DNA from: Ignavibacteria bacterium | Lineage (GTDB): Bacteria; Bacteroidota; Ignavibacteria; Kapaibacteriales; Kapaibacteriaceae | Assembly: GCA_016873895.1 (NCBI GenBank) | Contig: VGVV01000002.1 | Location: 314,152-378,151, forward strand | Reading direction: 5' to 3' | DNA: 64,000 nt | In this document: piece after piece, positions 1 to 64,000 of the stretch | Numbering within the stretch: the first letter of the stretch is position 1 | How the letters are laid out: each line of letters begins with the position of its first letter | Made by a program: the position numbers and the translations under genes | Notes under the pieces: model-generated | What the model was told of the DNA's origin: nothing | The model's input: only the letters and a program-made list of their open reading frames with translations | Database searches by the model: none

Positions 1-30
1 CACAAATAATGCACAATAGAGGCATTCTGT

Positions 31-450
31 ATGTCTGCACAGATCGTAGACGTTGAATGGAAACATGATCTTACGTTCGACGCTCATCAACAGGGGCGTA
101 CATTCACGATCATGTCCAGTCCTACAGATGATCCAGAGCAACGGGCTGTGTCACCTAAGCAACTCCTTCTTACAGGGCTGGCAGGATGTACAGGACTCGA
201 CCTTGCCTCGCTGCTTCCTAAGATGCGTGTTCCGTTCAGCTCTCTTCGTGTAAGCATAGAGGCAACACTCTCAGAAGAGCATCCGAAAACATACGTGTCC
301 ATGCACATAGTCTACAGCGTGGGCTGCAGTCTTGAGCATTTGGAATCCGTAGAACGTGCCGTGGAGTTGTCGATTACGAAGTATTGTGGCGTATACGCGA
401 TGCTTGAAAAAGCCTCGCAGATCACCCATGAAGTACGGATCGAAGCATAG
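31..450 (+). CDS. OsmC/Ohr-family peroxiredoxin-like protein
   Basis: 139 aa ORF with conserved paired Cys (GLAGCTG ... SVGCSL) as in OsmC/Ohr hydroperoxide resistance proteins. Confidence 0.7.
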   Translation: MSAQIVDVEWKHDLTFDAHQQGRTFTIMSSPTDDPEQRAVSPKQLLLTGLAGCTGLDLASLLPKMRVPFSSLRVSIEATLSEEHPKTYVSMHIVYSVGCSLEHLESVERAVELSITKYCGVYAMLEKASQITHEVRIEA

Positions 451-1072
451 TGTCGATGTGGTCGTATGGCGCATAGCCATTCGACAGCATGTGCACGTTG
501 TCTTCGATTTCCAAGAGTAGGGTAGGGAAGCCCCCTATACCCAGCGAGCCAACATACTCAAACTCGTCTGCCACCGCGTCGTGTATCTCAGACGAATTCA
601 TAAGCTCTACGAATTCGTCTGATTCAATACCTACCTCTGAAGCCAGCTTGCGGTAGGTGTCTTCGTTGTTCAGATCCAAACCATCGGCGTAGAGAGCCCG
701 CTGCAGCCTGTGGCTAAATTCAAGTGTTAACTCGGGACGCAGCGCGCGCATGGTTTCAAGGGCTCTGGAAGGGGGCTCGCTATCGAGCACGATGTCCTGA
801 CGCGTAAGCAGCCCATGTAGAAACGAATCGCCAAAGGTAACGCCGGTAGTTTCCTCTACACGTTGGCGTGCCTCACTTATAGAGTCTGCCATTTCCGAGA
901 GTGCACGCGTGTTGTAGCCAGTTATCATGCCACCTGAATAGACTACAACCTCAAGGTGTTCAGACCATTCTTCTGCGATAAGCATAATTGTTGGACCGAA
1001 GCCATAGCACCATCCGCAGAGGGTGTCTTGGAAGTAATGCAGGGTAGGACGTTCTCGAAGTTCGGAGTTCAT
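422..1072 (-). CDS. DsbA-family (FrnE-like) thiol:disulfide oxidoreductase
   Basis: 216 aa; N-terminal CGWCY thioredoxin-fold active-site motif typical of the DsbA/FrnE family. Confidence 0.7.
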
Positions 1073-2304
1073 GCCGTTTGCAGTCTGGTGCGAAGTGCAG
1101 TATCGATCTCATCGAGAAACTCCTGTGTATACAAGTAGTGCTCGCCGTGATGTACCTTATTGCCATGTATGCACACGGCAAGGTCCTTCGTCATTTTGCC
1201 TTGCTCAACGATATCGATGCAGACGCGCTCGAGGGTGTGGCAAAAGTTTACCAACTCTTGGTTGCCATCGAGCTTGCCGCGAAACTCCAAGCCCCGCGTC
1301 CATGCAAAGATCGAGGCAATAGGATTCGTTGATGTAGGCTTACCGTGCTGATGGTCGCGGTAGTGGCGCGTAACGGTTCCGTGCGCAGCCTCAGCTTCTA
1401 TCGTTTTGCCGTCAGGGGTTACAAGAACCGACGTCATAAGCCCGAGCGATCCGAAGCCCTGCGCTACAGTATCGGATTGCACGTCGCCGTCGTAGTTCTT
1501 ACAAGCCCAGACAAAGTTGCCATTCCACTTTAACGCCGAGGCAACCATGTCATCGATAAGACGGTGTTCATAGGTTATGCCAGCAGCTTCGAATTGGGCC
1601 TTAAACTCGTTTACATAGATCTCTTCGAAGATGTCCTTGAAACGTCCGTCGTACTTCTTCAGGATAGTATTCTTCGTGCTCAAATACAATGGCCAGCCTT
1701 TACCGAGGGCCTGATTCATGCAAGCCCGCGCAAACCCCATGATAGACTCATCGGTGTTGTACATTGCCAGGGCAACGCCATCGCTTTTGAAGTTGTATAC
1801 TTCGAAGCTTTGTGGATTTGATCCATCTTCGGGTGTGAACGTTACGGTAAGCTTGCCTTTGCCCTTCGTAACAAAGTCTGTTGCTCTGTACTGGTCACCA
1901 AATGCATGGCGTCCGATGCATATCGGTGCAGTCCAATTGGGCACAAGCCTGGGAACGTTGCTACAAACGATCGGTTCGCGAAATACCGTACCATCGAGAA
2001 TGTTCCGTATAGTACCATTGGGAGACTTCCACATCTGCTTTAGACTAAATTCCTTTAGACGCGCTTCATCAGGCGTGATCGTAGCACACTTGATCCCAAC
2101 ATTGTATTGTTTGATTGCCTCTGCAGCGTCAATCGTTACTTGGTCGTTGGTTGCATCACGATATTCCATACCAAGATCGAAATACTTGATATCAAGCTCG
2201 AGATATGGCAGGATCAACTTGTCCTTGATGAACTTCCAAATAATACGCGTCATTTCATCTCCGTCGAGTTCAACGACGGGATTGGCCACGTGAATCTTAT
2301 TCAT
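1069..2304 (-). CDS. icd: NADP-dependent isocitrate dehydrogenase (monomer-of-dimer, ~410 aa type)
   Basis: 411 aa with strong IDH signatures (NPxxEL.., [13 protein letters not shown]-like blocks); overlaps upstream gene stop by 4 nt. Confidence 0.85.
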
Positions 2305-2346
2305 GTTTCGATTTCCTAGGTTTTCGAAAATTGGATACTCGATGTC

Positions 2347-2964
2347 TTAAAACGCGAACATAAGGCCTGCGGTGAACATCGAGACCTTATACTTGTTAAT
2401 GGAGTACTCAGTTGGCGGATTGCCGGCAGCGCTCGTCCATGTTTGCGGCTCAAAGACAGACGTTAACGGTAGAACATATCCGAGCAACAGGTCTATTCCA
2501 GAGATTGAGCTCATGCGCTCTACAAGGCGAAACCGCAGTGACCCGATTCCGTTGAATACCGCAGTGTTGTAACCTGCTAGAGACCCAGAGGCATTATCTC
2601 GTGTGCGGCTTCCGTTCTCAAATGTTAGACTGGCAGGTTCTTGCAAAGTTTCCGACTGCACATATCCAGCTGAGGCGATGATATAGCCATTGGCACCAAG
2701 ACCAAGCCAAACATTCTTCACGACAGGGTACTCAAACAACACGTCGATAGGCACGGTATGAAAGGTTACGTCGAGATTGTGCTGAAATACGGCATTAGCC
2801 GAGCCCTGCCCTGGAACAAAGACTCAATTGGTTGAAAATGATTCGAATGAAACAGGAAGCTGCGTATACCCAGTGCGTAACGAAAGCCGCAGGCCGTCGT
2901 CTGTACGTGGCAGGCTAGCTCCAATGAACCCTCCATAGCCGATACCGTTTGAGTTATTGATCCG
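2347..2964 (-). pseudogene. Degenerate paralog of the His-rich outer-membrane beta-barrel gene (4382..5290). It lacks the N-terminal third and carries an in-frame TGA at 2824-2826.
   Basis: The minus-strand translation reads ...NSNGIGYGGFIGASLPRTDDGLRLSLRTGYTQLPVSFESFSTN*VFVPGQGSANAVFQHNLDV...LMFAF. It aligns colinearly with SSKGIGYGFELAM...VAFESFSTEKAFTGGVVSGTALFRHTLDV...LGLAF of the intact copy. The TGA falls at a Lys position of that copy. No start codon or signal peptide is present. Confidence 0.5.
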
Positions 2965-4114
2965 TCAACAATGTTTGCGCTGGAAACAGAATTGTTAGCT
3001 AGAGTTGGATTCGGATACGTACCTGCCAGTGCGTCGCCCGCTGGACCACTTTGCGCTGTTGGTGCGATTGGAATCTGGTAGGCCGTAAGAACGCGTCCGG
3101 ATGAATCAACAGCGATAACAGCCGAATGTGTTGTTGATCCGTATTGTCCGGGGATAACTCCGGTTGGCACAAGCTTCTGGGTTGTAACGTTGTAGTCAAC
3201 AATCTTCGATGTAGTTACACTGTTATCAGCCAACTCGGTTGTTGTAACTGCTGCACGCGCAATCTTTTCGGTCGTGATTACACCATTCTTAATCGTTGGT
3301 GCTGGATAGAATCCGGTAAGCTCTCCACCTCCTGCGCCACCAAGAGGCACGCCAATGATTGGAACTTGCTCTGCAAACGTAACGCGGCCTTGTTCGTCAA
3401 CACGAAGTACCGTGCTCGAATTCGAAGAACCGAAAGGTCCGAGCGGGCCGTTGTGCATTTCCTGCAATTGAGCTGCCCCAACTGTATTGTCGTCAATCTT
3501 GAGGTTTAACGCATTGAGAGGTCCGCTTACGGTAATGTCTGATCCAGCTCGTGATGCAGTCCCTTGAATGCGAGCAGCATTGATCGCAGTGGTGCCGGTG
3601 TTGTTGATTACACCGATCAGCACATCGCCCATGTTGTTTGATGGGTTGTTGATGGACTTGCGGATGGAATCAGCAACCTCGCGAGTAACGGACGAGGCGA
3701 TCTCAGCAGACTTTGCGTTTAATGCATTCAAAGCATATGGCACGGCTGTTAAAAACACACGCGGAGCAATTTCGGCCCGACTGTTGATGGACGTTCCCAT
3801 CCACAGATGCTGATCAAATGAGATGTTTAGTGGAGTTTTCTCTCCGAGTATCACACCAAAGACGCCGCCACTGGTTGTAACGGTATGGCGCTCGGTCCAA
3901 ATGCCCGATCCAGCCGTAGCGTTCGTGTACAGAGTGAGATCACCTGTCCATACACAGTCACATACGGGAATGCCAGTTGTATCAATCAGCACACCTTGGT
4001 ACGTAATTATTTTTTCGGAATACCTTGTTGTGCGGAAACGCCGCTCGTTGCAAGGACTAACAAAAGACTCATACACACCGCTGACAGGCAGCAACTGAGA
4101 GACAAAACAGACAT
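2766..4114 (-). CDS. Paralog of the large cell-surface repeat protein (6212..7981), disrupted. The signal peptide (4007..4114) is in a different frame from the mature domain, and the 3' end runs out of frame into the degenerate barrel paralog.
   Basis: The mature region aligns to 6212..7981 (EKIITYQGVLIDTTG / RQISYQGIIYDATG; ISFDQHLWMGTSINSRAEIAPRVFLTAVPYALNA / VNFNQHLWLSLSVNGRTELAPRTFLTAVPYALNA). The signal peptide MSVLSLSCCLSAVCMSLLLVLATSGVSAQQGIPKK* terminates at an A6 run. A seventh A would restore GIPKKIITYQG. Confidence 0.5.
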
Positions 4115-4381
4115 ACCTAACCCCTGAGAGAAATGACCTTGTAATCCCGCTTGGATGAGCACTATCTACTAAATGTTGCTATGAGTGCGGTTCGCGGGAA
4201 CGCCGCAAAACTATACTGCACGGGGCTAGACTTTGCACTGCATGGTGTGGATAACACAGCGTAGTCATACACCAAGTATACTATGGCTGTGATGATTGTG
4301 CAGTGATGAACAGTATCTGTCCAAACGAAAAGGGCACCCAATTATGGATGCCCTTGTTGGAGTAGCGATGTGTCTTGTGAA

Positions 4382-5290
4382 CTAGAACGCGAGACCTAAT
4401 CCAGCGGATATCATTGCTACGGTGTATGAGTCTATATAAAATTGCGCTGGCGGATTACCATACATGCCACTCCACTTGTGTGGGTTGAACAACGGCTGCA
4501 GCGGCAATGAGTAGCGACCAAAGATGTCAACGCCGATCGTACCGATCTGCTTTTCAACCAAGCGTATACGCGCAGAGCCTGTAGCGCTAAAAACAAAATC
4601 GTTGTTGCCACGCACGTAGCCATTTCGATCGAGACGCGTACGAGTGCCACTTTCAAACACAAGATTGGATGGCTCTTCCAACGTTTCAGTTTGATGATAT
4701 CTGCCAGTAGCGAAGAAGTTTCCATCTAGGCCGAGGCCAAGAAAGAAGCCACCAAACAAGGGGTACTCCATGCGAGCCCCAAAGGTGACTACTGACCATG
4801 ATACATCGAGTGTATGACGGAACAGCGCGGTTCCCGAGACAACGCCTCCAGTGAACGCCTTCTCGGTTGAGAAGGATTCGAATGCAACAGGCATGTGCTG
4901 ATAGCCAACGTGTGGAGTTACCACAAATCCGTCGGCCGATACTGGAGTGGTCATGGCAAGTTCGAATCCGTACCCTATGCCCTTGCTGCTAGTAAAGCCA
5001 GTGCAACAGTTCTCAACAGGTGGCAGTGAATTGAATGAGCCATTGTGAGCGGCCTGTGTTCCAAAAACACTAAGGCTTATCTCGTCGTGGCTATGCTTCT
5101 TGCCATGATTGTGCACATGCTCATGATCATCTGCGAGCTCATGTACATGCGCATGATCATGAGGCTGGGAATTCTGCGTGGCATGCTCGTGCTGATGGTT
5201 GTCGTGATCGACAGGGACCGTCTGGGCCTGCATGCTCACCGAGAGTGCAGCATAAGCACAGACAACAACAGTTGATAGGAGTTTTATCAT
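4382..5290 (-). CDS. Outer-membrane beta-barrel protein with a His-rich (metal-binding-like) N-terminal segment
   Basis: It has a signal peptide (MIKLLSTVVVCAYAALSVSMQAQ). The His/Asp/Glu-rich tract is HDNHQHEHATQNSQPHDHAHVHELADDHEHVHNHGKKHSHDE. The C-terminus is the aromatic LGLAF, as in OM barrels. Its start overlaps the upstream gene by 4 nt (ATGA). Confidence 0.6.
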   Translation of the reverse strand: MIKLLSTVVVCAYAALSVSMQAQTVPVDHDNHQHEHATQNSQPHDHAHVHELADDHEHVHNHGKKHSHDEISLSVFGTQAAHNGSFNSLPPVENCCTGFTSSKGIGYGFELAMTTPVSADGFVVTPHVGYQHMPVAFESFSTEKAFTGGVVSGTALFRHTLDVSWSVVTFGARMEYPLFGGFFLGLGLDGNFFATGRYHQTETLEEPSNLVFESGTRTRLDRNGYVRGNNDFVFSATGSARIRLVEKQIGTIGVDIFGRYSLPLQPLFNPHKWSGMYGNPPAQFYIDSYTVAMISAGLGLAF

Positions 5291-6192
5291 GGTAGTTTCA
5301 CCATAATAGTCCGTACAACATCGTTATCTGTATAGATAGCAACGGTATATGATCCAGCAGGTATTACCTGCAGCTCAACCGAGGTAAGAGGCCATGTAGA
5401 GCCCGCCTCAACACGTTCGGCTGTATAGATAACGTTGCCGTGGACATCTGTAATAACGAGCGTGCCTGTCTGCTGCCGCTCAGAGTATGTCCGCATTGTG
5501 AATGATGACCCTGTAACAGGGTTAGGTGCAATCATTACTGCCATCTTGGATGGATCTTTGAGAAGGCGCGTTGATCCGTACGTGTTGCAGAGCCCGCGAA
5601 GTGTTACAGCCCCTGCTGTGGATTGGATAAACTGACGTTGTGCATCCTTCCAGCGGAAGGACTCAACGCGCACGTCTGTTGTAGAGTCATTGCCCAAACG
5701 CCCCATCAATAGCAGGCGAGCAATCACCCCTCCATTTGTTGTGGCTGTTCCTGAAACAGTAATAGTGTACCGATCTCCATCATCAACAAGCGAATCATAG
5801 CGAAGGGGCTCTAAAACTGTCCGATTGAAACTCACCTTGAGTTCCCAATCGCGAGACGTTGTGCTTGTTTGGAACAGTGCACATGATGCCGCGTATGTAA
5901 CATCGAGAGCGAATGTGTCGCCGATTTGCTTAACAACACTATCGATGCCAAGTAGCGTAGACTCGTAGTACTTCTGTACAGCATTGCCGTGACTGATGAT
6001 GCCAGAGCGTACGATTGGATCTAGTCCATTTTCGCCAACCATTGGCAAACCAACAGCCCCCTGCACACCGTAATCTCCTAGCATCGTGGAGCTCGTTGTT
6101 CCGCTCGTGATTGCACCACTGACTACGATCTGACTTTGCAGCACAGATGTGACTGTGCAAAGCAGACTGGCTATGATAAATAGATGTTTCAT
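5287..6192 (-). CDS. Secreted protein with a T9SS C-terminal sorting domain (Por_Secre_tail-like)
   Basis: It has a signal peptide. The C-terminal ~80 aa (IAPNPVTGSSFTMRTY...VITDVHGNVIYTAERVEAGSTWPLTSVELQVIPAGSYTVAIYTDNDVVRTIMVKLP) fits the T9SS type-A CTD pattern. Confidence 0.65.
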   Translation of the reverse strand: MKHLFIIASLLCTVTSVLQSQIVVSGAITSGTTSSTMLGDYGVQGAVGLPMVGENGLDPIVRSGIISHGNAVQKYYESTLLGIDSVVKQIGDTFALDVTYAASCALFQTSTTSRDWELKVSFNRTVLEPLRYDSLVDDGDRYTITVSGTATTNGGVIARLLLMGRLGNDSTTDVRVESFRWKDAQRQFIQSTAGAVTLRGLCNTYGSTRLLKDPSKMAVMIAPNPVTGSSFTMRTYSERQQTGTLVITDVHGNVIYTAERVEAGSTWPLTSVELQVIPAGSYTVAIYTDNDVVRTIMVKLP

Positions 6193-6211
6193 AGGTAGTG
6201 GTTCCAGAAGA

Positions 6212-7960
6212 TTAAGTGGTTGCCATCAAGACCCATTTACCCAATGTTCCAGAGTAAATGAATGTGATCGATTGGTTGTTACCAATTGTCTTGTTCGCAA
6301 CCCCTAGGATCAATTGATTGTCAGCGGCAGAGCGAGCATCTTCATTTTGGAACGTTATGTCCTTAGTCGACTGATTGATGATAATGATCACACGACCGTT
6401 TGCACCGTTTTGGAAACCCGTCACGTCTGCAGCCTGATTAGCATTTATCATGCGGAAAAAGGCATGCCCAGAGATGTTGATGTTATTGACAACGGTAGTA
6501 GTGCCTTTTAACTGATTGATGTCGATGGCAGTACCTTCACCCAAAATCAATTGCTTGATATTTTCGGTAGGGTTTGCAGGAATCCACTTGTTCGAGTCAG
6601 CATCAAAAATCAACGCGTCCCCATCATTGGGATTTAACACCGGATCTACTGCTTTTCCACCAATCGAGGCTGCTGTCGCGGTAACAGCAGCAGGCTTCCA
6701 TGTATTTGCTGTTGCATCCCACGTAAGAACTTGGTTGTTCGCTGGGGCTGCAGCAGCTACTGCTCTACCTTGAAGACCGTCAACCGTCGGATTAGGATAT
6801 GACCCGTCTAAGTCACCGCCGGCAGCACCGGTAGGTGCTGCGCCTGTAATTGTCACATTCTGTGCTAATGCAATGCGGCCGTTAGCGTCAACAGTAAACT
6901 GACCGACTTGCGTGCCAGAACCGTAAACACCAGCTGTGACACCGGTCGTGCTCATTTTCGCACCAGTAACTGCACCATCAGCGAGCTTTGCTGAAATGAT
7001 TGACCCCGCCGCAAGTTTTGCAGCAGTGACGGAGCTGTCAGCAAGTTTTGGTGTGGTTACTGAGTTGGCAGCCAACTTAGCAGCAGTTACAGAGCTGTCA
7101 GCAAGTTTAACTGTGGTAACAGAGTTGGCAGCGAGCTTTGCTGCCGTAACTGAACTGTCGGCAATCTTAGACGTGGTTACAGAGTTAGCCGCAAGTTTGA
7201 TCCCAGTAATAGTGCTATCGGCAATCTTCGCAGCTGTTACTGCATTATTGGCAATTGTTGGGTTTGGATATGTTCCAGCAAGGTCTCCACCGGCTGCACC
7301 ACTTGGGCTAACCCCAGAAATTGGCACTTGCGTGGCCGTAACAACGCGTCCCTGTGGATCAATAGTAATGACGGCCGATTCTGTTGCAGAGCCTATGGGG
7401 CCTATTGTTCTGGGGTGAATCTCTTCTAACTCTATTGCGCCAATTGTGTTAGGCCTAATTGTAAGGTTCATGCTATCAAGGCTGCCCGACACGTCGATGT
7501 CCGAGCCAGCAACTGCGGCAAGGCGGCCACGAATCTTGAAGACTACCGAATCAGCCACGTCATTTGCCATTCCCGACATATTCGACCACTCTGCATTGAG
7601 TGCGTACGGAACAGCAGTCAGGAATGTGCGTGGTGCCAGCTCGGTTCTGCCATTTACTGATAAACTGAGCCAGAGATGCTGATTAAAGTTGACGTTAAGG
7701 GGCGAGTTGTTGCCGAGCACTACGCTAAACATGCCAGATTTTGTCTGGATCGTGTGGCGCTCAAACCAAACAGGTGCTCCGCCGGCTGCCAGGTTGTACA
7801 TTGCAAAGTCCACAATGTATGTGCTGTCACACGCTGCAATGCCTGTCGCGTCGTAGATAATGCCTTGGTAAGAAATCTGCCTCGGAATGCCAGGCTGGGC
7901 GTTCGTTGCCACACCCAAAACAAGTAATGCAACGACGAGTACGCCAAGTTGTTTGCACAT
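6212..7960 (-). CDS. Large cell-surface repeat protein (adhesin or fibre-like) that contains about ten copies of a 10-aa xKLAxxSVTx repeat
   Basis: 589 aa ORF whose likely start is Met8 (MCKQLGVLVVALLVLGVATNAQ signal peptide). It is Gly/Thr/Ala-rich with AGTYPNPT motifs. It is paralogous to 2766..4094. Confidence 0.6.
   Translation of the reverse strand: MCKQLGVLVVALLVLGVATNAQPGIPRQISYQGIIYDATGIAACDSTYIVDFAMYNLAAGGAPVWFERHTIQTKSGMFSVVLGNNSPLNVNFNQHLWLSLSVNGRTELAPRTFLTAVPYALNAEWSNMSGMANDVADSVVFKIRGRLAAVAGSDIDVSGSLDSMNLTIRPNTIGAIELEEIHPRTIGPIGSATESAVITIDPQGRVVTATQVPISGVSPSGAAGGDLAGTYPNPTIANNAVTAAKIADSTITGIKLAANSVTTSKIADSSVTAAKLAANSVTTVKLADSSVTAAKLAANSVTTPKLADSSVTAAKLAAGSIISAKLADGAVTGAKMSTTGVTAGVYGSGTQVGQFTVDANGRIALAQNVTITGAAPTGAAGGDLDGSYPNPTVDGLQGRAVAAAAPANNQVLTWDATANTWKPAAVTATAASIGGKAVDPVLNPNDGDALIFDADSNKWIPANPTENIKQLILGEGTAIDINQLKGTTTVVNNINISGHAFFRMINANQAADVTGFQNGANGRVIIIINQSTKDITFQNEDARSAADNQLILGVANKTIGNNQSITFIYSGTLGKWVLMATT
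6955..7255. repeat. Intragenic 30-nt (10-codon) tandem repeat, about 10 copies, encoding (A/S)KLA(D/A)(S/N)SVT(T/A)
   Basis: The same motif recurs at 30/60-nt spacing in the DNA (gcagcaagttttg...acagagttggcagc...). In the protein it reads KLADSSVTAAKLAANSVTT x4-5. Confidence 0.6.
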
Positions 7961-8235
7961 GCTGTAGAACTGTGAACTCATGCCTATAACTCCATGATGA
8001 GTAAAGTTTGTAATCGCATTTAAGACAAGTGGGGATAAAATACGGTTTTATCGTCCGTATGCAATTATCCACATGAAGCCTTGGTTATTCCACATTTATT
8101 CACAACTGTGGAAATCTATACTGTGAAACTGTTGCGAGGTTCGTCAGGAAATGCTAAGTAGTTGTAAAATATTATTGTTGAGAGTTTCTACAGCGCGGGA
8201 GCACTGCTGTGCACATGCGAATCACCATAGCAATA

Positions 8236-8260
8236 AAAAAAGCGCCCCTAGGCGCTTTTG
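8236..8260 (-). terminator. Rho-independent terminator downstream of tRNA-Arg
   Basis: aaaaaaAGCGCCcctaGGCGCTtttg: a GC stem flanked by an A-run and a T-run, so it is bidirectional in form. Confidence 0.6.
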
Positions 8261-8293
8261 TATCCAACTCTTACTTGTGGGTAACAATATCAG

Positions 8294-8367
8294 CGGCCTC
8301 GAGAGGATTCGAACCTCCGACCCACGCTTTAGGAAAGCGTCGCTCTATCCGGCTGAGCTACGAGGCC
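8294..8367 (-). tRNA. tRNA-Arg (anticodon CCT)
   Basis: GGCCTCGTAGCTCAGCCGGATAGAGCGACGCTTTCCTAAAGCGTGGGTCGGAGGTTCGAATCCTCTCGAGGCCG folds into a cloverleaf with a 7-bp acceptor stem and a T-loop TTCGAAT. The anticodon loop is TTCCTAA. Confidence 0.85.
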
Positions 8368-8385
8368 TTAAGATGATTACAGATT

Positions 8386-8515
8386 ACCAGTTACTAATGA
8401 CTAATGACTAATTACGAATTACCAATGACCAATTACCAATGACCAATTACTGACTGGGTGTCGCTCAATTTACCAATGGTAACTCGTCATTCGTCATTAG
8501 TCATTCGTACCTGAC
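8386..8515. repeat. Repeat-rich intergenic element. It has 14-bp direct repeats (aattaccaatgacc x2.5) and TAATGAC heptamers, with an inverted copy (gtcattcgtcattagtcattcg) forming a long imperfect palindrome.
   Basis: Read directly from the sequence: actaatgactaatgac (8392-8407) pairs with gtcattagtcatt (8495-8507). The nearly palindromic ttaccaatggtaa lies at 8470-8482. Confidence 0.5.
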
Positions 8516-8516
8516 T

Positions 8517-8972
8517 TCAATGTACTGAATCACTGCCGAGGAGTAATCTTCGGTTGCTGGAGTTAGCATAAACCGAGCCATCGAGCATGTATGCAGCTAT
8601 GATGGCTTTGATCTCAGGGATGCCTACGAGGCGTTCTGATCCCATCATAACGGCACGCTCAAGGATCTGTTCAACGTCGTCTGGGGCTAGGAAACCTAAG
8701 TCGGCATAGGTCATGAGCATGCCCCATGCTTCGGTTGTAAGGACGTTTTGTTCAATTCCATGGAGTATCCTGAAGCCATCCGAGCCCGATTCAGTGAGCT
8801 GAACACCTTGCTCCATGATCCACGAGAGGGCTGCTGCAATTTCGGCTTCCGAATAGCCCCTTTGCTGGAGCTGGTCTGTATCCAGGGCCGCTAATGGCGT
8901 TCCAGATTTACGTTCACTGATCATGTCAGTGATGATGTCCATCACACGTTCAACAGAGTAGGTGTTGTTCAT
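8517..8972 (-). CDS. Smg-like protein (DUF494 family)
   Basis: 151 aa acidic protein with overall similarity to Smg/DUF494. It is co-oriented with ybeY and its start overlaps it by 4 nt. Confidence 0.45.
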   Translation of the reverse strand: MNNTYSVERVMDIITDMISERKSGTPLAALDTDQLQQRGYSEAEIAAALSWIMEQGVQLTESGSDGFRILHGIEQNVLTTEAWGMLMTYADLGFLAPDDVEQILERAVMMGSERLVGIPEIKAIIAAYMLDGSVYANSSNRRLLLGSDSVH

Positions 8973-9397
8973 AGGCTACTTGGACTTACGATGTATTTGT
9001 TCTCGAGATGGTGCATTTGTTCTCTATCGGCTTGTTCGGCGTCGTCGTAACCCAATAAATGCAGGGCTCCGTGAACTGCCAGCCGACATAGTTCACTGAC
9101 GACTGTAACGTGGTATTCGTTTGCCTGACGTCTGGCAGTTTCCAGCGAGACATAGATCTCGCCATAGAGCGGCTGATCTTCGAGGGGGAAGGTGATCACG
9201 TCTGTGGCATAATCATGCTGCAAATACTGCTTGTTCAGCGTACGGATTCTGCGGTCTGTAAGCAACACAATATCCACATTGGCATGCTTGACCCTATGGG
9301 CACGAAGGGCTTTCTGCACACTCGCAATCATTTCTTTGCGACCGCGGTACCTTGCGCCCGAGGCATTCGTAACTGATACGTTTAGAGACATTGGCAA
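8969..9397 (-). CDS. ybeY: rRNA maturation endoribonuclease YbeY
   Basis: 142 aa with the conserved HGxLHLLGYDH-type metal-binding motif (HGALHLLGYDD). Confidence 0.85.
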   Translation of the reverse strand: MPMSLNVSVTNASGARYRGRKEMIASVQKALRAHRVKHANVDIVLLTDRRIRTLNKQYLQHDYATDVITFPLEDQPLYGEIYVSLETARRQANEYHVTVVSELCRLAVHGALHLLGYDDAEQADREQMHHLENKYIVSPSSL

Positions 9398-9401
9398 AAA
9401 T

Positions 9402-10157
9402 CTACGAAAGATCCGATTGACTGCGCGCCTCTTTCACTTTCCAGAGCCCCCACCATGGCGTACCAGGCGAAAGATGGTGTTCACTATGGTAGCCAAAGAA
9501 GTAGCACGATAGCATCGCAAGAGCGTGATTGAGCTTCATTGACCGAGCATTGTGAGGCATGTCTGCTGAATGGGGCTTGCGGTGCGGCAGAAAAGTTCCA
9601 ATTGTGAAGAGCTGCATAGCACCAATAAATGCCGGTATGATCCAAAAGACCCAGAGCTTGGGTTCGGGAATCCCCAAAACCAGCTTTAGCAGGTTGAAGA
9701 CCGTACCCATGATCAAAAACTGGCTTACTGTAGCATAGCGCCACATAAACGATGCAAACCAAACAATGTAATTGTTCGATGGATGATAATCGGGATCTGC
9801 TGCGTCATCAGCAGGATGCGCATGGTGTTTGTGATGATTTTGATACAGACGTGTATAGGACAGACCTGCAAACAGGAACGACGCAACGGTGCCGATGTAT
9901 GTATTTGTCCTTTGCACGGGAGATACAACACCGTGAATTGCATCATGCGCGGTAATGAATAGCCCCGTAGACAAATACCCCTGCACAAGCGCGTGTATGA
10001 TTCCGCTGGCGAGCGTTAACTCAACATAGCCAAGCGTCCATACAAGATGCAGAACCCATAAGCTGATGATTGTGACGGCGATTCCTAAACCCATTGCAAC
10101 AAATTTCGAACGAAAGCAGTGATACGCAATATGTCGGTTGTAGATTCGTACCCACAA
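9402..10157 (-). CDS. Membrane di-iron desaturase/oxygenase, CrtW-like (putative beta-carotene ketolase)
   Basis: The His boxes are HDAIHG, HHKHHAHP and HSEHHLSPGTPWW. A GTFLPHRKPH motif resembles the CrtW FGTWLPHRP block. The protein is 251 aa with about 4 TM segments. Confidence 0.5.
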   Translation of the reverse strand: MWVRIYNRHIAYHCFRSKFVAMGLGIAVTIISLWVLHLVWTLGYVELTLASGIIHALVQGYLSTGLFITAHDAIHGVVSPVQRTNTYIGTVASFLFAGLSYTRLYQNHHKHHAHPADDAADPDYHPSNNYIVWFASFMWRYATVSQFLIMGTVFNLLKLVLGIPEPKLWVFWIIPAFIGAMQLFTIGTFLPHRKPHSADMPHNARSMKLNHALAMLSCYFFGYHSEHHLSPGTPWWGLWKVKEARSQSDLS

Positions 10158-10163
10158 CGACCC

Positions 10164-11426
10164 ATGAGAATACTTCGTTCCATACTATTCGCGCTCATCG
10201 CAGCTGCAACGAGCCTTCAGGCACAAAAGCTCATAATCCCGATGGATCTTGAGCAATCGAACCATTTAAAGGCCTATGGTATTGTGTATTGGATCCTCAC
10301 AAAAGATCAGCCGGTTGACTGGCTGCTGAATTACAGAGGGGGCTCCTTCGTTACCGACTATTCAGAACAGATTGCCTCTGAGTGTCGAATTCGTGGTGTT
10401 TCGTTTGATGCTGTTGACGGTGCCAGTATTGCTACCATCTACTCGGAGGTGCAGTCCGAAAAGACAAACATGGATGTTGTCCGCCTCGAGAAAGCACCCA
10501 AAATCGCAGTCTACGCTCCGCCCGGATTTCGGCCTTGGGATGATGCAGTGACGCTTGTGATGGAGTATGCTGAGGTGAAGTATGAAAAGCTCTGGGACGA
10601 AGAGGTGATGAAGGGTAAACTCTCCGAGTATGATTGGCTTCACTTGCATCATGAAGATTTTACGGGCCAATACGGGAAGTTTTACGCGAGTTCAGCAGGT
10701 GAATCATGGTATATCCAGCAGGTAGCCTTGCTTGAGAACACTGCCCGAAAGTTGGGCTTTGCAAAAGTTAGCGAGCTGAAGAAGTCTGTTGTCGAGAAGA
10801 TTCGTGAGTTCGTTGCCAACGGCGGGTTCATGTTTGCTATGTGCAGTGCTACTGATACATACGACATTGCGCTTGCCTCTGCAGGAGTAGATATCTGTGA
10901 TGTTATCTATGATGGAGACGGGGCGGACATGAACGCCAATAACAAGCTTGATTATTTACGCACGTTTGCATTTCAAGACTTTCAGCTTATCATGAATCCA
11001 CTGCAGTATGAGTATTCAACCATCGATGTGGATGCAAATACAATCCTGCAAACAGAGTCGAGCGACTATTTTACGCTGTTTGATTTCTCTGCTAAATATG
11101 ATCCAGTACCGACCATGCTAACGCAATGTCATGTGAATGTGATCAAAGGTTTTCTCGGGCAGACAACAGCATACCACAAGAATCTTGTCAAGAAGTCGGT
11201 AACTGTTCTCGGTGAACGAGAGGGTACAGATCAGGTACGCTATATACACGGTAATGTTGGACGTGGCACGTATACCTGGTATGGCGGACATGATCCAGAG
11301 GATTATCGTCATGCTGTTGGAGACCCGCCAACCGATCTCAAGCTTCATCCGAATTCGCCGGGATATAGGCTTATCCTGAACAACATCTTGTTTCCTGCCG
11401 CAAAAAAAAAGAAGCAGAAGACCTAG
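10164..11426 (+). CDS. Secreted hypothetical protein
   Basis: Signal peptide (MRILRSILFALIAAATSLQAQ). The FMFAMCSATD segment faintly resembles a class-I glutamine amidotransferase/DJ-1 nucleophile elbow. The C-terminus is a lysine-rich tail. Confidence 0.45.
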   Translation: MRILRSILFALIAAATSLQAQKLIIPMDLEQSNHLKAYGIVYWILTKDQPVDWLLNYRGGSFVTDYSEQIASECRIRGVSFDAVDGASIATIYSEVQSEKTNMDVVRLEKAPKIAVYAPPGFRPWDDAVTLVMEYAEVKYEKLWDEEVMKGKLSEYDWLHLHHEDFTGQYGKFYASSAGESWYIQQVALLENTARKLGFAKVSELKKSVVEKIREFVANGGFMFAMCSATDTYDIALASAGVDICDVIYDGDGADMNANNKLDYLRTFAFQDFQLIMNPLQYEYSTIDVDANTILQTESSDYFTLFDFSAKYDPVPTMLTQCHVNVIKGFLGQTTAYHKNLVKKSVTVLGEREGTDQVRYIHGNVGRGTYTWYGGHDPEDYRHAVGDPPTDLKLHPNSPGYRLILNNILFPAAKKKKQKT

Positions 11427-11763
11427 ACGAGATCAAGGCTGGTTACTGATGCTACTCATCGTCTGTGTTCATCATTGCCGCAAGCGCTGTTGCTGAAAAT
11501 GTGCCAGTACTTTGGGCACCTTCGCCAATTCATGGGCGTCGAAGGTACCGAGCAGAGCTCCAGCCAACAGGATTGGCAGCAAGATAGATGCACTGAAACG
11601 CTTGATTATACGTATCAAAAATACGGGGCAAGCCTCAGGCGCGTGTGGAAAACTTTGCCACATTTTTCCCATTATGAACAGCAATTCATTGGCTGTTACC
11701 ACTGTTTCAGCGACTTTTGTTGCAATGGAAGCCCAGAACAGTTCCGTGTTCACCCGAATCGGG

Positions 11764-13473
11764 ATGAGTCTGTGTTCCGGTCGCTCTTTGACAATTGGAT
11801 TTGCAATCTGCAGTTTTTTGTTCAATTCGTGTGTTGGCCACAAGCCAGCACCAGTAGAGAGTACGTCAGTTTTTAGTTACAACGAACCTGATGGTCTTCT
11901 CAGCTTAGATCCAGCTCAAGCCTCCTACAGAAGTGCATTATGGACATCTTCTCATCTCTATAATGGTTTGGTAGAGCTTGATTCCAACTTGGCCATTGCT
12001 CCATGCATTGCATCGCACTGGACAGTTGATAAAGCTGGATTGGAATGGACATTCCGTCTTCGGACGGATGTTTGGTTCCATCCGGATTCATGTTTTGGAC
12101 CACAGCGTATGCGAAAAGTTGTTGCACAGGACGTTAAGTACAGTCTTGAGCGCATACTCGACGCACGCACGAAGTCTACCGGTCTCTGGGCATTTCGCAC
12201 CACGATAGTAGGCGCTGATGACTTTCATCAGGCTACGCGCCGTGGGATGCGACCATCGCTTCAGGGTATTCGTGTTATCACTGACTCCGTCGTTTCAATT
12301 CGTCTCACGAAACCATTTGCTCCTTTTCTGGCAGTTCTAACAATGCCATATGGCTCGATTATTCCGAGGGAAGCGATCGAACTGTATGGTGCCGATTATG
12401 GACGACATCCCGTTGGTACGGGCCCGTTCATGTTCGGTACCTGGATCCCAGATAGAGAGTTGACGTTGAGGCGGAACCCGAGATACTTTAAGTCTGATGC
12501 CCAAGGGCGTAGACTTCCGTATCTGTCACAGGTGCGCATAGCATTTGTGCGGGACCCCAAGAGCGAGTTCTTCGAATTCACCAAAGGTGAGTTTGATGTG
12601 ATAAGCTCGATCGACGAATCGTTTATACCGAGTGTTTTTGAACCAGATGGGCGCATAAAAGCCCGCTACGATCGATTTCGCGTGTTGCGCACATCAGCTA
12701 ACACTGTGGAATACTACGGTATCCTTATGGATACTACCCTTCCGGCAGGGCATCAATCGCCCCTAGCTCGTTCGAAGGCATTACGTCAGGCGTTAAACTA
12801 CGCTATCGACCGCCACCGCATAGTTGCATACCTGCTCAACAGTCGAGCTATTCCTGCATACTACGGGGTATTACCCCCTACGATGCCGGGGTTTAACGAT
12901 TCGATTGTGGGCTATCGGTACGACCAAGCGCGGGCACGGCGGTTACTTGCACAGGCAGGGTATCCCAATGGCAAGGGGCTTCCACCTCTTGTACTTCAGC
13001 TAGGCAACAGTGCACGCACTGCTGCAATAGCAGAAGCTATCCAAGAACAGTGGGAAGAGATAGGTGTTACGGTTGAGCTGCGACAGGTTGACTTTCCGCA
13101 GCATTTATCAATGGTTCGAGCTGGTGAGCTCGCGCTTTGGCGGACAAGTTGGATTGGGGACTATCCCGATCCTGAAAATTTCTTGGCGCTGTTTATTACA
13201 TCAACAATTGCACCTAATGGTCCGAATACTACGCGTATCTCGCGTCTGGACCTTGATTCCTTATACGAAGCCATTTTAGATCCCACGCGTTCGGAAAGAG
13301 AGCGCCGCGACATTGCCTCTGCCATGGAACGCATCATCATTGAAGAAGCCCCCTGGGTTTTCCTCTATTATCATGTGGTTCTTCGGGTTGTGCACCCCGA
13401 GGTTAAGGGGCTTACCCTTGACGGATCGGACCGTCTCGTTCTCGAACGAGTCTCCAAGGGTCCGAAACTATAA
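11764..13473 (+). CDS. ABC transporter substrate-binding protein, family 5 (peptide/nickel/oligosaccharide type), lipoprotein
   Basis: Lipoprotein signal with lipobox (LFNSC). Its length and architecture match SBP_bac_5. The start was moved to Met85 of the listed ORF. Confidence 0.7.
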   Translation: MSLCSGRSLTIGFAICSFLFNSCVGHKPAPVESTSVFSYNEPDGLLSLDPAQASYRSALWTSSHLYNGLVELDSNLAIAPCIASHWTVDKAGLEWTFRLRTDVWFHPDSCFGPQRMRKVVAQDVKYSLERILDARTKSTGLWAFRTTIVGADDFHQATRRGMRPSLQGIRVITDSVVSIRLTKPFAPFLAVLTMPYGSIIPREAIELYGADYGRHPVGTGPFMFGTWIPDRELTLRRNPRYFKSDAQGRRLPYLSQVRIAFVRDPKSEFFEFTKGEFDVISSIDESFIPSVFEPDGRIKARYDRFRVLRTSANTVEYYGILMDTTLPAGHQSPLARSKALRQALNYAIDRHRIVAYLLNSRAIPAYYGVLPPTMPGFNDSIVGYRYDQARARRLLAQAGYPNGKGLPPLVLQLGNSARTAAIAEAIQEQWEEIGVTVELRQVDFPQHLSMVRAGELALWRTSWIGDYPDPENFLALFITSTIAPNGPNTTRISRLDLDSLYEAILDPTRSERERRDIASAMERIIIEEAPWVFLYYHVVLRVVHPEVKGLTLDGSDRLVLERVSKGPKL

Positions 13474-13503
13474 GTTCAACATTATTCACAGGGAGGTACA
13501 GTT

Positions 13504-14406
13504 ATGACAAAACTGCCAGGCATGTCTCTCCTTTGTGTCTTGATTGCTTCGATATTCGCTTTCACTTCGATTACACCTGTTGAGGTTTCTGCTCGCGCCA
13601 AGCGGTCGGTGGTTAAACGGGCTTCAAGTAAGAAAAGCAAGCGTAGTCGTAAGCGTTCGCGTGGCTCTGTCTGCACACCTGCATCACGTGCAGCCGGCAG
13701 ACAGCAAGCATACGCTCTCCTGAGTACACATAGTCCAGAGTTATGTAAGCTAACAGGCGTTCAATACGCTGCTAGCAACGATTCAATCGTAAATACTGCT
13801 CAATACCTTGCAGGCGATGGTGAAATCAATCTCGACCAGTTGCAGGATCAGCCAGAAGACGAAGGCGAAATCCTTTCTGAGCTTGAGCTCGAAGATGACA
13901 TTACTCCTGACTTGGATGCGTTCCGCTCACTTTGGCTTTCTATGGTGAACGAACGGGAGAAAGACGCAATCACAGGTGGTCTACCAAAAGAAAAACTTGC
14001 CGACATAGCAATGGACTGGCTTGGAACACGCTATCATTATGGTGGCACTTCACGGTCTGGAATCGATTGCTCAGCATACATGCAGGTGTTGTTTACTGGC
14101 GCATTCAATTACCAGTTACCACGCACGTCACTCGGGCAATCACAAATAGGCAAGCTCGTATCACGCAGGTCTGATCTGCAATTCGGAGATTTCGTGTTCT
14201 TCGCTACGCGATCAGGGCGCACGGTTTCGCACGTAGGGATGTATCTGGGCGACAATCTATTTACACATTCGTCATCACGATATGGTGTAACGATCTCGTC
14301 GCTGGAGTCAACCTACTACAGCAAGCGCCTGGTAGCAGCGCGCAGGCTCGATAGTGAAGAGCTTAATCGGTTTGCCTCAAGCGCCGCGGCTCTTCGCGCG
14401 AACTAA
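13504..14406 (+). CDS. NlpC/P60 (C40) family peptidoglycan endopeptidase
   Basis: The C-terminal domain has the catalytic-Cys motif GTSRSGIDCSAYMQ and a downstream His. It has an N-terminal signal peptide and a K/R-rich linker. Confidence 0.8.
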   Translation: MTKLPGMSLLCVLIASIFAFTSITPVEVSARAKRSVVKRASSKKSKRSRKRSRGSVCTPASRAAGRQQAYALLSTHSPELCKLTGVQYAASNDSIVNTAQYLAGDGEINLDQLQDQPEDEGEILSELELEDDITPDLDAFRSLWLSMVNEREKDAITGGLPKEKLADIAMDWLGTRYHYGGTSRSGIDCSAYMQVLFTGAFNYQLPRTSLGQSQIGKLVSRRSDLQFGDFVFFATRSGRTVSHVGMYLGDNLFTHSSSRYGVTISSLESTYYSKRLVAARRLDSEELNRFASSAAALRAN

Positions 14407-14435
14407 GCCATACTCAGCAAATCCGATTGTGCACG

Positions 14436-14476
14436 AAAAAAACACCCTGCAGCGTTCTCGCTGCGGGGTGTTTTTG
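14436..14476. terminator. Bidirectional rho-independent terminator between convergent NlpC/P60 and rnr
   Basis: aaaaaaaCACCCTGCAGCGttctCGCTGCGGGGTGttttt. Confidence 0.6.
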
Positions 14477-14501
14477 TTTAGTAACTCATGTACCTGGCAC
14501 G

Positions 14502-16724
14502 TTATGATTCGCGTGTGCGCCTTTCAGATTTGCGTGGCTTCTTGACTTCGCGCTCTACAAGTTCAATCGTTTGCTCTATTCCCGTTTGATCCTTCGATAG
14601 GCGCAGGTCTATCTCTCGACGGTCGATGTTTGCCTTAACGATACGCACGCGAAGTTGTGTGCCATAACGGACAACGCGCCTCGTGTTTCGTCCGATGATG
14701 CGCATCCGGCGGTCGTCAAATATGTAATAGTCGTCTTCAAAATCACGCAAGTGCAATAGGCCTTCGATCATCAGGTCGTGCAGAGTAACAAACACTCCAA
14801 ACTGTGTAACGCCTGTTACATATCCTACATGATCAGACCCAAGATGTTCATGAGCTAGAATCGTTTGTGCCAGCTTTGTAGATGCGCGCTCTGCTTCGAC
14901 CGACTGACGCTCTGTTTGTGAGCAGTGGTCGCTTGCATAACTGGCAATACCGCGCAGTTGAACAATTCGGCGTTGGTCGGGCACTCCACGGCTATACTCC
15001 TTGAGCAATCTGTGGATTACTAAATCCGGGTATCGCCGAATTGGCGATGTAAAGTGGGAATAGTCTGCAAACCCTAACCCATAGTGTCCGATGTTGTATT
15101 CGGCATAGACTGCCTTGGCCATAGAGCGCAACAGCAGTGTGTTCACCACAGGCTTGTCTGGTCTGTTCGACGCCTGTTCCAGGATAGCATTGATTTGACG
15201 GGGCGAGAGCTGTCCACTAGGGACATCAAAACCCAATGCCCGTATCACATTCGTAGCATCCGAAATCTTATCGGCGCTTGGCTTGTCGTGCACGCGATAG
15301 ACAAACGGCGGGGGATCTTTCAAGCCCCATTGCTTTTTCAGGGTCTGAAGATGTTCTGCAACTGCACGATTTGCGGCTAGCATGCATTCTTCTACCAGCG
15401 ATGTAGCATCCGTGCGGGTTTTAACAACTGCGCGCGAGGGCATCTTCTCTTCATCAAGAATGAACTTAATTTCTTGAGTCTCGAAGTCTATTCCTCCAGA
15501 CTTCATTCGACGTGTAAAGAGCTTGCGTGCAAGTGCATGGAGGTTGTGAATCAGATCACTATGATCACCGTCTGCCCCTTGAATAATCTGTTGTGCTTCG
15601 TCATATGTGTATCGACGGCAGCTCTGGATAAGCGTTTCTTCTATGCGATATCCGCGTCGAATTCCTGTTGTCGTAAACTCCATGAACACGGAGTAAGCGC
15701 AGCGAGGCTGATGTGGTACGAGGGAGCAAATGTCGTTACTCAATCGCTCCGGCAGCATTGGTACCACACAATCAACGAGGTAGGTGCTGTTGCCACGTTG
15801 CAAAGCTTCACGATCAAGAGCCGAGCCTTCTGCTACGTAGTGGGACACATCGGCGATATGAACTCCGAGTTCGAGGTTCCCATTATTAAGCTGCGTAAGA
15901 GAAAGTGCATCGTCGAAGTCGCGGGCATCCTCTGGGTCGATGGTTACAACGCGAAGGTGCCGAATATCTGAACGCGACTCAAGTTGCGTTGAATCGGGAT
16001 GAGAATGCTGATGGGCCTCGGTCTCGACCTCTACTGGGAATGCCTTTGGCAGGCGAAACTCCTTGAGAATAGCTGCAAACTCAACAGCGGCCTTACCTGA
16101 TGTACCGATAACCTCTGCAATGGTTACTTCTGGAGATGACTGAGCATTACGCCACCTATGGAATCGAGCGCTAACCTTATCTCCGGGTCGTGCGCCATTC
16201 AAATGTTGTTCAGCAATCAAAAAGTCTATGTGGTACTTAACGTCATCAGGTATCAGGTAGAAAAACGTACCATCATGCTCTACTGTGCCGGTGATAACAT
16301 GCGCCGCCCTTTGGACGATATCCAGCACTTCGCCTTTGGGTTTCTTACCTGGTGCTGTAGCGTGAATCTGCACAACAACTTTATCGCCCGAGAGGGCTGT
16401 ATTCATGTCATGTCTACGAATAGAAATCACAGGCACAACAGTATCGCCAGTTGCAACAACAGCTGCATTGTGGTGATAGGTAAGAATCCCGTGTACGTCA
16501 GAGCTCGTTCGATGAGGTAATGTGTATCGTCTGCGACTCATTCGTTGAACGATGCCCTCATCAACCATCAGCTCGAGTAGATCACGCATGTAGTCGTATT
16601 CATCGCTCCCAGCCTTGATACGCAGCCTCTTTGAAAGATCGAGAAGCTGCAACGGGCTAACCGATGTTCCAAGGGCCTCAAGAATTTCTTGTCGAAAATT
16701 CTGTAATTCTGTTAATCGCTTCAT
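14502..16724 (-). CDS. rnr: Ribonuclease R
   Basis: The RNB catalytic domain, cold-shock/S1 domains and a basic C-terminal tail (KKPRKSERRTRES) are present. The start was placed at MKRLTELQNF. Confidence 0.85.
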   Translation of the reverse strand: MKRLTELQNFRQEILEALGTSVSPLQLLDLSKRLRIKAGSDEYDYMRDLLELMVDEGIVQRMSRRRYTLPHRTSSDVHGILTYHHNAAVVATGDTVVPVISIRRHDMNTALSGDKVVVQIHATAPGKKPKGEVLDIVQRAAHVITGTVEHDGTFFYLIPDDVKYHIDFLIAEQHLNGARPGDKVSARFHRWRNAQSSPEVTIAEVIGTSGKAAVEFAAILKEFRLPKAFPVEVETEAHQHSHPDSTQLESRSDIRHLRVVTIDPEDARDFDDALSLTQLNNGNLELGVHIADVSHYVAEGSALDREALQRGNSTYLVDCVVPMLPERLSNDICSLVPHQPRCAYSVFMEFTTTGIRRGYRIEETLIQSCRRYTYDEAQQIIQGADGDHSDLIHNLHALARKLFTRRMKSGGIDFETQEIKFILDEEKMPSRAVVKTRTDATSLVEECMLAANRAVAEHLQTLKKQWGLKDPPPFVYRVHDKPSADKISDATNVIRALGFDVPSGQLSPRQINAILEQASNRPDKPVVNTLLLRSMAKAVYAEYNIGHYGLGFADYSHFTSPIRRYPDLVIHRLLKEYSRGVPDQRRIVQLRGIASYASDHCSQTERQSVEAERASTKLAQTILAHEHLGSDHVGYVTGVTQFGVFVTLHDLMIEGLLHLRDFEDDYYIFDDRRMRIIGRNTRRVVRYGTQLRVRIVKANIDRREIDLRLSKDQTGIEQTIELVEREVKKPRKSERRTRES

Positions 16725-16785
16725 AGCGCAATATGCGCCATTGTTTGACGTTGTTAGTGGTGAAAGTTTGTCGTAGACTAGCAAT

Positions 16786-17298
16786 ATGTCAGTACCCAAA
16801 GTATACATGGTCGTCGCATTGTCGTGTGTCGTTATCATGCACGCACAAGAGGCCAGTGAGTGGTTTGGTAAGGGGCTCAATGCCTTTAACAAGGGTAACT
16901 ACGGCGAAGCCGTAGTTAACTTTACTCGAGCAATTGAACAAGACAGTGGAGCATCTCCTGCGTGGTTTAACCGTGGAACGGCATATATGCGGATGAGAGT
17001 CTTCGACAAAGCCTACGCTGATCTTACACGATGCCTTCAATTGCGGACGTCGCAGATTACAATGAATGCTCGTATGCAACGCGCAGTTGTTGGCGCTGAG
17101 CTTGGTCTTCAGCAGGAATCACTGCGCGACGTAAATACTGTGTTGAAGCAAGACAGCACATTTCCCAAAGCACGACTATTGCGTGGTCGACTACTGCTGC
17201 AGGCTGGAGACACCTCCCAGGCATGCGCTGATTTTGCAGGTGCGCTGCGCTCAGGAGACAGCTCTGTTGTGAAGTACATAAAGGTGCATTGTCAATGA
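16786..17298 (+). CDS. TPR-repeat protein (secreted)
   Basis: Signal peptide, then three TPR-like helical repeats (AWFNRGTAYMRM..., ARLLRGRLLLQAGD). Confidence 0.55.
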   Translation: MSVPKVYMVVALSCVVIMHAQEASEWFGKGLNAFNKGNYGEAVVNFTRAIEQDSGASPAWFNRGTAYMRMRVFDKAYADLTRCLQLRTSQITMNARMQRAVVGAELGLQQESLRDVNTVLKQDSTFPKARLLRGRLLLQAGDTSQACADFAGALRSGDSSVVKYIKVHCQ

Positions 17299-18170
17299 GC
17301 GTTATTCAATGTGCCTTGGTATGCCTGATATGTCTATCAGCTAAGCTCTCTCTCTTTTCACAATCTGCTCCACTGATCAACACGGAAAAGGCCGTTGCTG
17401 AGTTCATCAGCGACAATGCTCGTCCGTCGTTTGTGATAAAGAAAATAGCGGTCACTGGCAGAGTTGATACGATGAAAGCTGTTGTGAAGACATCTACCGT
17501 TCGAGCTAACAAGGGAGACTATACGCGATATAAGCCCGTTGTGGATTCGATTTGGTGGACATCAAAAGACTCACTCAATCACAACGTGTATGTGCTCCTT
17601 CACCTCGAGGGCCAGGGCATACCACTTCCTGCAAATGGTGTTCGAGGCACGGTGCGTATGACTGTTAGTGCAGCCTACTGGGCCAATAACGACTGGGTGG
17701 CTACTTCGTCAGAGCCGTTCTCCGTCCCCGTTGCAAACGTAGACATGCCACGTCCAGTCATCTCAGAATCAAATCTTGAAGTTGCCGTAACGAAGGAAAC
17801 GCCCAAGACAATTGCATTTGAGATAAAGGGGCTTCGCATCACCGCAAAGGGTAAGGATACTGTTGACTTCCTACCCGAGGTACGTGACTTAGCAATCTCC
17901 GATGTTTCTGTTGATTATGAAGAAGCATCGCTAGAAACATCCAACCCCACATTCGACTCATTACGAACGGTTGATGTGCAGATCATCAAAGAGGGTGGTG
18001 GTGAATACACAATTACGGGAACCATTCAGCATCCCACTCCAAAAGCGGGGAAGAAGATTCCGAAGATTACATCCGCTAAACTGTTACTGAATGTTCGCGC
18101 AAAAGCCTTGCATCGCAAGAGCAAGGGGCTTTCTCGGCTTCGAACAATCGAGATTGAGCTATACAAGTGA
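17289..18170 (+). CDS. Hypothetical secreted protein
   Basis: It has a signal peptide and its start overlaps the TPR gene. No recognisable motif was found. Confidence 0.4.
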   Translation: MSMSVIQCALVCLICLSAKLSLFSQSAPLINTEKAVAEFISDNARPSFVIKKIAVTGRVDTMKAVVKTSTVRANKGDYTRYKPVVDSIWWTSKDSLNHNVYVLLHLEGQGIPLPANGVRGTVRMTVSAAYWANNDWVATSSEPFSVPVANVDMPRPVISESNLEVAVTKETPKTIAFEIKGLRITAKGKDTVDFLPEVRDLAISDVSVDYEEASLETSNPTFDSLRTVDVQIIKEGGGEYTITGTIQHPTPKAGKKIPKITSAKLLLNVRAKALHRKSKGLSRLRTIEIELYK

Positions 18171-18196
18171 GAAGATGTACCTCTGACTGGTAGTTT

Positions 18197-19600
18197 CTAC
18201 CAACCGCCACCAAGTGCCTTGTAAAGCCGGACGTATGCCCTGTACTGATTTGCCTTTGCCGAGATATACGCACGTTGCGCATCTAGCAGGCTTCGTTGTG
18301 CGTCGAGAACCTGTAGGTATGTCGTTGCACCAAATCGATATCGTAACTGCGAAAGCCGCGCAACTTCCGTCACAGACACAAGGCCAAGTTTGGCGGCGGC
18401 GATCTGATTGCCACCGTTGGTGATTGCAGCAACGGCATCATTCACATCGCGCAGAGCTGCGAGGACTGCGTTCTTGTATGCCAGTTCAGCTTGCAGTGCC
18501 TGGGCGTTTGCGCCATCAACACGAGCTGCGTTTCTTCCTGCATTAAAGATTGGTTGTGCTATGTTCCCAGCGAATTGATAGGCAAAGGAACCGGGATCAA
18601 AGAGATTGGCTGAAGAGATACTCTGCAATCCAATATCGCCCGAGAGTGCCACGCGTGGGAATTGCTGAGCAACTGCCACCCCTATATCAGATGTTGCTGC
18701 TTCAAGTTCATATTCGGCAAGTTGAACATCTGGTCTGCGCTCAAGCAGCTGACCGGGCAAACCTGTAGGCAAGGTTGTAGGTACGACAAGATCATCTACA
18801 GCCCGACCCCGCTCTACCGGCGCACCAGGCGGTCGTGCGAGCAGAATATTCAATGCATTTTCTGTTTGTTCAATTGCTGCTACAGTAGGTGCAAGGAGAA
18901 CCTCAATACGATGTAACTCAGACTCTGCTTGTCGACAATCAAGTTCTGATGTCTTGCCCTTTTCAAACAATAGTTTAGCAAGTGTTAGGTATTCCTTGCG
19001 GTTTGCAATGTTGGAATCAAGTCTTTCCTTTACAGCATCTAACTCACGAATGGTGATATATGCTTCGGCTACTGATGCAATCAGACCCAGAGTTGCTGCT
19101 CGATTTCCCGCGTAGCTAGCCGAAAGGCGGGCACGTTGTGCATCGGTGCCCCTTGCGATGCGACCAAACACATCGATTTCCCAGTTCAAGAGGGCTGAAA
19201 CCCCAAAAAAGCCCTGCAGATTTGAAAAGAAAGATGCTGGCTGGTTCGGATATCTGTTCTGAGATGGCTTGGTTTCAGAAGCACCAAATGCAACGTCCGC
19301 ATTGGGGTACCATTGTGATTCTTGAATTGTTACGATGGACTTGGCTTGATCAATACGCGCTAGAGTTGCTTGCAGATCATAGTTCTGGTCTATTGCCAGG
19401 ACAATGTATCGGTTAAGTACACTGTCTTCGAAAATCTCGTAGTACTTCATGTCGGCCAGCGACTTGTCCTGGGCCGTTATGCCGCGATACGTTGTTGGCA
19501 TAGCGATTTCGGGACGTCGATAGTCTGGGCCAAGTTTACATGATGTTACAAGTAGAGACGTTAGTACCGCTGCAACTATGGATGTTAAAAGGCTACGCAT
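18197..19600 (-). CDS. Efflux transporter outer-membrane factor (TolC/NodT family) lipoprotein
   Basis: Two-repeat OEP architecture. The start MRSLLTSIVAAVLTSLLVTSC carries a lipobox and overlaps the RND gene end by 8 nt. Confidence 0.8.
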   Translation of the reverse strand: MRSLLTSIVAAVLTSLLVTSCKLGPDYRRPEIAMPTTYRGITAQDKSLADMKYYEIFEDSVLNRYIVLAIDQNYDLQATLARIDQAKSIVTIQESQWYPNADVAFGASETKPSQNRYPNQPASFFSNLQGFFGVSALLNWEIDVFGRIARGTDAQRARLSASYAGNRAATLGLIASVAEAYITIRELDAVKERLDSNIANRKEYLTLAKLLFEKGKTSELDCRQAESELHRIEVLLAPTVAAIEQTENALNILLARPPGAPVERGRAVDDLVVPTTLPTGLPGQLLERRPDVQLAEYELEAATSDIGVAVAQQFPRVALSGDIGLQSISSANLFDPGSFAYQFAGNIAQPIFNAGRNAARVDGANAQALQAELAYKNAVLAALRDVNDAVAAITNGGNQIAAAKLGLVSVTEVARLSQLRYRFGATTYLQVLDAQRSLLDAQRAYISAKANQYRAYVRLYKALGGGW

Positions 19601-22600
19601 CTTTGCGCCCCTTTCCGCGCGATTCAACAAACGCAAACAATGCTGGTGCAAGCGTAACACCAATGAACGTCGCAACGAGCATTCCGTAAAAGACGGCCGT
19701 CCCAACGGACTTTCGTGCACCGGCACCCGAGCCGCTAGCTGTCATGAGCGGCACAACGCCAAGAATAAAAGCAAATGCCGTCATGAGAATTGGACGGAAC
19801 CGAAGTCGTGCACTGTCCATCGCTGCTTCATGCGGTGTTAAGCCTTGCTCTTGGCGCATCTTTGCAAACTCGACAATCAGGATTGCATTTTTTGCGGCAA
19901 GGCCAATAAGCAGTATCAAGCCGATCTGCACAAAGATGTTGTTCTCGAGACCCATGATCCATGTGCCCATAAATGCACCGAACGCGGCCACGGGCGTACC
20001 AAGCAGAACACTCCATGGAAGCTTCCATGAATTGTATTGGGCTGCAAGCAAGAGAAACACGAACACGATAGCCATCATGAACGTTGGTAGGGGGCTTGGA
20101 GCTCGCTTCTGTTCATAGGATAAGCCAGCGTATTCGATGGACATACCGTTAGGCAATGTCTCTGCGGCAACCTTCTCGAGCACGTCCATTGCCTGACCGG
20201 TACTGTAGCCCCTTCCTACTTGTGAAGATACCTCAACGGAGCGATAGAGATTGTATCTGTATGTGATCTCTGAACCATTTGTCTGTGATACATTCACAAT
20301 TGTTGAAAGTGGAATCATAGCGCCTGTTGTTGCGCTTCGAACAAAGAATGCGCCAACGTCTGAGGGGTGTTGCCTGTACTGACTCTCTGCCTGAAGAAAG
20401 ACTCTGTAGAGTCTGCCAAACTTGTTGAAGTCATTTACATATGCGCCACCAAGCATCGCTTGAATAACCTGGAAGGCCTGGTCAACCGGCACTCCAAGCT
20501 TCTTCGCTTTTTCGCGATCAAGTTCGATCTTTATCTGAGGTACAGTTGCATCAAACTGCGTAAATAATGCACCAAGTTCGGGATGCTTCGAACATGCATC
20601 AGAGAGTTGAGCTGTTTCTGCGGCAAGCTCTGAAACACTTCTTGTGCCGGTACGATCTTGCAGGTAAAATTTGATGCCACTGGCATTTCCGAAGCCCGGT
20701 ATTGGCGGAGTTCCGAAAGAGAACACGATGCCCTCGGGAATCTGACTAAACGCAGCATTAAGAGAGCTGATAATTTTTGTGTCTACGAGGTCCTTGCGCT
20801 CTTTCCAATCTTTGAGTCGAACAAAGACAGACGCAACGTTTGATGTGGAGGCATCGGCAATGAACGATACTCCAACAACAGAAGTATAGGATTCAACTCC
20901 TGGCTGCTTCGAGAGTATGCTCTCAACCTTGCGCATCACCTCATCTGTGCGCTGTTGCGAGGCGGCATTGGGAAGAGCAACGTTAACCATGATGATGCCC
21001 TGATCCTCAGACGGAACAAAGCCACTGGGCAGCTGGCTAAGTGTTACTCCGGTAAGCGCTGTGAAAGCAGCGATGGCCATAAGAGAAAGTGCTGATCGAC
21101 GTACAAGCCTGCCTACAACTGCGAGATACCCATCAGTGAAGCGTCCAAACAGTCTATTAAACAGCCCATAAAACTTGGAAAGGGGGCTGGGCTTTTCAGG
21201 GTTTGGCTGCCGCAACAACATGACGCACAATGCTGGACTGAGTGTAAGAGCGCTAAAGGCAGAGAATAATGTTGATACGGCAACGGTAATAGCAAATTGT
21301 AAGTACATTCGGCCGATGATACCACCCATAAATCCCACTGGGACGAACACCGCAGCAAAAATCATTGCAATCGCAATCACAGGGCCTGCTACTTCACTCA
21401 TCGCGGCTAGAGTTGCTTCTTTCGGAGACTTGCCATGCTCCATGTGATGCATGACTGCCTCTACAACAACGATAGCATCATCAACCACGATTCCAATGGC
21501 AAGAACAAGGCCAAACAACGACAGCGTGTTGATTGAGAATCCTAGCATTGGGAACAGAATAAATGTTCCAACAAGAGACACTGGCACCGTAAGCAGTGGT
21601 ATCAGTGTAGCACGCCAGTTCTGGAGAAAGACAAACACAACAATGATCACCAGCACAACAGCCTCGAAGAGCGTTTGTGTAATCTCCTCTATGGATGCTT
21701 CAACAGCAGGTGTTGTATCAAAACCAACTTCAACCTTGATGTCATCCGGGAAGGTCTTTCCCATCGACTCAAGTAACTTGTAAATGCCCTCTGCAGATTC
21801 GAGTTGATTAGCCCCCGGCATAAGGTAGACAATCATTGCCGTTGATGGCTTGCCATTGAAGCGGGACTTCATACCATAGTATTCGCTGCCGAGTTCAGCA
21901 CGTGCTACATCACCAACACGTACGATGCGTCCATCTTGCGTTTCTCTTACGATTACATTCTCGAATTCCTCTGGAGATGTAAGCTTACCTGGAGCAAGTA
22001 CAGAATATGTCTGCTCTGCTGCGCCATTATTGGGTACATCTCCAACTTTTCCTGCTGGGGCTTGTATGTTTTGTTCTCGAAGCGCAGAGATAACGTCCGT
22101 TGGGGTGAGACCAAGACGTGCCATTCGATCTGGTTGTGCCCATAAGCGCATCGCATATTCAGCACCAATCAAATCAACGTTGGAAATACCAGGTACTCGC
22201 AGGAGTTGGTCGCGTACGTTGATCATGGCAAAGTTGTTCAGGAACAAGCCATCGTACTTGCCGCTCTCGGAATAGATGGCAATCACCATCAGAATAGAGG
22301 GGTTGGTCTTGCTGATTGTTAACCCCTGGGCATTCACTTCTTGTGGCAGGCGCGATGTAGCGCGAGATGCTCTGCTCTGAACGAGCATATTTGCCACGTT
22401 GATGTCGTTACCTGGTTCAAAGGCAACATCAAGTTTCAAATTCCCATCGCTGGTATTCTTTGAGAGCATGGAAAGCTGATTGTCGAGGCCATTGATTTTC
22501 TGTTCAAGGGGCGTAGCAACTGACTGCTCAACAACCTCTGCGCTGGCTCCCGGATACGAACCTTGAATACGAACTACTGGCGGAGCTAGCGCAGGAAACT

Positions 22601-22703
22601 TCTCGATAGGAAGGCGTAGTAAGGAAACGCTGCCAACCATCACGATAACTATCGAAATGACGATGGCAACGATAGGACGTCTGACAAAGAAGGCTGAGAA
22701 CAT
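19593..22703 (-). CDS. RND efflux permease (HAE1/AcrB family)
   Basis: 1036 aa with 12 TM segments and two large periplasmic loops, with strong AcrB-like blocks. Confidence 0.9.
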   Translation of the reverse strand: MFSAFFVRRPIVAIVISIVIVMVGSVSLLRLPIEKFPALAPPVVRIQGSYPGASAEVVEQSVATPLEQKINGLDNQLSMLSKNTSDGNLKLDVAFEPGNDINVANMLVQSRASRATSRLPQEVNAQGLTISKTNPSILMVIAIYSESGKYDGLFLNNFAMINVRDQLLRVPGISNVDLIGAEYAMRLWAQPDRMARLGLTPTDVISALREQNIQAPAGKVGDVPNNGAAEQTYSVLAPGKLTSPEEFENVIVRETQDGRIVRVGDVARAELGSEYYGMKSRFNGKPSTAMIVYLMPGANQLESAEGIYKLLESMGKTFPDDIKVEVGFDTTPAVEASIEEITQTLFEAVVLVIIVVFVFLQNWRATLIPLLTVPVSLVGTFILFPMLGFSINTLSLFGLVLAIGIVVDDAIVVVEAVMHHMEHGKSPKEATLAAMSEVAGPVIAIAMIFAAVFVPVGFMGGIIGRMYLQFAITVAVSTLFSAFSALTLSPALCVMLLRQPNPEKPSPLSKFYGLFNRLFGRFTDGYLAVVGRLVRRSALSLMAIAAFTALTGVTLSQLPSGFVPSEDQGIIMVNVALPNAASQQRTDEVMRKVESILSKQPGVESYTSVVGVSFIADASTSNVASVFVRLKDWKERKDLVDTKIISSLNAAFSQIPEGIVFSFGTPPIPGFGNASGIKFYLQDRTGTRSVSELAAETAQLSDACSKHPELGALFTQFDATVPQIKIELDREKAKKLGVPVDQAFQVIQAMLGGAYVNDFNKFGRLYRVFLQAESQYRQHPSDVGAFFVRSATTGAMIPLSTIVNVSQTNGSEITYRYNLYRSVEVSSQVGRGYSTGQAMDVLEKVAAETLPNGMSIEYAGLSYEQKRAPSPLPTFMMAIVFVFLLLAAQYNSWKLPWSVLLGTPVAAFGAFMGTWIMGLENNIFVQIGLILLIGLAAKNAILIVEFAKMRQEQGLTPHEAAMDSARLRFRPILMTAFAFILGVVPLMTASGSGAGARKSVGTAVFYGMLVATFIGVTLAPALFAFVESRGKGRKDA

Positions 22704-22718
22704 ATATCAGGCCCCTTG

Positions 22719-23855
22719 TCAGTTCGTTTTGAGTAATGAGTCGAGAGTTACCTTGCTTGGGGTTGCTCTCACAGGCAAGCCTTCTTGAATCTTCTGTAGG
22801 CCATCAACGATGATCTGCTCGCCAGCTACGAGGCCTGCAGTTACAACGATTGCACCGCCAATACGGTCTCCAGTCTCGATATTCCGATATCCAACGATGT
22901 TGTTCTTCACCACGGCAACCCGAGTTTGACCTTGCAGCTCAGAAATGGCGCGCGCCGGAATCACTATGGCGTTGGGTCGTTTCTCAATCATGACGAGTAC
23001 GCGGCCAAAGAGACCTGGACGCAAGAATCCCCCGGGGTTTGAAAACTCAGCTTCAACACGCAGTGTGCCTGTTAATGGGTCGATTGCGTTGTCGGCAACT
23101 ACCAGCTTGCCAATATGCGGCCATGTGCTGCCGTCGGCTAGGCGAAGCTCTACGGGCATGGATGATGCCGATCCATTAGCAGCAGAGCGCAAATAGTCAA
23201 GGAACTCTTTTTCAGACAGGTTAAACGTTACACGAATGGGGTCTAGCTTAGATACCGTTGCAAGTAGTGTGGCATCGCCCCGTCCAACAAGGCTTCCAGC
23301 GCCAAACTTTGCAATACTTGCAAGTCCCGAGATTGGGGATGTCACATTACAGTAGCTCAGATCAAGCTGAGTTCTTTGCAGAGCAGCATTGGCTGCTGCC
23401 ACGGAAGCGGTTGTTGCATTATTTAGCGCTACTGCAGCCTCGTATTCTTGGGCAGAAATTGCGTTCTCTTGCACCAATGCTTGATAACGCACGACATCTT
23501 TGAGAGACCGTGCTTGAGCAGCCTGCGCTTCTGCAAGTCTTGCACGCGCCTGATTCACATAGGCAACATATGCGGAAGGATCAATTTTAAACAGGGTTTG
23601 TCCGGCAACAACTTCCGAGCCCTCTTTATACGTTATTGCTTGAACGAAGCCTTCAACGCGCGCTCGTATGTCTACGTTAAACGAACCTTTTGTCTGCCCA
23701 ACCCATTCGCGGTAGATAGGGACTTCCGCAGCGTTTGCTGTATATATCGTAACAGCCGGCGGGTCCATGGTAACTTCTTCTTCTCTGCCGCACCCGACCA
23801 CAAAGACGGTAAGCGCAACTATGAGTGCAGCAATGCACTTGGACGGTACATCCAT
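22719..23855 (-). CDS. RND efflux periplasmic adaptor (membrane fusion protein)
   Basis: It has a lipoprotein signal (VVGCG), a coiled-coil hairpin and beta-barrel/MP domains. It lies upstream of the permease. Confidence 0.8.
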   Translation of the reverse strand: MDVPSKCIAALIVALTVFVVGCGREEEVTMDPPAVTIYTANAAEVPIYREWVGQTKGSFNVDIRARVEGFVQAITYKEGSEVVAGQTLFKIDPSAYVAYVNQARARLAEAQAAQARSLKDVVRYQALVQENAISAQEYEAAVALNNATTASVAAANAALQRTQLDLSYCNVTSPISGLASIAKFGAGSLVGRGDATLLATVSKLDPIRVTFNLSEKEFLDYLRSAANGSASSMPVELRLADGSTWPHIGKLVVADNAIDPLTGTLRVEAEFSNPGGFLRPGLFGRVLVMIEKRPNAIVIPARAISELQGQTRVAVVKNNIVGYRNIETGDRIGGAIVVTAGLVAGEQIIVDGLQKIQEGLPVRATPSKVTLDSLLKTN

Positions 23856-23929
23856 AAAACTACTCCGTGATTTCACGCTGCAAAGATGCCTATCAGCACA
23901 TGAATTGTGGCACCCCAACGTGCTGGTGC

Positions 23930-24805
23930 TTAAGCAGCCATGCGTTCAGCATTTTGTATGCGCTGAAGCCGCATGGACCTTGTTCTGAACTTGGGGACAA
24001 ACGCTCCAAGAATGTACGTCCGGATGAGATACCACCAAATGCTACGTTCAAGGAGAGATCGATCAATTGTATGCGCTATAGCAGCATGGTTCTTTGGTGC
24101 TAGACTCCAGTGGGTACCTGCCTTGTCGTGATGAACCGTATGGAATCCATTGTTAAACAGCATGAGATTGAGAATGCCAGTAAAATTTCTGGAGTGATTC
24201 ACAGGCGACTCTTCATCGGCATGAACATGTTGCACGAAGTTGAATAAGAGTACTGCAAACAGTCCAACTTGCTGGGGAATGATGACATACAACAGGGCCT
24301 TGCGCCAATCTATAAGCAGCGCGGCACCGATCCATACACCTAGGGCAACATACTGCATCGCAGAGAGCCAGAACTTTCTGCGGTCGGACCCATATAGCTC
24401 TTTGAGATAGTCCCTGATAGGCTTTTGCTGATGGTAGGAGCTTACCATTGGATAGATCAACAACATCAATAGATGATTCTGCTCCGTGAGCCGATACGTG
24501 ATGGTATAGTCACCCTCACGATTGTTCAGTGCATGGTGGTTCTTGTTGTGCGTTGGTATCCAGCCAAATGCAGGAAAGCCATAGAAGACGGTCAACCAAT
24601 AATCGGTCAGGTGGTTCAGTGTACTATTCCGAAAAATCGGAAGGTGATTGTGGTTATGAGCGATCACCGTTACGGCTATTGACAAAAACAGGTAGAATGG
24701 ATACAGCCACCAATTCAGAGCCGGCATAGACCATATGTAGAAGAATAGAGTAGTTGTAACGAGCATGTAACCGATTGTTCGGCGATCTGCCTTGTAACGT
24801 AGCAT
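23930..24805 (-). CDS. Membrane fatty-acid desaturase family protein
   Basis: It has three His boxes (HNHNH, HNKNHH, HTVHH) and four TM helices. Confidence 0.65.
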   Translation of the reverse strand: MLRYKADRRTIGYMLVTTTLFFYIWSMPALNWWLYPFYLFLSIAVTVIAHNHNHLPIFRNSTLNHLTDYWLTVFYGFPAFGWIPTHNKNHHALNNREGDYTITYRLTEQNHLLMLLIYPMVSSYHQQKPIRDYLKELYGSDRRKFWLSAMQYVALGVWIGAALLIDWRKALLYVIIPQQVGLFAVLLFNFVQHVHADEESPVNHSRNFTGILNLMLFNNGFHTVHHDKAGTHWSLAPKNHAAIAHTIDRSLLERSIWWYLIRTYILGAFVPKFRTRSMRLQRIQNAERMAA

Positions 24806-24900
24806 TGTGACGACTTCTTCTTGTGTAAAATATCTGCCCGATGAAGATACGGCAATTCACTATGTTGAATCACGACATTTCTTCATAATTGGAGCCAATC

Positions 24901-25332
24901 ATGAAAAACAACGTTTCCATTTGCATTGCTCTCGTAGTGTTGTTCTTGAGTGCTTTCTCACCGCGTGAATTGTATGGCGACAATGCGGTCGGAATCCAGC
25001 TTGGTGAGCCGGGCACCGCTGGGGTATCGCTGCGGTTTGACAACATCGCAATTGGTGCTGCATGGAATATCGACAACGGATATCTGCATGTAAATCTTGA
25101 CTATTGGGCAGATCGCGGAACATTGGCCAAGCCGATTGATTGGTTCTACGGATACGGGGCTGATGTTGGCTTGGGCGACGAGTACAGGGTCGCTGCACGC
25201 ATCCCCGTTGGCATGATATGGGAGCCAAACAAGCAGTTTGAAGTTTTTGGTCAGGTAGCACCCGGACTTAAGGTCCTGCCCAACACGGACTTCTACTTTG
25301 GCGCTGCTGTTGGTGTGCGATACCGCTTCTGA
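24901..25332 (+). CDS. Small outer-membrane beta-barrel-like protein
   Basis: Signal peptide, alternating hydrophobic pattern and a C-terminal ...GVRYRF. Confidence 0.4.
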   Translation: MKNNVSICIALVVLFLSAFSPRELYGDNAVGIQLGEPGTAGVSLRFDNIAIGAAWNIDNGYLHVNLDYWADRGTLAKPIDWFYGYGADVGLGDEYRVAARIPVGMIWEPNKQFEVFGQVAPGLKVLPNTDFYFGAAVGVRYRF

Positions 25333-25335
25333 CTG

Positions 25336-26001
25336 ATGCTACCTACTCAATTTTTCGATTTTTTTGCTGCGCTTCGTGATCACAACAGCAAGGAATGGTT
25401 CGACGAGCATCGTTCTGAGTACGAGCGGTTTGTGAAGAAGCCGTTTGCATCTCTCGTGCAGCAGCTCATCGATAAGATTCGCCGTATCGATCCATATGTT
25501 CTGCCGACGGCTTCGAATGCGATCTTTCGGATCAATCGCGACATTCGCTTTTCGAAGGACAAAACACCCTACAAGACCTCCACGGGCGCATTCATAAGTC
25601 GCTATGGGAAGAAGGCGCATGGGATGCCGGGATTGTATGTCGAGGTGTCATACGATAGAGCAGGGATTGCAGGGGGCACATATATGCCTGACAAGGGTCA
25701 GCTCGAGCGTATTCGCGATCTTCTCATGCATGAAGGCGCAGCCTTTCGTGCGGCCACGGAAAGCAAGAAATTTATCAAGGCCTTCAGTAGTGTTCAGGGC
25801 GAACGCTCCAAGATTCTGCCGAATGAATTCAAGGAGGCGGCGCAACGCGAGCCCCTTATCTATCACAAACAACTCTATTGGTGGAAAGAACTTTCGCCGG
25901 AGGTGTTTCTTGCGAACGACTGTTGCGACGTACTCTTCGAGCACTATATGTCGCAGCGAGATGCGCAGATTCTCCTTGAGTCTGCGTTGTACGATAATTA
26001 G
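25336..26001 (+). CDS. TIGR02453/DUF2461 family protein
   Basis: 221 aa that resembles this conserved hypothetical family (HNSKEWF ... IFRINRDIRFSKDKTPYK). Confidence 0.5.
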   Translation: MLPTQFFDFFAALRDHNSKEWFDEHRSEYERFVKKPFASLVQQLIDKIRRIDPYVLPTASNAIFRINRDIRFSKDKTPYKTSTGAFISRYGKKAHGMPGLYVEVSYDRAGIAGGTYMPDKGQLERIRDLLMHEGAAFRAATESKKFIKAFSSVQGERSKILPNEFKEAAQREPLIYHKQLYWWKELSPEVFLANDCCDVLFEHYMSQRDAQILLESALYDN

Positions 26002-26043
26002 CAGAATGTAACACTGCAATTCAAGAACTTTCAGCGTTAGCAC

Positions 26044-27921
26044 ATGTTAAAACCGATTACTCTGGACATGCTCACAGAAGAGCTACGATTACAGGCAGAG
26101 AAGTACCTCGAGCCATTTGAGCTCCGTGAACATGAGTATCTCTACAAGGCTGGAGATCAGGCAGACAGAGGGTATCTCGTAGACCAGGGCGAGCTGCGAC
26201 TCGAGGTCGACACCGAAGAACTCGATGCAGAGCGGGTTCTGGAGATTGCCCCCGAAGGCGTATTCATAGGCGAGGGTGGCCTCTTGGGCATAGAGCTTCA
26301 TGCCGTCAATGCCATTGCCGGAACGGATGTACGCGGACGCAGTCTCTCCCGCGATGCCATGCTGCGCATGGAGTCCGATGATCCAGTGCTAGCGGCACGG
26401 ATATACCAAGGACTCGGTAAGGCCGCAACGGCCAAGCTTATGGCTGCAGTCTCACATATCACGGAATATCGCTTTGCTCACCACGGTCATACCGCAGAGA
26501 TCGACGTCATGGTGCACAATGCGCGAAAGGCACAACAGGCTTTTGTTGGTTGGTCTGAGAAGAGAGTCGATGACCTGCTCTACGCTCTGTGCGAGCCCAT
26601 CATCGCCAACGCCGTTGCACTGGCAGAAGATGCTGTTGCCGAAACGCACATGGGAAATGTTCGTGATAAGACACTCAAGCATGTAAATGCCGCCCTTGGA
26701 GTATATGAGCATATCGTTGGCAAGACCGGTTCTGGTGCTATGCCTAAGGGAGCGTCGTCCGGCGTGATTGAAGTGGCAGATGCAATGGGTGTGCTGTTTG
26801 GACTTATTCCCGCAACCAATCCGGTTTCTACAACGTGCTTTAAGGCACTCATTTCGGTAAAATCGCGCAACGCAATCATCCTGAGTCCTAATCGCATAGG
26901 CAGCAAGGTTGTTGTCAAGACCGTAGACATGATGCGCGAGGTACTCTGCGCGCACAGCGCCCCGGAAGATTTGATTCAAGTAGTGCGCGAGCGTCAGAGT
27001 AGACAAACAACGGCGATGTTCATGCATCACAAGGGCGTGGACCTCGTACTTGCAACAGGTGGGGCGTCGATGGTGCGAGCGGCATACAGCTCAGGAACAC
27101 CGGCAATAGGGGTAGGACCAGGCAATGCACCGTGTGTTATCGCATCTGATGCAGATGTCGATCATGCTGCTGATTCGATAGTAAAGAGCAAATCCTTCGA
27201 TAATGGTGTGATCTGTGGTGCCGAACATAACCTCGTATGTGTGGCGAGGAATTATGACGCGCTCGTAGCATCATTAGAGCGACATGGAGCAGCTGTTCTT
27301 TCGCCGGATGAAACAGCGCTCTTTATGGCTAAAGGGGCTTCAACAGGCGTGCTTGGACGTCGTATTGTGGCACAAGATCCCGAGGCAATCGCAGAGTATG
27401 TTGGTATCAGTCGGCCGTATACGATTCGCCTTATTGTCATACCGGTAACGGAGATCAATGAGCACGATCCTATGTCACGGGAAAAGACAGCCCCGGTTCT
27501 CAGTCTCTTCTGTGCATCTGATGATGAGCAGGCTATCACAATGAGCGAGCAGATTCTTGCAATTGATGGCACTGGGCATACAGCGATGATCCACACAGCG
27601 AGTAAAAATCTAGCTCGAACATTTGCTGCCCGCATGCATGCCAGTAGGATTTTGGTAAACTCACCTGGCACGCAGGGAATCATGGGAGCATGCACGGGGC
27701 TCACACCGTCCTTCACACTTGGATGCGGCACCTATGGTGGAACTTCGACAACCGACAATGTCTCATTTCAGCATTTGGTAAACATCAAACGCATTGCTTG
27801 GTATTTGCCGCACAAGAAAACTGCAGAGATTGTGATGCGCTTACAATCGTCGGCCTCGTACCTCCTGCGCATTGTGCGTTTCATCGGCGCGTGGCGCAGA
27901 TTTGTTGCAGGGGTAAAGTAA
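26044..27921 (+). CDS. Fusion of an N-terminal cyclic-nucleotide-binding (CAP effector) domain with a CoA-acylating aldehyde dehydrogenase (AdhE N-terminal / EutE-PduP type)
   Basis: The ALDH blocks match the AdhE N-domain ([28 protein letters not shown]; [31 protein letters not shown]; [19 protein letters not shown]; [23 protein letters not shown]). The N-terminal ~130 aa have a cNMP-binding beta-roll pattern ([24 protein letters not shown]...GEGGLLG). There is no Fe-ADH domain. Confidence 0.75.
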
Positions 27922-29498
27922 TGAAGACCAAGAGTACACCCGTACGCGTTGTTGCGCTAGGTGGTGGATATGCAACGATCAATGTTCTCAAGTCTCTGAA
28001 GGGACACATTGCCTCTGGACGCGTCCATTTGACCGTGATCGACAAGAATAACTACCACGTGTTTCATGGATTGGTCGCCGAGATGCTTACCGGCAAGATT
28101 CAGCCGGGTAATATCACATCTCCGGCCAGAATGGTGTTCCGTGGTGCAGACTTTCATAATGCGGAAGTGCTGCATGTTGATTTTCAACATAAGCGCGTAA
28201 CAACTCGACGCTACCTCGATGGACATCAGCATACCGTAGAATACGATCATCTGGTGATAGGACTTGGCTCGCGAGATAATCTCTCCCGCTACACGGGTGT
28301 TGCTCAGAACACATTTCGACTAAAATCATACTGGGATGTGTTTGAGCTGAAGAATCACATCACTGGCATTCTTGAGCTTGCAGAGATAGAAACCGACCCC
28401 ATCGAACGTGAGCGACTACTCACGTTTGTGATTGCTGGCGGAAATTTTGCTGGTGTGGAAGTTGCCACAGAGCTTGATGAGTTTCTCGAGTATCTCACTA
28501 AGCACTACTACCCACGACTGCGCTACGAGGAGATGCGCATCATCCTTCTCAGCGGTGATAAGACCATCCTACCGGAGCTTGCAAAGCGTCAGCCGCGACT
28601 CGTGCGTTATGCTTCACGATTTATCGCAGAAAAGACGCGTATCTCGGTGCACCTCGAAACCTATATTTCTGCTGCAACACCGATGAGTGCCACAACAAGC
28701 ACTGGATTAGAGTTTCAAGCACGAACGATCATCTCCTGCACAGGCAATGCTCAACCGGAGATCTTTGATCAATGGTCGTTTGAACGCGATCCTGTGGGCA
28801 GACTCATCACAGATGCAACGTTACGTCTCGTTGGTCAAGAGCATGTATGGTCGGGTGGCGATTGCGCTGCTGTGCCAAGTCCCCAAGGAGGGTATTGTCC
28901 GGGTCTTGCACTATACGCCATCAAGGCTGGTGAGCATATCGGACGCAACATCGCAAGGATGATCGATGGTAAGCCCCTTACCCCATTTTCATTTAAGGGG
29001 CTTGGAGATGCATGTTCATTGGGCAGACGCAATGCTGTTGGGCATCTCTACGGGATAGGATTTACCGGCTTTCTTGCGTTCGTTACATGGCGGCTCTTCA
29101 TGCTCAAGTATCTGCCTGTGTGGAATAGACGAATACGGACAATGTCGAACTGGCTCATGTGGCCACTCATTGGACGTGACATCACGAGTATTCGATCCAA
29201 CGATGCCACACAGGTGAGAGAGCGTTTGTTCCAACCCGGACAAACGATCTATCTAGAGGGAGAAACCGGTAACTGCATGTACCTCATACGCGAAGGCAGC
29301 GTTGATGCCTATCAAGACGGCACATTGCTTCAGACGCTGGGTCCGGGAAGCTACTTTGGCGAGTTAGCAATCTTCAACGAAACAACGAGGTCTCGCACCA
29401 TCGTCGCAACCACAGAAGTACGTGTGCTCGAGATCCAGCGTGAAATGGCAAAGCTGTTGCGCCGGCACTTTGAGCCAAAAACTATTAAGCCCTTGTAA
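27921..29498 (+). CDS. Type-II NADH dehydrogenase (NDH-2, FAD pyridine-nucleotide disulfide oxidoreductase) with a C-terminal cyclic-nucleotide-binding domain
   Basis: It has two Rossmann GxGxxG/A motifs (VVALGGGYAT, FVIAGGNFAGVE). The C-terminal ~120 aa form a canonical cNMP-binding domain (FQPGQTIYLEGETGNCMYLIREGSVDAY...FGELAIFNETTRSRTIVA). Its start overlaps the upstream stop (TAATG). Confidence 0.75.
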   Translation: MKTKSTPVRVVALGGGYATINVLKSLKGHIASGRVHLTVIDKNNYHVFHGLVAEMLTGKIQPGNITSPARMVFRGADFHNAEVLHVDFQHKRVTTRRYLDGHQHTVEYDHLVIGLGSRDNLSRYTGVAQNTFRLKSYWDVFELKNHITGILELAEIETDPIERERLLTFVIAGGNFAGVEVATELDEFLEYLTKHYYPRLRYEEMRIILLSGDKTILPELAKRQPRLVRYASRFIAEKTRISVHLETYISAATPMSATTSTGLEFQARTIISCTGNAQPEIFDQWSFERDPVGRLITDATLRLVGQEHVWSGGDCAAVPSPQGGYCPGLALYAIKAGEHIGRNIARMIDGKPLTPFSFKGLGDACSLGRRNAVGHLYGIGFTGFLAFVTWRLFMLKYLPVWNRRIRTMSNWLMWPLIGRDITSIRSNDATQVRERLFQPGQTIYLEGETGNCMYLIREGSVDAYQDGTLLQTLGPGSYFGELAIFNETTRSRTIVATTEVRVLEIQREMAKLLRRHFEPKTIKPL

Positions 29499-29534
29499 CT
29501 ATTTGAGCTACAAGGGCTTAACGTTTGTCGGTCG

Positions 29535-29607
<73 letters not shown>

Positions 29608-29644
29608 ATAGGGAGCACGAAGATACACAAAAAATCGTAAGGCA

Positions 29645-29770
29645 CAAGGTACGAGGTACAAGGTACAAGGTACGAGGTACGAGGTACGAGGTACGAGGTA
29701 CAAGGTTCTAGGTACGAGGTACAAGGTACGAGGTACGAGGTACAAGGTTCTATGTACGAGGTACAGGGTA
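29645..29770. repeat. Octanucleotide tandem repeat, GGTACGAG/GGTACAAG, about 15 copies
   Basis: Read directly from the sequence. It sits 40 bp upstream of tRNA-fMet, in the divergent tRNA/pheT intergenic region. Confidence 0.85.
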
Positions 29771-29949
29771 AGGGATGTGTTCCGTCATTCCCACGAAAGG
29801 ACGTCACCACAGAGAAAGCGGTGGCGGGAAACCTGGAGAGCCTTGTATCCGGTACCTAGTCCCTAGTACCTCCTCCCGGTTCTTGTGCAAAACTCCAACC
29901 GACCCTATGCTCTTGCTGCGACTATCTTTGTCGTTGATTAATAGAGAGT

Positions 29950-32415
29950 TTGCTTGAGATGAAAGTCTCGCACAAATGGCTGTGTGATTTTGTGGAATTG
30001 CCGTCCGATCGGTGGACGGTTGAGAGGGTGTCGCGCGTGCTTACTGACCTTGGTTTAGAGGTCGAAGACGTTGTCGATGCATCTGCGGTGCTGGCCAACA
30101 TTGTTGTTGGGAAAGTGCTCGAAAAACAGCCGCATCCTAAGGCCGATAAGCTCTCCGTGTGTACAGTTGATGTTGGTGCAGAAACCAAGACCATTGTTTG
30201 TGGTGCTGCCAACGTTGCGGCCGGCCAAACAGTGCCGGTGGCGCTGGTTGGCGCAGTTGTTCCGTCGGCTGGGTTTGCAATCGAGGAGCGTCCGCTTCGC
30301 GGTGTTACTTCGCAGGGTATGATCTGCTCGCAGGCAGAGCTGAACTTGGGTGAAGACGCATCGGGCATCTGGGTGCTCGATGATGCGCTCGCTGCTGGTG
30401 CGCCCCTTGCCGAAGCCCTCAAGATCGATGATGTGATCTACGACATCGCCATTACGCCGAACCGTGCTGATTGCCTTTCGCATGTTGGGATTGCGCGCGA
30501 GCTTGCTGCATACGCTGCGGTCTATGATGACGCGCCGGTTGTTGTGCCGCAACCGCGAACGCTTGATGCTGCGTCGCAGAGTAATGATGCATCGGTTGAG
30601 GTTAGGGTTGAGAACGCTGATGTGTGCTCACACTACATCGCACACGTGGTAACGAATGTGCGAGCAGTTGAGAGTCCGGCGTGGCTCAAAGACAGATTGA
30701 TTGCCCTTGGACTGCGTCCAAGTAATGTGATCGTTGATATCACGAATTACATCAATATGGAGATGGGGCAGCCCCTTCATGCATTCGACATGGCAAAGCT
30801 TCGCGGCAATGCCATTGTTGTTCGTACGCCGCATGCTGATGAATCCGCGATAACGCTGCTTGATGGGAAGGAGCGTAAGCTCGATGCTGAAATGCTTCTC
30901 ATCTGTGATGGAGAGCGTCCAATTGCCGTGGCTGGTGTGATGGGTGGACAAAACTCAGAGATCGATGAGACCACAACAACGGTTGTGATCGAGTCCGCCT
31001 ACTTCCATCCAACATCGATCCGTCGCACGGCAAAGAAGCTTGGTCTTAGCACCGATGCGTCGTACCGGTTTGAGCGAGGAGTAGACCCAGCAGGTGTGCG
31101 CTCGGCGGCAGATCTTGCTGTTGCCATGCTGTGTGATCTTGCAGGGGGCAGCTCGGGAATTAGCACGGAGATTGGTTCGCCAATAACGCCGGCTGACCCG
31201 ATTGCGGTTGAATACAATAGGGTACGCTCGCTACTTGGCATTGCCATCGACGATGCGCGCATCGACCTGATGCTTCGATCGCTTGGGTTCGGAGTCGTTG
31301 ATGGCGGCGGTAACGCCAAACGATCTGTAGAGCCCCCTTCATGGCGCGCAGACGTTCGCATCGAGGCCGATATTGCTGAGGAAGTGATGAGGCTCTATGG
31401 AATTGACCGGATACCAACCATAGTGCGCGGAGCATCGCTGGGTGGTGGATCCCAGCTTCCTGAGTCGTTGCGTGCTGGTGGACCTCATGGGTACCAGCAG
31501 CGCAGCCGTATACGTACATCACTAGCTGCGCGTGGTTATGTGGATTGTGTCACGAACGTTCTTGGGTCTCCCGAAGAAATACTTGACGGCTCTGCACCTG
31601 TGATGCTTCGCAATGCCCTTGGACATGAGTTCTCGGCAATGCGATCATCGCTGATTCCATCTCTGCTGCGGGTTGCCTCCCATAACATTCGTCACGGTGC
31701 AGCTACTGCTCGATTAATGGAGTTCGGCAACGTGTTTGAACATGACACGTCAAAGGAATTCGGTATCAAGCAGAGCGAAGTGCTTGCGATGGTTCTGTGC
31801 GGACAAACCGAACAGCATTGGAGTGGGAAGAGTAGAGCCCTAGACATATTCGATCTCGTGGGCGACGTGCAACTTGTTTCATCAGGCATTGTAACGGTTC
31901 CTGATGATTCGCCACAAGCCCCCTTTACACAAAACACGTTGAGGCTATTTACCGACAACGTTTGTATTGGCGTTGCGGGTCAGCTAGATCCAGGTTTTTG
32001 CAATGCATATGGCATCGACATAGATGCTATGGCTGCAGTATTAGACGCGCGCAGTATACCAGTTAAGAAACACAGGTATCGTCAATACGCAACCTTCCCA
32101 GCCATCGAAAGGGACGTAGCATTGGTTGTGCCACAATCTGTTACTGCCGGACAAATCCTGAATATTGTGCAACAATGTGGTTCGGATACTGTAGAGACGG
32201 CACGCATTTTTGATGTATTCTCCGGCGGTTCGCTGGTGCAAGGATACAAGAGCATTGGTATCAGAATAGTCTTTCGCTCTAGCGAGAGAACGCTCACTGA
32301 TGCTGATGTAGATCCAATTATTACAACGATTCTCGATCGATCAATCAGTCAGCTACAGGCACACGTGCGTGGTTTGACAATTGAACAACCATCTCAAGGG
32401 GAGATAGTACAATGA
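29950..32415 (+). CDS. pheT: Phenylalanine--tRNA ligase beta subunit
   Basis: 821 aa containing the tRNA-binding, B3/B4, B5 and FDX-ACB domains in order. Confidence 0.9.
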   Translation: MLEMKVSHKWLCDFVELPSDRWTVERVSRVLTDLGLEVEDVVDASAVLANIVVGKVLEKQPHPKADKLSVCTVDVGAETKTIVCGAANVAAGQTVPVALVGAVVPSAGFAIEERPLRGVTSQGMICSQAELNLGEDASGIWVLDDALAAGAPLAEALKIDDVIYDIAITPNRADCLSHVGIARELAAYAAVYDDAPVVVPQPRTLDAASQSNDASVEVRVENADVCSHYIAHVVTNVRAVESPAWLKDRLIALGLRPSNVIVDITNYINMEMGQPLHAFDMAKLRGNAIVVRTPHADESAITLLDGKERKLDAEMLLICDGERPIAVAGVMGGQNSEIDETTTTVVIESAYFHPTSIRRTAKKLGLSTDASYRFERGVDPAGVRSAADLAVAMLCDLAGGSSGISTEIGSPITPADPIAVEYNRVRSLLGIAIDDARIDLMLRSLGFGVVDGGGNAKRSVEPPSWRADVRIEADIAEEVMRLYGIDRIPTIVRGASLGGGSQLPESLRAGGPHGYQQRSRIRTSLAARGYVDCVTNVLGSPEEILDGSAPVMLRNALGHEFSAMRSSLIPSLLRVASHNIRHGAATARLMEFGNVFEHDTSKEFGIKQSEVLAMVLCGQTEQHWSGKSRALDIFDLVGDVQLVSSGIVTVPDDSPQAPFTQNTLRLFTDNVCIGVAGQLDPGFCNAYGIDIDAMAAVLDARSIPVKKHRYRQYATFPAIERDVALVVPQSVTAGQILNIVQQCGSDTVETARIFDVFSGGSLVQGYKSIGIRIVFRSSERTLTDADVDPIITTILDRSISQLQAHVRGLTIEQPSQGEIVQ

Positions 32416-33560
32416 GCTCACTGCAAAATCCGGAAGCGTTCGAACAGAGTTCGCATGACGCGCCAGCATCTCAGCAGACCTCCAGTGTAAATGTATCAGC
32501 ATCACTCGCAAAGTTCTGGGATACCGTTAGGTCAAGCGCAGAGCTCATCGTAACGCTGCGGCAAGAAGTTGTCCAGCTTCGTGCCCAGAACGCATCTCTC
32601 GAAGCATCAGTGCAGGCGTTGAGTGCAGTGCAAGAAGACGTTGTATCGCGCCAGGCCAACGAAGAGTTGGAACAGCAAGCTGTCAGCCTGCAAGGTGGGC
32701 TCGAGGCACGTAACCAACATCTTGCCGAGCGTGATCAGGAGCAAGCTTCAATGGCTGCTGGGTTAGCCGAGGCCGAGAAGCTTCATGCTGAACTCTCGCA
32801 AGCTAGAATCGAACTGTGTGAATATGAGTTGCAGGTAAGCGCACGTGAAGCTGAGTTACATAAAGCCCAGGAGGAGCTTCAGAGCCTGCGCAATCAGTAT
32901 GACGATCTCGTTGAGTATCAAAAGAACTCCACACTCAATGAACTGCAAGAACTCAATGAGGTGCACGAGCAGCGGCTGTCAGAAGCGCAATTAGAGGCAG
33001 CAGAGCTGCGTCAGACAATGGAGCGCATGAAGACCGAGAAGACGCAACTCAACGATGACTATCTCATGTTGGCTGAAAAGTATCAGGCTATTGAAGTACA
33101 AGTTGCAGAACTGCAGACTGGACTTTATGCAGCGCAGGAGGCTTTGCAGCAGGCACACCTTGACGTGTCCACCACCGATACACGTAGTGAATTGACGAGT
33201 CATGAAGTCGATGCGCTTCGCGTGCGCCTTTCAGAGCTCGAGGCCATGACGGTAAAAGCTGCAGATGCCGAAGAGCGTATGTTGAGTTTGCAGGATGAGA
33301 TTGACTCTCTGCAAGAGCAACTTGAAAAAGCACTGGGAATTGTTGAGGTGTATCGTGCAGCTGGGCTACGTCATGTTGAAGATCCAGATCGACGAAACCA
33401 GATGAGCCTGTTTTCTGCCAGTGGTGGAACGGATGAATCTCGCCAGCTTATCGATGAACAGGCAGCGGGCAAGGGGCTTTCCCCAGAAGAGATGGAGGCC
33501 CTTGCCGAGCGTCTTGATAATCTTGCAACCCGAGTCGCACAATTGCTCGGGATTTCCTAA
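32412..33560 (+). CDS. Coiled-coil protein (heptad-rich, Q/E/L-rich)
   Basis: 382 aa of almost continuous coiled-coil character. Its start overlaps the pheT stop by 4 nt and it lies upstream of zapA. Confidence 0.5.
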   Translation: MSSLQNPEAFEQSSHDAPASQQTSSVNVSASLAKFWDTVRSSAELIVTLRQEVVQLRAQNASLEASVQALSAVQEDVVSRQANEELEQQAVSLQGGLEARNQHLAERDQEQASMAAGLAEAEKLHAELSQARIELCEYELQVSAREAELHKAQEELQSLRNQYDDLVEYQKNSTLNELQELNEVHEQRLSEAQLEAAELRQTMERMKTEKTQLNDDYLMLAEKYQAIEVQVAELQTGLYAAQEALQQAHLDVSTTDTRSELTSHEVDALRVRLSELEAMTVKAADAEERMLSLQDEIDSLQEQLEKALGIVEVYRAAGLRHVEDPDRRNQMSLFSASGGTDESRQLIDEQAAGKGLSPEEMEALAERLDNLATRVAQLLGIS

Positions 33561-33599
33561 CTTGCCAGCAACAACAACGAACTTTTTGACAGTGATACC

Positions 33600-33890
33600 A
33601 TGTCGAAAGCGATACGAGTACAAATAGGCGGGAAAGACCTTACTCTTCGTGGTGAAAACGAAGAGAAGATCAAACAATCAGTACGTGAAGTCAACATTCA
33701 AGTTCAACATTTGCAGCAAACTCTGCGAGAGCAGTCAACTCCAACACTTACCGTTTTGGCGGCGTTAAATATTGCTGAGAAATATCTCGATGAGAAAGAA
33801 CAGCGCAGCCAGAATTCGAGGGAAGTGATTGACGAACTAGATAAGATGACGCAGTACCTGGTGCGCGCAGCGCATCAGCCATTAGCCTAA
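33600..33890 (+). CDS. zapA: Cell division protein ZapA
   Basis: 96 aa that aligns to ZapA (IQIGGKDLTL... ; LTVLAALNIAEKYL vs LVFIAALNISYEL of E. coli). Confidence 0.7.
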   Translation: MSKAIRVQIGGKDLTLRGENEEKIKQSVREVNIQVQHLQQTLREQSTPTLTVLAALNIAEKYLDEKEQRSQNSREVIDELDKMTQYLVRAAHQPLA

Positions 33891-33899
33891 CTCTTCCTT

Positions 33900-34235
33900 T
33901 CAACGTGATACGCTGATAAACTGTGTAGCCGCATTCCGCTACTGTTGTCGCACGCTTGAAAAAGAACCATACAAATTTTCATTCCAGGGCACTAGGCTCT
34001 GACTATCAATGGCAGGCCTCACTTGTTCGAACGAGCAAGATCGGGTGCAAACCCGAACAGTGGAAGTCAGCGATAGTAAGGATAGTACCCACCGTGCGGT
34101 CCCTTTGGTTCTTTTACCAATCGAAAACACAACTGGACTATTTGGTCCAGGGTAGTGGGATGCGGCTCCTTTTTTATCGTCTAACCGCTGCAGCACGGCG
34201 TGGACGCACTACGGCGCCGTAAGGGTGCGAAGGAG
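33900..34235 (+). ncRNA. Candidate structured RNA or leader between zapA and rny. It could be a 6S-like sRNA, given the conserved zapA-ssrS linkage, or an rny 5' UTR.
   Basis: This is a 350-nt non-coding gap. It contains a local hairpin (CGGGtgcaaaCCCG) and ends in a U-run (gggatgcggctccttttttat) just before the rny start. No supported ORF lies in it. Confidence 0.2.
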
Positions 34236-34243
34236 GTATACGT

Positions 34244-35812
34244 ATGGAACAGCCCATGATTATGGGTCTAAGTGTAGGACTGGCAGTAGCAGTCGTAGGT
34301 TTTCTTGTTAGTTACTTCGCTGGGAAAAAGGTTGCGGCTTCAGAGCGCACCAAGGCAGAGGCAGAGGCGAAGTCGATTCTAGCAGAAGCTGAGAAAAAGG
34401 CTGATGCCGTTAAGCGCACGAAGATTGACGAAGCGGAAGACAAATCCCGTGAATTAAAACGCAAGTTTGAATCAGAGCGCGACTCGAAAGATGCTAAGCT
34501 ACGAAACTTTGAAAAAGAGCTTCGCAAGCGCGAAGAAGGTATTGATCAAAAGCTGGAAGATCTCTCGAAGAAAGAGAAGAAGCTGGCAACACTCGAGTCA
34601 GATGTTACGAGGAAGTCTTCGCAAATCGACAACAAAGTAAAGCAGATTGATGTGTTGCTCGAAGAGCAAAATGTTCGCCTCGAGCGCATCACTGGTATGA
34701 GTAAGGAAGACGCTAAGAAGTTTCTCATTGATAACATGGTCAATGATGCCAAGGCAGATGCGGCACAACTGGTAAAAGATGTGCGTGATGAGGCCAAGGT
34801 CAATGCTCGTAAAGAGGCTCAGCGGATTGTCTTGATGGCAATTCAGCGCACTGCATCCGATCACTGTGTGGAGTCTACTGTTTCAGTGGTCAATCTGCAG
34901 TCCGAGGAGATGAAGGGGCGCATCATTGGTCGTGAAGGACGCAACATCCGGGCCTTCGAGGCTGCCACTGGAATCGATCTTATCATCGATGATACACCTG
35001 AAGCGGTCGTAATCTCAGGATTCGATCCGTTCCGCCGCGAAGTTGCGCGCGTATCGCTAGAGCGACTCATGGGCGATGGACGTATCCACCCAGCGCGTAT
35101 CGAAGAGGTTGTTGATAAGGTCCGCAAGGAACTCGAAGAAGAAATGATTCGTGTTGGTGAGAATGCGCTCATGGAGCTTGGCATCCACAACATTCATCCC
35201 GAAATGGTTCGCTACATCGGACGCATGAAGTATCGCTCATCCTACGGTCAGAACCTGCTCGCTCACTCGATCGAGGTTGGCTTCTTGACGGGTATCATGG
35301 CAAATGAACTTGGTCTGGATGTGAATCTTGCCAAGCGCGCCGGTCTTTTGCACGACATCGGCAAGGTTATCGATCGCGAGCTCGAAGGGCCGCACGCACT
35401 GCTTGGTATGGACCTTGTAAAGAAGTACAAGGAGCATCCATTGGTTGTAAACGCAGTTGGAGCTCACCACGACGATATCGAGATGGAATCACCAATTGCA
35501 GTGCTTGTGCAGTCTGCTGACTCGATCAGTGGTGCCCGCCCAGGTGCTCGTCGTGAGTCACTTGAGAATTACATCAAGCGATTGCAGCAGCTAGAAGAAA
35601 TAGCTACCTCATTTGATGGCGTGACAAAGACCTTCGCTATCCAGGCAGGACGTGAAGTTCGCGTCATCATCGAGCCAGATCGTATCGATGATTTGCGTGC
35701 AGATCAACTCGCTAACGACATTGCTGGACGCATTGAATCTGAAATGGAGTATCCAGGTCAGATTCGTGTTACCGTGGTTCGGGAGCGTAGATCGGTGGCT
35801 ATCGCGAAATAA
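34244..35812 (+). CDS. rny: Ribonuclease Y
   Basis: An N-terminal TM helix, a coiled-coil, a KH domain (GREGRNIRAFEAATGIDLIID) and an HD domain (LHDIGK) are present. Confidence 0.9.
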   Translation: MEQPMIMGLSVGLAVAVVGFLVSYFAGKKVAASERTKAEAEAKSILAEAEKKADAVKRTKIDEAEDKSRELKRKFESERDSKDAKLRNFEKELRKREEGIDQKLEDLSKKEKKLATLESDVTRKSSQIDNKVKQIDVLLEEQNVRLERITGMSKEDAKKFLIDNMVNDAKADAAQLVKDVRDEAKVNARKEAQRIVLMAIQRTASDHCVESTVSVVNLQSEEMKGRIIGREGRNIRAFEAATGIDLIIDDTPEAVVISGFDPFRREVARVSLERLMGDGRIHPARIEEVVDKVRKELEEEMIRVGENALMELGIHNIHPEMVRYIGRMKYRSSYGQNLLAHSIEVGFLTGIMANELGLDVNLAKRAGLLHDIGKVIDRELEGPHALLGMDLVKKYKEHPLVVNAVGAHHDDIEMESPIAVLVQSADSISGARPGARRESLENYIKRLQQLEEIATSFDGVTKTFAIQAGREVRVIIEPDRIDDLRADQLANDIAGRIESEMEYPGQIRVTVVRERRSVAIAK

Positions 35813-35822
35813 TATCGCATTC

Positions 35823-35868
35823 GAATGAGGAGTCACAGCATGCCGTGACCCCTCATTTCGATAGAATA
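35823..35868. terminator. Hairpin terminator between convergent rny and the 35887..36657 gene
   Basis: gAATGAGGaGTCACagcatgccGTGACcCCTCATTtcg. Confidence 0.5.
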
Positions 35869-35886
35869 TCAACGACGGTGCGCCCG

Positions 35887-36657
35887 TCAATCAATCGCAT
35901 GAATAATCTCGGCCCAGTAAGCCCCTTCTGTAAGGGCTACTGGGTCGATGCGTTCTAGGGCACGCTCAAATTTAGTAAGTGCGCTGTCGAGCTCTTCGTC
36001 GCTGGACTGTTCAACTGCATGCCAAGCATCAAGACTCATGAGAAAGTGTCCAATGCTTGAGTTCACAAACTGTTGGGCATAGTAGCCCCATTCTCGATCC
36101 AGGAGAATGATGGCGCAATCAGCACGCTCGTCTATGCAGATGGCATCGCCATGTTCAGTCGTGGCAATCTGCCAGAATGTTGAGAAGAAATCAGCCGATG
36201 CCGAGTCCACCTCTGTATCCTGAGCCGGTTCTACATCGTTAACGAATCGTCTTGGTGGCAGCGTAAACTCCAAACCTGGTTCTGCTGTCTTCGGAAGTCC
36301 TGCTTTCGTTAACATGTCGATCGTAGCCTTGGGTGCTAACATCTCCGATATAGAGTCGGCACTGCACGAGACAAGGGGCTCACCGGGCCATGCACGAGCA
36401 ACGACCTGTGCCGCCGGCACGGGTGGTGTTGATATATCTGATGCGATAGCGCGCAGAAAGAGTGCTGACGACAACGTCATGTGAGACAGGTAAACAGTGT
36501 CGATCAGATCGGTATTGTCTTCGTCTTGCTCCAGAGCCTGCGCTGCATCTTCGCGAATCGTTACTAGCAGATCAATTTGCTCATCGTCGAGCTCGGCTAG
36601 GCGCTCTGGATCTTCCAGAATCTCGGGTATTCCAAGTGAAAGTAGGCGTGGGTCCAT
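35887..36657 (-). CDS. Acidic hypothetical protein, possibly SMI1/KNR4 (SUKH)-like
   Basis: 256 aa with a highly acidic N-terminus. The C-terminal segment GDAICIDERADCAIILLDREWGY resembles the SUKH 'GD.l.lD...W' pattern. The match is weak. Confidence 0.35.
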   Translation of the reverse strand: MDPRLLSLGIPEILEDPERLAELDDEQIDLLVTIREDAAQALEQDEDNTDLIDTVYLSHMTLSSALFLRAIASDISTPPVPAAQVVARAWPGEPLVSCSADSISEMLAPKATIDMLTKAGLPKTAEPGLEFTLPPRRFVNDVEPAQDTEVDSASADFFSTFWQIATTEHGDAICIDERADCAIILLDREWGYYAQQFVNSSIGHFLMSLDAWHAVEQSSDEELDSALTKFERALERIDPVALTEGAYWAEIIHAID

Positions 36658-36674
36658 AATACTGTGTTCCTTGA

Positions 36675-37601
36675 TTAGTACATAACAAGTATCAAAACGC
36701 CAATAACACTGATCACCGCACCAAGCACCGAACGCAAGCGTAGGGGCTCATGATACACGATGCGGGCGATGATCATAACGACGAATGGTACTAACGAAAA
36801 AATGGTCTGTGCAATGGCAGCCGGAAGTTGCTGTGCTGCTAGCAGTGATAACGTAACTCCAATCACTGGTCCTGAAAGTGCACCCAAGAGCATAGCATTA
36901 CGCGAAGGCGAGTCGCTAAATGCATCTCTAAGCGGACGATGTGGGGCACGTCGGAGCACATCAAGCGCATATGTTGCCATAAAGCCGATCGTCATCCGCA
37001 CGAACGTAGCGTGAAAAGGTGCAATCATGGCCAAGCCGGAATCAGACATCATACCCTTCTTTGCAAGCACCAAACCTACCCCTTGGAAAATTGCGCCACC
37101 AACCCCGAGAACTGCACCCCAGAAGAACGAGCCATAGCCTTCGTTTGCCACGTCATCCTTCTCTTGCGATGAATACGTAGCTGTGATCACGCCAACAAGA
37201 GTAATGGTGATTCCGGCGATATCGATCAGGGATATGTGCTCGTTGAGTAGCAATAGAGCCGCAGCTGCAGCAGCAGCTGGCGAAAGTGTACCTATAACGC
37301 TCTGACGCCGGGCACCAAGAATGCGCAACGATGTAAATCCAAACAGGTCGCCAATTGTAAGTCCGACAATTCCACTCAGACCTAGCCACAACCACGATTG
37401 AAATGTGGTGCGTGTTACGATCTCCCATGGCCATGCTACAACCGTAACGCTCGCCAAGATCAGTGTGGCGCAAACGGCAAGCATCAGACGTGCCCGATTC
37501 AATAATCCGGGGTCGATTTTGCGAGAGGCGCGAAGGAAAGCAAACGTACCTACGCTCCAAGAGAGAAGCGTTCCTGTAGCTGCAAGGAATCCTAGGAACA
37601 T
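36675..37601 (-). CDS. DMT superfamily (EamA-like) transporter
   Basis: 308 aa with 10 TM helices in two EamA-like halves. Confidence 0.7.
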   Translation of the reverse strand: MFLGFLAATGTLLSWSVGTFAFLRASRKIDPGLLNRARLMLAVCATLILASVTVVAWPWEIVTRTTFQSWLWLGLSGIVGLTIGDLFGFTSLRILGARRQSVIGTLSPAAAAAAALLLLNEHISLIDIAGITITLVGVITATYSSQEKDDVANEGYGSFFWGAVLGVGGAIFQGVGLVLAKKGMMSDSGLAMIAPFHATFVRMTIGFMATYALDVLRRAPHRPLRDAFSDSPSRNAMLLGALSGPVIGVTLSLLAAQQLPAAIAQTIFSLVPFVVMIIARIVYHEPLRLRSVLGAVISVIGVLILVMY

Positions 37602-37693
37602 GATGGAAGAGAGTGGAGAGTGGAGAATAGAGAATAGAGAGTAGAGAGAGAAGGGGCGAGTCCAAAAGAAATGGGCGCCGAAGCGCCCACTAC

Positions 37694-37789
37694 CTATTTA
37701 TTCTTCTTTTTGTGACGGTTCTTACGAAGCCGTTTTTTGCGCTTGTGCGTTGCCATTTTATGACGCTTGCGCTTCTTTCCGCATGGCAT
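37694..37789 (-). CDS. Small basic protein, bTHX-like ribosomal protein (AURKAIP1/COX24-domain family). It is absent from the ORF track.
   Basis: The minus-strand ORF is MPCGKKRKRHKMATHKRKKRLRKNRHKKKNK* (31 aa, about 60% K/R/H). The motif HKRKKRLRKNRHKKK is characteristic. An AGGA lies about 6 nt upstream of the ATG. Confidence 0.6.
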   Translation of the reverse strand: MPCGKKRKRHKMATHKRKKRLRKNRHKKKNK

Positions 37790-37827
37790 GATGTTCCTCG
37801 TTTGTGTCGTTTAACAAAAATTCGATT

Positions 37828-38421
37828 TTATGTCGTTGTCTCTAATTGTTGAACAGCTAAAGCTGCACGTTTTCCGATGTCAGACGCAGGGTCTGCTTTG
37901 TAGCATTCTCTAAACGTTTCCAAAGCTTTCTCCGTATTGCTCTCTTCAATGTACATAACCGCAAGATTGAAGAGTGCCGACTGGTTCTTCGGTTCCTTGG
38001 CTATGACTGCCAGCAAGACGTTCTTACCTTTTTCAACATTGCCCGACTGAAACAGTGCGTACGCATAATCGATACGAACTGCTGTCTTGGACGGATCTAT
38101 GCTCGTGAGAAACGTCTCGTAATACTGTGCCGCCTTATCAAATTGTCCAAGATCGTAACTGACATTCCCGGCTGAAATTACCATCATGCTGTCGAGCGGA
38201 TGGGTCGCAATCGAGTCTTCCAGTGTTTTCAATAATTCCGCCATGCGCTTTTGACGCAGGGCAGCCTCTCGTTCCACAGCCCGCTGCTTTGCCAGCGGAG
38301 CACCCTCTTCCTGCGCTTGTTGCAAGGCAAGCCTACTGAGTGCATATGATCCTCCAGAAACAACTACCACCAATGCTATGGCCAGAGCCACGGCATTGCC
38401 GCTACTGGAGGTGCCCATCAC
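37828..38421 (-). CDS. TPR-repeat protein (membrane-anchored)
   Basis: An N-terminal TM/signal segment, then TPR repeats (AQYYETFL..., YAYALFQSGN..., LFNLAVMY). Confidence 0.55.
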   Translation of the reverse strand: MMGTSSSGNAVALAIALVVVVSGGSYALSRLALQQAQEEGAPLAKQRAVEREAALRQKRMAELLKTLEDSIATHPLDSMMVISAGNVSYDLGQFDKAAQYYETFLTSIDPSKTAVRIDYAYALFQSGNVEKGKNVLLAVIAKEPKNQSALFNLAVMYIEESNTEKALETFRECYKADPASDIGKRAALAVQQLETTT

Positions 38422-38744
38422 TGCGTATCAGGTGTGTTCTGTGAAGTAGAGCCGGCACGGAGCTTGTCGTGAACCTTCTCCTGAAACTCAGAACTAACTT
38501 TAAACGCTGGGATGAAGCGTTCCTCGAGTGGCACGGGATCCCCAGTACGAGGGTTCCGAGCCATGCGAGGCTTCCTGCTCTTGACACTAAAAACGCCAAA
38601 GCCACGGAGTTCTATTCTGTGACCTTCTGCAAGTGCGCCAATGATGCTGAGGAGGAAGCCATCGACTACCGCCTTCGTCTCGAGCTTTGTAAGCCCAGTC
38701 TCACCGGCGATCTTATCGACGATATCAGCTTTCGTGACGTTCAA
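38418..38744 (-). CDS. HU/IHF-family DNA-binding protein
   Basis: 108 aa that begins MNVTKADIVDKIAGETGLTK. It has the beta-arm motif (GFGVFSVKSRKPRMARNPRTGDPV). Confidence 0.8.
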   Translation of the reverse strand: MNVTKADIVDKIAGETGLTKLETKAVVDGFLLSIIGALAEGHRIELRGFGVFSVKSRKPRMARNPRTGDPVPLEERFIPAFKVSSEFQEKVHDKLRAGSTSQNTPDTQ

Positions 38745-38977
38745 CCTGACCTCTTTAAACAGGATACAATAGTGTTACTGTGTTTGCGTGATTTAGACGG
38801 CATAAGTCACCTACGTTCTGCGGATGGCAAACATACGAAAGCCCCTTATTCTGCACAACCTTAGCCGTGGCCATGGCATCTAATTCCTATCTTTGTGGTT
38901 CGTTACGTATTGGAGGAAGAGTGACCTGGTCCAAGGAATCGATCTCAGTCCAGGAGCAACAAGTGCAACTGTCGCTC

Positions 38978-39757
38978 ATGAATTCTGGTCGCATGCCAAA
39001 GCATGTGGCAGTTATCATGGATGGCAATGGCCGATGGGCAGAAGAGCGTGGCAAACCGCGATTTGAGGGGCACCGAGAGGGCATGGAGCGCGTGCGCTCT
39101 ACCGTGAAGACATGCTCCAAGCTCGGCGTGTCCTACCTTACACTGTATGCGTTTTCCATCGAGAATTGGAAGCGCCCTGTGCCAGAAGTGCGTTTTCTGA
39201 TGTCACTTTTGGAATCCTACCTTGTACGAGAGGTCGACGAACTAGATGCCAACAACGTGCGAATCTGCGCCATCGGAAAGATAAATGCACTACCCAAAGC
39301 CGTGCAGAAGATTCTGCAGTCTGCCATGGAGCGCACAAAAAAGAATGATGGTCTTACATTAACACTAGCGCTTAGCTATGGGTCGCGTTGGGACATCCAA
39401 CGGGCGGTGCAGGTAATGGCAATGGATGTTCGCAGAGGCAAGCTATCTCCCGAGGACCTTACTGAGCAGACACTTGCTAGTTATCTGCAGACTTCTGGAA
39501 TGCCTGATCCTGACTTAATCATCCGAACGAGTGGAGAGATGCGCTTGAGCAATTTTCTTCTCTGGGAGGCGGCATATGCAGAGTTGTACGTAACAGAAAC
39601 ACTCTGGCCTGAGTTTACAGAGCAAGAGCTCTACAAGGGGCTTGCCAGCTATGTTTTGCGTGAACGCCGTTTTGGTAAGACATCTGCCCAGGTGCAACCT
39701 GAGAGCCAAGCGCAGTCACGATCTACTCTGGAACGGATTCTTGATGCGCTTACGTAA
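38978..39757 (+). CDS. uppS: Undecaprenyl diphosphate synthase
   Basis: HVAVIMDGNGRWA and LTLYAFSIENWKRP are present, with C-terminal RFG. The start was chosen about 20 aa before the DGNGRWA motif. Confidence 0.85.
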   Translation: MNSGRMPKHVAVIMDGNGRWAEERGKPRFEGHREGMERVRSTVKTCSKLGVSYLTLYAFSIENWKRPVPEVRFLMSLLESYLVREVDELDANNVRICAIGKINALPKAVQKILQSAMERTKKNDGLTLTLALSYGSRWDIQRAVQVMAMDVRRGKLSPEDLTEQTLASYLQTSGMPDPDLIIRTSGEMRLSNFLLWEAAYAELYVTETLWPEFTEQELYKGLASYVLRERRFGKTSAQVQPESQAQSRSTLERILDALT

Positions 39758-42128
39758 TCCTGCGCTGCTGTTTGTCGTGATTCTGATGCTGGGTACAAAG
39801 GCCATTCAGGCGCAAGCACCCCAACAGCGCAGTCCAATTATCGCAGGCATCACTGTAGAAGGCCTTACCCAAGGGGCAGACATGCAAACCGTGATTGCCT
39901 ATTCGGGATTGCGCGTTGGGCAAGAGGCACGTCCAGACGACCTCATGAACGCGGTGAAAAATCTCTGGAACCGCAGAACGTTTAACGACGTCAAGATTGA
40001 AAAAGAGCGCGAAACAGCACTTGGCGTGTTCCTTGTGATTAAGGTGGCTCCAATGCCTCGGGTGAGAAATGTTACCATTATTGGTAACGACGAAGTTTCG
40101 ATTTCGGAGATCATGAAGGTAATGGACAAGCGCTTTGGCGATATCCTCTCGCCGTATGATGAGTACCTTGTTCGCGAATCCATTCGTAAGCTCTACGCAA
40201 AAGAAGGCCTGCTCTTTGCTCGTGTAAAAACAACGACAACATCTGCAGACTCAGCAAACTTCTACGACCTCGACATTGAGATCGACGAGGGGGTTGAGTT
40301 CTCGGTTGCTCACATCGAGGTAGAGGGTAACGATACATACACAGACAATCAGATAGCTAAGGCATTTGAAGACACGCAGACGAAAAGCTGGTGGGAGATC
40401 TGGAAGTCTTCAAAGTTCGATGCCGCCAAGTATGAGGAAGACAAGAAGAAGTTAGCTACGTGGTTCCTCGATAACGGTTTGCTTGATGCCGAAATTCTGG
40501 GCGATACCGTACTGTTTAACGATGAGCAACAAACAGTTACCATCGTTCTACGCATCAAGGAAGGTAAAAAGTACTACGTACGGAACGTACAGTTTACTGG
40601 CCAAACAATCTACGCAGAGAACATTCTCTTGCGTCAGCTTGGCATTGAGAAGGGCGAGGTCTACAACGACACAAAGTTCCGTCAGCAAATTGAAATCAAC
40701 GAAGATCAATCAGATGTAAAATCGCTATACGCAGACAATGGGTACTTAGCAGCCAGGATTGAACCTGAGATTCTGCGTGTGGCAGAGGACAGCATTGACA
40801 TCGTCGTTCGTATCGTTGAAGGCGATCAATACACAGTGCGCCGCGTTGAAATCGTTGGCAACACAAAAACGCGCGATCGTGTCATCCGACGTGAGCTTTT
40901 TATTCGTCCGGGTGATTATTTCAATCGGGCAGCTCTGATACGCAGTATCAGGGGGCTTGGAGTCTTAAACTTCTTTAACCCAGAGGCGCTCAAGCCTCAG
41001 GTTACTCCCGTTGACAAAACCAAGGTAGATATCGTACTCAAAGTAGAGGAGCGCTCTACAGACACCTTTAACGCATCGGTAGGTTTTGCCGGTTCGTTTG
41101 GGCTTACAGCCTCGGTGGGTATTACCCTGAATAATTTCGACATCAGCGAGCCATTTAGCGGTGGCGCAGGACAGGTGTTGGCCTTGCAGTTCGAGCAAGG
41201 TCAGCAAACACGCCTGCAAACCTTGCAGCTGTCGTTTACCGAGCCATGGTTGTTTGGCAAGCCAACGTCGATCGGTTTCAATATCTACGACACGAAGCAG
41301 AACTTTGTTTTCAATACACGTAGAACAGGCGCGCAAGTAAACTTTGGCCGACGTCTACGCTGGCCCGATGATTACTTCCGTGCCGATTGGAGTATGTCGT
41401 TCGAACGTATCGAATCCGACATCGATAACATTTGGTCGCGAGCTGGTGTAAATACCGGTCTGATCTTCTCACAAACCATATCTCGTACCAGTTTCGACAA
41501 TATCATATTTCCAACCTCTGGTTCACGGTTCTCGTTGGCTCTGCGCGGAACAGCAGCTGCGCTCGGCATCGGTACGACAGACTTTGGCAAGATTGGTATG
41601 AATTTCGACATGGTAAATCCGTTGCTTCAAATCGGCGGAAATAATCGTCTTGTGCTCTTCATGGGATCTGAGATTGGCTACGTCAGTGGCATACGAGTAG
41701 ACACAACCATGCCGCCTAGTGAGCTATACTACATGGGTGGCAATGGTCTTGGTGGGTTTAATGTAACGCCATTACGGGGCTATCCAGATAACTCAATTGG
41801 ACCAAGCAGGGGAGGCGCAGACGGCGGACGCCCAACACCACAAGGTGGTCGTGTGCTGTCGCGTTTTGTAACAGAGCTTCGTTTTGCACTAACTCTCAGC
41901 CCCTTCCCAATCTATTTACTTAGTTTTGCCGAAGCTGGAAATGTCTGGGCAAGCTTAAAAGAAGCGGATCCGTTCAATCTCAAGCGTTCGGTTGGTGTGG
42001 GCATGCGATTGCTCTTGCAGCCGATCGGATTGCTTGGTTTTGACGTTGGATATGGCTTCGACGATAACCCCATCATTCCGGGCTATCAGCGTTCTGGGTG
42101 GCAGTTTCACTTCCAGTTCGGTCGCTGA
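39744..42128 (+). CDS. bamA: Outer membrane protein assembly factor BamA
   Basis: A signal peptide, five POTRA-like repeats and a C-terminal Omp85 barrel ending ...QFHFQFGR. Confidence 0.85.
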   Translation: MRLRNPALLFVVILMLGTKAIQAQAPQQRSPIIAGITVEGLTQGADMQTVIAYSGLRVGQEARPDDLMNAVKNLWNRRTFNDVKIEKERETALGVFLVIKVAPMPRVRNVTIIGNDEVSISEIMKVMDKRFGDILSPYDEYLVRESIRKLYAKEGLLFARVKTTTTSADSANFYDLDIEIDEGVEFSVAHIEVEGNDTYTDNQIAKAFEDTQTKSWWEIWKSSKFDAAKYEEDKKKLATWFLDNGLLDAEILGDTVLFNDEQQTVTIVLRIKEGKKYYVRNVQFTGQTIYAENILLRQLGIEKGEVYNDTKFRQQIEINEDQSDVKSLYADNGYLAARIEPEILRVAEDSIDIVVRIVEGDQYTVRRVEIVGNTKTRDRVIRRELFIRPGDYFNRAALIRSIRGLGVLNFFNPEALKPQVTPVDKTKVDIVLKVEERSTDTFNASVGFAGSFGLTASVGITLNNFDISEPFSGGAGQVLALQFEQGQQTRLQTLQLSFTEPWLFGKPTSIGFNIYDTKQNFVFNTRRTGAQVNFGRRLRWPDDYFRADWSMSFERIESDIDNIWSRAGVNTGLIFSQTISRTSFDNIIFPTSGSRFSLALRGTAAALGIGTTDFGKIGMNFDMVNPLLQIGGNNRLVLFMGSEIGYVSGIRVDTTMPPSELYYMGGNGLGGFNVTPLRGYPDNSIGPSRGGADGGRPTPQGGRVLSRFVTELRFALTLSPFPIYLLSFAEAGNVWASLKEADPFNLKRSVGVGMRLLLQPIGLLGFDVGYGFDDNPIIPGYQRSGWQFHFQFGR

Positions 42129-42184
42129 ACAACAGGTATGTAACAGGTCAAAAAATGTATAACGTTTTACAACAGGATACCATC

Positions 42185-42700
42185 ATGACGGTTCGACTCA
42201 TCATTGTTACTTTAGCAGCAATTATCACAACTACAGCAGTTGGCGCACAGAATTACAAAATCGGTGTAGTAAACACCGAGGTTATCATGAAAGAGCTTCC
42301 CGAAACAGTAAAGGCAAGCAAGGCTATCGAAGAGCAGCAGTTAAAATACCGCGATACGCTGCAAATGATGCAGAAGGAATTTGAATCACGTGCTGAAAAC
42401 TACGGTAAGCAGGAAGCCATGATGACTGCTGATGCCAAGCGCAAGGAACAAGAGGCTCTGATGGCTCTGCAGCAGCGCTTCCGCGCATATCAGGAAGAGA
42501 AGACTGTTGAAATGAAGAAGATGCAGGAAGACCTGTTGCAGCCGATTCGTCAAAAGGTTACCGACGCAATCAATGCCGTTGCCAAGGAAGAGAAGCTTAC
42601 AATTGTTCTCGAGAAAGCCTTTGGTCTTGTACTGTATAGTGAAGACAAGGCTGATGTGACATACAAGGTGCTCGACCGGATGAAGCGTGGCAGCAACTAA
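42185..42700 (+). CDS. OmpH/Skp periplasmic chaperone (copy 1)
   Basis: A signal peptide then a coiled-coil-rich ~150 aa, lying downstream of bamA. Confidence 0.7.
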   Translation: MTVRLIIVTLAAIITTTAVGAQNYKIGVVNTEVIMKELPETVKASKAIEEQQLKYRDTLQMMQKEFESRAENYGKQEAMMTADAKRKEQEALMALQQRFRAYQEEKTVEMKKMQEDLLQPIRQKVTDAINAVAKEEKLTIVLEKAFGLVLYSEDKADVTYKVLDRMKRGSN

Positions 42701-42760
42701 TGGATTCACACCATTTGCGATTGTGAAACGTTGCTCCTAGCACACAATCGGAGTATTACC

Positions 42761-43549
42761 ATGAGATATTGGATCGTAAGCATACTTTCCCTTTTGTGCG
42801 CAGCAGAGCTTGCAGCGCAGAAGATCGGTTACGTTTCGACAGATGCGGTCCGTGCACAATATGAGTCGAATAAGCAGGCGCAAGAACGTTTGGATGCCTA
42901 CGTAGACGAGTGGAAACAGGAGCTTGCTCAACGTCAGCGCGATATCGATGAGCTGGATCTTGAGATTAAGAAGAACCGCCTGATATGGAGCGATCAAGAA
43001 CGTGTTGCCAAAGAGAAAGAGATTGATGAGAAGCGTCGCGAGAGTGACAACTTTGCGCGTATGAAATTCGAACCAGGCGGCGATCATGATCAGCAGGCTG
43101 AGCAGCTCTTTAAACCAATCTGGAATAAGGTGTATGCTGCCGTGCAGAAGGTAAGTGCCCAAGAGGGCTACGATATGGTATGGGACAAAAGCACGCAGCC
43201 GCTGGTATACGTGAACGCGAAGTACGATATCACTGTAAAAGTGATGAAAGAGCTTGGCATCGACGTAGGCGATCTCGAAGCAAAGCAGAAAGAAGCTATT
43301 GATGGAGACCCACGTAACAAGCGGCAGGAAGAACCTCGACGCCGTAAGTCTCGTAGAGCTACTACGGAACAGCTAACAACGTCATCTTCGCCCCAAGAGC
43401 CATCTACAACACCCATTACTACCCCCGCGGTACTCGATAACGGTTTGATGCCCAATGGTTTGCCACCTAACGGGCAAACACCGGGAATTGGTCCAGCCAG
43501 ATCGATGCCTAACCAAGAATCAGACACCACAGGCAAGGGGCCAAAGTAA
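42761..43549 (+). CDS. OmpH/Skp periplasmic chaperone (copy 2) with a low-complexity P/T/G-rich C-terminal tail
   Basis: A signal peptide ([20 protein letters not shown]), a coiled-coil core and a disordered C-terminus. Confidence 0.7.
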
Positions 43550-44598
43550 TGTTGCAGATTGCTCCCAAAACGGTGAGTGATCTTGCGGCTGCACTTGGCG
43601 GGCAGGTTCGTGGACGTGACGACGTTGTTATCTCGTCTATTGCAGCTCTCTCAGTGGCTTCTACTGGCTCAATCTCATTTTATGGTTCAGATAATTTCCG
43701 AACGCAATTTCTCGCAACACAGGCCTCGTGTCTGCTTGTGCGTGATGCTGATGCAGATGCAGCCCCCTGTGCCTCTGTTATTGTGGTTGAGAATCCATAC
43801 CAGTCTTGCATCTCGTTGATTCAGCATTGCTATGTTCCTAGCAAGCTATCTCCGGGATATCGCTCTTCGAGCGCTTCGATAGATCCCACAGCCATAATTC
43901 ATGAATCAGCTGCTATAGGTCCTGGCTGTGTGGTCGGACGCGAATGTAGCATTGGTGAGAATGTTGAGTTGGTGGCTAATGTTGTTCTCTATCCGCGAAC
44001 AACAATTGCAGGCGGCACCACAGTGCATGCGAATGTTACGATCTATCAAGACACGGTTATTGGAGAGCATTGCATCATTCATGCTGGCTCTGTTGTAGGC
44101 GCAGATGGTTTTGGCTACGTGGAGTTATCGGATAAGAGTTATCAGAAGATCCCGCAAGTTGGCAATGTTGTTCTGGGTAGTTATGTCGAGATTGGCGCTA
44201 ACGTAACGATAGATCGCGCGGCGCTTGAATCTACAGTGATTGAAGATGGCGTAAAGATTGACAATCTTGTTCAGATTGCCCACGGAGTAAGAGTTGGTGA
44301 GAATACTGGCATTGCAGCGCAGGTAGGCATTGCCGGCTCCACTGTTATAGGAAAACGAAACAGGCTTGCAGGGCAGGTTGGTATTGCCGGACACACGACC
44401 ACTACGGACGATGTTGTAGTGATGGGGCAAACAGGTGTTACCAAGTCTATCGAAGTGCCAGGTGTCTATTCGGGTAATCCAGCGCAACCACATATGATAC
44501 AACTGCGCCAAGACGTCGCTCTCAAAGACATCGTAAGCATACAGCAGAAGTTGAATGAGTTATCTCTCGCTATCAAAGCGCTTGAATCGAAAGACTGA
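43549..44598 (+). CDS. lpxD: UDP-3-O-acylglucosamine N-acyltransferase
   Basis: Left-handed beta-helix hexapeptide repeats with an N-terminal LpxD domain. Confidence 0.85.
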
Positions 44599-44601
44599 TA
44601 T

Positions 44602-46011
44602 ATGAGTATGAAGCAACGGACAATTGGAGCTGAAGTAACGATGGACGGTGTCGGACTCCACACCGGAAGTCTAACGTCCATGACCTTTAAACCTGCCGCT
44701 GAGAATACTGGTTATCGATTTGTGCGAGCTGATTTAGCGGGAAGTCCAGTAATCCCCGCAATAGTCGATAACGTAGTAGAGATTGCACGCGGCACAACTC
44801 TTGCAGTTGGTGAAGCCCGAGTTTATACAGTCGAGCATGTCTTGGCAGCACTTGTAGGCATGGGAGTAGACAACTGCACGATAGAGCTCACGAGTAATGA
44901 GCCCCCTGTTGGAGATGGCTCGTCGATGCCCTATGTTGAAATGATACAAAAGGCTGGAATTGTAGAGCAGCAAACGGTCCGTAACGAAATTATCATTGAC
45001 GAGCCCATTAGATATGTTGATGAGCAGCGGGGTACGGAAATCGTCGCGCTCCCCAACGATGATTTCCGCGTAACGGTGATGGTTGACTACAAGAATCCAG
45101 CTCTGGGCAGTCAGCACACCGGATTGTTCGATATGGACAAGGAATTCGTAACCGAGTTCGCACCGGCACGTACATTCTGCTTCCTTCACGAAGTTGTGGC
45201 CTTGCACAAACAGGGGCTTATTCAAGGGGGCAACCTAGATAATGCGATCGTTATCGTTGATCAGGAAATGTCGGATGAGGAGCTGCGTGCAACGTTAGCC
45301 TCGATGGGCGTTTTAGGAAATGCGGTTCTTGGAACCACCGGTTTTCTCAACAACAATGCACTGCGATATCCAAACGAACCCGCGCGGCACAAGCTTCTTG
45401 ATATGGTTGGCGATTTAGCCCTTGTTGGGTATCGCATTCGTGGTCAGGTGCTTGCGGCTTTGCCCGGACATGCAGCCAACATTGAGTTCGCGCGTAAGGT
45501 GCGCAAGAAGTACGAGGGTAAGCCAAGTCCACGTAGGTTCTCAACACATGCAGCCTCGACAGTTTTCGATGCTAATGCTATTCTGACGATGCTGCCGCAT
45601 CGTTATCCATTTTTAATGGTTGATCGAATAGTTGAGTTTGCACCGGAGCAGAACAAGATCATCGGGTTAAAGAATATTACGTCTAATGAACCCCAGTTCA
45701 TGGGACACTTCCCGAACAGACCAATATTCCCTGGTGTGCTCATCATGGAGGCCATGGCTCAAACTGGTTGCTTGCTGTTGATTTCCAAGGGGGTTGACCC
45801 CGATAGTAAACTCGTGGTCTTTACTGGGATGAATAATGTAAAGTTCCGCAGGGAGGTTGTTCCAGGCGATCAACTCGTGATGGAATTGGAAATGACTCGA
45901 TTCCGTTTCAATATTTGCCAGTTAGTAGGTCGTGCATATGTAGACGGACAGTTGGCTGCCGAGGCCGAGCTTCAGGCAGCAGTTGTTGACAGAGAGGTTG
46001 CTCCCAAATGA
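44602..46011 (+). CDS. lpxC/fabZ: Bifunctional UDP-3-O-acyl-GlcNAc deacetylase / 3-hydroxyacyl-ACP dehydratase (LpxC-FabZ fusion)
   Basis: An N-terminal LpxC domain, and a C-terminal FabZ hot-dog fold with the catalytic HFPNRPIFPGVL motif. Confidence 0.9.
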   Translation: MSMKQRTIGAEVTMDGVGLHTGSLTSMTFKPAAENTGYRFVRADLAGSPVIPAIVDNVVEIARGTTLAVGEARVYTVEHVLAALVGMGVDNCTIELTSNEPPVGDGSSMPYVEMIQKAGIVEQQTVRNEIIIDEPIRYVDEQRGTEIVALPNDDFRVTVMVDYKNPALGSQHTGLFDMDKEFVTEFAPARTFCFLHEVVALHKQGLIQGGNLDNAIVIVDQEMSDEELRATLASMGVLGNAVLGTTGFLNNNALRYPNEPARHKLLDMVGDLALVGYRIRGQVLAALPGHAANIEFARKVRKKYEGKPSPRRFSTHAASTVFDANAILTMLPHRYPFLMVDRIVEFAPEQNKIIGLKNITSNEPQFMGHFPNRPIFPGVLIMEAMAQTGCLLLISKGVDPDSKLVVFTGMNNVKFRREVVPGDQLVMELEMTRFRFNICQLVGRAYVDGQLAAEAELQAAVVDREVAPK

Positions 46012-46781
46012 TTCATAGTTCAGCAGTTGTTTCACCGAATGCGACGATAGGGCAAGGCGTTTCGATTGGTCCATTCTGTGTCGTTGAAGACGATGTCGTT
46101 ATCGGCGATCGCACCAGACTGCTGAGTCATGTAGTGTTGGGCAACGGTTCTCGTATCGGTACTGATGTCGTGATCCATCCGAGTGCAGTGATTGGCACGG
46201 CACCGCAGGATTTGAAATTTGCCAACGAGCCAACGCTTGCAATCATAGGCGACCGTACAGTGATTCGTGAATGTGTTACGGTAAATCGTGGCACTACGGC
46301 CAGTGGTAAGGCCAGTGTTGGCAGCGACTGCCTGCTTATGGCATACGTACATGTTGCACACGACTGCGTTGTGGGTGATCATGTTATCATGGCTAATGCT
46401 GTGCAGCTCGGTGGGCATGTAGAAGTAGGGGACTGGGCAATTCTGGGCGGCCATACAGGCGTTCATCAATTCTGCAGAATCGGTGCGCACAGCATGATTG
46501 GAGCATGTTCTCGCGTTGTCAAGGATGTTCCTCCGTTTACCCTCTGTGGACGTGAGCCGTTATCTGTGGAAGGTGTTAACGCAGTTGGACTGCGCAGGCG
46601 CGGTTTCTCGGCAGATGTTATAAGCTCGATAGATGAATTCTACCATACGCTTCTGCGTAGTGGTTTTAATAATTCGGACGGACTCCGTGCATATGAAGGA
46701 AATATGAATGGAGACATTACTGCCGAAGTTGATTACTGTATCGGCTTTGTTCGATCCTCTAAGCGCGGTATCTACCGCTAA
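46008..46781 (+). CDS. lpxA: Acyl-ACP--UDP-GlcNAc O-acyltransferase
   Basis: Hexapeptide-repeat LbH domain plus the LpxA C-terminal helical domain. Its start overlaps lpxC/fabZ by 4 nt. Confidence 0.9.
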   Translation: MIHSSAVVSPNATIGQGVSIGPFCVVEDDVVIGDRTRLLSHVVLGNGSRIGTDVVIHPSAVIGTAPQDLKFANEPTLAIIGDRTVIRECVTVNRGTTASGKASVGSDCLLMAYVHVAHDCVVGDHVIMANAVQLGGHVEVGDWAILGGHTGVHQFCRIGAHSMIGACSRVVKDVPPFTLCGREPLSVEGVNAVGLRRRGFSADVISSIDEFYHTLLRSGFNNSDGLRAYEGNMNGDITAEVDYCIGFVRSSKRGIYR

Positions 46782-46783
46782 TC

Positions 46784-47566
46784 ATGAACGTGTTAGAACG
46801 GCTGATTGCGCTATTTGGTATGGCAGTTATTGCTCGTTCGTCATCAGCGCGAGAGTTTGAGAGTCTTTACGCCAACCCGTTCGAGGCCCGCATTCAATTG
46901 GTAGGGCAACTTGCTCCAAGGACCCTAAGGCTCGATATCGGAGCCTCCCCGGAATTGTTCCGTGTTGATTCAATATTTAAAGTCGAGGCCGAGTTTTTCA
47001 CTCTCACGCGGCTTCGCTCCGAGGGAAATCTGAAGTTCCCAGCAGAAACAGCAGACTATTGGTTTGGCTTTACCGGAACGTATACACCAGCCGGATCTGC
47101 TATTGATCTGCGTATCCGACTTGCCCATATCTCGTCGCATCTTGTTGACGGGTATGCAAATGCACGTGGCCAGTTCGAACGCCAGTTGCCATTTGTATAC
47201 AGCAGAGAATTCATAGAAGCTATCGCGGCCTACCGCATCGGGAATCTGCGTCCGTACGCCGGCGTAACATGGGTGTGGTCAATTCAGCCAAGGTATTTTG
47301 ATAGACTTATTCCGCATGTCGGCTTTGATTACAGCGTTGATCTTGGAGCTGATTGTGCAGTGCATGTTGGGCATGATGCAAAGCTGATTGGAATTCATGG
47401 GTCATATGCACCACAGCATTCTACGCAGATTGGCATTCAGCAGCGATATCCCTCCGGTACGTCAGCAGGGGTTGCACTGTATAGATTTGACGGCCGAAGC
47501 ATTCATGGAATGTTCGCCAACCAAGCGGAGTCGTATCTGGGTTTAGGGTTATCCTTTACCTATTGA
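46784..47566 (+). CDS. Hypothetical outer-membrane beta-barrel-like protein encoded after lpxA
   Basis: A signal-like N-terminus, a C-terminal ...GLGLSFTY aromatic terminus and alternating beta-strand patterning. It may be a lipid A-modifying OM enzyme, but nothing supports that. Confidence 0.35.
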   Translation: MNVLERLIALFGMAVIARSSSAREFESLYANPFEARIQLVGQLAPRTLRLDIGASPELFRVDSIFKVEAEFFTLTRLRSEGNLKFPAETADYWFGFTGTYTPAGSAIDLRIRLAHISSHLVDGYANARGQFERQLPFVYSREFIEAIAAYRIGNLRPYAGVTWVWSIQPRYFDRLIPHVGFDYSVDLGADCAVHVGHDAKLIGIHGSYAPQHSTQIGIQQRYPSGTSAGVALYRFDGRSIHGMFANQAESYLGLGLSFTY

Positions 47567-47636
47567 TGATCACGTGTTGACTTGAGCCGTATTTTCGTGG
47601 TTTCACACGAATACATCGCCCCTTTCCAGATACTCT

Positions 47637-48731
47637 ATGGGAATCGCCTGCGGAATTGTAGGACTACCGAATGTTGGTAAGTCTACGTTGTTCAACGCCC
47701 TTACTTCAAATGAAGCAGAGGCGGCCAATTATCCATTTTGCACTATCGATCCCAATGTGGGTATCGTGAATGTGCCCGATCCACGGCTGAAGAAGCTTGT
47801 AGATGTCTACCAGACTGATAAAGAGGTACCTACCACAGTTGAGTTCGTAGATATTGCCGGACTTGTTAAAGGGGCTTCAAAAGGCGAAGGACTTGGCAAT
47901 CAATTTTTGGGCAACATCCGGGCATGTGACGCGGTGGCGCATGTTGTTCGTTGTTTCCAGGACGACAATGTTGTTCACGTACATGGCGGTGTGAATCCTC
48001 TGCATGATATCGATATCATCGAGACAGAGTTGATTCTGAAAGATGTTGAATCTGTTGAAAATCGCATGGAAACAGTCAACAAGAAAGTACGCGCAAACGA
48101 CAAAGACGCCAAAGAAGAACATGAGATTCTCGGACTACTGCGTACACACCTCGATGGTGGCAAACCGGCTCGCACTTACGATCGCGACGATAAGGCTGCT
48201 GCAATCATTCGGCAGCTGCAGCTCTTGACAGATAAGCCAGTAATGTACGTTGCAAACACCGATGAGAATGGTGTTAAACATAGCAATGAGTTTTTAACGG
48301 CTGTGCGTGAGCGTGCTGCCTCTGAAGGAGCGGTTGTTGTGCCTATTTGTGCGAAGATCGAGGCCGAGATCGCTCTATTGGATGATGATGATCGTGCAAT
48401 GTTCTTGGCTGATCTTGGCATGGAAGAACCAGGATTGGATCGCGTTATCAGAGAGGCATACAGGCTGCTCGGCCTCATCACATACTTCACAGCTGGAAAG
48501 AAGGAGTGTCGTGCTTGGACTGTGCGCCAGGGTGCAACTGCACCTCAGGCTGCGGGTGTGATACACACCGACTTTGAACGCGGGTTTATCCGCGCTGAAG
48601 TTATGTCGTACAACGACTGGGAACGCCTCGGCAGCGAGCAATCCGTAAAGGATGCAGGAATGTATCGAGTAGAGGGGAAAGAGTACATCGTTAAAGACGG
48701 TGACATCATGTACTTCCGCTTTAACGTTTAA
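47637..48731 (+). CDS. ychF: Ribosome-binding ATPase YchF
   Basis: G1 GLPNVGKST, the characteristic YchF inserted coiled-coil, and a C-terminal TGS domain. Confidence 0.9.
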   Translation: MGIACGIVGLPNVGKSTLFNALTSNEAEAANYPFCTIDPNVGIVNVPDPRLKKLVDVYQTDKEVPTTVEFVDIAGLVKGASKGEGLGNQFLGNIRACDAVAHVVRCFQDDNVVHVHGGVNPLHDIDIIETELILKDVESVENRMETVNKKVRANDKDAKEEHEILGLLRTHLDGGKPARTYDRDDKAAAIIRQLQLLTDKPVMYVANTDENGVKHSNEFLTAVRERAASEGAVVVPICAKIEAEIALLDDDDRAMFLADLGMEEPGLDRVIREAYRLLGLITYFTAGKKECRAWTVRQGATAPQAAGVIHTDFERGFIRAEVMSYNDWERLGSEQSVKDAGMYRVEGKEYIVKDGDIMYFRFNV

Positions 48732-48739
48732 GGACTACC

Positions 48740-49435
48740 ATGGCTTTTCTTGGTCACTCGGCCAGACTGCTTCTCCATTGCACTGCCGCTAGTGCTGATG
48801 CAGAACGATGGACTGCGTTGGGGTTCGACATTCTGGAGTCTTCGGAACACGAAGCACTCCTTACTGATGGACAGATCAACGTTGTACTGCGAACTGGAGA
48901 CCAGCAGCCCCCTCAGCTTGAATATCTTGGTGCATCGCTGCAGAGCATTAAGGATAAGATTCTGGCTGGCGGCAATGTGCTCGAAAAAATTGGAACAGAG
49001 GAGCTCGTGTTTGCTGGCCCTGGCATGCTACGATACAGTATCAAGCCGGCAACGGCAGCCAATGTTGTTCACTGCACTGGCGACAGCAACCCTGTTCTGG
49101 GATACGTTGATGCTCTGGTTGTTCCCGTCGTGGATGCAGATCAGGCAGCGGTCTGGGCCCAGGCTTGCGGGTATTTTATAGCAGAGGCAAGTGGACGCGA
49201 TATTCATTGTGTGGATGTTACCGATGGCATCTGGATGCTGTCGTTCAGAGAACAACCTGCTGGGGCGCCTTTCCTGCATTATACCGCCGATATCGATCAG
49301 GAGTGGATTGATGACATCAGCGGCATCTTTCCCGATGCGAAAGTGATGCGCAGTGGTGATGGCACAGTTGATCTGTTTATATGCTCCATGCCCGGTGGCC
49401 TACCTATCATGATCACAAACGATGAGATCGAGTAG
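48740..49435 (+). CDS. Hypothetical protein (possible tandem VOC/glyoxalase-like fold)
   Basis: 231 aa with weak two-repeat patterning. Confidence 0.3.
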   Translation: MAFLGHSARLLLHCTAASADAERWTALGFDILESSEHEALLTDGQINVVLRTGDQQPPQLEYLGASLQSIKDKILAGGNVLEKIGTEELVFAGPGMLRYSIKPATAANVVHCTGDSNPVLGYVDALVVPVVDADQAAVWAQACGYFIAEASGRDIHCVDVTDGIWMLSFREQPAGAPFLHYTADIDQEWIDDISGIFPDAKVMRSGDGTVDLFICSMPGGLPIMITNDEIE

Positions 49436-49440
49436 ATATC

Positions 49441-50103
49441 ATGAAGCCTTCCTTGGTACTTTTTGATCTTGATGGGACGCTGATTGACTCTCGGCGAGGT
49501 ATTGTGCATTCCCTACGTCTCGCGCTAGAGGATTCGCACATGCCCGTTGCAGAAGACCACGACTTTACCTGGTGCCTTGGTGCATCGTTGTGGAAGATTT
49601 TTGAACACTATCTGCAAACCACTGATCGGGTTCGTCTCGAACATGCTGTAGCAACATACCGCCATATCTACCGCGACGGTCCGATGTTTGAATACGACAT
49701 CTACGATGGTGTAACCGAAATGCTCTCGCGTCTCAGCAGCACTGGCGCTCGCATTGCTGTGGCAACAGCAAAAGCTCATGAGTATGCTCGAGAGGTGATT
49801 GAAGCATCAATGGTACATCGGTACATTGATCATGTATACGGCTCTGAGCTCGATGGTACAAATGTTGAAAAGCGCGACCTCCTGCGACATATCCTCATGC
49901 ATGAGCAGGCCGCTGCGCACGACGTTGTCATGATTGGGGATCGTCACCACGATATCGACGGTGCCCGTGCCAACGGCGTTGCCAATATTGGTGTACTCTA
50001 TGGTTATGGCTCGGTTGATGAGTTGTCACATGCAGATGTCTGTGTATCACGTGCACACGATATCGACGTCACAATTGCGTCCTTGGAAGCCCCCTCGCGA
50101 TAG
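49441..50103 (+). CDS. HAD-superfamily hydrolase (phosphoglycolate phosphatase-like)
   Basis: Motif I FDLDGTL, and motif IV GDRHHDIDGA. Confidence 0.7.
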   Translation: MKPSLVLFDLDGTLIDSRRGIVHSLRLALEDSHMPVAEDHDFTWCLGASLWKIFEHYLQTTDRVRLEHAVATYRHIYRDGPMFEYDIYDGVTEMLSRLSSTGARIAVATAKAHEYAREVIEASMVHRYIDHVYGSELDGTNVEKRDLLRHILMHEQAAAHDVVMIGDRHHDIDGARANGVANIGVLYGYGSVDELSHADVCVSRAHDIDVTIASLEAPSR

Positions 50104-50110
50104 GCATTGC

Positions 50111-51055
50111 ATGGACCGCAGCGAGCTTACAAAACGCGTAAAGGCCATAGCAATAGAACTTGGCTTTGATGCCGTTGGCATAGCGATTGCAGAGCCCCTT
50201 TCGATTGAGTATCAGAAGTACGAAGAGTGGATTGGCCGTGGCTACCATGGCACCATGAGCTATATGGAACGTAACATGGATGCTCGTAGAGATGTGTCTG
50301 CTATTGTACCGGGCGCACGAAGCGTTATCGTTGTTGCAAAGAATTACTACACACCAAGAAAGCATGATGTTACCGGAAAAATTGCGCGTTATGCTTGGGG
50401 AGACGACTACCATGTGGTGCTTCCACCAATGCTTGATGCACTGATAGGCAGCCTTGCAGAACTTTCACCAGGTAGCGTTTCACACCGCTACACAGACACA
50501 GGGCCTGTTCTCGAGAAAGCCTGGGCAGTACGTTCTGGTATTGGATGGCAGGGTAAGAACGGAAACATCATTCGCCGAGACATAGGCAGTTGGTTCTTTC
50601 TTGGTGTGGTGATAACGACGGCCGATTTAGAACCAGACGCACCTATGGACGACTACTGTGGTTCGTGCACGGCATGTCTTGAGCTTTGTCCAACATCTGC
50701 CATTATTGAGCCAAAGGTGGTAGATGCAACAAAGTGCATTTCGTATTGGACGATTGAGACAAAGTCGGAAACAGATTTTCCACTTCCAATAGTTGAGCAA
50801 CTCGATGGGTGGTTCTTTGGATGTGACGTTTGCCAGGATGTCTGCCCTTGGAATAGATTTCAGCAGCCCTCGTCGGAACCGCGATTTGAGGCACGAATGG
50901 GGCAGGCAAATGTGGATCCAGAACAGATTGTAACTTTGCAGCCCGAAACATTCGTCGAGCGTTTTCGTCACAGTCCGCTCAAGCGCCCGAAGCTAGCAGG
51001 ACTTCAACGAAATGCTCTAATGCTACTCAACTCTAGCAATAACGAACACGAGTAA
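50111..51055 (+). CDS. queG: Epoxyqueuosine reductase
   Basis: Two 4Fe-4S ferredoxin CxxCxxCxxxCP motifs (CGSCTACLELCP, CDVCQDVCPWN) and a cobalamin-binding core. Confidence 0.8.
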   Translation: MDRSELTKRVKAIAIELGFDAVGIAIAEPLSIEYQKYEEWIGRGYHGTMSYMERNMDARRDVSAIVPGARSVIVVAKNYYTPRKHDVTGKIARYAWGDDYHVVLPPMLDALIGSLAELSPGSVSHRYTDTGPVLEKAWAVRSGIGWQGKNGNIIRRDIGSWFFLGVVITTADLEPDAPMDDYCGSCTACLELCPTSAIIEPKVVDATKCISYWTIETKSETDFPLPIVEQLDGWFFGCDVCQDVCPWNRFQQPSSEPRFEARMGQANVDPEQIVTLQPETFVERFRHSPLKRPKLAGLQRNALMLLNSSNNEHE

Positions 51056-51062
51056 GACAGTT

Positions 51063-52010
51063 ATGACACACACAGACATCGCGATTATAGGATCCGGACC
51101 TGCCGGGTTTACTGCCGCATTGTATGCAAGTCGAGCAAACCTCGGTGTAATCATTTTCGAGGGCACCCAACCGGGTGGGCAGCTCACGATTACAACTGAC
51201 GTGGAGAATTATCCGGGTTTCGAGCATGGCATTATGGGGCCCGAGCTTATGGAGGTATTCCGCAAGCAGGCCCATCGGTTCGGTGCCATCTCACGGTACG
51301 AGCTGATAACGAACATTGATGCATCGACACGTCCATTTGTGCTCACCAACGACAAGGCAGAGACCATCACAGCCGATGCTGTGATCGTTGCAACTGGCGC
51401 TACAGCAAAACTTCTTGGTGCTCCAGGCGAACAGGAATACATGGGCTTTGGCGTAAGTGCGTGCGCCACCTGCGATGGGTTCTTTTTCCGCGGACTCAAC
51501 GTTTTTGTTATTGGAGGCGGCGATACGGCCATGGAAGAAGCCAACTATCTAACACGGTTTGCCGAGACGGTAACAATCGTGCATCGTCGCGATGATTTCC
51601 GTGCTTCAAAGATCATGGTAGAGCGTGCAAAATCGAATCCTAGAATCAAGTTTATGCTCAATGCTGTTGTGGATGAATACGTTGGAACCACAATCAATGG
51701 TATGAAAAAACTGACGCATTTACGCATCCGTGATGTGCAGTCTAACACAGTGTCGGACTATGCTGCCGACGGCGCATTTGTTGCTATCGGACACCAGCCG
51801 AATACCTCGTTGTTCTCAGGCATGCTTGACATTGATGATGTAGGGTATATCATTACACAGGGTAAATCATCTTACACAAACGTCCCTGGCATCTTTGCTT
51901 GCGGCGATGCTCAGGATAGCGTGTACCGTCAGGCAATTACTGCTGCTGGCTCTGGATGTATGGCCGCTATTGATGCAGAACGATGGCTAGAGGAAACCAG
52001 GCACGCCTAG
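51063..52010 (+). CDS. trxB: Thioredoxin-disulfide reductase
   Basis: FAD GxGxxG, redox-active CATC, and NADPH-site GGGDTAME. Confidence 0.9.
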   Translation: MTHTDIAIIGSGPAGFTAALYASRANLGVIIFEGTQPGGQLTITTDVENYPGFEHGIMGPELMEVFRKQAHRFGAISRYELITNIDASTRPFVLTNDKAETITADAVIVATGATAKLLGAPGEQEYMGFGVSACATCDGFFFRGLNVFVIGGGDTAMEEANYLTRFAETVTIVHRRDDFRASKIMVERAKSNPRIKFMLNAVVDEYVGTTINGMKKLTHLRIRDVQSNTVSDYAADGAFVAIGHQPNTSLFSGMLDIDDVGYIITQGKSSYTNVPGIFACGDAQDSVYRQAITAAGSGCMAAIDAERWLEETRHA

Positions 52011-52027
52011 TCTGCGTTTCGACCGCA

Positions 52028-53650
52028 TCATTCAACCACAGCGAATCGCAGCTTGTACTGTTTCTTGACTTTTGCTGCTGTAGCGTCGGCTAGCTCTTTG
52101 GATCGGAATCCCCAAAGGACTACGCTATAAGCGCTTTGTCCGTTACTGATAACAGACTCAAAGAAGGCCCTGTAGCCGCGACCACCCCAGATGGGAATCT
52201 GCATTTGGGCCTCGTCTTCGCTGGCAACTTGGTCTACGCGTATAGTGTGCGGCCGGTTATCCGTCCAGGATATCGTTGCTTCAACGCGATTATTCATTTG
52301 CTTGCGCGTGTTATCATCTGAAAAGTAGAACAGTGGTCTGCGCCCACCGTCGCTACGAATCGAGATCTGACGTTCAAGGACGCCATTAGCCATCAAAAAG
52401 CCCTTCACATTCTGAGCTCTCTCCAGTGCACGTGCATCGGCATCTTGCACCATAGTCTGGTCGACATGGCCAGTAAGGTTGATGTGCATCGTGATATTCT
52501 CAGAGAGGCGCTCGGCAATGGATGATAGAAGCGGGTAGTACTGCTGAAGACCATTGTCGGTTTCATCGTCAAAGAGAGCCACCACACTTGGTGATGTCGT
52601 GATATCAAGCGGCGAGTGCGGGAGAAGGATAGAATCGACGACGGCAATTTGCATGCTGTCGGCAGGGAGTTCAATTCGGAGCCATCGGGAATTGCATTCC
52701 ACTACGTCTTCAATTCCTGTCGGCATTGCTAGTGTGGAATTCCAACGTTCGGCATACAGTATTTCCCGCACAACATCGCCAACATTGCCCGCATCACCTT
52801 CTTTCATGGTATATAGCGTCCCGCCCGTTGCGCTTGAAACGTAGCGCAATGGTTGGGTAGCTAGGTCAAGCCCAATGCGAATCACATGAACCTTGATTCC
52901 TGCTTCGAGCATCTGTAGCACAACGTCTTTAGTGCTTGTTACCGCCGAGGCGTTATCACCTGTGGATGTCACGATTACGACAGAGCGAACACTACCACTG
53001 GATGGCAATTCACGAGCAGTAGCTGCTAGTATAGAGTAGAGCGCGGAAACTCCGCTAGGGGTGGGGATGTCATCGAGTGAAACATTTTCGATCGAGCGCT
53101 GAAGTGGGCCCACGCGCTGAAGCGTTGTAAGTGTTTGATTGTAGATTCCAATGCCTATGCTATCAGAGGACGACGCGCCCGAAAGAGCCCCCTTCAGACT
53201 GAGGATAACATCGCGAGCAGTGGTCCCGGAGAGCAGTGAGTTATCGATAGCGATATATGCTGCTGAACTCGCTGCTTTCGGTGAGCTTGAGTTCGACCCA
53301 ATCTCGCATTCGAATGACACTGGCGACTGCCCTCTGCAAAGGATAGAAGTTTTAACCTTTGAAACAACGGTGCTAGACGGGATGTAGTTGCCTTCGGAGT
53401 CTAGTGCAACCAGTTGGGTGAGGAACTTACCGTCGGGTTGGCGTTGAAGGCCAGTAATCTTGATGCGTGAAACTAGTGCGTTACTATCTGCAGTTAAACC
53501 AAGAAAATACCTACTGCGTGTTGCAGACTGACTAGGCAGTGGACCAGTCGATATTCCTTGTGCATCAGCCCTGTTGTGTGGCAGAATGTGCAGGGCGAGC
53601 AGCAAAGACATTACTGCTAACAGTCGGTTGAGTAGTACGAATCGGTTCAT
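52028..53650 (-). CDS. Secreted OmpA-family / SPOR-domain protein
   Basis: It has a signal peptide, an OmpA-like peptidoglycan-binding block (NRVEATI), and a C-terminal SPOR-like domain (RAFFESVISNGQSAYSVVLWGFRSKELADATAAKVKK). Confidence 0.5.
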   Translation of the reverse strand: MNRFVLLNRLLAVMSLLLALHILPHNRADAQGISTGPLPSQSATRSRYFLGLTADSNALVSRIKITGLQRQPDGKFLTQLVALDSEGNYIPSSTVVSKVKTSILCRGQSPVSFECEIGSNSSSPKAASSAAYIAIDNSLLSGTTARDVILSLKGALSGASSSDSIGIGIYNQTLTTLQRVGPLQRSIENVSLDDIPTPSGVSALYSILAATARELPSSGSVRSVVIVTSTGDNASAVTSTKDVVLQMLEAGIKVHVIRIGLDLATQPLRYVSSATGGTLYTMKEGDAGNVGDVVREILYAERWNSTLAMPTGIEDVVECNSRWLRIELPADSMQIAVVDSILLPHSPLDITTSPSVVALFDDETDNGLQQYYPLLSSIAERLSENITMHINLTGHVDQTMVQDADARALERAQNVKGFLMANGVLERQISIRSDGGRRPLFYFSDDNTRKQMNNRVEATISWTDNRPHTIRVDQVASEDEAQMQIPIWGGRGYRAFFESVISNGQSAYSVVLWGFRSKELADATAAKVKKQYKLRFAVVE

Positions 53651-53663
53651 GCAGTAGCGTAGT

Positions 53664-55031
53664 TTATGTTACTGAATCACGTTGAGAAATGGTAAATGTT
53701 ATGCGGGCTGAATCATCGCAATCGGCCGTAACACATTCACCTGCACGAACTTCCGAACCCAGAACCTTTATTGCAAGCGGATCGGCCAGGTATCGTTGAA
53801 TGACCCTCTTGAGTGGTCGTGCTCCTAATTGTACGTCGTAACCTAGTTTGCCAAGCCACTCAGCGCATGCCGGCGTAACAATCAGCTCTATGCCCAGCTT
53901 GGCAAGGCGTTGGGTTACGTTATTGATGTGTATGCCTGCTATCTGGTCTATCTCACTCTGAAGAAGGGGCTTAAAGAGTATAATCTCATCGATTCGATTA
54001 AGAAACTCGGGTCTTAGCCGGCGTTTTAGGAGCTTAAGGATTGTGAGTCTCAGTTGCGCCATGGTCGAATCTCTGTTGGTATCGTTGATCTCCAGAATGC
54101 TATCCTGAATACTTTCGGACCCAAGATTGGATGTCATGATGATAATGGTATTGGTAAAATCAACGGAGCGCCCTTGCCCATCGGTAAGGTGGCCATCATC
54201 GAGCACTTGCAGAAGTATGTTGAATACATCTGGGTGGGCTTTCTCGATTTCATCCAACAACACAACAGCAAACGGGCGTCTGCGAACGGCCTCTGTTAGC
54301 TGTCCGCCTTCTTCATATCCCACATAGCCCGGAGGTGCACCGATCAAGCGTGCAACCGAATGCTTTTCCATGTATTCACTCATATCGATGCGCACCAGCG
54401 CATGCTCATCGTCGAAGAGAAACTCTGCCAGAGCACGAGCCATCTCTGTTTTGCCAACTCCAGTGGAACCAAGAAACACGAATGATCCTATGGGACGCTT
54501 TTCGTCTTGCAGGCCAGCACGTGTTCGTCGTATAGCATTCGACACAGCCACAACAGCATCATGCTGTCCAATTACGCGATCATGGATGCGGTCTTCCATC
54601 GACAATAGTTTGCTACGCTCACTTTCTAACATCTTGCTCACGGGGATGCCAGTCCACTTAGCAACAACCTCTGCCACATCTTCGCTATCGATTTCTTCCT
54701 TAAGTAGAGGATTGTCTGATTGTAGTCGTTGCAATTCAAGCTTCACAGCTTCTACATCCTTCTCGCGATCTAGAAGAATGCCGTATCGTAGTTCTGCTAC
54801 ACGAGCGTAATCGCCAGCACGTTCCGCCTCGAGTGCCGCCAGTTTACAATCCTCAATCTCAGATTTCAACGCTCTGAGCTGCTGGATTTTGGCCTTCTCT
54901 ATTTCCCATCGAGAGCGCAACCCTGCATGGTGTGTGCGTAGCTCAGCAAGTTCGAGATCAAGCTCTTCGAGCCGCTTACGGGTAGATATTCGCAAATCGT
55001 CTGCCATTGCCGTTCCGTATTGATGTACCAA
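53664..55031 (-). CDS. Stand-alone ClpB C-terminal module: a partial M-domain coiled-coil, AAA+ D2 and the C-terminal domain, with no N-domain or D1
   Basis: It aligns with ClpB residues ~420-857. It has Walker A GSTGVGKT, Walker B VVLLDEIEKAH, sensor-1 IIIMTSN and Arg-finger GARPLKR. The upstream 50 bp abut divergent plsY, so there is no room for D1. Confidence 0.6.
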   Translation of the reverse strand: MVHQYGTAMADDLRISTRKRLEELDLELAELRTHHAGLRSRWEIEKAKIQQLRALKSEIEDCKLAALEAERAGDYARVAELRYGILLDREKDVEAVKLELQRLQSDNPLLKEEIDSEDVAEVVAKWTGIPVSKMLESERSKLLSMEDRIHDRVIGQHDAVVAVSNAIRRTRAGLQDEKRPIGSFVFLGSTGVGKTEMARALAEFLFDDEHALVRIDMSEYMEKHSVARLIGAPPGYVGYEEGGQLTEAVRRRPFAVVLLDEIEKAHPDVFNILLQVLDDGHLTDGQGRSVDFTNTIIIMTSNLGSESIQDSILEINDTNRDSTMAQLRLTILKLLKRRLRPEFLNRIDEIILFKPLLQSEIDQIAGIHINNVTQRLAKLGIELIVTPACAEWLGKLGYDVQLGARPLKRVIQRYLADPLAIKVLGSEVRAGECVTADCDDSARITFTISQRDSVT

Positions 55032-55113
55032 CTGCTATGACGAAGAAGAATCGAGTTTAAGGTAATGGCAAATCGTTTGTAAATTGCAGCTTCTTATCAG
55101 TATCAGTAGGCAT

Positions 55114-55803
55114 ATGGACCCTCTCTTACGCCTTGTAATCATCATTGCCCAGTCGTATGTGATTGGGGCAATACCATTTGCACTCCTCATTGGTAAACAC
55201 TGGTGTGGTGTTGATGTGCGAACACTTGGTAGCGGCAATCTGGGTAGTACAAACGTATACAGGAATCTTGGTTGGAAGCCAGGCATTGCCGTTCAAATTC
55301 TCGATATCGTAAAGGGACTAGTGCCGGTGTTGTTGGTGGCGTATTTTTTTGACACCCAGATGCCCTTTGAGAATCGCACTCCATTTGAAGACGAGACTGT
55401 CGTGAGGCTCATCGCAGGCGTATCTGCAGTAATCGGCCATATATTCAGTGTGTTTGTAGGATTTCGTGGCGGGAAGGGCATCAATACCTCTCTGGGGATG
55501 TTAATCGCTATCGCACCGGTTGAGCTTGCTTTTGCAGCTGGCGTCTTCGCTATCACAGTTGGTTTTTTTGGCTACATATCTCTCGGATCAATTATTGCTG
55601 CCGTGGTCATTCCCGTGGTTATGGCCGTCCGCCATAATATCTTCCACGTTGATATCAGCGGATACAAGACAGTAGTCTTCTTTATGATTGCACTGGCTGC
55701 TCTGGTTGTGTATGCGCACAGAGGTAATCTCAAAAGGCTGTGGCTGGGCACTGAGAGCCGTTTTGCTAAGCTGCAGATTTTCCGGCGTAACTCTAACAAC
55801 TGA
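55114..55803 (+). CDS. plsY: Glycerol-3-phosphate acyltransferase PlsY
   Basis: About 5 TM helices with GSGNLGSTN and FRGGKG motifs. Confidence 0.85.
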   Translation: MDPLLRLVIIIAQSYVIGAIPFALLIGKHWCGVDVRTLGSGNLGSTNVYRNLGWKPGIAVQILDIVKGLVPVLLVAYFFDTQMPFENRTPFEDETVVRLIAGVSAVIGHIFSVFVGFRGGKGINTSLGMLIAIAPVELAFAAGVFAITVGFFGYISLGSIIAAVVIPVVMAVRHNIFHVDISGYKTVVFFMIALAALVVYAHRGNLKRLWLGTESRFAKLQIFRRNSNN

Positions 55804-56783
55804 TGAATATCGGGATCATCGGGTCGGGTGCTTGGGGCACGGCGATAGCCTGCGTTGCTGCTGACAATGGGCATAACGTAGTGATGTGGGCTCGAGAGTC
55901 CGAGGTGGTTCAGGAGATTAATAGCGCTCATACAAACGAGCGGTTCCTCAAAGGGGCTCAACTAGCAACCCTCATACGCGCTACCAGCTCGATGGCTGAT
56001 GTTGGTGAGTGCGATGTTGCTATCACCGCAACGCCTACGCAGAATGTGCGCTCGGTACTGCATGATCTTGATCTCAACGGAAAGATCATCGTCAACTTAG
56101 CAAAGGGCATCGAGGTTGGAACACATTGTAGAGTTTCAGAGATAGCTGCTCAGACACTTGGCAGTGGTGTTCGATACGTTGTGCTATCTGGGCCGAGTCA
56201 TGCAGAAGAAGTGATTCAGCGCATGCCGACTACGGTGGTGTGCGCGAGCACAGACGCAGAATCGGCACACGTTGTACAAGAAATGCTCTCAATTCCATCC
56301 TTTCGCGTCTATACCAGCTCTGATGTAGCAGGTGTGGAGATCGGTGGTGCGTTAAAGAACATTATCGCCATTGCCGCTGGCATTGTCGATGGCATTGGGC
56401 TAGGGGATAACACAAAGGCCGCTCTGATTTCGCGCGGACTTGCCGAGATAGCCCGTCTTGCAATAGTGCTGGGCGCAGATCCAAAAACGCTGTATGGGTT
56501 GGCGGGGCTAGGGGACTTGTTTGTTACGTGCTCTTCTCGGCACAGTAGGAATCGATCAGTTGGCGAACGAATCGGTCGCGGCGAAACTTTGCAACAGATT
56601 ACAGCATCGATGAGTGCTGTTGCAGAGGGCGTCACAACTACAACAGCAGCACTGGAACTTGCTTCAAGCGCAGGAGTAGAGCTTCCGATTACGCAAAAAG
56701 TTTACGACATTCTTTTTAAATCCGAAGACCCACGCAAGGCGATCTATGATCTGATGACTCGCCAAGCACGCACGGAAAATTAA
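55803..56783 (+). CDS. gpsA: NAD(P)H-dependent glycerol-3-phosphate dehydrogenase
   Basis: N-terminal Rossmann fold GSGAWGTA, with a GpsA C-terminal domain. Confidence 0.9.
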   Translation: MNIGIIGSGAWGTAIACVAADNGHNVVMWARESEVVQEINSAHTNERFLKGAQLATLIRATSSMADVGECDVAITATPTQNVRSVLHDLDLNGKIIVNLAKGIEVGTHCRVSEIAAQTLGSGVRYVVLSGPSHAEEVIQRMPTTVVCASTDAESAHVVQEMLSIPSFRVYTSSDVAGVEIGGALKNIIAIAAGIVDGIGLGDNTKAALISRGLAEIARLAIVLGADPKTLYGLAGLGDLFVTCSSRHSRNRSVGERIGRGETLQQITASMSAVAEGVTTTTAALELASSAGVELPITQKVYDILFKSEDPRKAIYDLMTRQARTEN

Positions 56784-56989
56784 TGTGAGTCGCCACCGAG
56801 CCGCTCCACCACGAGCTTGGCCTGATCGAGATACTCTCTGCATACCTGCGCAAGCTTCATACCTTCTTCGAAAATCTTGAGTTGCTCGTCTAACGGTAGC
56901 TCGCCGCGATCAAGTAGCATCGAGATTTCTTCCAGCCTTTTGAGCTGGTCTTCAAGCGAGATTTCTGGTGTATTTCCTTTGGACTTCAT
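56780..56989 (-). CDS. xseB: Exodeoxyribonuclease VII small subunit
   Basis: 69 aa helical protein (LEDQLKRLEEI...LDEQLKIFEEG) immediately downstream of xseA. Confidence 0.8.
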   Translation of the reverse strand: MKSKGNTPEISLEDQLKRLEEISMLLDRGELPLDEQLKIFEEGMKLAQVCREYLDQAKLVVERLGGDSH

Positions 56990-56991
56990 CT

Positions 56992-58236
56992 CTATTTACT
57001 TTCTGGTAGGGGATCAATAGACTGAACTTCAACGGTGCTGATCTCGGAGTTGCGACGAACCTGAACTATATCACCTGGCTGTAAATGCCCGTGCATCGGC
57101 AAAGGCAGGCCATTCTTTTCTACCACTGCATAGCCCCTTGCCAGGGGTGCCATTGGATGCAGTGTCTGACATCGCGATCGAAGGTGCTCGGTAGCAGACT
57201 CGCGCTTCTGAATAGACACCAGCATCGACCGTGTGAACCGCGTGCGCATGTCTTCTAGACGTGTAAGCCGCATAGCAATGCGCTCCTGCAGGCGCCGCAT
57301 TGCCCTTCCGTCGGCAAATGACTCTGCCATTTCCGTCAGCTCGTGCAATGTGTCGCGTAAGCGCGCTACAATTCGATCCGTTGTAATGTCGATGCCATAG
57401 AGAATATCCGAGGCTACCGTCGGAGTTGCTAACTCCGCTGCAGCAGTTGGTGTTGCTGCTCGTAGATCTGCTACAAAGTCTGCTATCGTAACATCGGTTT
57501 CGTGTCCAACGGCCGATATCACAGGAGTGTTACAGTTGTACATCGCATCGGCAACTTCGCGGGTATTGAATGCCCAAAGATCCTCAATAGAGCCTCCGCC
57601 ACGCCCAACGATGATGAGATCAACGTTGGCAGCATCGAGCTCATGGATAGCAGAAGCAATGTCATGTGCAGCACCATCACCCTGCACTAGAGTTTGACGG
57701 AACACCACAGAGACGACTGGGAATCTACGTTCAAGGGTAGTGAGCATATCACGTATAGCCGCGCCTGTTTGCGAAGTGGCAATACCAATGCGCATGGGCA
57801 TCGTTGGCAGCGCCTTCTTTCGTGAGACATCGAAATAGCCCTGCTGGGCCAGCTCGGCCTTGAGCCGCTCGAAGGCAACATAGAGATCGCCAACACCCTC
57901 GGGTTGCATAAACGCACATTCGAGCTGGTACTTACCCTGAGCTGCGTACACGGTAACCTTACCTTGGGCTACAACGCGCATGCCATCCTCTGGGCGAAAA
58001 CTCAGGGTTCTGCTGCGCCACATTGTGCAAGAAATTTGGCTGGATGCGTCCTTTAATGTGAAGTACCTGTGCCCCGATGTATGGTGCTTAAAATTGGATA
58101 TCTCGCCCACCACGCACACGTCTCCGATTCCCGATTCAACGGCGGATTTGATCGATTGTGTAAGCTGAGATACGCTTAGCGGTTCTTCTTGCATGAAACA
58201 AAGATCGGTAATCCCGCTTAACCGTAGATTTGCCAT
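56992..58236 (-). CDS. xseA: Exodeoxyribonuclease VII large subunit
   Basis: It has an OB-fold N-terminus (GEISNFKHHTSGHRYFTLKD) and a catalytic domain. The start was placed at MANLRLSG. An alternative start MQEEPL lies at 58194. Confidence 0.8.
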   Translation of the reverse strand: MANLRLSGITDLCFMQEEPLSVSQLTQSIKSAVESGIGDVCVVGEISNFKHHTSGHRYFTLKDASSQISCTMWRSRTLSFRPEDGMRVVAQGKVTVYAAQGKYQLECAFMQPEGVGDLYVAFERLKAELAQQGYFDVSRKKALPTMPMRIGIATSQTGAAIRDMLTTLERRFPVVSVVFRQTLVQGDGAAHDIASAIHELDAANVDLIIVGRGGGSIEDLWAFNTREVADAMYNCNTPVISAVGHETDVTIADFVADLRAATPTAAAELATPTVASDILYGIDITTDRIVARLRDTLHELTEMAESFADGRAMRRLQERIAMRLTRLEDMRTRFTRSMLVSIQKRESATEHLRSRCQTLHPMAPLARGYAVVEKNGLPLPMHGHLQPGDIVQVRRNSEISTVEVQSIDPLPESK

Positions 58237-58707
58237 ATGATAGGATTTGGATTTGATGTCCACCGTCTGGCCGAAGGCCAGTCGTTGGTTCTTGCAGGCG
58301 TTGATATTCCATCGCCAGTCGGTACCGTTGCCCATAGTGACGGAGACGTTGTACTTCATGCTCTTGTTGATGCACTGCTTGGTGCTGTAGCAATGGGAGA
58401 TATCGGCGAGCACTTCCCCGATACAGATCCGCAGTGGAAGGGGGCGGCAAGCTCGCACTTTGTAGAACACACAGTTGGTCTGTTAGACTCAAACGGCTAT
58501 CGCATCATCAACGTTGATTGCACCCTCGTTTTAGAGTCTCCGAAGATTCTGCCTTATAGAAACCAGATGAGGGAAAATATTGCTCAACTGTGCGGTTTGC
58601 CAGTTGAACGTGTAGCCGTGAAGGCCACAACCAGCGAACGTCTCGGATATGTTGGCAGAAAAGAGGGCGTCCACGCATTTGTTGCCTGCGAGGTCCAGCT
58701 AAAATGA
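58237..58707 (+). CDS. ispF: 2-C-methyl-D-erythritol 2,4-cyclodiphosphate synthase
   Basis: MIGFGFDVHRL...HSDGDVVLHALVDALLGA are IspF signature motifs. Confidence 0.9.
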   Translation: MIGFGFDVHRLAEGQSLVLAGVDIPSPVGTVAHSDGDVVLHALVDALLGAVAMGDIGEHFPDTDPQWKGAASSHFVEHTVGLLDSNGYRIINVDCTLVLESPKILPYRNQMRENIAQLCGLPVERVAVKATTSERLGYVGRKEGVHAFVACEVQLK

Positions 58708-60992
58708 TTCGTGGTTTGATCGCTGCGCTCATCGTTATAATCGGTGCTGGATTCTGCAGCGCCGAGGGCGGCGATCCTTATACCTATGTGCTGACGCGAA
58801 CGTTCGATGGCATGTTGCTGCAACATCCGCGAGATACGTCCCACGCTCTTCAGATATCAGCGCCTGCCATATGGAATGCCGGTGCCGATCGGGTATCAGT
58901 GATGGCCAACGGTGCGCTGCATCCAGCAAACAACATCAGCGGCGAAATCATCGGTGTTGCATACTGGGATCAGTCGGTTGTGGTTCTACATCGCCTGAAT
59001 GGTCGAGTGGTTGTATCACTCTATGATACGGGGCTTACAAGAAAGCTTACTCCTGATGTAGATCTGCCTGAAGTGCACGACTTAGACGATGGTGCTGTCC
59101 TGTTAACTGGCATATATGCACTTCCCAACAGCGGTGTTGCATATCTGCACGCTGGGCGATTTCTCTATCGCTTAGTCTTTGATAGCAACCAACTTCGTAA
59201 AACGTTTGTAGACAGGGATGTATCAGCAGTGCAGGCTGGTTCCTATGATGGAGGATGGGAGCTCACGTATCTGCATACATCGGGATTGTCGATGTTCGTT
59301 TCTATCATTGATAGTAGAGGCAACGTCGTAAACACAACGCTGGTTCCGTATGCTTTCTACAGTAAGCTTCAGCGGCAGGGGGCGACGATTGCCGTGATCT
59401 CGGACCTGGAGAGTTCTGGAAGTAGTGTTGTGTCGGTGCTAGACCGCAAGATGTTAGCAGTGCGTACACGAACGATCTCGATTCCGTCTGAACGTCTTGA
59501 ACTTGCAACAATCGATAGTCACGTTGTGGTAGTGGCACTGACCACACGAACTGGTAGGCCCGAACTTCTTGCAGTGCCAGTATATGAGCAATATGATCAG
59601 CTGCCGAGTGGTGAACTCATCAGTGGTGACTTTGGTACACCGCTCAGACTTACTGTGCAGCAGGATACGGCCTACATGCTCTTCTCAGGGGGCATGGTAG
59701 TAATGCTGCTGGACGGTAGCGTTCTTGCTCGAGATGCCTTTACTGTATCTGGAACAGCACACCGCATGTATGCCAGAGACAATGGGCAACTTGTCGTGGC
59801 AGAAGTTGGTAGAACAACGATTCAGCTTCAGCGCAAAGAGCAACCATTTTGGTTTCTTGTTCGCGGATATGATCTTGTGCTGCGATACGTTGTGCCGATG
59901 CTGTTTATAGGTGCACTGATCTTTGTGTGGGTTTTAAATCGTCGACAGCGAAGATTGCTTGATGGCATCATCGATTCGCCAGCGATGGGCCTTGTGTTCA
60001 CCGTTGATTCTAGCGGCAAGCTACTTCGAGTGAACGAACGCGCAGCCGGACTGCTAAGGATTACGCCCAATGTGCCCATGGGCAGGCACTTCCGCGCATA
60101 TATGCAGCAAGCGGGCCTAGAGCAACTCGTGCAGCATCTCGACACGATTAAACAATCTAGGCTGGAGCCGACCAAAAAAATTGCAATCCAGAGTGGTGAT
60201 GAATACCGTGAGTACATCTTCTCCACAACGCCTCTAATAGGTCTGTTCGGCTCAGCACGGGGCGCAATTGTGACGGGCATTGATATAACCGAGACGCTCG
60301 AGCAACGCAGACTCGTGAACTGGGCACAATTGGCCCATGATATGCAGACAAACCTATCAACCATACGGCTCAATGCTGAACAACTGCCCAATGTTCCTGG
60401 CGAGCCCCCTGCAGAGCGGCGTCGAAGGATACTATTCCAGGTAGGTGTACTCATCAATCGAGTGCGTGATTTGCTAACTATTGGCCGCACCGATGAACTG
60501 ATGCGTGTAGCGGTGCATAGTGCCGAGCTTTGTACTGAAATTCGACACGAGTTTGATAATGACATGTTTCCGCATGTAACCTTCTCGATGAAGCTGCGCG
60601 GAACAATGATGAATGTAGATCGGATGAAGATATCGCGTGCTGTGCGCAATGCTGTTGAGAATGCAATGAAGGCGTTGCGTGGCGAGCCAGGAACAATTGA
60701 AATAGCAACGTGGCACGATAGTTTGCATGTGTTTATCTCCGTTAGCGATTCTGGGGTTGGCATGGATCCCGACACGATGGCAAACATGATGAAGCCATAC
60801 TTTTCAACTACGCAAGATGGAACTGGCCACGGCATTGGTACGATGATTATGCACCACGTTATGAAACTTCATGGTGGTACAATACGAGTTACCAGTGAGC
60901 CAGGCAATGGAACGCAGGTGGTATTTCGCATTCCTCATGAAATGGATCCGAAGGACGTTTTGCGTCTTGCAACTATGAAGAAGCGCGCATGA
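58704..60992 (+). CDS. Sensor histidine kinase with a large periplasmic/extracytoplasmic N-domain
   Basis: It has a signal/TM segment, a ~370-aa N-domain, a second TM, a PAS-like segment, a HisKA H-box (LAHDMQTNLSTI), and HATPase_c N/G1/G2 boxes. No response regulator is adjacent. Confidence 0.75.
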   Translation: MIRGLIAALIVIIGAGFCSAEGGDPYTYVLTRTFDGMLLQHPRDTSHALQISAPAIWNAGADRVSVMANGALHPANNISGEIIGVAYWDQSVVVLHRLNGRVVVSLYDTGLTRKLTPDVDLPEVHDLDDGAVLLTGIYALPNSGVAYLHAGRFLYRLVFDSNQLRKTFVDRDVSAVQAGSYDGGWELTYLHTSGLSMFVSIIDSRGNVVNTTLVPYAFYSKLQRQGATIAVISDLESSGSSVVSVLDRKMLAVRTRTISIPSERLELATIDSHVVVVALTTRTGRPELLAVPVYEQYDQLPSGELISGDFGTPLRLTVQQDTAYMLFSGGMVVMLLDGSVLARDAFTVSGTAHRMYARDNGQLVVAEVGRTTIQLQRKEQPFWFLVRGYDLVLRYVVPMLFIGALIFVWVLNRRQRRLLDGIIDSPAMGLVFTVDSSGKLLRVNERAAGLLRITPNVPMGRHFRAYMQQAGLEQLVQHLDTIKQSRLEPTKKIAIQSGDEYREYIFSTTPLIGLFGSARGAIVTGIDITETLEQRRLVNWAQLAHDMQTNLSTIRLNAEQLPNVPGEPPAERRRRILFQVGVLINRVRDLLTIGRTDELMRVAVHSAELCTEIRHEFDNDMFPHVTFSMKLRGTMMNVDRMKISRAVRNAVENAMKALRGEPGTIEIATWHDSLHVFISVSDSGVGMDPDTMANMMKPYFSTTQDGTGHGIGTMIMHHVMKLHGGTIRVTSEPGNGTQVVFRIPHEMDPKDVLRLATMKKRA

Positions 60993-61438
60993 ATAAGATT
61001 TCGCGGGAATTGATCCAAGGCAAGCGCCTGATGGCCCTAGATTATGGTGTTAGCAGAACAGGTGTTGCAGTCTGCGACGAAATGCACATCGTGGTTTCTC
61101 TGCGCCCGTTAATTAATACGGATGACATGGTTGTGTCGCGTGTTGTGGATCAAGCACTCAAAGAGGGAATCGGAGTGATAATTGTAGGCGTACCATTACA
61201 TCACGATGGCAGGGTTACGCCCATTATTGAGACCATACAGCATTTTGTTGCAGCACTTCGTGCATCTAGTCCTATCCCCGTGGTCACGGCAGACGAAGCA
61301 TTTTCTACCCAGGACGCCCGTGCAATGATGGTTCATTCTGGAATGAAAAAGAAGAAACGGCAAACCAAGGGTGTCAAAGATCAAGTAGCTGCTGCAGTGA
61401 TACTCAAGCGTGTTATCGACGAAGCATCAATGAGGTAG
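60989..61438 (+). CDS. ruvX: Holliday-junction resolvase-like RuvX/YqgF
   Basis: 149 aa with the RNase H-like fold and a conserved N-terminal LDYGVSRTGVAV-type motif (ALDYGVSRTGVAVCD). Confidence 0.8.
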   Translation: MNKISRELIQGKRLMALDYGVSRTGVAVCDEMHIVVSLRPLINTDDMVVSRVVDQALKEGIGVIIVGVPLHHDGRVTPIIETIQHFVAALRASSPIPVVTADEAFSTQDARAMMVHSGMKKKKRQTKGVKDQVAAAVILKRVIDEASMR

Positions 61439-61440
61439 AT

Positions 61441-62790
61441 ATGATGATCGTACGCACGGTGTTGGTGTTGATATCGTTGATCAGCGCTACAGCACTGTAC
61501 TCTCAGCAAAAGCGCAGCTCAAGTAAGAAACCACAAATGATCTATGGCGATGCATGCTATGCAGATGCAGTCGTCCTGCCGCATTCTGATAATGACAGCG
61601 CCTATGTAGACGTTCTGCTGCGATGTAATATGGCTTCACTTGTATTCTCGAAAGTGAATTCGTACACCGAAAATCGTGGCAATTATTATGCAGCATTAAA
61701 TCTCAGCATTGAGGCGCGCGATGCTATCGGCGTTGTTCGGCAGCGTGTTCGATACAGCGACACGGTTTTTATGGCGGCCTATGAAAATCTCGCAGACAGC
61801 ACATCTTATCACTATGGCTCTGTGAGACTTGCTCTAGCATCTGGCTCGTATACGATTGCAATAGATGAGTCATCGGGTTCGGCGAATATGTTTCAAAAGA
61901 TTATTCTCCCGAAAGTGAATATCCCGAAAGGAACACAAACGAACGGTGGCCAGATATCATGCACATTTGCTACAGCTATTTCCAAGGAGTATGACACTCT
62001 CGTTCCGATTGTTTTTAATGGCCAATTGCGCTTTCCCGTAGAACGTATCGCGATATTGGCAACGGTGCCGCGTCAGGAGTTTGCCACGTACGATGTCTGG
62101 ATACGCCAACAACCCTATCAGGACGATGACATACGGTGGTGGTCCGGCGTTACAATTCGCACTTCTGCTGCAGTTAGTGGCGTGCAGATCAAGCCGTTGA
62201 ACACTACTACGTATGTGGTTGACACGAGTGTCATCAACAGCAGGACATTGGTTATTCCCATTCTTGGAAATGAACTGGTTCCTGGACGTTATCTGCTTAC
62301 GATTGTTGCCGACGGTAAGCGTGACACGCTCCGGTACCCATTTACTGTGCAGTGGGAAAGCATGCCTTATGCACTTCGTTCGCTATCCTATGCGCTCGAA
62401 GTATTGGCCTATATATGTCCGGAAGAAACATTGGACAGCTTACAATCAGGTGATGATGCTTTGCAGCGAGAGAGCCTTATGGACTGGTGGCGCAAGCAGG
62501 ACCGCTCATATGGCACGGCTCACAACGAGCGCATGACAGAGTACTACCGCAGAGTAGATCGTGCATCGTATGACTACGCTACATTGAAGGAACAAGACGG
62601 TGCGTTTACAGATAGAGGCAAGGTGTACATCCTCTATGGGGCTCCTACCAAGGTCGAGCGGAAAAGTGATAAAACTGGTCAGGCTATTGAGACGTGGATC
62701 TACAATAACAGCGTCAAGACATTGTTTGTGTTTAACGCCGACAAGTCCGGTAGCTACAAGCTGATTACTGTTCAGCCATTGAAAAAGTAG
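61441..62790 (+). CDS. GWxTD-domain protein (secreted)
   Basis: It has a signal peptide. The C-terminal region has the GWxTD-family signature (WWRKQD...GAFTDRGKVYILYGAP). Confidence 0.65.
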   Translation: MMIVRTVLVLISLISATALYSQQKRSSSKKPQMIYGDACYADAVVLPHSDNDSAYVDVLLRCNMASLVFSKVNSYTENRGNYYAALNLSIEARDAIGVVRQRVRYSDTVFMAAYENLADSTSYHYGSVRLALASGSYTIAIDESSGSANMFQKIILPKVNIPKGTQTNGGQISCTFATAISKEYDTLVPIVFNGQLRFPVERIAILATVPRQEFATYDVWIRQQPYQDDDIRWWSGVTIRTSAAVSGVQIKPLNTTTYVVDTSVINSRTLVIPILGNELVPGRYLLTIVADGKRDTLRYPFTVQWESMPYALRSLSYALEVLAYICPEETLDSLQSGDDALQRESLMDWWRKQDRSYGTAHNERMTEYYRRVDRASYDYATLKEQDGAFTDRGKVYILYGAPTKVERKSDKTGQAIETWIYNNSVKTLFVFNADKSGSYKLITVQPLKK

Positions 62791-63195
62791 TTAGCGTGGT
62801 TCCCATCCCTCGCCTTCGCACGGCGGAGTATCTGCATGCACAACATGCGCATCTAAAAGTGAGCACAGCTGATTTGTAGGATTGAAATGACGGCAAGCGC
62901 CACACAGCGAACCGTCTTCGATCTGCGCAACAGACTCGTTAAAGCGCTGATATTGAAGCCATGCAGGGTATATACCGATACCCCATATGCTTATCATGGC
63001 GAACCACCATGTAACATTAGTGCTGGCATACTTGCTAAGAACCATCGAAGCTAGACCTAGGAGTACTACCCGAATCATAGCAGCTGAAACAATAGAGCCG
63101 GTCGTATAATACGGACGGTCCTTTGTATCAGACGGGGGATTCATTCGCAGAAGTAAAAGGTCTACAAAACGATCGTCGCGATCACTCGATGGCAT
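62791..63195 (-). CDS. Hypothetical membrane protein with a C-terminal Cys cluster
   Basis: Two TM helices with CGACRHF...C...C. The start was chosen at MPSSDRDD so that it abuts the upstream GT2 gene. Confidence 0.35.
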   Translation of the reverse strand: MPSSDRDDRFVDLLLLRMNPPSDTKDRPYYTTGSIVSAAMIRVVLLGLASMVLSKYASTNVTWWFAMISIWGIGIYPAWLQYQRFNESVAQIEDGSLCGACRHFNPTNQLCSLLDAHVVHADTPPCEGEGWEPR

Positions 63196-63197
63196 AC

Positions 63198-64000
63198 TTA
63201 TGTTTCCCTTCTGGCATATGCTCGCCCCTTCCATTGTGATCCATTCCGCGAGTAGGCCCAGCGTATTGAGTTAATGCAGATTGCTATGCACCAGAGCGCT
63301 GTAACCGGCTGAATCGCTGCGTGCCATGATGGCATCGAAAAGCGCTTTGCAACGGTGTATCTCATGGACAACGTTGCTAGAATAACAAACAACAACATTG
63401 CTGCATCCAAGGGTCTGCCCTCTACAATTGAGTATACCAACATTGCCGGCGGCATCACATATAGTGCGAGCTGCAAAACAATAAACCCAATCATGAGCAG
63501 TGGATTATACTTCATCGCTGCGAAGAGATTCTTAGAGAAGCCTTTTGTTACCTCCTCTGCAGAGGTGTACATATGGCAGTCTACGGCATCAGTTCCATCA
63601 ACGAGTGCAAACGCAATGCCGTCATGCGCTGCGGCTTTGGCCAGGAAGACGTCTTCGACGAGAGAATATCGTACGCGCTGGTGTCCGCCTATAGCAGAGT
63701 AGCCCCTTGCAGTGAAAGCAATAAACTGCCCGATAGCCGCCGAAGGCGTGGTGTTGTGCTTTCCAATGCGTCTAATGTTGAGCATTGTGGCAAAGAATAT
63801 CATGTGTACGATTGGAATAACAGCATGTTCGGCAAATGACTTCATTGTCTGAAGCGGAATGAGTGAGAGCATGTCTAGGTTATTGTCTTTCATCGAGGCT
63901 ACAGCCCTTGCCAGCGTATCGGGCTGGTGCACGGTGTCGGCATCGGTAAAGACAAGCACATCTCCTGTTGCATGCAGCGAGAGATTGTGGCAGGCCCATG
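63198..64000 (-). CDS. Family-2 glycosyltransferase (partial; the 5' end lies beyond the window)
   Basis: The DxD region reads GDVLVFTDADT. The reading frame is open to the window edge. Confidence 0.6.
   Translation of the reverse strand, partial: WACHNLSLHATGDVLVFTDADTVHQPDTLARAVASMKDNNLDMLSLIPLQTMKSFAEHAVIPIVHMIFFATMLNIRRIGKHNTTPSAAIGQFIAFTARGYSAIGGHQRVRYSLVEDVFLAKAAAHDGIAFALVDGTDAVDCHMYTSAEEVTKGFSKNLFAAMKYNPLLMIGFIVLQLALYVMPPAMLVYSIVEGRPLDAAMLLFVILATLSMRYTVAKRFSMPSWHAAIQPVTALWCIAICINSIRWAYSRNGSQWKGRAYARRET

Follow-up and report, generated by a model that had tools for sequence, protein, structure and literature searches.

A predicted three-gene surface-fibre cassette beside the decayed remnant of its paralog in an Ignavibacteria genome

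The window analysed here, a 64,000-nucleotide stretch of a contig from an Ignavibacteria bacterium, contains an intact three-gene cassette (A-B-C, cassette 1) and, beside it, a damaged locus that reads as the pseudogene remnant of a second, paralogous cassette (locus 1). Our overall explanation combines an ancestral slot with two cassettes, the decay of cassette 2 and a fibre with two envelope partners, B and C, and we put its probability at about 0.8. The A-B-C module is undescribed, while the pseudogene beside it is ordinary.

Organization of cassette 1

Cassette 1 is a compact operon on the minus strand in which gene A (6212..7981) encodes 589 aa, B (5287..6192) 301 aa and C (4382..5290) 302 aa, with 19-20 nt between A and B and a 4-nt overlap between B and C. 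The open reading frames and the layout, including the 20 bp gap, are as given in a preliminary description of this DNA. A terminator-like hairpin on the minus strand (4330..4355; 11-bp stem, then T-rich sequence), 27 nt past the C stop codon, is the probable end of the A-B-C transcript; it was called by consensus scan only, in a region that has no more of these sites than expected from shuffled sequence. The conserved slot is bounded upstream by tRNA-Arg(CCT) (8293..8367, minus strand) with its own terminator-like hairpin (8238..8259, consensus scan), and downstream in every relative by the NADP-isocitrate dehydrogenase (IDH) gene (1069..2304, minus strand), whose product shares 92-94% amino acid identity with those of the relatives. 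Cassette 1 is intact in the window genome, and its fibre is the shortest seen so far.

Predicted properties of the three proteins

Judged from its sequence, A is a fibre of the phage-tail-fibre type that is distantly related to the mosaic adhesive trimers (MATs) of Bdellovibrio. A Sec signal peptide comes first, and the MAT-like N-domain spans aa ~29-130. The shaft has two DUF5907-type modules, marked by GGDLxGxYPNP motifs at aa 231 and 388 and separated by 11-residue repeats, and the protein closes with a conserved C-terminal region of ~190 aa that ends in a beta-sandwich. The match of A to NF053851 (Bdello_MAT_N) has an E value of 6.6e-4 and, at 19.5 bits, lies far below the NCBI cutoff of 60, but 21 of 38 A-family members hit the same model, the best at 1.7e-9. 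A also matches the tail fiber family phrog_28766 (E=1e-27), DUF5907 and, at 25.3 bits against a cutoff of 25, PF25692 (Phage_depo_C), and the cassette 2 fibre (A2) reaches 2e-75 against phage tail-fibre PHROGs. S74-chaperone and C1q tips, both trimer-specific, occur in the wider family, and A is itself probably trimeric. Other fibres of the family adjoin small proteins with a T9SS C-terminal domain (CTD). A search of A with T9SS models returned nothing at E<0.1, leaving it with no recognisable sorting domain, and hhalign gave its C-terminal domain a probability of 0.6% against the B family. Mean column identity across the C-terminal part of A is 79%, and such strong conservation, unexpected for a variable receptor-binding tip, makes an adhesin role uncertain.

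Behind its signal peptide, B has a conserved N-segment rich in Gly (aa ~20-76), which is modelled with low confidence, then a cohesin-like beta-sandwich (aa ~78-198) and, at aa ~217-299, a C-terminal sorting domain of T9SS type A. The sorting domain had been recognised in the preliminary description and is supported by TIGR04183 (23.6 bits, cutoff 23), which 18 of 22 B-family members match, and by a Foldseek match in the PDB to the RgpB CTD (5ag8). The cohesin-like assignment comes from an AF2 model of medium confidence (mean pLDDT 69, shallow alignment), which Foldseek matches to type I cohesins with TM scores by target of 0.53-0.60 and E values of 1e-6 to 1e-5. Given its type-A sorting domain, B is expected to be a secreted cargo of the type IX system that stays attached to the cell surface.

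In C, a signal peptide and a disordered His-rich linker (aa ~27-68) precede a ~10-strand outer-membrane beta-barrel (aa 70-301) that ends in Phe and carries an invariant LPPxENCCxGF loop (aa 89-99). The AF2 model has a mean pLDDT of 72.7, with the barrel at roughly 65-95 per 10-residue block and low-confidence loops at 88-97 and 278-281. Its PDB matches in Foldseek are OmpA-TM, Pla/OmpT, NspA, OmpX and Ail, and a profile search found 806 relatives with OMP_b-brl_2 and OmpA proteins among them, while C itself scores under every Pfam and NCBIfam threshold and is matched by no PorP/SprF model at E<0.1. The model and these searches support a small OmpA-like outer-membrane barrel, in keeping with the barrel first proposed.

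A conserved slot in related genomes

Two whole tandem A-B-C cassettes occupy the slot between tRNA-Arg/DUF494 and IDH in six lineages (L004, L005, L008-10/12, L011 and L013, together with L015, whose contig stops inside A2), and three lineages (L006/7, L014 and L016) have cassette 1 only. L005 and L006, which are >99.3% identical, differ by a clean 6,663-bp presence or absence of cassette 2, and relatives differ widely in both the length of the fibre and the number of cassettes. The cassette duplication is old; identities between paralogs are ~45% for the A1/A2 N-domains, 45-50% for B1/B2 and 41-45% for C1/C2.

The A-B-C order is kept in 8/8 extra metagenome loci, in L018 and in the distant L019, whose fibre (36% identity) is accompanied by B-like (E=6e-32) and C-like (E=5e-28) proteins, the latter with the ENCC motif kept. 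Because the order of fibre, B and C persists even in distant lineages, B and C are probably the export or anchoring partners of the fibre. A less favoured reading, which we consider unlikely, is that the three genes are merely co-located and function independently, with C as a metal-binding porin-like protein and B as an unrelated T9SS cargo. Interaction among A, B and C is putative, A has no T9SS signal, and the His-rich linker of C, which weakly resembles segments of Ni/Co and Zn transporters, hints at a metal role. However, the order is invariant, with tight or overlapping genes, in both paralogous cassettes and in all relatives sampled, and is kept where the proteins share just ~30-36% identity. 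Among these relatives the B and C families are seen solely in the A-B-C arrangement, and the A N-domain, B and C are similarly diverged between paralogs (~45%). The C2-type barrels also keep the arrangement despite having no His-rich segment, an S/T-rich linker standing in its place in the alignment of relatives.

Locus 1 as a remnant of cassette 2

By tblastn, A aa 36-400 aligns with window positions 4007..3000 (38% identity, E=2.9e-70) and C aa 96-302 with 2970..2350 (42% identity, E=7e-50), and no second copy of B is found within the window. The two loci thus share significant similarity, and the proposal that locus 1 is paralogous to the first and third genes but has no middle gene holds. 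Its fibre part (A') is 67-68% identical to aa 8/14-370 of the relatives' A2 versus 37-40% to A1 (tblastn), with ~74% identity to A2 at the DNA level (blastn), and its barrel part (C') is 49-52% identical to the relatives' C2 versus 42% to C1 (tblastn). These comparisons identify locus 1 as orthologous to cassette 2, present as a pseudogene remnant. Relatives do have an intact counterpart of locus 1, namely cassette 2, but the copy in the window genome is a remnant.

Three lesions inactivated it: a 2-nt insertion, a ~4.8-kb deletion and a TGA codon in C2. The remnant of the A' signal-peptide exon (4007..4114, minus strand; ATG at 4114) reads MSVLSLSCCLSAVCMSLLLVLATSGVSAQQGIPKK* in a three-frame translation. 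Here a TA insertion at 4009..4008 creates a TAA at 4009..4007, directly past the signal peptide, whereas five A2 orthologs read ...GIPKKITYQGVL... in the alignment, without the two nucleotides. The A' body (2962..4007, minus strand), identified by tblastn and blastn as the N-domain and the first two A2-type shaft modules, lies in a different frame from the signal peptide and is open throughout until the deletion cuts it off. At the junction (2952..2961, minus strand), A'-type sequence (…ANIVDGSIT) gives way, with a change of frame, to C2-type sequence (NNSNGIGYG…). A single deletion, sized by comparing cassette 2 of L005 (6.6 kb) with locus 1 (1.77 kb), fuses A2 out of frame with C2 at C2 aa ~63, so that A2 aa ~370-1617, the whole of B2 and C2 aa 1-62 are missing. 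C' (2347..2958, minus strand; tblastn) runs from residue ~63 of a C2-type barrel to its natural stop (2349..2347) and is interrupted by an in-frame TGA at 2826..2824 (frame translation FESFSTN*VFVPG), the 135-aa ORF at 2347..2754 being its tail. It has no signal peptide, S/T-rich linker, first strand or conserved LPPxENCCxGF loop.

The frameshift, in-frame stop and truncation listed in the preliminary description are all real, but the absent middle gene and the cut barrel are the product of one deletion, and the frameshift is an insertion of two nucleotides as opposed to a homopolymer slip. That the truncation removed a His-rich N-terminus was a misreading, as C2-type barrels never had one. 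Nonsynonymous change on the A' branch of the window is ~0.13 versus 0.04 (dN ~3x that of orthologs), with no excess on the A branch. The pseudogene cannot be dated because dS is saturated.

Duplication followed by degeneration, one of two scenarios first offered, is supported by the old paralogs and by the two cassettes in six relatives, while the other, a phase-variable alternative cassette, conflicts with the irreversible lesions. Locus 1 could in principle act through an A-run slippage switch or as a silent donor for antigenic variation of the fibre: the frameshift adjoins an A6 run, collinear modules in A and A' could recombine, and relatives show the large differences in fibre length and cassette number described above. 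We nevertheless find phase variation very improbable. The insertion lies outside a simple repeat tract and leaves homopolymer length unchanged, and even with the frame repaired the fibre would be cut short by the deletion, with no B2 and a stop in C'. No inverted repeats occur at the locus and no recombinase genes nearby, the C-termini of A1 and A2 give no signal of gene conversion, and the 38% amino acid identity of A and A' is too low for homologous exchange. Three other assemblies, from JGI (two samples) and Logan, carry the same locus 1 sequence at 99.9-100% identity. As the three lesions recur in these independent assemblies and are irreversible, phase variation is not supported.

That recurrence also leaves next to no room for a mis-join or repeat collapse, which metagenome-type source assemblies and internal repeats in the fibre genes might otherwise suggest. 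The junction links a fibre shaft to a non-homologous barrel, an outcome that repeat collapse cannot produce, the internal repeats of the window have diverged to 79% matches, and the 436-aa A' ORF belongs to a cluster (P0080) of 9 member sequences from three sources. It is similarly hard to credit that the cassette is left over from a prophage or a phage-tail-like particle and that A is a true tail fibre, a reading that the shaft and depolymerase matches and the directly upstream tRNA gene would suit, but that is opposed by the Sec signal peptide of A, by the envelope nature of B and C and their lack of phage-family matches, by the lack of further phage genes, by housekeeping flanks and a chromosomal position that every relative shares, and by the phage-like build of cellular MAT fibres (PMC10769870).

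Proposed role and comparison with known systems

In the explanation we favour, a decayed cassette 2 beside a fibre with envelope partners, a freshwater Ignavibacteria/Kapaibacterium-like lineage of the Bacteroidota would carry a conserved locus with, ancestrally, two tandem paralogous three-gene cassettes, of which cassette 2 would be dispensable and repeatedly lost. A would be exported by Sec; its N-terminal domain is MAT-like, the DUF5907-type modules that follow vary in number, and the C-terminal domain is strongly conserved. Displayed at the cell surface, it may serve as an adhesin or a recognition fibre. B and C may be cognate to this fibre and serve its export and/or anchoring: B would tether it through the cohesin-like domain or the conserved Gly-rich N-segment, and C would provide an outer-membrane platform. 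An adhesin with a dedicated outer-membrane partner, as suggested at the outset, was a reasonable direction that synteny strengthens, but the fibre is phage-tail-fibre/MAT-like and B belongs equally to the module.

MAT fibres of Bdellovibrio are surface-located and trimeric, and their conserved N-domain is thought to bind a surface element (Caulton et al. 2024, PMC10769870). No T9SS-sorted or barrel operon partners are reported for these MATs. Like the MATs of B. bacteriovorus, A has a signal peptide and a conserved N-domain, rich in beta structure, whose NF053851 matches are weak but recur across the family, a long phage-tail-fibre-like repeat shaft, a family-wide mosaic of C-terminal tips that includes the S74 chaperone, and several paralogs per genome. 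It differs in its sub-cutoff score, in a host lineage that belongs to the Bacteroidota and is not a known predator, in a C-terminal domain that is strongly conserved in the clade and not variable, and in being encoded in one operon with an outer-membrane barrel and a cohesin-like protein sorted by the T9SS. The shaft repeats resemble those of DUF5907-type phage tail fibres (PHROG 28766 and 892; PF19264, PF25692; E=1e-27 to 2e-75), and the C-terminal beta-sandwich resembles, at threshold, the C-terminal domain of a phage depolymerase, but A is chromosomal, Sec-targeted and set between conserved housekeeping genes with no phage genes near.

In Flavobacterium, SprB/SprF-type pairs, which are paralogous and cognate, consist of a large repetitive T9SS adhesin and a PorP/SprF-like outer-membrane barrel encoded downstream. 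The present cassette likewise has a large repetitive surface-protein gene followed by the gene for a ~300-aa barrel, involves the T9SS through B, and comes in paralogous, presumably cognate sets. Unlike those adhesins, A has no detectable type-A or type-B CTD, which is borne by a third protein instead, and C looks OmpA/OmpT-like and not PorP/SprF-like. In B, the central domain can be superposed on cellulosome type I cohesins, which tether partners to the cell surface, but with identities of 12-18% only, no Pfam cohesin match and no dockerin found in A, and the anchoring of B would proceed via a T9SS CTD and not via SLH or sortase. C shares with the small OmpA/OmpX/OmpT barrels (OMP_b-brl_2, PF13568) its fold, its C-terminal aromatic residue and profile relatives that have OMP_b-brl_2 and C-terminal OmpA domains, and is set apart from them by sub-threshold Pfam/NCBIfam scores, the His-rich N-linker, long extracellular strands and the invariant ENCC loop.

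An intact cassette and a decayed second copy

Three minus-strand open reading frames, gene A (6212..7981, 589 aa), gene B (5287..6192, 301 aa) and gene C (4382..5290, 302 aa), were confirmed where the preliminary description had placed them. About 20 nt separate A from B, the reading frames of B and C share 4 nt, and a terminator-like hairpin (4355..4330, minus strand) lies 27 nt past C. A-B-C is a conserved, tightly packed unit. A sigma-70 promoter scan of the region was uninformative, with counts equal to the shuffle expectation from a tool that does not extend to organisms using other promoter types. Directly upstream of gene A, in an arrangement kept in relatives, is a tRNA-Arg(CCT) gene (8293..8367, minus strand) with its own terminator-like hairpin (8238..8259); no integrase and no att-like repeat was found beside it. 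Compared with the window, the JGI contig L001 has a 7-nt indel in the spacer between DUF494 and A (window ~7982..8516) and four substitutions across 9 kb. Three genes upstream of the cassette, beyond the DUF494, YbeY and FA-desaturase genes, a conserved plus-strand ORF (10119..11426, 431-435 aa) with a signal-peptide-like N-terminus matches no Pfam family; it is present in all relatives, where it is called as 420-431 aa.

A tblastn search of the whole window with A, B and C as queries found one extra copy each of A (aa 36-400 against 4007..3000, 38% identity, E=2.9e-70) and C (aa 96-302 against 2970..2350, 42% identity, E=7e-50), and no extra copy of B anywhere in the window. Chance cannot produce matches of this strength, so the proposed duplication is real. 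These remnants, here A' and C', form locus 1 (2347..4114, minus strand), and their lesions were read from a three-frame translation together with an alignment to five intact orthologs. The signal peptide of A' runs from an ATG at 4114 to ...AQQGIPKK, where it meets a TAA (4009..4007). At this site the five orthologs read ...GIPKKITYQGVL..., and the first lesion is an insertion of two extra nucleotides in the window (TA, 4009..4008; +2). The body of A', comprising the N-domain and two shaft modules, continues in another frame from 4007 to ~2961, and at the second lesion (~2952..2961) it switches straight to barrel sequence (NNSNGIGYG...) in the third frame. Compared with the intact 6.6-kb cassette 2 of relatives, ~4.8 kb is absent, namely residues ~370-1617 of A2, the whole of B2 and residues 1-62 of C2, and a single 4.8-kb deletion thus accounts for the missing middle gene as well as for the shortened barrel. 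The third lesion is a single TGA in C' (2826..2824, FESFSTN then stop). An apparent tblastn extension of C2 into 3102..2971 was rejected as a compositional artefact that crosses stop codons in an S-rich frame.

The frameshift, the in-frame stop, the missing middle gene and the truncated barrel of the preliminary description thus all stand, while the reported loss of a His-rich N-terminus does not: barrels of the C2 type carry an S/T-rich linker in place of the His-rich stretch, and C' has consequently lost nothing of the kind. With its frame disrupted and parts missing relative to five intact orthologs, cassette 2 in the window is dead, a pseudogene of an ordinary kind, and the idea of a duplication with one copy decaying is correct. 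Because the ~1.65 kb of locus 1 is otherwise free of stops and frameshifts, inactivation was recent relative to the split from the available relatives. By the Nei-Gojobori method the A' branch of the window shows an excess of nonsynonymous change (~0.13 versus ~0.04 on orthologous branches), and the intact A of the window shows no acceleration. The pseudogene is undatable by dN/dS, because every comparison among the available relatives has a saturated dS.

Cassette 2 is complete or absent in relatives and decayed in the window

Locus 1 is the ortholog of cassette 2, since A' is closer to A2 proteins (67-68% identity) than to A1 (37-40%) and C' is closer to C2 (49-52%) than to C1 (42%). All relatives share the upstream flank (DUF494, YbeY and tRNA-Arg) and the downstream flank, which holds NADP-isocitrate dehydrogenase (IDH, 92-94% aa identity) and DsbA. 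Synteny and copy number in these genomes bear out the duplication, with cassette 2 either whole or absent. Two complete cassettes in the order A1-B1-C1-A2-B2-C2 are found in L004, L005, L008/9/10/12, L011, L013 and L015, the last grouped here on a contig that ends inside A2; L006/L007, L014 and L016 carry cassette 1 only. Between L005 and L006, contigs of the same study with flanks more than 99.3% identical, there is a clean 6,663-bp indel that is exactly cassette 2 (L005 11149..17811; L006 ~11148), with junction microhomology of at most 2-3 nt. The difference is a strain-level presence or absence of cassette 2. L014 (JBIICY010000003.1) belongs to a MAG titled 'Patescibacteria group bacterium' and has full synteny with Ignavibacteria/Kapaibacterium MAGs; the title probably reflects mislabelled taxonomy or faulty binning.

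The fibre also varies in length. Among genomes with IDH 92-94% identical, A1 ranges from 589 aa in the window, the shortest, to ~2070 aa through gain and loss of shaft modules of ~87-160 aa (L004, L005, L008 and L013-L017 against the window), and A2 is steady at 1617-1650 aa. Assembly collapse does not account for the short A, as its internal repeats match at only 79%.

Several other accounts of locus 1 were weighed. The suggestion that it is a phase-variable alternative cassette did not hold: the frame is broken by a 2-nt insertion, and there are no inverted repeats or nearby recombinase genes. The orthologs contradict homopolymer slippage or a programmed -1 frameshift in the run of six A, as they show a 2-nt insertion with the length of that run unchanged. 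An invertible promoter was rejected, as no inverted repeats were found, and so was exchange between A and A', whose amino-acid identity of 38% is too low for it. The C-termini of A1 and A2 gave no signal of concerted evolution or gene conversion. A mobile island at tRNA-Arg was rejected: no integrase or phage genes are present, and every relative has the locus in this slot between these flanks, so the locus is chromosomal. Assembly error was rejected too, since non-homologous sequences meet at the junction, which repeat collapse cannot produce. Gene C was also recovered on contigs of two JGI samples and of a single Logan run, which are 99.88-100% identical to the window over the shared region and traverse locus 1 without an indel.

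Gene A encodes a phage-tail-fibre-like protein

In its shaft, A has matches to tail-fibre PHROGs of phages (E=1e-27; 1.6e-75 for the L005 A2) and also to DUF5907. The model of the N-domain of the mosaic adhesive trimer (MAT) fibres of Bdellovibrio, a conserved beta-rich region of ~130 aa that follows the signal peptide (NF053851 Bdello_MAT_N), weakly matches A at 19.5 bits (E=6.6e-4) and A' at 21.5 bits, against a curated cutoff of 60 bits; 21 of 38 fibre family members match it at E<=0.01 (best 1.7e-9), none reaching 60 bits. The recurrence of these sub-cutoff matches indicates homology to the MAT N-domain at the superfamily level. The wider fibre family (>3000 matches) ends in diverse C-terminal tips, including Kelch, TonB_C, DUF2760, C1q, S74 and Phage_depo_C, of which the S74 chaperone and C1q are trimer-specific domains and lend indirect support to an intertwined, trimeric beta-prism as in MAT fibres. 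A PDB sequence search with A gave a weak repeat match to 9eg4 orf16 and nothing more, and the C-terminal domain of A has no sequence relative in the PDB.

The only export feature visible in A is a Sec signal peptide. T9SS models did not match A at E<0.1, and the possibility that its C-terminal domain is a cryptic T9SS C-terminal sorting domain (CTD) was rejected at an hhalign probability of 0.6% against the B family. Judged from its sequence, A is a secreted protein of the phage-tail-fibre type.

Gene B encodes a protein with a T9SS sorting domain

B begins with a signal-peptide-like N-terminus and carries a T9SS type-A sorting domain. TIGR04183 matches B aa 221-296 at 23.6 bits (cutoff 23) and 18 of 22 B family members (best 8e-7), and the Pfam CTD model (PF18962) scores 21.4 bits, below its cutoff of 27. 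In an AF2 model the C-terminal fold matches the CTD of RgpB (5ag8). The central domain, modelled at medium confidence (pLDDT roughly 65-93), may correspond to the nine-stranded jelly-roll sandwich of type I cohesins, with a Foldseek probability of 1.0, a TM score by target of 0.53-0.60 and an rmsd of 4-6 A over ~145-157 columns. No cohesin match to B was found in Pfam, and a PDB sequence search gave nothing useful. B is modelled, at medium confidence, as a cohesin-like sandwich followed by an RgpB-CTD-like domain.

Between the signal peptide and this sandwich, a Gly-rich segment (5965..6135, aa ~20-76; GGxITSGA…GQPxxG…) is conserved and modelled with low confidence; it may be a fibre-binding element. 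Segments of the same type recur in short proteins consisting of the segment and a T9SS CTD only, which lie beside other family fibres (L018 5280..5867; L021 5434..5961). A metagenome scan with the B family returned the same clade only.

Gene C encodes a predicted outer-membrane barrel

The AF2 model of C has 10 strands (aa 70-301) behind a disordered His-rich linker, with a mean pLDDT per 10-residue block of roughly 65-95, two low-confidence loops aside. Foldseek matched it to OmpA-TM, Pla/OmpT, NspA and OmpX (E 4e-5 to 1e-3), and the protein ends in ...GLGLAF, with a C-terminal aromatic residue. On the model, C is an outer-membrane barrel of ~10 strands. C itself matches no OMP_b-brl_2-type model in Pfam, and 2 of 15 C-family members weakly match OMP_b-brl; the link to OMP_b-brl_2 comes through profile relatives that carry PF13568. 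A search with the C-family profile found 806 representatives, and in many cases the match is the barrel at the N-terminus of an OmpA-type protein. PorP/SprF models from NCBIfam and Pfam did not match C or C' at E<0.1, nor did Pfam find PorP/SprF among the 15 C-family members. A PDB sequence search with C was not useful. The Pfam Autotransporter beta-domain is weakly matched by 8 of the 15 (window C and P0122-P0137; best E=9e-5), matches that may be compositional and are noteworthy given the idea that C handles the fibre.

C1-type barrels (window; L004-L017) have a His-rich linker of 40-50 aa (HxH/HDH) from signal peptide to barrel, which in the window lies at 5087..5212 (minus strand, aa ~27-68). 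Its composition suggests metal binding, and it would be periplasmic if the barrel has the usual topology. A loop with a vicinal cysteine pair, LPPxENCCxGF (4994..5026, minus strand, aa 89-99), is invariant in the C family and falls in a low-confidence loop between model strands 1 and 2; the distant C homologue of L019 (10048..10881) keeps it as LPQVENCCLGF. Neither B nor C has a phage-family match, and their families have no existing annotation.

The three genes remain together over deep divergence

Fibre, B and C occur in this order in every locus where the contig permits, including eight further metagenome contigs. Distant lineages keep it as well. In L019, whose fibre is 36% identical to A, the first of the next two genes matches the whole of the B profile (E=6e-32) and the second matches the C profile (E=4.8e-28). 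In L018 a larger B-like protein (E=1.4e-11) comes after the fibre, and then a protein that starts with a C-like barrel (E=3e-8). Small T9SS-CTD proteins of the CHU_C, Por_Secre_tail and FlgD_ig types adjoin other fibres of the family. That the order persists across such deep divergence is the chief evidence for A, B and C working together.

Discussion

A probably forms trimeric fibres at the cell surface; B, exported by the T9SS and attached to the surface, would tether the fibre; and C would serve as a membrane platform or passage. On a more tentative reading, to which we give a probability of about 0.3, the trio may be a display system for MAT-type fibres, in which a fibre without a sorting signal of its own is carried or held by a T9SS-sorted partner, bound through the Gly-rich N-segment, the cohesin-like domain or both, and by a dedicated OmpA-like barrel. 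Such a 'piggyback' mode, with the type IX system anchoring the fibre in trans, is plausible. Passage of A across the outer membrane is the weakest step, because A has no detectable T9SS signal. The cassette could have a role in adhesion or recognition, and diversifying or fluctuating selection may act on the number of its copies and the length of its fibre. Close relatives differ in how many cassettes they carry and in how long the fibre is (589 to ~2070 aa), a pattern that fits selection on interactions at the cell surface, such as phage or grazer pressure, attachment or cell-cell contact. The pseudogene is a clean example of the loss of a tandem surface-protein cassette, with full, partial and clean-deletion states seen among relatives.

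Candidate MAT-like fibres derived from phage tail fibres are present in uncultured freshwater Bacteroidota, in strict linkage with two envelope proteins that have no annotation; of these, one is a predicted T9SS substrate with a cohesin-like fold. No paper in the library that was searched links the T9SS, cohesin-like proteins and tail-fibre-like fibres. The module also hints that proteins with no sorting domain of their own might be displayed by the T9SS. Caulton et al. 2024 (PMC10769870) describe the surface element that binds the MAT N-domain and holds the fibre as unknown; synteny supplies candidate partners in a phylum other than that of Bdellovibrio, and on the display reading the trio would be the first proposal for the anchor of MAT-like fibres. 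The variable (mosaic) C-terminal tips that MAT fibres show across paralogs are found in the wider fibre family as well. Unlike those mosaic tips, the fibre tip within this clade is conserved, the last ~190 aa of A having 79% column identity across both paralogs. MAT-like and phage-like surface fibres are already known, and what is new here is the previously undescribed pair of putative partners, B and C.

Follow-up and report, generated by a model that had tools for sequence, protein, structure and literature searches.

Does a short run of adenines between a signal peptide and the body of a putative surface protein act as an on/off switch, or does it mark a gene that is decaying? The question is posed by minus-strand positions 2347-4114 of a 64,000-nucleotide stretch of DNA (hereafter the window), for which a first-pass annotation had proposed phase variation by homopolymer slippage, with a sequencing or assembly indel and a fixed pseudogene as alternatives. 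Our analysis indicates that this segment is very probably a decaying remnant of a second paralogous gene cassette, A'-B'-C', and an ordinary pseudogene.

Frame break and downstream lesions

On the minus strand, a 35-codon signal peptide runs from the ATG at 4114 to an in-frame TAA at 4009-4007, and the A6 run (plus-strand T6, 4010-4015) abuts this TAA on its 5' side. The minus-strand reading, ATG(4114) ... CAA CAA GGT ATT CCG AAA AAA TAA, gives MSVLSLSCCLSAVCMSLLLVLATSGVSAQQGIPKK and then a stop, and the homologous domain is carried onward in the -1 frame by ORF 2766..4094 (...(K)IITYQGVLIDTTG). Signal-peptide ORF, stop, A6 run and -1 continuation are all, in coordinates and sequence, exactly as the first-pass annotation gave them. 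At the same junction, an intact paralog (6212..7981) reads ...AQPGIPRQISYQG, or in a fuller stretch ...AQPGIPRQISYQGIIYDATG. The elements of the locus are given below, L022 being the contig with the intact ortholog and L023 a relative with cassette A-B-C.

1069..2304, minus strand: isocitrate dehydrogenase (IDH) gene, directly downstream of the remnant; syntenic anchor
2347..2955, minus strand: remnant of the outer-membrane beta-barrel gene C', equivalent to aa 101-307 of the L022 ortholog
2824..2826, minus strand: in-frame TGA within the C' remnant, FSTN*VF versus FSTNPVY in the L022 ortholog
2950..2958, minus strand: deletion junction, where A'-side homology stops and C'-side homology starts
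2956..4006, minus strand: A' mature-region remnant in the -1 frame, with the N-terminal beta-rich domain and first fibre repeats
4007..4015, minus strand: A6 + TAA lesion, the frame being mended by +1 nt or -2 nt; A6 in all 18 loci
4010..4114, minus strand: A' signal-peptide coding segment by alignment, from ATG 4114 to AAA AAA at 4015-4010
4382..7981, minus strand: intact reference cassette A-B-C, conserved in L023
4382-5290, minus strand: C, 302-aa outer-membrane protein (OMP)
5287-6192, minus strand: B, 301 aa, with a T9SS-type C-terminal sorting domain
6212-7981, minus strand: A, fibre-like protein of 589 aa

Inserting one A into the A6 run opens the frame, as had been proposed, but the resulting junction, IPKKIITYQG, is one residue longer than that of every homolog examined, and the claimed match to the paralog fails by that residue. 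All seven homologous sequences conform to P-x-x-[ILV]-[ST]-YQG (IPRQISYQG, IPRQITYQG, IPKKVTYQG, IPHTLSYQG, IPPTLSYQG, IPRTISYQG and TPRVISYQG). Taking out 2 nt (TA) instead yields IPKKITYQG, an exact fit to the family consensus spacing. Because the 2-nt removal fits the family junction and the added A does not, the lesion at 4007-4015 may be a +2 insertion rather than a -1 slip; the frame break may have arisen either by such a gain (TA) or in two steps, a gain of 3 nt and then a slip from A7 to A6. The ortholog DNA at this junction, CCA AAG AAG GTC ACC, is free of homopolymers (read in L019, to which L022 is 96-99% identical). The signal peptide of the A' remnant also has no basic residue ahead of its hydrophobic core, where each of the four aligned homologs has one, a weak additional sign of possible decay.

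Further lesions lie downstream. In tblastn searches of 2300-4200, the alignment of intact A (589 aa) ends at about window position 2952, and intact C matches from residue 96 to its end (aa 96-302) starting at about 2970, in a frame other than that of the A match and with one internal stop. No counterpart of B (5287-6192) was found by the same search of this interval. Amino-acid identity of the remnant to the in-window paralogs is 38-42%. Since A homology ends where C homology begins in another frame, the C-terminal ~60 residues of ORF 2766..4094 represent a wrong-frame reading of C'. The C' remnant has neither a start codon nor a signal peptide, and its frame differs from that of A'. We considered the A'-C' junction as a functional autotransporter-like fusion and rejected it, as the two parts lie in different frames and the barrel part contains an internal stop.

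Restoring the frame at the A6 run affords a product of 449 aa (+1) or 448 aa (-2). The 449-aa version consists of the 35-aa signal peptide, 354 genuine mature residues and 60 junk residues; the genuine portion amounts to 22% of the mature L022 ortholog, and the C-terminal domain strongly conserved between A and that ortholog is missing. The "mature surface protein" of the first-pass annotation is thus homologous at its N-terminal domain but represents only the first ~22% of a gene, ending in an out-of-frame tail. Public gene calls place two "hypothetical proteins" at 2347-4114 (408/436 aa and 124-135 aa), a region that would best be marked as a pseudogene remnant.

An intact ortholog and a relative without the second cassette

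A homolog search with the repaired protein, combined with a metagenome scan, led to the related metagenome contig L022 (Ga0157604_1251178), the single locus that the scan returned. An exact DNA search with 53 nt around the A-run gave no match in a reference-genome collection, which therefore does not include the locus of this species. In L022, A' (nt 75-4925) is one ORF of 1,616 aa in which the signal peptide passes unbroken into the domain (AQQGIPKKVTYQG; ...ATSYAQQGIPKKVTYQGVLIDTTG...), and behind it lie B' (312 aa, ending in a T9SS-type sorting tail), C' (a 307-aa OMP) and IDH. The sister locus L019 was set aside as reference ortholog in favor of L022, relative to which it has 49-bp and 9-bp deletions of its own. 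The base-level correspondence between the window and L022 is as follows.

Window 4037-3172: L022 149-1012, 74% nucleotide identity
Absent from the window: L022 1013-1507, 495 nt in frame, a repeat-number difference
Window 3177-2956: L022 1508-1729
Window ~2950-2958: jump to L022 C' residue 101, the deletion junction
Window 2304-1325: L022 6725-7704, IDH, 79% nucleotide identity

The A' remnant at 2956..4006 is accordingly matched by L022 nt 149-1012 and 1508-1729 (A' aa ~25-552 minus the in-frame 495 nt), and the retained parts are 68% identical to A' and 53% identical to C' at the amino-acid level. Absent from the window are ~4.3 kb, corresponding to L022 nt 1730 to ~6054 (A' aa 553-1616, the complete B' gene and C' aa 1-100); the fibre gene's share of this loss is 1,064 codons.

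The IDH gene follows C' in L022 and C in L023, which is the closest named genome by this anchor (a Ca. Kapaibacterium sp. MAG, IDH 93% identical). L023 shares the slot of the window, FA desaturase-YbeY-DUF494-A-B-C-IDH-DsbA, and its A, B and C proteins are 62%, 71% and 70% identical to those of the window's intact cassette. The gap between C and IDH is only 267 bp in L023, and the second cassette is therefore absent there. Overall, this cassette is intact in L022, half-deleted in the window and gone from L023, and we infer that it is dispensable because the intact paralogous cassette A-B-C remains.

These direct observations support the pseudogene that the first-pass annotation had listed as an alternative. 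The remnant, placed between cassette A-B-C and the IDH gene, very probably derives from a cassette like the intact one of L022, whose products are a secreted, fibre-like protein of 1,616 aa, a protein with a T9SS tail and a beta-barrel of the outer membrane. The copy in this population carries no fewer than three disabling lesions: the frame break at the signal-peptide/N-terminal-domain junction beside the A6 run, the ~4.3-kb deletion that joins A' codon ~552 out of frame to C' codon ~101, and the TGA in the C' stub. As any tract length yields no functional product, the A6 run is not a switch; it is just the site where one of several inactivating mutations fell. Like ordinary bacterial pseudogenes, the locus has an intact homolog elsewhere, several independent lesions that are fixed in the population at consensus level, a relative from which it is altogether missing and a functional paralogous cassette next door. 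It differs in nothing essential, its decay being recent enough to have left conservation at the codon level unharmed. The frameshift is real but ordinary, and the locus is of use chiefly as a correction: a frameshift beside a short homopolymer in a surface-protein gene mimics a contingency locus, and here the surroundings point to plain decay. It also provides a dated snapshot of the elimination of a redundant fibre/T9SS/OMP cassette, which is intact, half-deleted or gone across close relatives.

Some observations count against the pseudogene reading, in that the remnant still resembles a gene under constraint. The dN/dS of the remnant versus the L022-type ortholog is 0.065 (dN 0.117; dS ~1.8, which is saturated), and a relative-rate test found 12-16 window-specific versus 10-12 amino-acid changes (p>0.3), with no excess on the window branch. 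The remnant has 2 SNP sites in 1.8 kb, the same density as its flanks. No signal of relaxed selection was seen by dN/dS, relative rate or SNP density. Low dN/dS and a normal rate would fit recent inactivation, and by themselves are no proof of lost function. From the low dN/dS, the lack of rate acceleration and the flank-like SNP density, decay appears to be recent compared with the divergence from the lineage of L022.

Population data and competing readings

Exact-protein lookups of the neighboring intact genes gathered 18 loci on 15 distinct contigs, from 15 sample accessions (10 JGI Ga01941xx samples, one ENA assembly and four Logan runs). The label of Ga0194133, "K_Offshore_40m", suggests that the samples belong to one freshwater lake series. 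Across the 18 loci, identity over window positions 2300-4400 is 99.9-100% without a single gap; the consensus sequences from JGI, ENA and Logan assemblies, in which a minority A7 subpopulation could be hidden, all have the A6 run. The protein cluster of the broken ORF holds nine sequences from ~46 contigs, every one of 408 or 436 aa; one member, MBM4178366.1 (NCBI), comes from an "Ignavibacteria bacterium" MAG. The in-frame products of 449 aa (+1) and 448 aa (-2) were absent from the ~15 billion proteins searched. A heptanucleotide array at ~8370-8440, 4 kb away, serves as a positive control: it has an extra unit in 6 of 16 assemblies of the same set, so these assemblies can reveal variation in repeat length.

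The array itself comprises ~ten degenerate 7-nt units (minus strand GGTAATT GGTCATT ... AGTCATT AGTCATT ...) just 5' of a tRNA-Arg(CCT) gene (8293-8367, minus strand), in its presumed promoter region. A sigma-70 promoter scan was uninformative for an organism of the FCB group.

A reversible switch, in which slipped-strand mispairing between A6 and A7 toggles a surface protein on and off, would account for several features. The frame break abuts a homopolymer, one added A joins the signal peptide to the conserved N-terminal domain, the remnant shows no accumulated amino-acid decay, and the fibre-like family is probably surface-exposed, a class often phase-variable in other bacteria. Simple-sequence contingency genes of Campylobacter, Neisseria and Haemophilus likewise carry a homopolymer at a frame break near the 5' end of a putative surface gene (PMC6321876). 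Unlike their poly-G/C and poly-A/T tracts, the present run is only 6 nt long, unconserved and non-polymorphic, with no full-length product and with its partner genes destroyed. It falls far short of the PhasomeIt cut-off for poly-A/T of at least 10 (at least 7 for poly-G/C; PMC6321876), and A/T runs of at least 6 occur at chance frequency in the 64-kb window (49.8% GC), with 19 observed versus ~24 expected from composition. The ortholog has AAG AAG GTC in place of the tract, no length variation exists at consensus level among 15 contigs and ~46 contig records, and no "on" product is found among 15 billion proteins, even though the 7-nt polymorphism 4 kb away is captured. Moreover, the "on" state would have a junction one residue beyond the family consensus, would be short of 1,064 residues, among them the conserved C-terminal domain, and would add a 60-aa out-of-frame tail; of its partners, B' is deleted and C' is truncated and carries a TGA. 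All 15 contigs have the same interrupted frame together with other disabling mutations, the outcome that the first-pass annotation had itself named as speaking against a switch. We consider phase variation at this site very unlikely.

The two remaining readings are less probable still. Under the first, the frame is in truth unbroken and the indel reflects a miscounted homopolymer, a common class of error that is relevant to a metagenome-derived window. However, 15 distinct contigs, drawn from 15 sample accessions by way of three assembly pipelines, agree on A6 and on the whole locus without a gap, and independent large-scale lesions cannot be homopolymer errors. Apart from this locus, coding sequence makes up 89% of the window and no further split gene occurs in the 64 kb; together with the repeat-length variation that the assemblies do capture, this rules out systematic homopolymer error, and the suggestion of a sequencing or assembly indel has next to no credibility. 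Programmed -1 ribosomal frameshifting or transcriptional slippage on the A-run might instead produce a functional, secreted short protein with the N-terminal domain and a few repeats. Slippage of tRNA-Lys on AAA AAA adjoining a stop codon is mechanistically possible, the remnant has a low dN/dS, and the downstream 91 nt fold at -27.3 kcal/mol (z = -2.2), a structure signal that is marginal, with 6 of 200 shuffles as good. Against this, G AAA AAA departs from the canonical X XXY YYZ heptamer, and A6 is short for transcriptional slippage. The ortholog is a plain continuous ORF in which the recoding site is not conserved, and the final 60 residues of the product would be read from another gene in the wrong frame. 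Recoding therefore strikes us as exceedingly improbable, and the pseudogene remnant is the reading that we adopt.

The fibre family and the fate of related cassettes

Intact relatives of A share a layout of signal peptide, conserved beta-rich N-terminal domain, long repeats and C-terminal beta-sandwich. The repeats are DUF5907-like, with the motif (A/G)GGDL(T/A)GTYPNP. Sequence searches of Pfam, NCBIfam and PDB gave just weak or borderline matches (DUF5907, Phage_depo_C, Bdello_MAT_N and Por_Secre_tail). The C-terminus of paralog A scores 25.3 bits against Pfam Phage_depo_C (cut-off 25), and NCBIfam NF053851 Bdello_MAT_N matches L022 A' with 35.1 bits (E 1e-8) and A with 19.5 bits, where the cut-off is 60. 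In an AlphaFold2 monomer model of paralog A (mean pLDDT 53.6), only the N-terminal domain is confident: residues ~30-125 are beta-rich at pLDDT 80-95, and the fibre region lies below 50. Foldseek comparison of this model with PDB returned no significant match (best E 0.027).

These features recall the mosaic adhesive trimer (MAT) fibres of Bdellovibrio bacteriovorus, in which a conserved ~130-aa beta-rich domain, reported without a PDB homologue, lies right behind the signal peptide and the tips are variable (PMC10769870). Like MATs, A and its 1,616-aa A' ortholog combine a signal peptide, a beta-rich domain of ~100-130 aa, a long fibre and a C-terminal beta-sandwich (PMC10769870), and the N-terminal domain of A is confidently predicted to be beta-rich and has no PDB homologue. 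In contrast to MATs, the Bdello_MAT_N scores of A' and A fall below the curated cut-off (35 versus 60 bits), the host is of Kapabacteria/Ignavibacteria type in the FCB group rather than Bdellovibrio, the repeats are DUF5907-like, and the cassette is shared with a T9SS-tailed protein and an OMP. We regard this likeness as resemblance rather than membership; trimer formation and adhesion are putative.

Fibre genes of the family encode 589 aa (window A, 6212-7981), ~990 aa (L023 A, 4891-7869) and 1,616 aa (L022 A', 75-4925). Because lengths differ so greatly, and because the window remnant and L022 differ by 495 nt in frame, the repeat region is evidently plastic, as judged from these gene comparisons.

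Of the five A'-type loci compared, four are either inactivated or gone, no two of them in the same manner, and L022 alone is intact.

Window: frameshift, 4.3-kb deletion and TGA
L019: 49-bp frameshifting deletion relative to L022, its 96-99% identical sister
L020: in-frame TAG in place of a conserved Lys
L023: cassette absent

A more speculative and rather doubtful extension is that freshwater populations of Kapabacteria-like organisms have lost the A'-type fibre cassette repeatedly and independently, making it a hot spot of loss, perhaps through selection. If so, selection would favor the shedding or turnover of a MAT-like fibre at the surface, such as one serving as a phage receptor, amounting to a population-level "switching by gene loss" rather than simple-sequence phase variation.

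Individual loci merit brief description. In L019, the 49-bp deletion at ~650 (versus L022 653-693) is flanked by a 9-nt overlap, and a 9-bp in-frame deletion lies at ~290; these could reflect either strain-level inactivation or an artefact of a 1.1-kb contig. In L020, an A'-type homolog from another metagenome (ENA GROS21 scaffold), TAG at 2456-2458 replaces the Lys of the family (VTTE*LRPTGV), and the fibre ORF runs on in the same frame for at least 517 codons past it; the TAG could be a nonsense mutation, an error or a site of readthrough.

Elsewhere in the window, a strong terminator-like hairpin (4330-4355, minus strand), with an 11-bp stem and a T-rich tail, lies directly 3' of gene C. 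Given the position of this hairpin, the A' remnant would once have had its own upstream region (4115-4330). The intact OMP C (4382-5290) has a strikingly His-rich N-terminal stretch at residues ~28-70 (HDNHQHEHATQNSQPHDHAHVHELADDHEHVHNHGKKHSHDE), which suggests metal binding; the stretch is missing from the C' ortholog in L022. No Rfam families besides tRNA were found across the whole window. Its largest stretches without an ORF of at least 90 aa are 28251-29949, 18171-19137 and 38865-39641, the first of which contains a tRNA-Met gene at 29534-29607.

What the first reader, a model, noticed from the sequence alone, without database searches (positions are those of the whole stretch)
26044..29498. 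Translationally coupled pair of redox enzymes, each fused to a cyclic-nucleotide-binding domain (cNMP-ALDH + NDH-2-cNMP)
Gene 1 is a CoA-acylating aldehyde dehydrogenase, equivalent to the N-terminal ALDH half of AdhE. It lacks the Fe-ADH half and instead carries an N-terminal CAP-type cNMP-binding domain. Gene 2 is a type-II NADH:quinone oxidoreductase carrying a canonical C-terminal cNMP-binding domain (FGELAI...RSRT). The stop of gene 1 overlaps the start of gene 2 (TAATG), so the two are co-expressed. CAP-family domains normally regulate transcription factors, kinases or channels, so their presence on two central redox enzymes suggests allosteric second-messenger control of the NADH/acetyl-CoA balance: acetyl-CoA to acetaldehyde consumes NADH, and NDH-2 drains NADH to quinone. 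I do not know this architecture as a described system.
Basis: partly seen in the sequence, partly recalled or inferred. Interest (0 to 1): 0.8.

Follow-up and report, generated by a model that had tools for sequence, protein, structure and literature searches.

The report
Paired redox enzymes with cyclic-nucleotide sensor domains

Summary
Gene 1 (26044-27921, 625 aa) has an N-terminal cyclic-nucleotide-binding (CNB) domain and an AdhE-N/EutE-type acylating ALDH with the catalytic Cys, and no Fe-ADH half. Gene 2 (27921-29498, 525 aa) is an NDH-2-like flavoprotein with a C-terminal CNB domain. The stop and start overlap (TAATG).

Both fusions are widespread, across roughly seven or more phyla. 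They sit in one cluster in about half of the loci sampled, often as ALDH > CNB-patatin lipase > NDH-2, and sometimes beside a class III cyclase.

Three corrections apply:
- In the window's clade the ALDH CNB domain has lost the phosphate-binding Arg-Ser (His86-Ala87; 11 of 11 clade members). It keeps the CNB fold and is under purifying selection, so canonical cNMP sensing is expected only for gene 2 (Arg490-Ser491).
- Gene 2's whole subfamily lacks the NDH-2 AQxAxQ quinone motif and the NADH-selective acidic residue, so it is "NDH-2-like".
- The ALDH substrate is unknown, because it scores below every NCBIfam equivalog cut-off.

I found no paper describing the module. It is a new variant of a known kind: enzymes fused to CNB domains.

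The parts
26044..27921 (+). Gene 1: CNB-domain + CoA-acylating aldehyde dehydrogenase fusion, 625 aa (public protein MBM4178385.1, Ignavibacteria MAG)
26119..26370 (+). Gene 1 CNB beta-barrel (Pfam cNMP_binding, residues 26-109); modelled fold matches CRP/PKG/GlxR
26263..26319 (+). Gene 1 phosphate-binding cassette, residues 74-92 ([19 protein letters not shown]). Gly76-Glu77 are kept, but the cassette Arg-Ser is replaced by His86-Ala87, so it is non-canonical.
26383..26484 (+). Predicted long helix (residues 114-147) linking the CNB domain to the ALDH, in the position of the CRP C-helix
26479..27813 (+). Acylating ALDH catalytic domain (residues 146-590). Catalytic Cys391 (27214-27216) aligns with AdhE Cys246. 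No Fe-ADH domain follows.
27814..27918 (+). Clade-specific C-terminal tail of 35 aa. It is amphipathic and is the most conserved segment of gene 1 (dN/dS 0.015).
27909..27923 (+). Coupling junction: AGGGG (27909-27913), 7-nt spacer, then TAA (27919-27921) overlapping ATG (27921-23)
27921..29498 (+). Gene 2: NDH-2-like flavoprotein + C-terminal CNB domain, 525 aa
27945..28886 (+). Two-dinucleotide-binding flavoprotein core (Pyr_redox_2, residues 9-322). Motifs: G14-G-G-Y-A-T, G173-x-N-x-x-G178-x-E180, W310-x-x-G313-D314.
28908..28925 (+). Position of the NDH-2 quinone-site motif AQxAxQ; here it reads A330-L-Y-A-I-K335, with both Gln absent
29013..29180 (+). NDH-2-type C-terminal amphipathic (membrane-anchoring) region, residues 365-420
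29223..29444 (+). Gene 2 CNB domain (residues 435-508). Canonical cassette at 29352-29408 (Y478-FGELAIFNETTRSRTIVA-496) with Gly480-Glu481 and Arg490-Ser491.
29484..29522 (.). Perfect 17-bp hairpin overlapping gene 2's stop codon; probable terminator shared with the convergent tRNA-Met

Best explanation
SHOWN. This is a real two-gene module that moves as a unit and is translationally coupled. Gene 1 is an AdhE-N/EutE/SucD-type CoA-acylating aldehyde dehydrogenase with an N-terminal CNB domain. Gene 2 is a membrane-peripheral NDH-2-like flavoprotein whose CNB domain follows the C-terminal amphipathic helices. The module is one form of a widespread, unstudied gene set. The fuller form is CNB-ALDH > CNB-NTE/patatin lipase > NDH-2-CNB, sometimes next to a class III nucleotide cyclase.

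INFERRED MECHANISM.
1. The ALDH oxidises an aldehyde to an acyl-CoA and makes NAD(P)H.
2. The co-translated NDH-2-like partner re-oxidises that NAD(P)H at the membrane, passing electrons to a quinone or similar acceptor. Together the two enzymes act as an aldehyde-to-respiratory-chain line.
3. A cyclic nucleotide binds gene 2's canonical CNB domain (Gly480-Glu481, Arg490-Ser491) and switches this electron outlet. It probably does so by repositioning the adjoining membrane-anchor and dimerisation helices.
4. In the window's clade the ALDH CNB domain has lost the phosphate-binding Arg-Ser (His86-Ala87) but is still under purifying selection. There it most likely serves as a dimerisation or regulatory domain, or senses a ligand without a phosphate, rather than binding cAMP or cGMP.

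The stated confidence covers the whole package. My rough estimates for the parts are: the shown part about 0.9; cNMP control of gene 2 about 0.65; the producer-drain coupling about 0.4.
For: Domains and catalytic residues.

CNB fold of gene 1.

Cassette statistics:
- Gene 2 family: Arg in 117 of 120, Ser/Thr next in 114 of 120.
- Gene 1 family: Arg in 108 of 120, but 0 of 11 in the window clade (His x9, Gln, Tyr).

Purifying selection, window vs L083: dN/dS is 0.13 for the gene 1 CNB, 0.15 for the gene 2 CNB, and 0.07-0.08 for the catalytic cores.

The pair moves as a unit: L098/L099 (70% identity) keep only these two genes in common with the window and keep the stop/start overlap.

Cross-phylum linkage:
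- Nocardioides L001
- Albimonas L002
- Thermomicrobiales L004
- L090, L093, L095, L096
- L102
- L109, tricistronic with abutting genes

The ALDH keeps an NDH-2-like partner of the same subfamily even where that partner has no CNB domain (Albimonas, L102).

Fusion evidence that this NDH-2 subfamily works with NAD(P)-dependent dehydrogenases: ApbA (ketopantoate-reductase family)-NDH2-CNB fusions of about 911 aa.

Cyclases adjacent to family members: FHA-cyclase in L001, L092 and L094; CHASE2-cyclase in L097 and L100.

Precedent for a CNB domain directly activating a fused enzyme: mycobacterial Pat (PMC5861322).
Against: - No cyclase, phosphodiesterase, patatin or other CNB gene lies in the 64-kb window.
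- Gene 1's cassette is non-canonical here, so two-enzyme cNMP control fails for this organism.
- Pairing is absent in about half of the informative loci. Seven ALDH-anchored lineages lack the NDH-2 partner (L006, L007, L097, L100, L104, L107, L108), and five NDH-2-anchored loci lack the ALDH (L085, L086, L089, L105, L110).
- The AQxAxQ quinone motif is absent (0 of 120 have Gln at its first Gln position), and the acidic NADH-selectivity residue is His/Ser. The acceptor and the nucleotide used are therefore unproven.
- The ALDH reaction is reversible and its substrate is unknown. Neighbours point in different directions: POR/AFOR in Chloroflexi (acetyl-CoA); MMPL, ACP and acyl-AMP ligase in Albimonas and L097 (lipid); class III aminotransferase fusions (semialdehyde/amine).
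- No ligand-binding, activity or interaction data exist.
Confidence: 0.45

Rival explanations
1. One reading: both enzymes are allosterically switched by the same cyclic nucleotide to balance NADH against acetyl-CoA. Acetyl-CoA is reduced to acetaldehyde, consuming NADH, while NDH-2 drains NADH to quinone.
For: Across the wider family both CNB domains have canonical cassettes (108/120 and 117/120). Cyclases sit next to family members. In Chloroflexi the ALDH lies beside pyruvate:ferredoxin oxidoreductase and an aldehyde:ferredoxin oxidoreductase. In Nocardioides it lies near acetyl-CoA synthetase. The best hits are AdhE-N and EutE.
Against: In the window clade the ALDH CNB domain lacks the phosphate-binding Arg-Ser. 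Co-expressing an NADH consumer with an NADH drain at a fixed ratio is less economical than pairing a producer with a drain. The ALDH scores below the equivalog cut-offs for AdhE and EutE (425 vs 951; 400 vs 620). Other neighbourhoods point to lipid or semialdehyde substrates.
Confidence: 0.2
2. A membrane-lipid or aldehyde-handling module. The ALDH acts on lipid-derived acyl thioesters or fatty aldehydes, linked to the CNB-patatin (NTE-type) lipase, and the flavoprotein is an accessory oxidoreductase. The window carries a reduced version without the lipase.
For: The tricistronic order ALDH > CNB-NTE-patatin > NDH2 occurs in three separate loci (L001, L096, L109). Albimonas has ALDH > ACP > acyl-AMP ligase > NDH2-like > PPTase > CNB-patatin, with an MMPL transporter nearby. 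L097 has ALDH > MMPL > TP_0789-like. Gemmatimonadales has NDH2-CNB > DUF374 > CNB-patatin. A fatty-acid desaturase lies 1.2 kb upstream in the window. Gene 1 has an amphipathic, strongly conserved tail.
Against: The window has no patatin, ACP or MMPL-type lipid genes next to the pair. The closest characterised ALDHs use C2-C4 substrates. The desaturase is not syntenic in the 70% relatives. The tail's hydrophobic moment is not exceptional.
Confidence: 0.2
3. The CNB domains are ligand-independent structural, dimerisation or assembly modules, or they sense something other than a cyclic nucleotide in both proteins. No second messenger is involved in this organism.
For: Gene 1's cassette is non-canonical yet under selection. 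No cyclase lies in the window. CNB families with altered cassettes bind other ligands (Table 1 of PMC2246266). Trypanosome PKA binds nucleosides instead of cAMP (PMC10959531, abstract).
Against: Gene 2 keeps every canonical cassette residue, and this is conserved family-wide. Cyclases are genomically linked to family members in at least four lineages.
Confidence: 0.12
4. A Pycsar/CBASS-like anti-phage system in which a cyclase signal activates CNB-fused effectors.
For: PADLOC gives weak, domain-level hits of gene 2's CNB domain to Pycsar proteins (E 9e-9 to 8e-6), and the L097 cyclase hits PycC (E 3e-28). Patatin lipases are CBASS effectors (PMC12480259). An MBL protein with an Apyc1-family Pfam hit lies in the Chloroflexi locus.
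Against: Gene 1 has no PADLOC hit, and gene 2's hits cover only the generic CNB domain. The catalytic domains are housekeeping-type redox enzymes with intact active sites. The linked cyclases carry CHASE2 or FHA sensor domains typical of ordinary signalling. The window context is housekeeping (pheT, RNase Y, efflux pump) with no cyclase.
Confidence: 0.03

Closest known systems
Mycobacterial protein acetyltransferase Pat (Rv0998 / MSMEG_5458): CNB domain fused to a GNAT enzyme
   Same: A bacterial CNB domain is fused N-terminally to an enzyme, and cAMP binding directly activates catalysis (PMC5861322). It is linked to acetyl-CoA metabolism, because it acts on acetyl-CoA synthetase. In the Nocardioides locus an acetyl-CoA synthetase sits beside the cyclase.
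   Different: The output domain is an acetyltransferase, not a redox enzyme. Pat is a single gene, not a coupled pair or triad. The window's ALDH CNB domain lacks the cassette Arg.
'Bact_Pyrredox' CNB family of Kannan et al. 2007 (PMC2246266, Table 1, family 13)
   Same: [quoted passage not shown]
   Different: That family was described as having tandem CNB domains and was not tied to NDH-2, to membrane helices or to an ALDH partner. Gene 2 has a single CNB domain. No function was assigned. I did not test whether gene 2 belongs to that family.
[quoted passage not shown] 9mqy, C. thermarum 4nwz, S. aureus 5na1, yeast Ndi1)
   Same: These are the best solved-structure relatives (E 3e-39 to 1e-15). 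Shared features are two Rossmann domains, the catalytic Glu of GxGxxGxE (E180), WxxG-D, and C-terminal amphipathic helices.
   Different: AQxAxQ is replaced by ALYAIK (family consensus A-[IL]-[YFW]-A-x-x). The acidic residue at the end of the NADH beta-strand is Ser/His. There is an extra C-terminal CNB domain.
AdhE N-terminal half, EutE/PduP and SucD: CoA-acylating aldehyde dehydrogenases
   Same: Full-length homology of the ALDH domain (E 1e-92 to 1e-77). The catalytic Cys aligns, and the NAD-binding GxGxxG region is conserved.
   Different: There is no Fe-ADH half and no microcompartment context. It has an N-terminal CNB domain and a C-terminal amphipathic tail. It scores below all NCBIfam equivalog cut-offs, so it is a separate subfamily of unknown substrate.
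NTE/PNPLA6-7-type CNB-patatin lysophospholipases and the cAMP-sensing EAL enzyme Bd1971
   Same: These are further examples of CNB domains fused to enzymes (PMC12710771 and PMC7103881; PMC6717892, where the Bd1971 CNB domain is a fold match). A bacterial CNB-NTE-patatin gene is the third member of the fuller operon.
   Different: No patatin gene is present in this window, and the catalytic chemistry is different.

Membership tests
CNB / CAP-family cyclic-nucleotide-binding domain: gene 2 C-terminus | Profile match above the curated threshold | tested here: met
   PF00027 at 71.8 bits vs GA 27.5; PKG/PKA CNB domains in the PDB at about 3e-30
CNB / CAP-family cyclic-nucleotide-binding domain: gene 2 C-terminus | Phosphate-binding cassette G-E...R-[ST] | tested here: met
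   G480-E481 and R490-S491 are present. Arg is in 117/120 homologs and Ser/Thr in 114/120.
CNB / CAP-family cyclic-nucleotide-binding domain: gene 2 C-terminus | Binds cAMP or cGMP and changes the activity of the fused domain | not testable with these tools
   Needs ITC or DRaCALA and enzyme kinetics
CNB / CAP-family domain: gene 1 N-terminus | Profile match and eight-stranded beta-roll plus helices fold | tested here: met
   PF00027 at 36.8 bits vs GA 27.5. Model pLDDT 88, pTM 0.80. Foldseek matches CRP, GlxR, PKG and 3gyd at E about 1e-10 and TM 0.7-0.83.
CNB / CAP-family domain: gene 1 N-terminus | Phosphate-binding cassette Arg-[ST] | tested here: not met
   His86-Ala87 in the window; absent in 11/11 full-length clade members; present in 108/120 of the wider family
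CoA-acylating aldehyde dehydrogenase (AdhE-N / EutE / PduP / SucD group) | Homology over the whole ALDH domain, with the catalytic Cys conserved | tested here: met
   6tqh at E 2e-92 over residues 150-586. Cys391 aligns with AdhE Cys246 and is invariant in 36 homologs.
CoA-acylating aldehyde dehydrogenase (AdhE-N / EutE / PduP / SucD group) | Reaches an equivalog cut-off that would name the substrate (AdhE, EutE-type ACDH, SauS) | tested here: not met
   425.6 vs 951; 399.8 vs 620; 329.2 vs 600
AdhE bifunctional enzyme | C-terminal Fe-dependent alcohol dehydrogenase domain | tested here: not met
   No Fe-ADH Pfam hit. The AdhE alignment stops at AdhE residue 446 of 891, and the protein ends 39 aa later.
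NDH-2 (type II NADH:quinone oxidoreductase), features as in PMC5299459 | Two dinucleotide-binding motifs, including the conserved Glu of GxGxxGxE, plus WxxG and GD | tested here: met
   G14-G-G-Y-A-T; G173-x-N175-x-x-G178-x-E180 (E invariant); W310-x-x-G313-D314 invariant. The second Gly is Asn here; it is Ala in C. thermarum NDH-2.
NDH-2 (type II NADH:quinone oxidoreductase), features as in PMC5299459 | Quinone-site motif AQxAxQ, or AQxAxR / APxAxQ (together 87% of 1762 NDH-2s) | tested here: not met
   ALYAIK in the window. None of 120 homologs has Gln at the first Gln position of the motif.
NDH-2 (type II NADH:quinone oxidoreductase), features as in PMC5299459 | C-terminal amphipathic membrane-anchoring helices | tested here: inconclusive
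   NDH2_C at 24.2 bits vs GA 27.7 in the window, though the precomputed hit is present in most homologs. The region aligns with the 9mqy C-terminal helices. Hydrophobic moment is 0.50.
NDH-2 (type II NADH:quinone oxidoreductase), features as in PMC5299459 | NADH:quinone oxidoreductase activity | not testable with these tools
   Needs an enzyme assay. The Ser/His at the acidic NADH-selectivity position suggests NADPH may be accepted. That reading follows the general Rossmann-fold rule and rests on my own knowledge; the residue data are.
Translationally coupled operon pair | Stop/start overlap with an upstream SD-like element, conserved in relatives | tested here: met
   TAATG in the window and L083; TGATG in L098/L099; AGGGG or AGGAG 7 nt upstream. 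Coupling itself was not measured.
Full cNMP enzyme cluster (cyclase + CNB-ALDH + CNB-NTE-patatin + NDH2-CNB) | Patatin and cyclase genes adjacent | tested here: not met
   tblastn with patatin and three cyclase queries finds nothing in the 64-kb window. Both are present in L001, L092, L094, L096 and L109.

The most novel reading that the evidence does not exclude
Many bacterial phyla carry a self-contained, enzyme-level cyclic-nucleotide circuit. A sensor cyclase (with a CHASE2 or FHA domain) makes a cNMP. That cNMP directly switches up to three CNB-fused, membrane-associated enzymes: an acylating aldehyde dehydrogenase, an NTE-type lipase, and an NDH-2-like NAD(P)H:acceptor reductase. This would give post-translational second-messenger control over electron entry into the respiratory chain and over acyl and aldehyde turnover, a bacterial counterpart of cAMP-driven lipolysis. 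The Ignavibacteria/Kapabacteria lineage would have trimmed this to the ALDH-NDH2 pair and retuned the ALDH sensor to a ligand without a phosphate.
Probability: 0.3. Interest if true: 0.75.

Novelty: new variant of a known kind. Interest (0 to 1): 0.6.

Why it matters
Bacterial cAMP/cGMP signalling is understood mostly through transcription factors, and direct allosteric control of metabolic enzymes is documented for only a few cases (Pat, Bd1971). No respiratory NADH dehydrogenase and no CoA-acylating ALDH has been shown to be gated by a cyclic nucleotide.

A conserved, cross-phylum operon that puts CNB domains on both enzymes would be a concrete and easily testable case of second-messenger control over redox balance and electron entry into the quinone pool. 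The operon often also carries a CNB-lipase and sits beside its own cyclase.

The family also offers natural comparison pairs:
- ALDH versions with a canonical Arg cassette versus a His cassette.
- NDH-2 partners with and without a CNB domain.

Finally, it flags a distinct NDH-2-like subfamily with an altered acceptor site, whose physiological substrates are unknown.

Tried and rejected
Only five fusion loci came back, so there is no proper taxonomic census.
2. The metagenome scan anchored on the NDH2-CNB C-terminus gave only 14 loci, and five were too short to judge.
3. The exhaustive profile search with the gene 1 CNB + helix alignment was meant to size the family. The top hits were dominated by proteins with many CNB repeats. 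About 20 of the best 150 were single-stretch N-terminal matches, so the count of 520 at E<=1e-30 is not a family size.
4. Literature searches for NDH-2 + CNB, ALDH + cNMP, Pfam domain names and Rv2565 found no description of the module.
5. I looked in the window for a cyclase, phosphodiesterase, patatin or a third CNB domain and found none.
6. An Rfam scan of 24500-30000 for a leader or riboswitch found only the tRNA.
7. The promoter scan gave fewer sigma-70-like sites than shuffled sequence. No promoter was assigned, and the 42-bp gap to the upstream DUF2461 gene leaves co-transcription open.
8. A PADLOC scan for a defence-system reading gave only generic domain hits, so I rejected that reading.
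9. The hydrophobic moment of the gene 1 tail (0.56) does not exceed the maximum within the ALDH domain (0.57). I therefore treat membrane binding by the tail only as a suggestion.
10. I ran no further search on a full-length model, because the tool returns no inter-domain error estimate and domain packing could not have been judged.

Full report
**1. What is in the sequence**

The ORF list and the raw sequence show gene 1 at 26044..27921 (+, 625 aa). Gene 2's ATG at 27921 shares one base with gene 1's TAA at 27919-27921, and gene 2 runs to the stop at 29498 (525 aa). An AGGGG element lies 7 nt upstream of that ATG.

Pfam gives these hits:
- Gene 1: cNMP_binding at residues 26-109 (36.8 bits, gathering score 27.5) and Aldedh at 146-556.
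- Gene 2: Pyr_redox_2 at 9-322, NDH2_C at 365-420 (24.2 bits, just under 27.7) and cNMP_binding at 435-508 (71.8 bits).

The exact proteins are in public collections as MBM4178385.1, 'aldehyde dehydrogenase family protein [Ignavibacteria bacterium]', and its neighbour. NCBI calls the neighbour as 602 aa from an upstream ATG, while JGI and ENA call it as 525 aa. The N-termini of 35 homologs support the 525-aa start.

**2. The catalytic domains**

*Gene 1.* Its ALDH part aligns over its whole length with the ALDH half of AdhE (6tqh, E 2e-92), with EutE-type enzymes (3k9d, 5j78), and with acylating succinate-semialdehyde dehydrogenase (8cei). Cys391 falls on AdhE Cys246 and is invariant in 36 homologs. 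The AdhE alignment ends at AdhE residue 446 and no Fe-ADH domain follows.

Every NCBIfam equivalog is missed by a wide margin: AdhE 426 vs 951, EutE-type 400 vs 620, SauS 329 vs 600. This is a separate acylating-ALDH subfamily whose substrate is not named by homology.

*Gene 2.* Its best solved relatives are all NDH-2s: 9mqy at 3e-39, C. thermarum 4nwz, S. aureus 5na1, B. subtilis YjlD and yeast Ndi1. I checked it against the NDH-2 features compiled from 1762 sequences in PMC5299459:
- Present: both dinucleotide motifs with the key Glu (E180), WxxG-D, and the C-terminal helices.
- Absent: the quinone-site motif AQxAxQ, which reads ALYAIK. None of 120 homologs has Gln at the motif's first Gln position.
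- Changed: the acidic residue that normally closes the NADH beta-strand is Ser here and His in most homologs.

I therefore call it NDH-2-like. The acceptor and the NADH/NADPH preference remain open.

**3. The sensor domains**

*Gene 2.* Its CNB domain is canonical, with G480-E481 and R490-S491. Arg is present in 117 of 120 homologs and Ser/Thr follows in 114 of 120.

*Gene 1.* Its N-terminal domain is a true CNB fold. An AlphaFold model built with 22 homologs (pLDDT 88, pTM 0.80) shows the beta-roll followed by a 34-residue helix. It matches M. tuberculosis CRP, GlxR, PKG and stand-alone CNB domains at TM 0.7-0.83.

Its phosphate-binding cassette reads [19 protein letters not shown], with His86-Ala87 in place of Arg-Ser. 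All 11 full-length members of the window's clade (65-100% identity; Ignavibacteria/Kapabacteria) lack the Arg (His x9, Gln, Tyr). By contrast, 108 of the 120 best homologs keep Arg, and 101 keep Arg-Ser.

The domain is not decaying. dN/dS against a 93%-identical relative is 0.13. That compares with 0.15 for gene 2's CNB domain and 0.07-0.08 for the catalytic cores.

CNB families with altered cassettes are known to bind other ligands or none (PMC2246266; trypanosome PKA binds nucleosides, PMC10959531). So in this organism canonical cNMP sensing is expected for gene 2 only.

**4. Is the pairing meaningful?**

Both fusion architectures are common. The top 120 clusters for each query all carry the CNB domain. 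Sources include Ignavibacteria, Kapabacteria, Nocardioides, Chloroflexi, Gemmatimonadota, Albimonas and Gammaproteobacteria, plus Thermomicrobiales, Solirubrobacterales and Verrucomicrobiota.

I inspected neighbourhoods using gene calls and tblastn.

*The pair travels as a unit.* A 70%-identical relative (L098/L099) shares only these two genes with the window, and the stop/start overlap is preserved (TGATG). A 93% relative (L083) is fully syntenic.

*Loci anchored on the CNB-ALDH:*
- An NDH-2-like gene is in the same cluster in the window clade, Nocardioides antri (L001), Albimonas (L002), Thermomicrobiales (L004) and L102.
- It is absent in L006, L007, L097, L100, L104, L107 and L108.

*Loci anchored on NDH2-CNB:*
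- The ALDH is adjacent in L090, L093, L095, L096 and L109.
- It is absent in L085, L086, L089, L105 and L110.

*Recurring features:*
- In Albimonas and L102 the partner flavoprotein lacks a CNB domain but belongs to the same subfamily (35% identity to gene 2) and has the same AL[W]AI motif. The ALDH-flavoprotein partnership is therefore older than, or independent of, the sensor on the flavoprotein.
- Three separate loci have abutting genes in the order CNB-ALDH > CNB-NTE-patatin > NDH2-CNB (L001, L096, L109).
- Class III cyclases sit alongside in L001, L092 and L094 (FHA-cyclase) and in L097 and L100 (CHASE2-cyclase).
- The Chloroflexi locus also has a small CNB protein and a metallo-beta-lactamase-fold protein.
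- Gemmatimonadales carry ApbA-NDH2-CNB fusions next to NDH2-CNB and CNB-patatin.

This sample is small and not corrected for phylogeny. Even so, recurrence across phyla with changing flanks argues against chance.

**5. Mechanism**

*Shown:* two intact enzymes, one intact cNMP sensor, one altered but selected sensor, tight coupling, and recurrent linkage.

*Inferred:*
- The flavoprotein subfamily repeatedly partners with NAD(P)-dependent dehydrogenases, by adjacency with the ALDH and by fusion with ApbA. The most economical reading is a producer-drain pair: aldehyde + CoA + NAD(P)+ gives acyl-CoA + NAD(P)H, and the membrane-bound flavoprotein re-oxidises the NAD(P)H.
- Gene 2's CNB domain follows directly after the membrane-anchoring helices. 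cNMP binding could therefore control membrane docking, dimerisation, or access to the acceptor.
- The ALDH in this clade carries a 35-residue amphipathic tail that is its most conserved segment (dN/dS 0.015). This hints that it too sits at the membrane or contacts its partner.

The direction of the ALDH reaction, its substrate, the acceptor and the ligand are all untested. Neighbourhood hints for the substrate conflict with one another:
- acetyl-CoA/acetaldehyde in Chloroflexi (POR, AFOR);
- lipid in Albimonas and L097 (ACP, acyl-AMP ligase, PPTase, MMPL);
- semialdehyde/amine where a class III aminotransferase is fused or adjacent.

**6. Comparison with what is known**

The principle of a CNB domain fused to an enzyme and switching it directly is established for mycobacterial Pat (PMC5861322) and for the EAL enzyme Bd1971 (PMC6717892). 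A 2007 census already listed a bacterial family of CNB domains attached to a Pyr_redox domain, without assigning a function (PMC2246266).

I found no paper that mentions a CNB-ALDH fusion, a CNB-bearing NDH-2, or this operon. Database names are generic. A defence-system reading (Pycsar-like) has only domain-level PADLOC hits and was rejected.

**7. Verdict**

Three points qualify it for this window:
- the ALDH sensor is non-canonical;
- 'NDH-2' and 'acetyl-CoA' are not secured;
- no cyclase or lipase partner lies within the 64 kb.

It is a new variant of a known kind (CNB-regulated enzymes). Interest is moderate to high because the hypothesis is directly testable with two recombinant proteins.

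Noticed in passing
window 29534-29607 (-) and 29484-29522: A tRNA-Met (CAT) gene converges on gene 2. A perfect 17-bp hairpin overlaps gene 2's stop codon and lies just 3' of the tRNA, with a T-run on the minus strand. It is probably a shared or bidirectional terminator.
   Followed up: partly
window 29639-29770: A tandem array of about 17 heptamers (AGGTACG/AGGTACA; it also scores at period 21) lies between the tRNA-Met and pheT. Its function is unknown.
   Followed up: no
window 27690-27920: The NCBI record MBM4178386.1 starts gene 2 at the ATG at 27690 (602 aa), overlapping gene 1 by 232 nt. Homolog N-termini and the JGI/ENA calls support the 525-aa start at 27921, so the NCBI start is probably mis-annotated.
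   Followed up: yes
window 27814-27918: Gene 1's C-terminal 35-aa tail (…[21 protein letters not shown]) is its most conserved segment (dN/dS 0.015). It is amphipathic and occurs only in the clade with >=48% identity and in Albimonas. It may be a membrane- or partner-binding element.
   Followed up: partly
window 23930-26001: Upstream of gene 1 lie a divergent fatty-acid desaturase (-), a 147-aa ORF with no Pfam hit, and a DUF2461 gene that ends 42 bp before gene 1. All are syntenic in the 93% relative L083 but absent in the 70% relatives. Whether they are co-transcribed with the pair is unresolved.
   Followed up: partly
L100:3855-7951 (Chloroflexi metagenome contig): A compact apparent cNMP circuit lies upstream of a CNB-ALDH: a small CNB protein, a metallo-beta-lactamase protein with an Apyc1-family Pfam hit, FecR and a CHASE2-cyclase. 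Pyruvate:ferredoxin oxidoreductase and an aldehyde:ferredoxin oxidoreductase are nearby.
   Followed up: no
L105:1-7796 (Gemmatimonadales MAG) and L086: Two NDH2-CNB paralogs flank DUF374 and a CNB-patatin gene. In L105 one paralog is fused N-terminally to an ApbA/ketopantoate-reductase-family domain (911 aa). This is a fusion of an NAD(P)-dependent dehydrogenase with this flavoprotein subfamily.
   Followed up: partly
L002:4575-15428 (Albimonas) and L097:9878-14115: The CNB-ALDH is linked to an MMPL transporter, a TP_0789/DUF1329-like protein and a 416-aa protein with no Pfam hit in two distant genomes. In Albimonas an ACP, an acyl-AMP ligase and a PPTase are also present. Together these suggest a lipid-related pathway.
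   Followed up: no
proteins P0054, P0107, P0087, P0088, P0104: Further architectures occur in the same ALDH family: CNB-ALDH-class III aminotransferase fusions (about 990 aa) and FHA-CNB-ALDH fusions (about 720 aa).
   Followed up: partly
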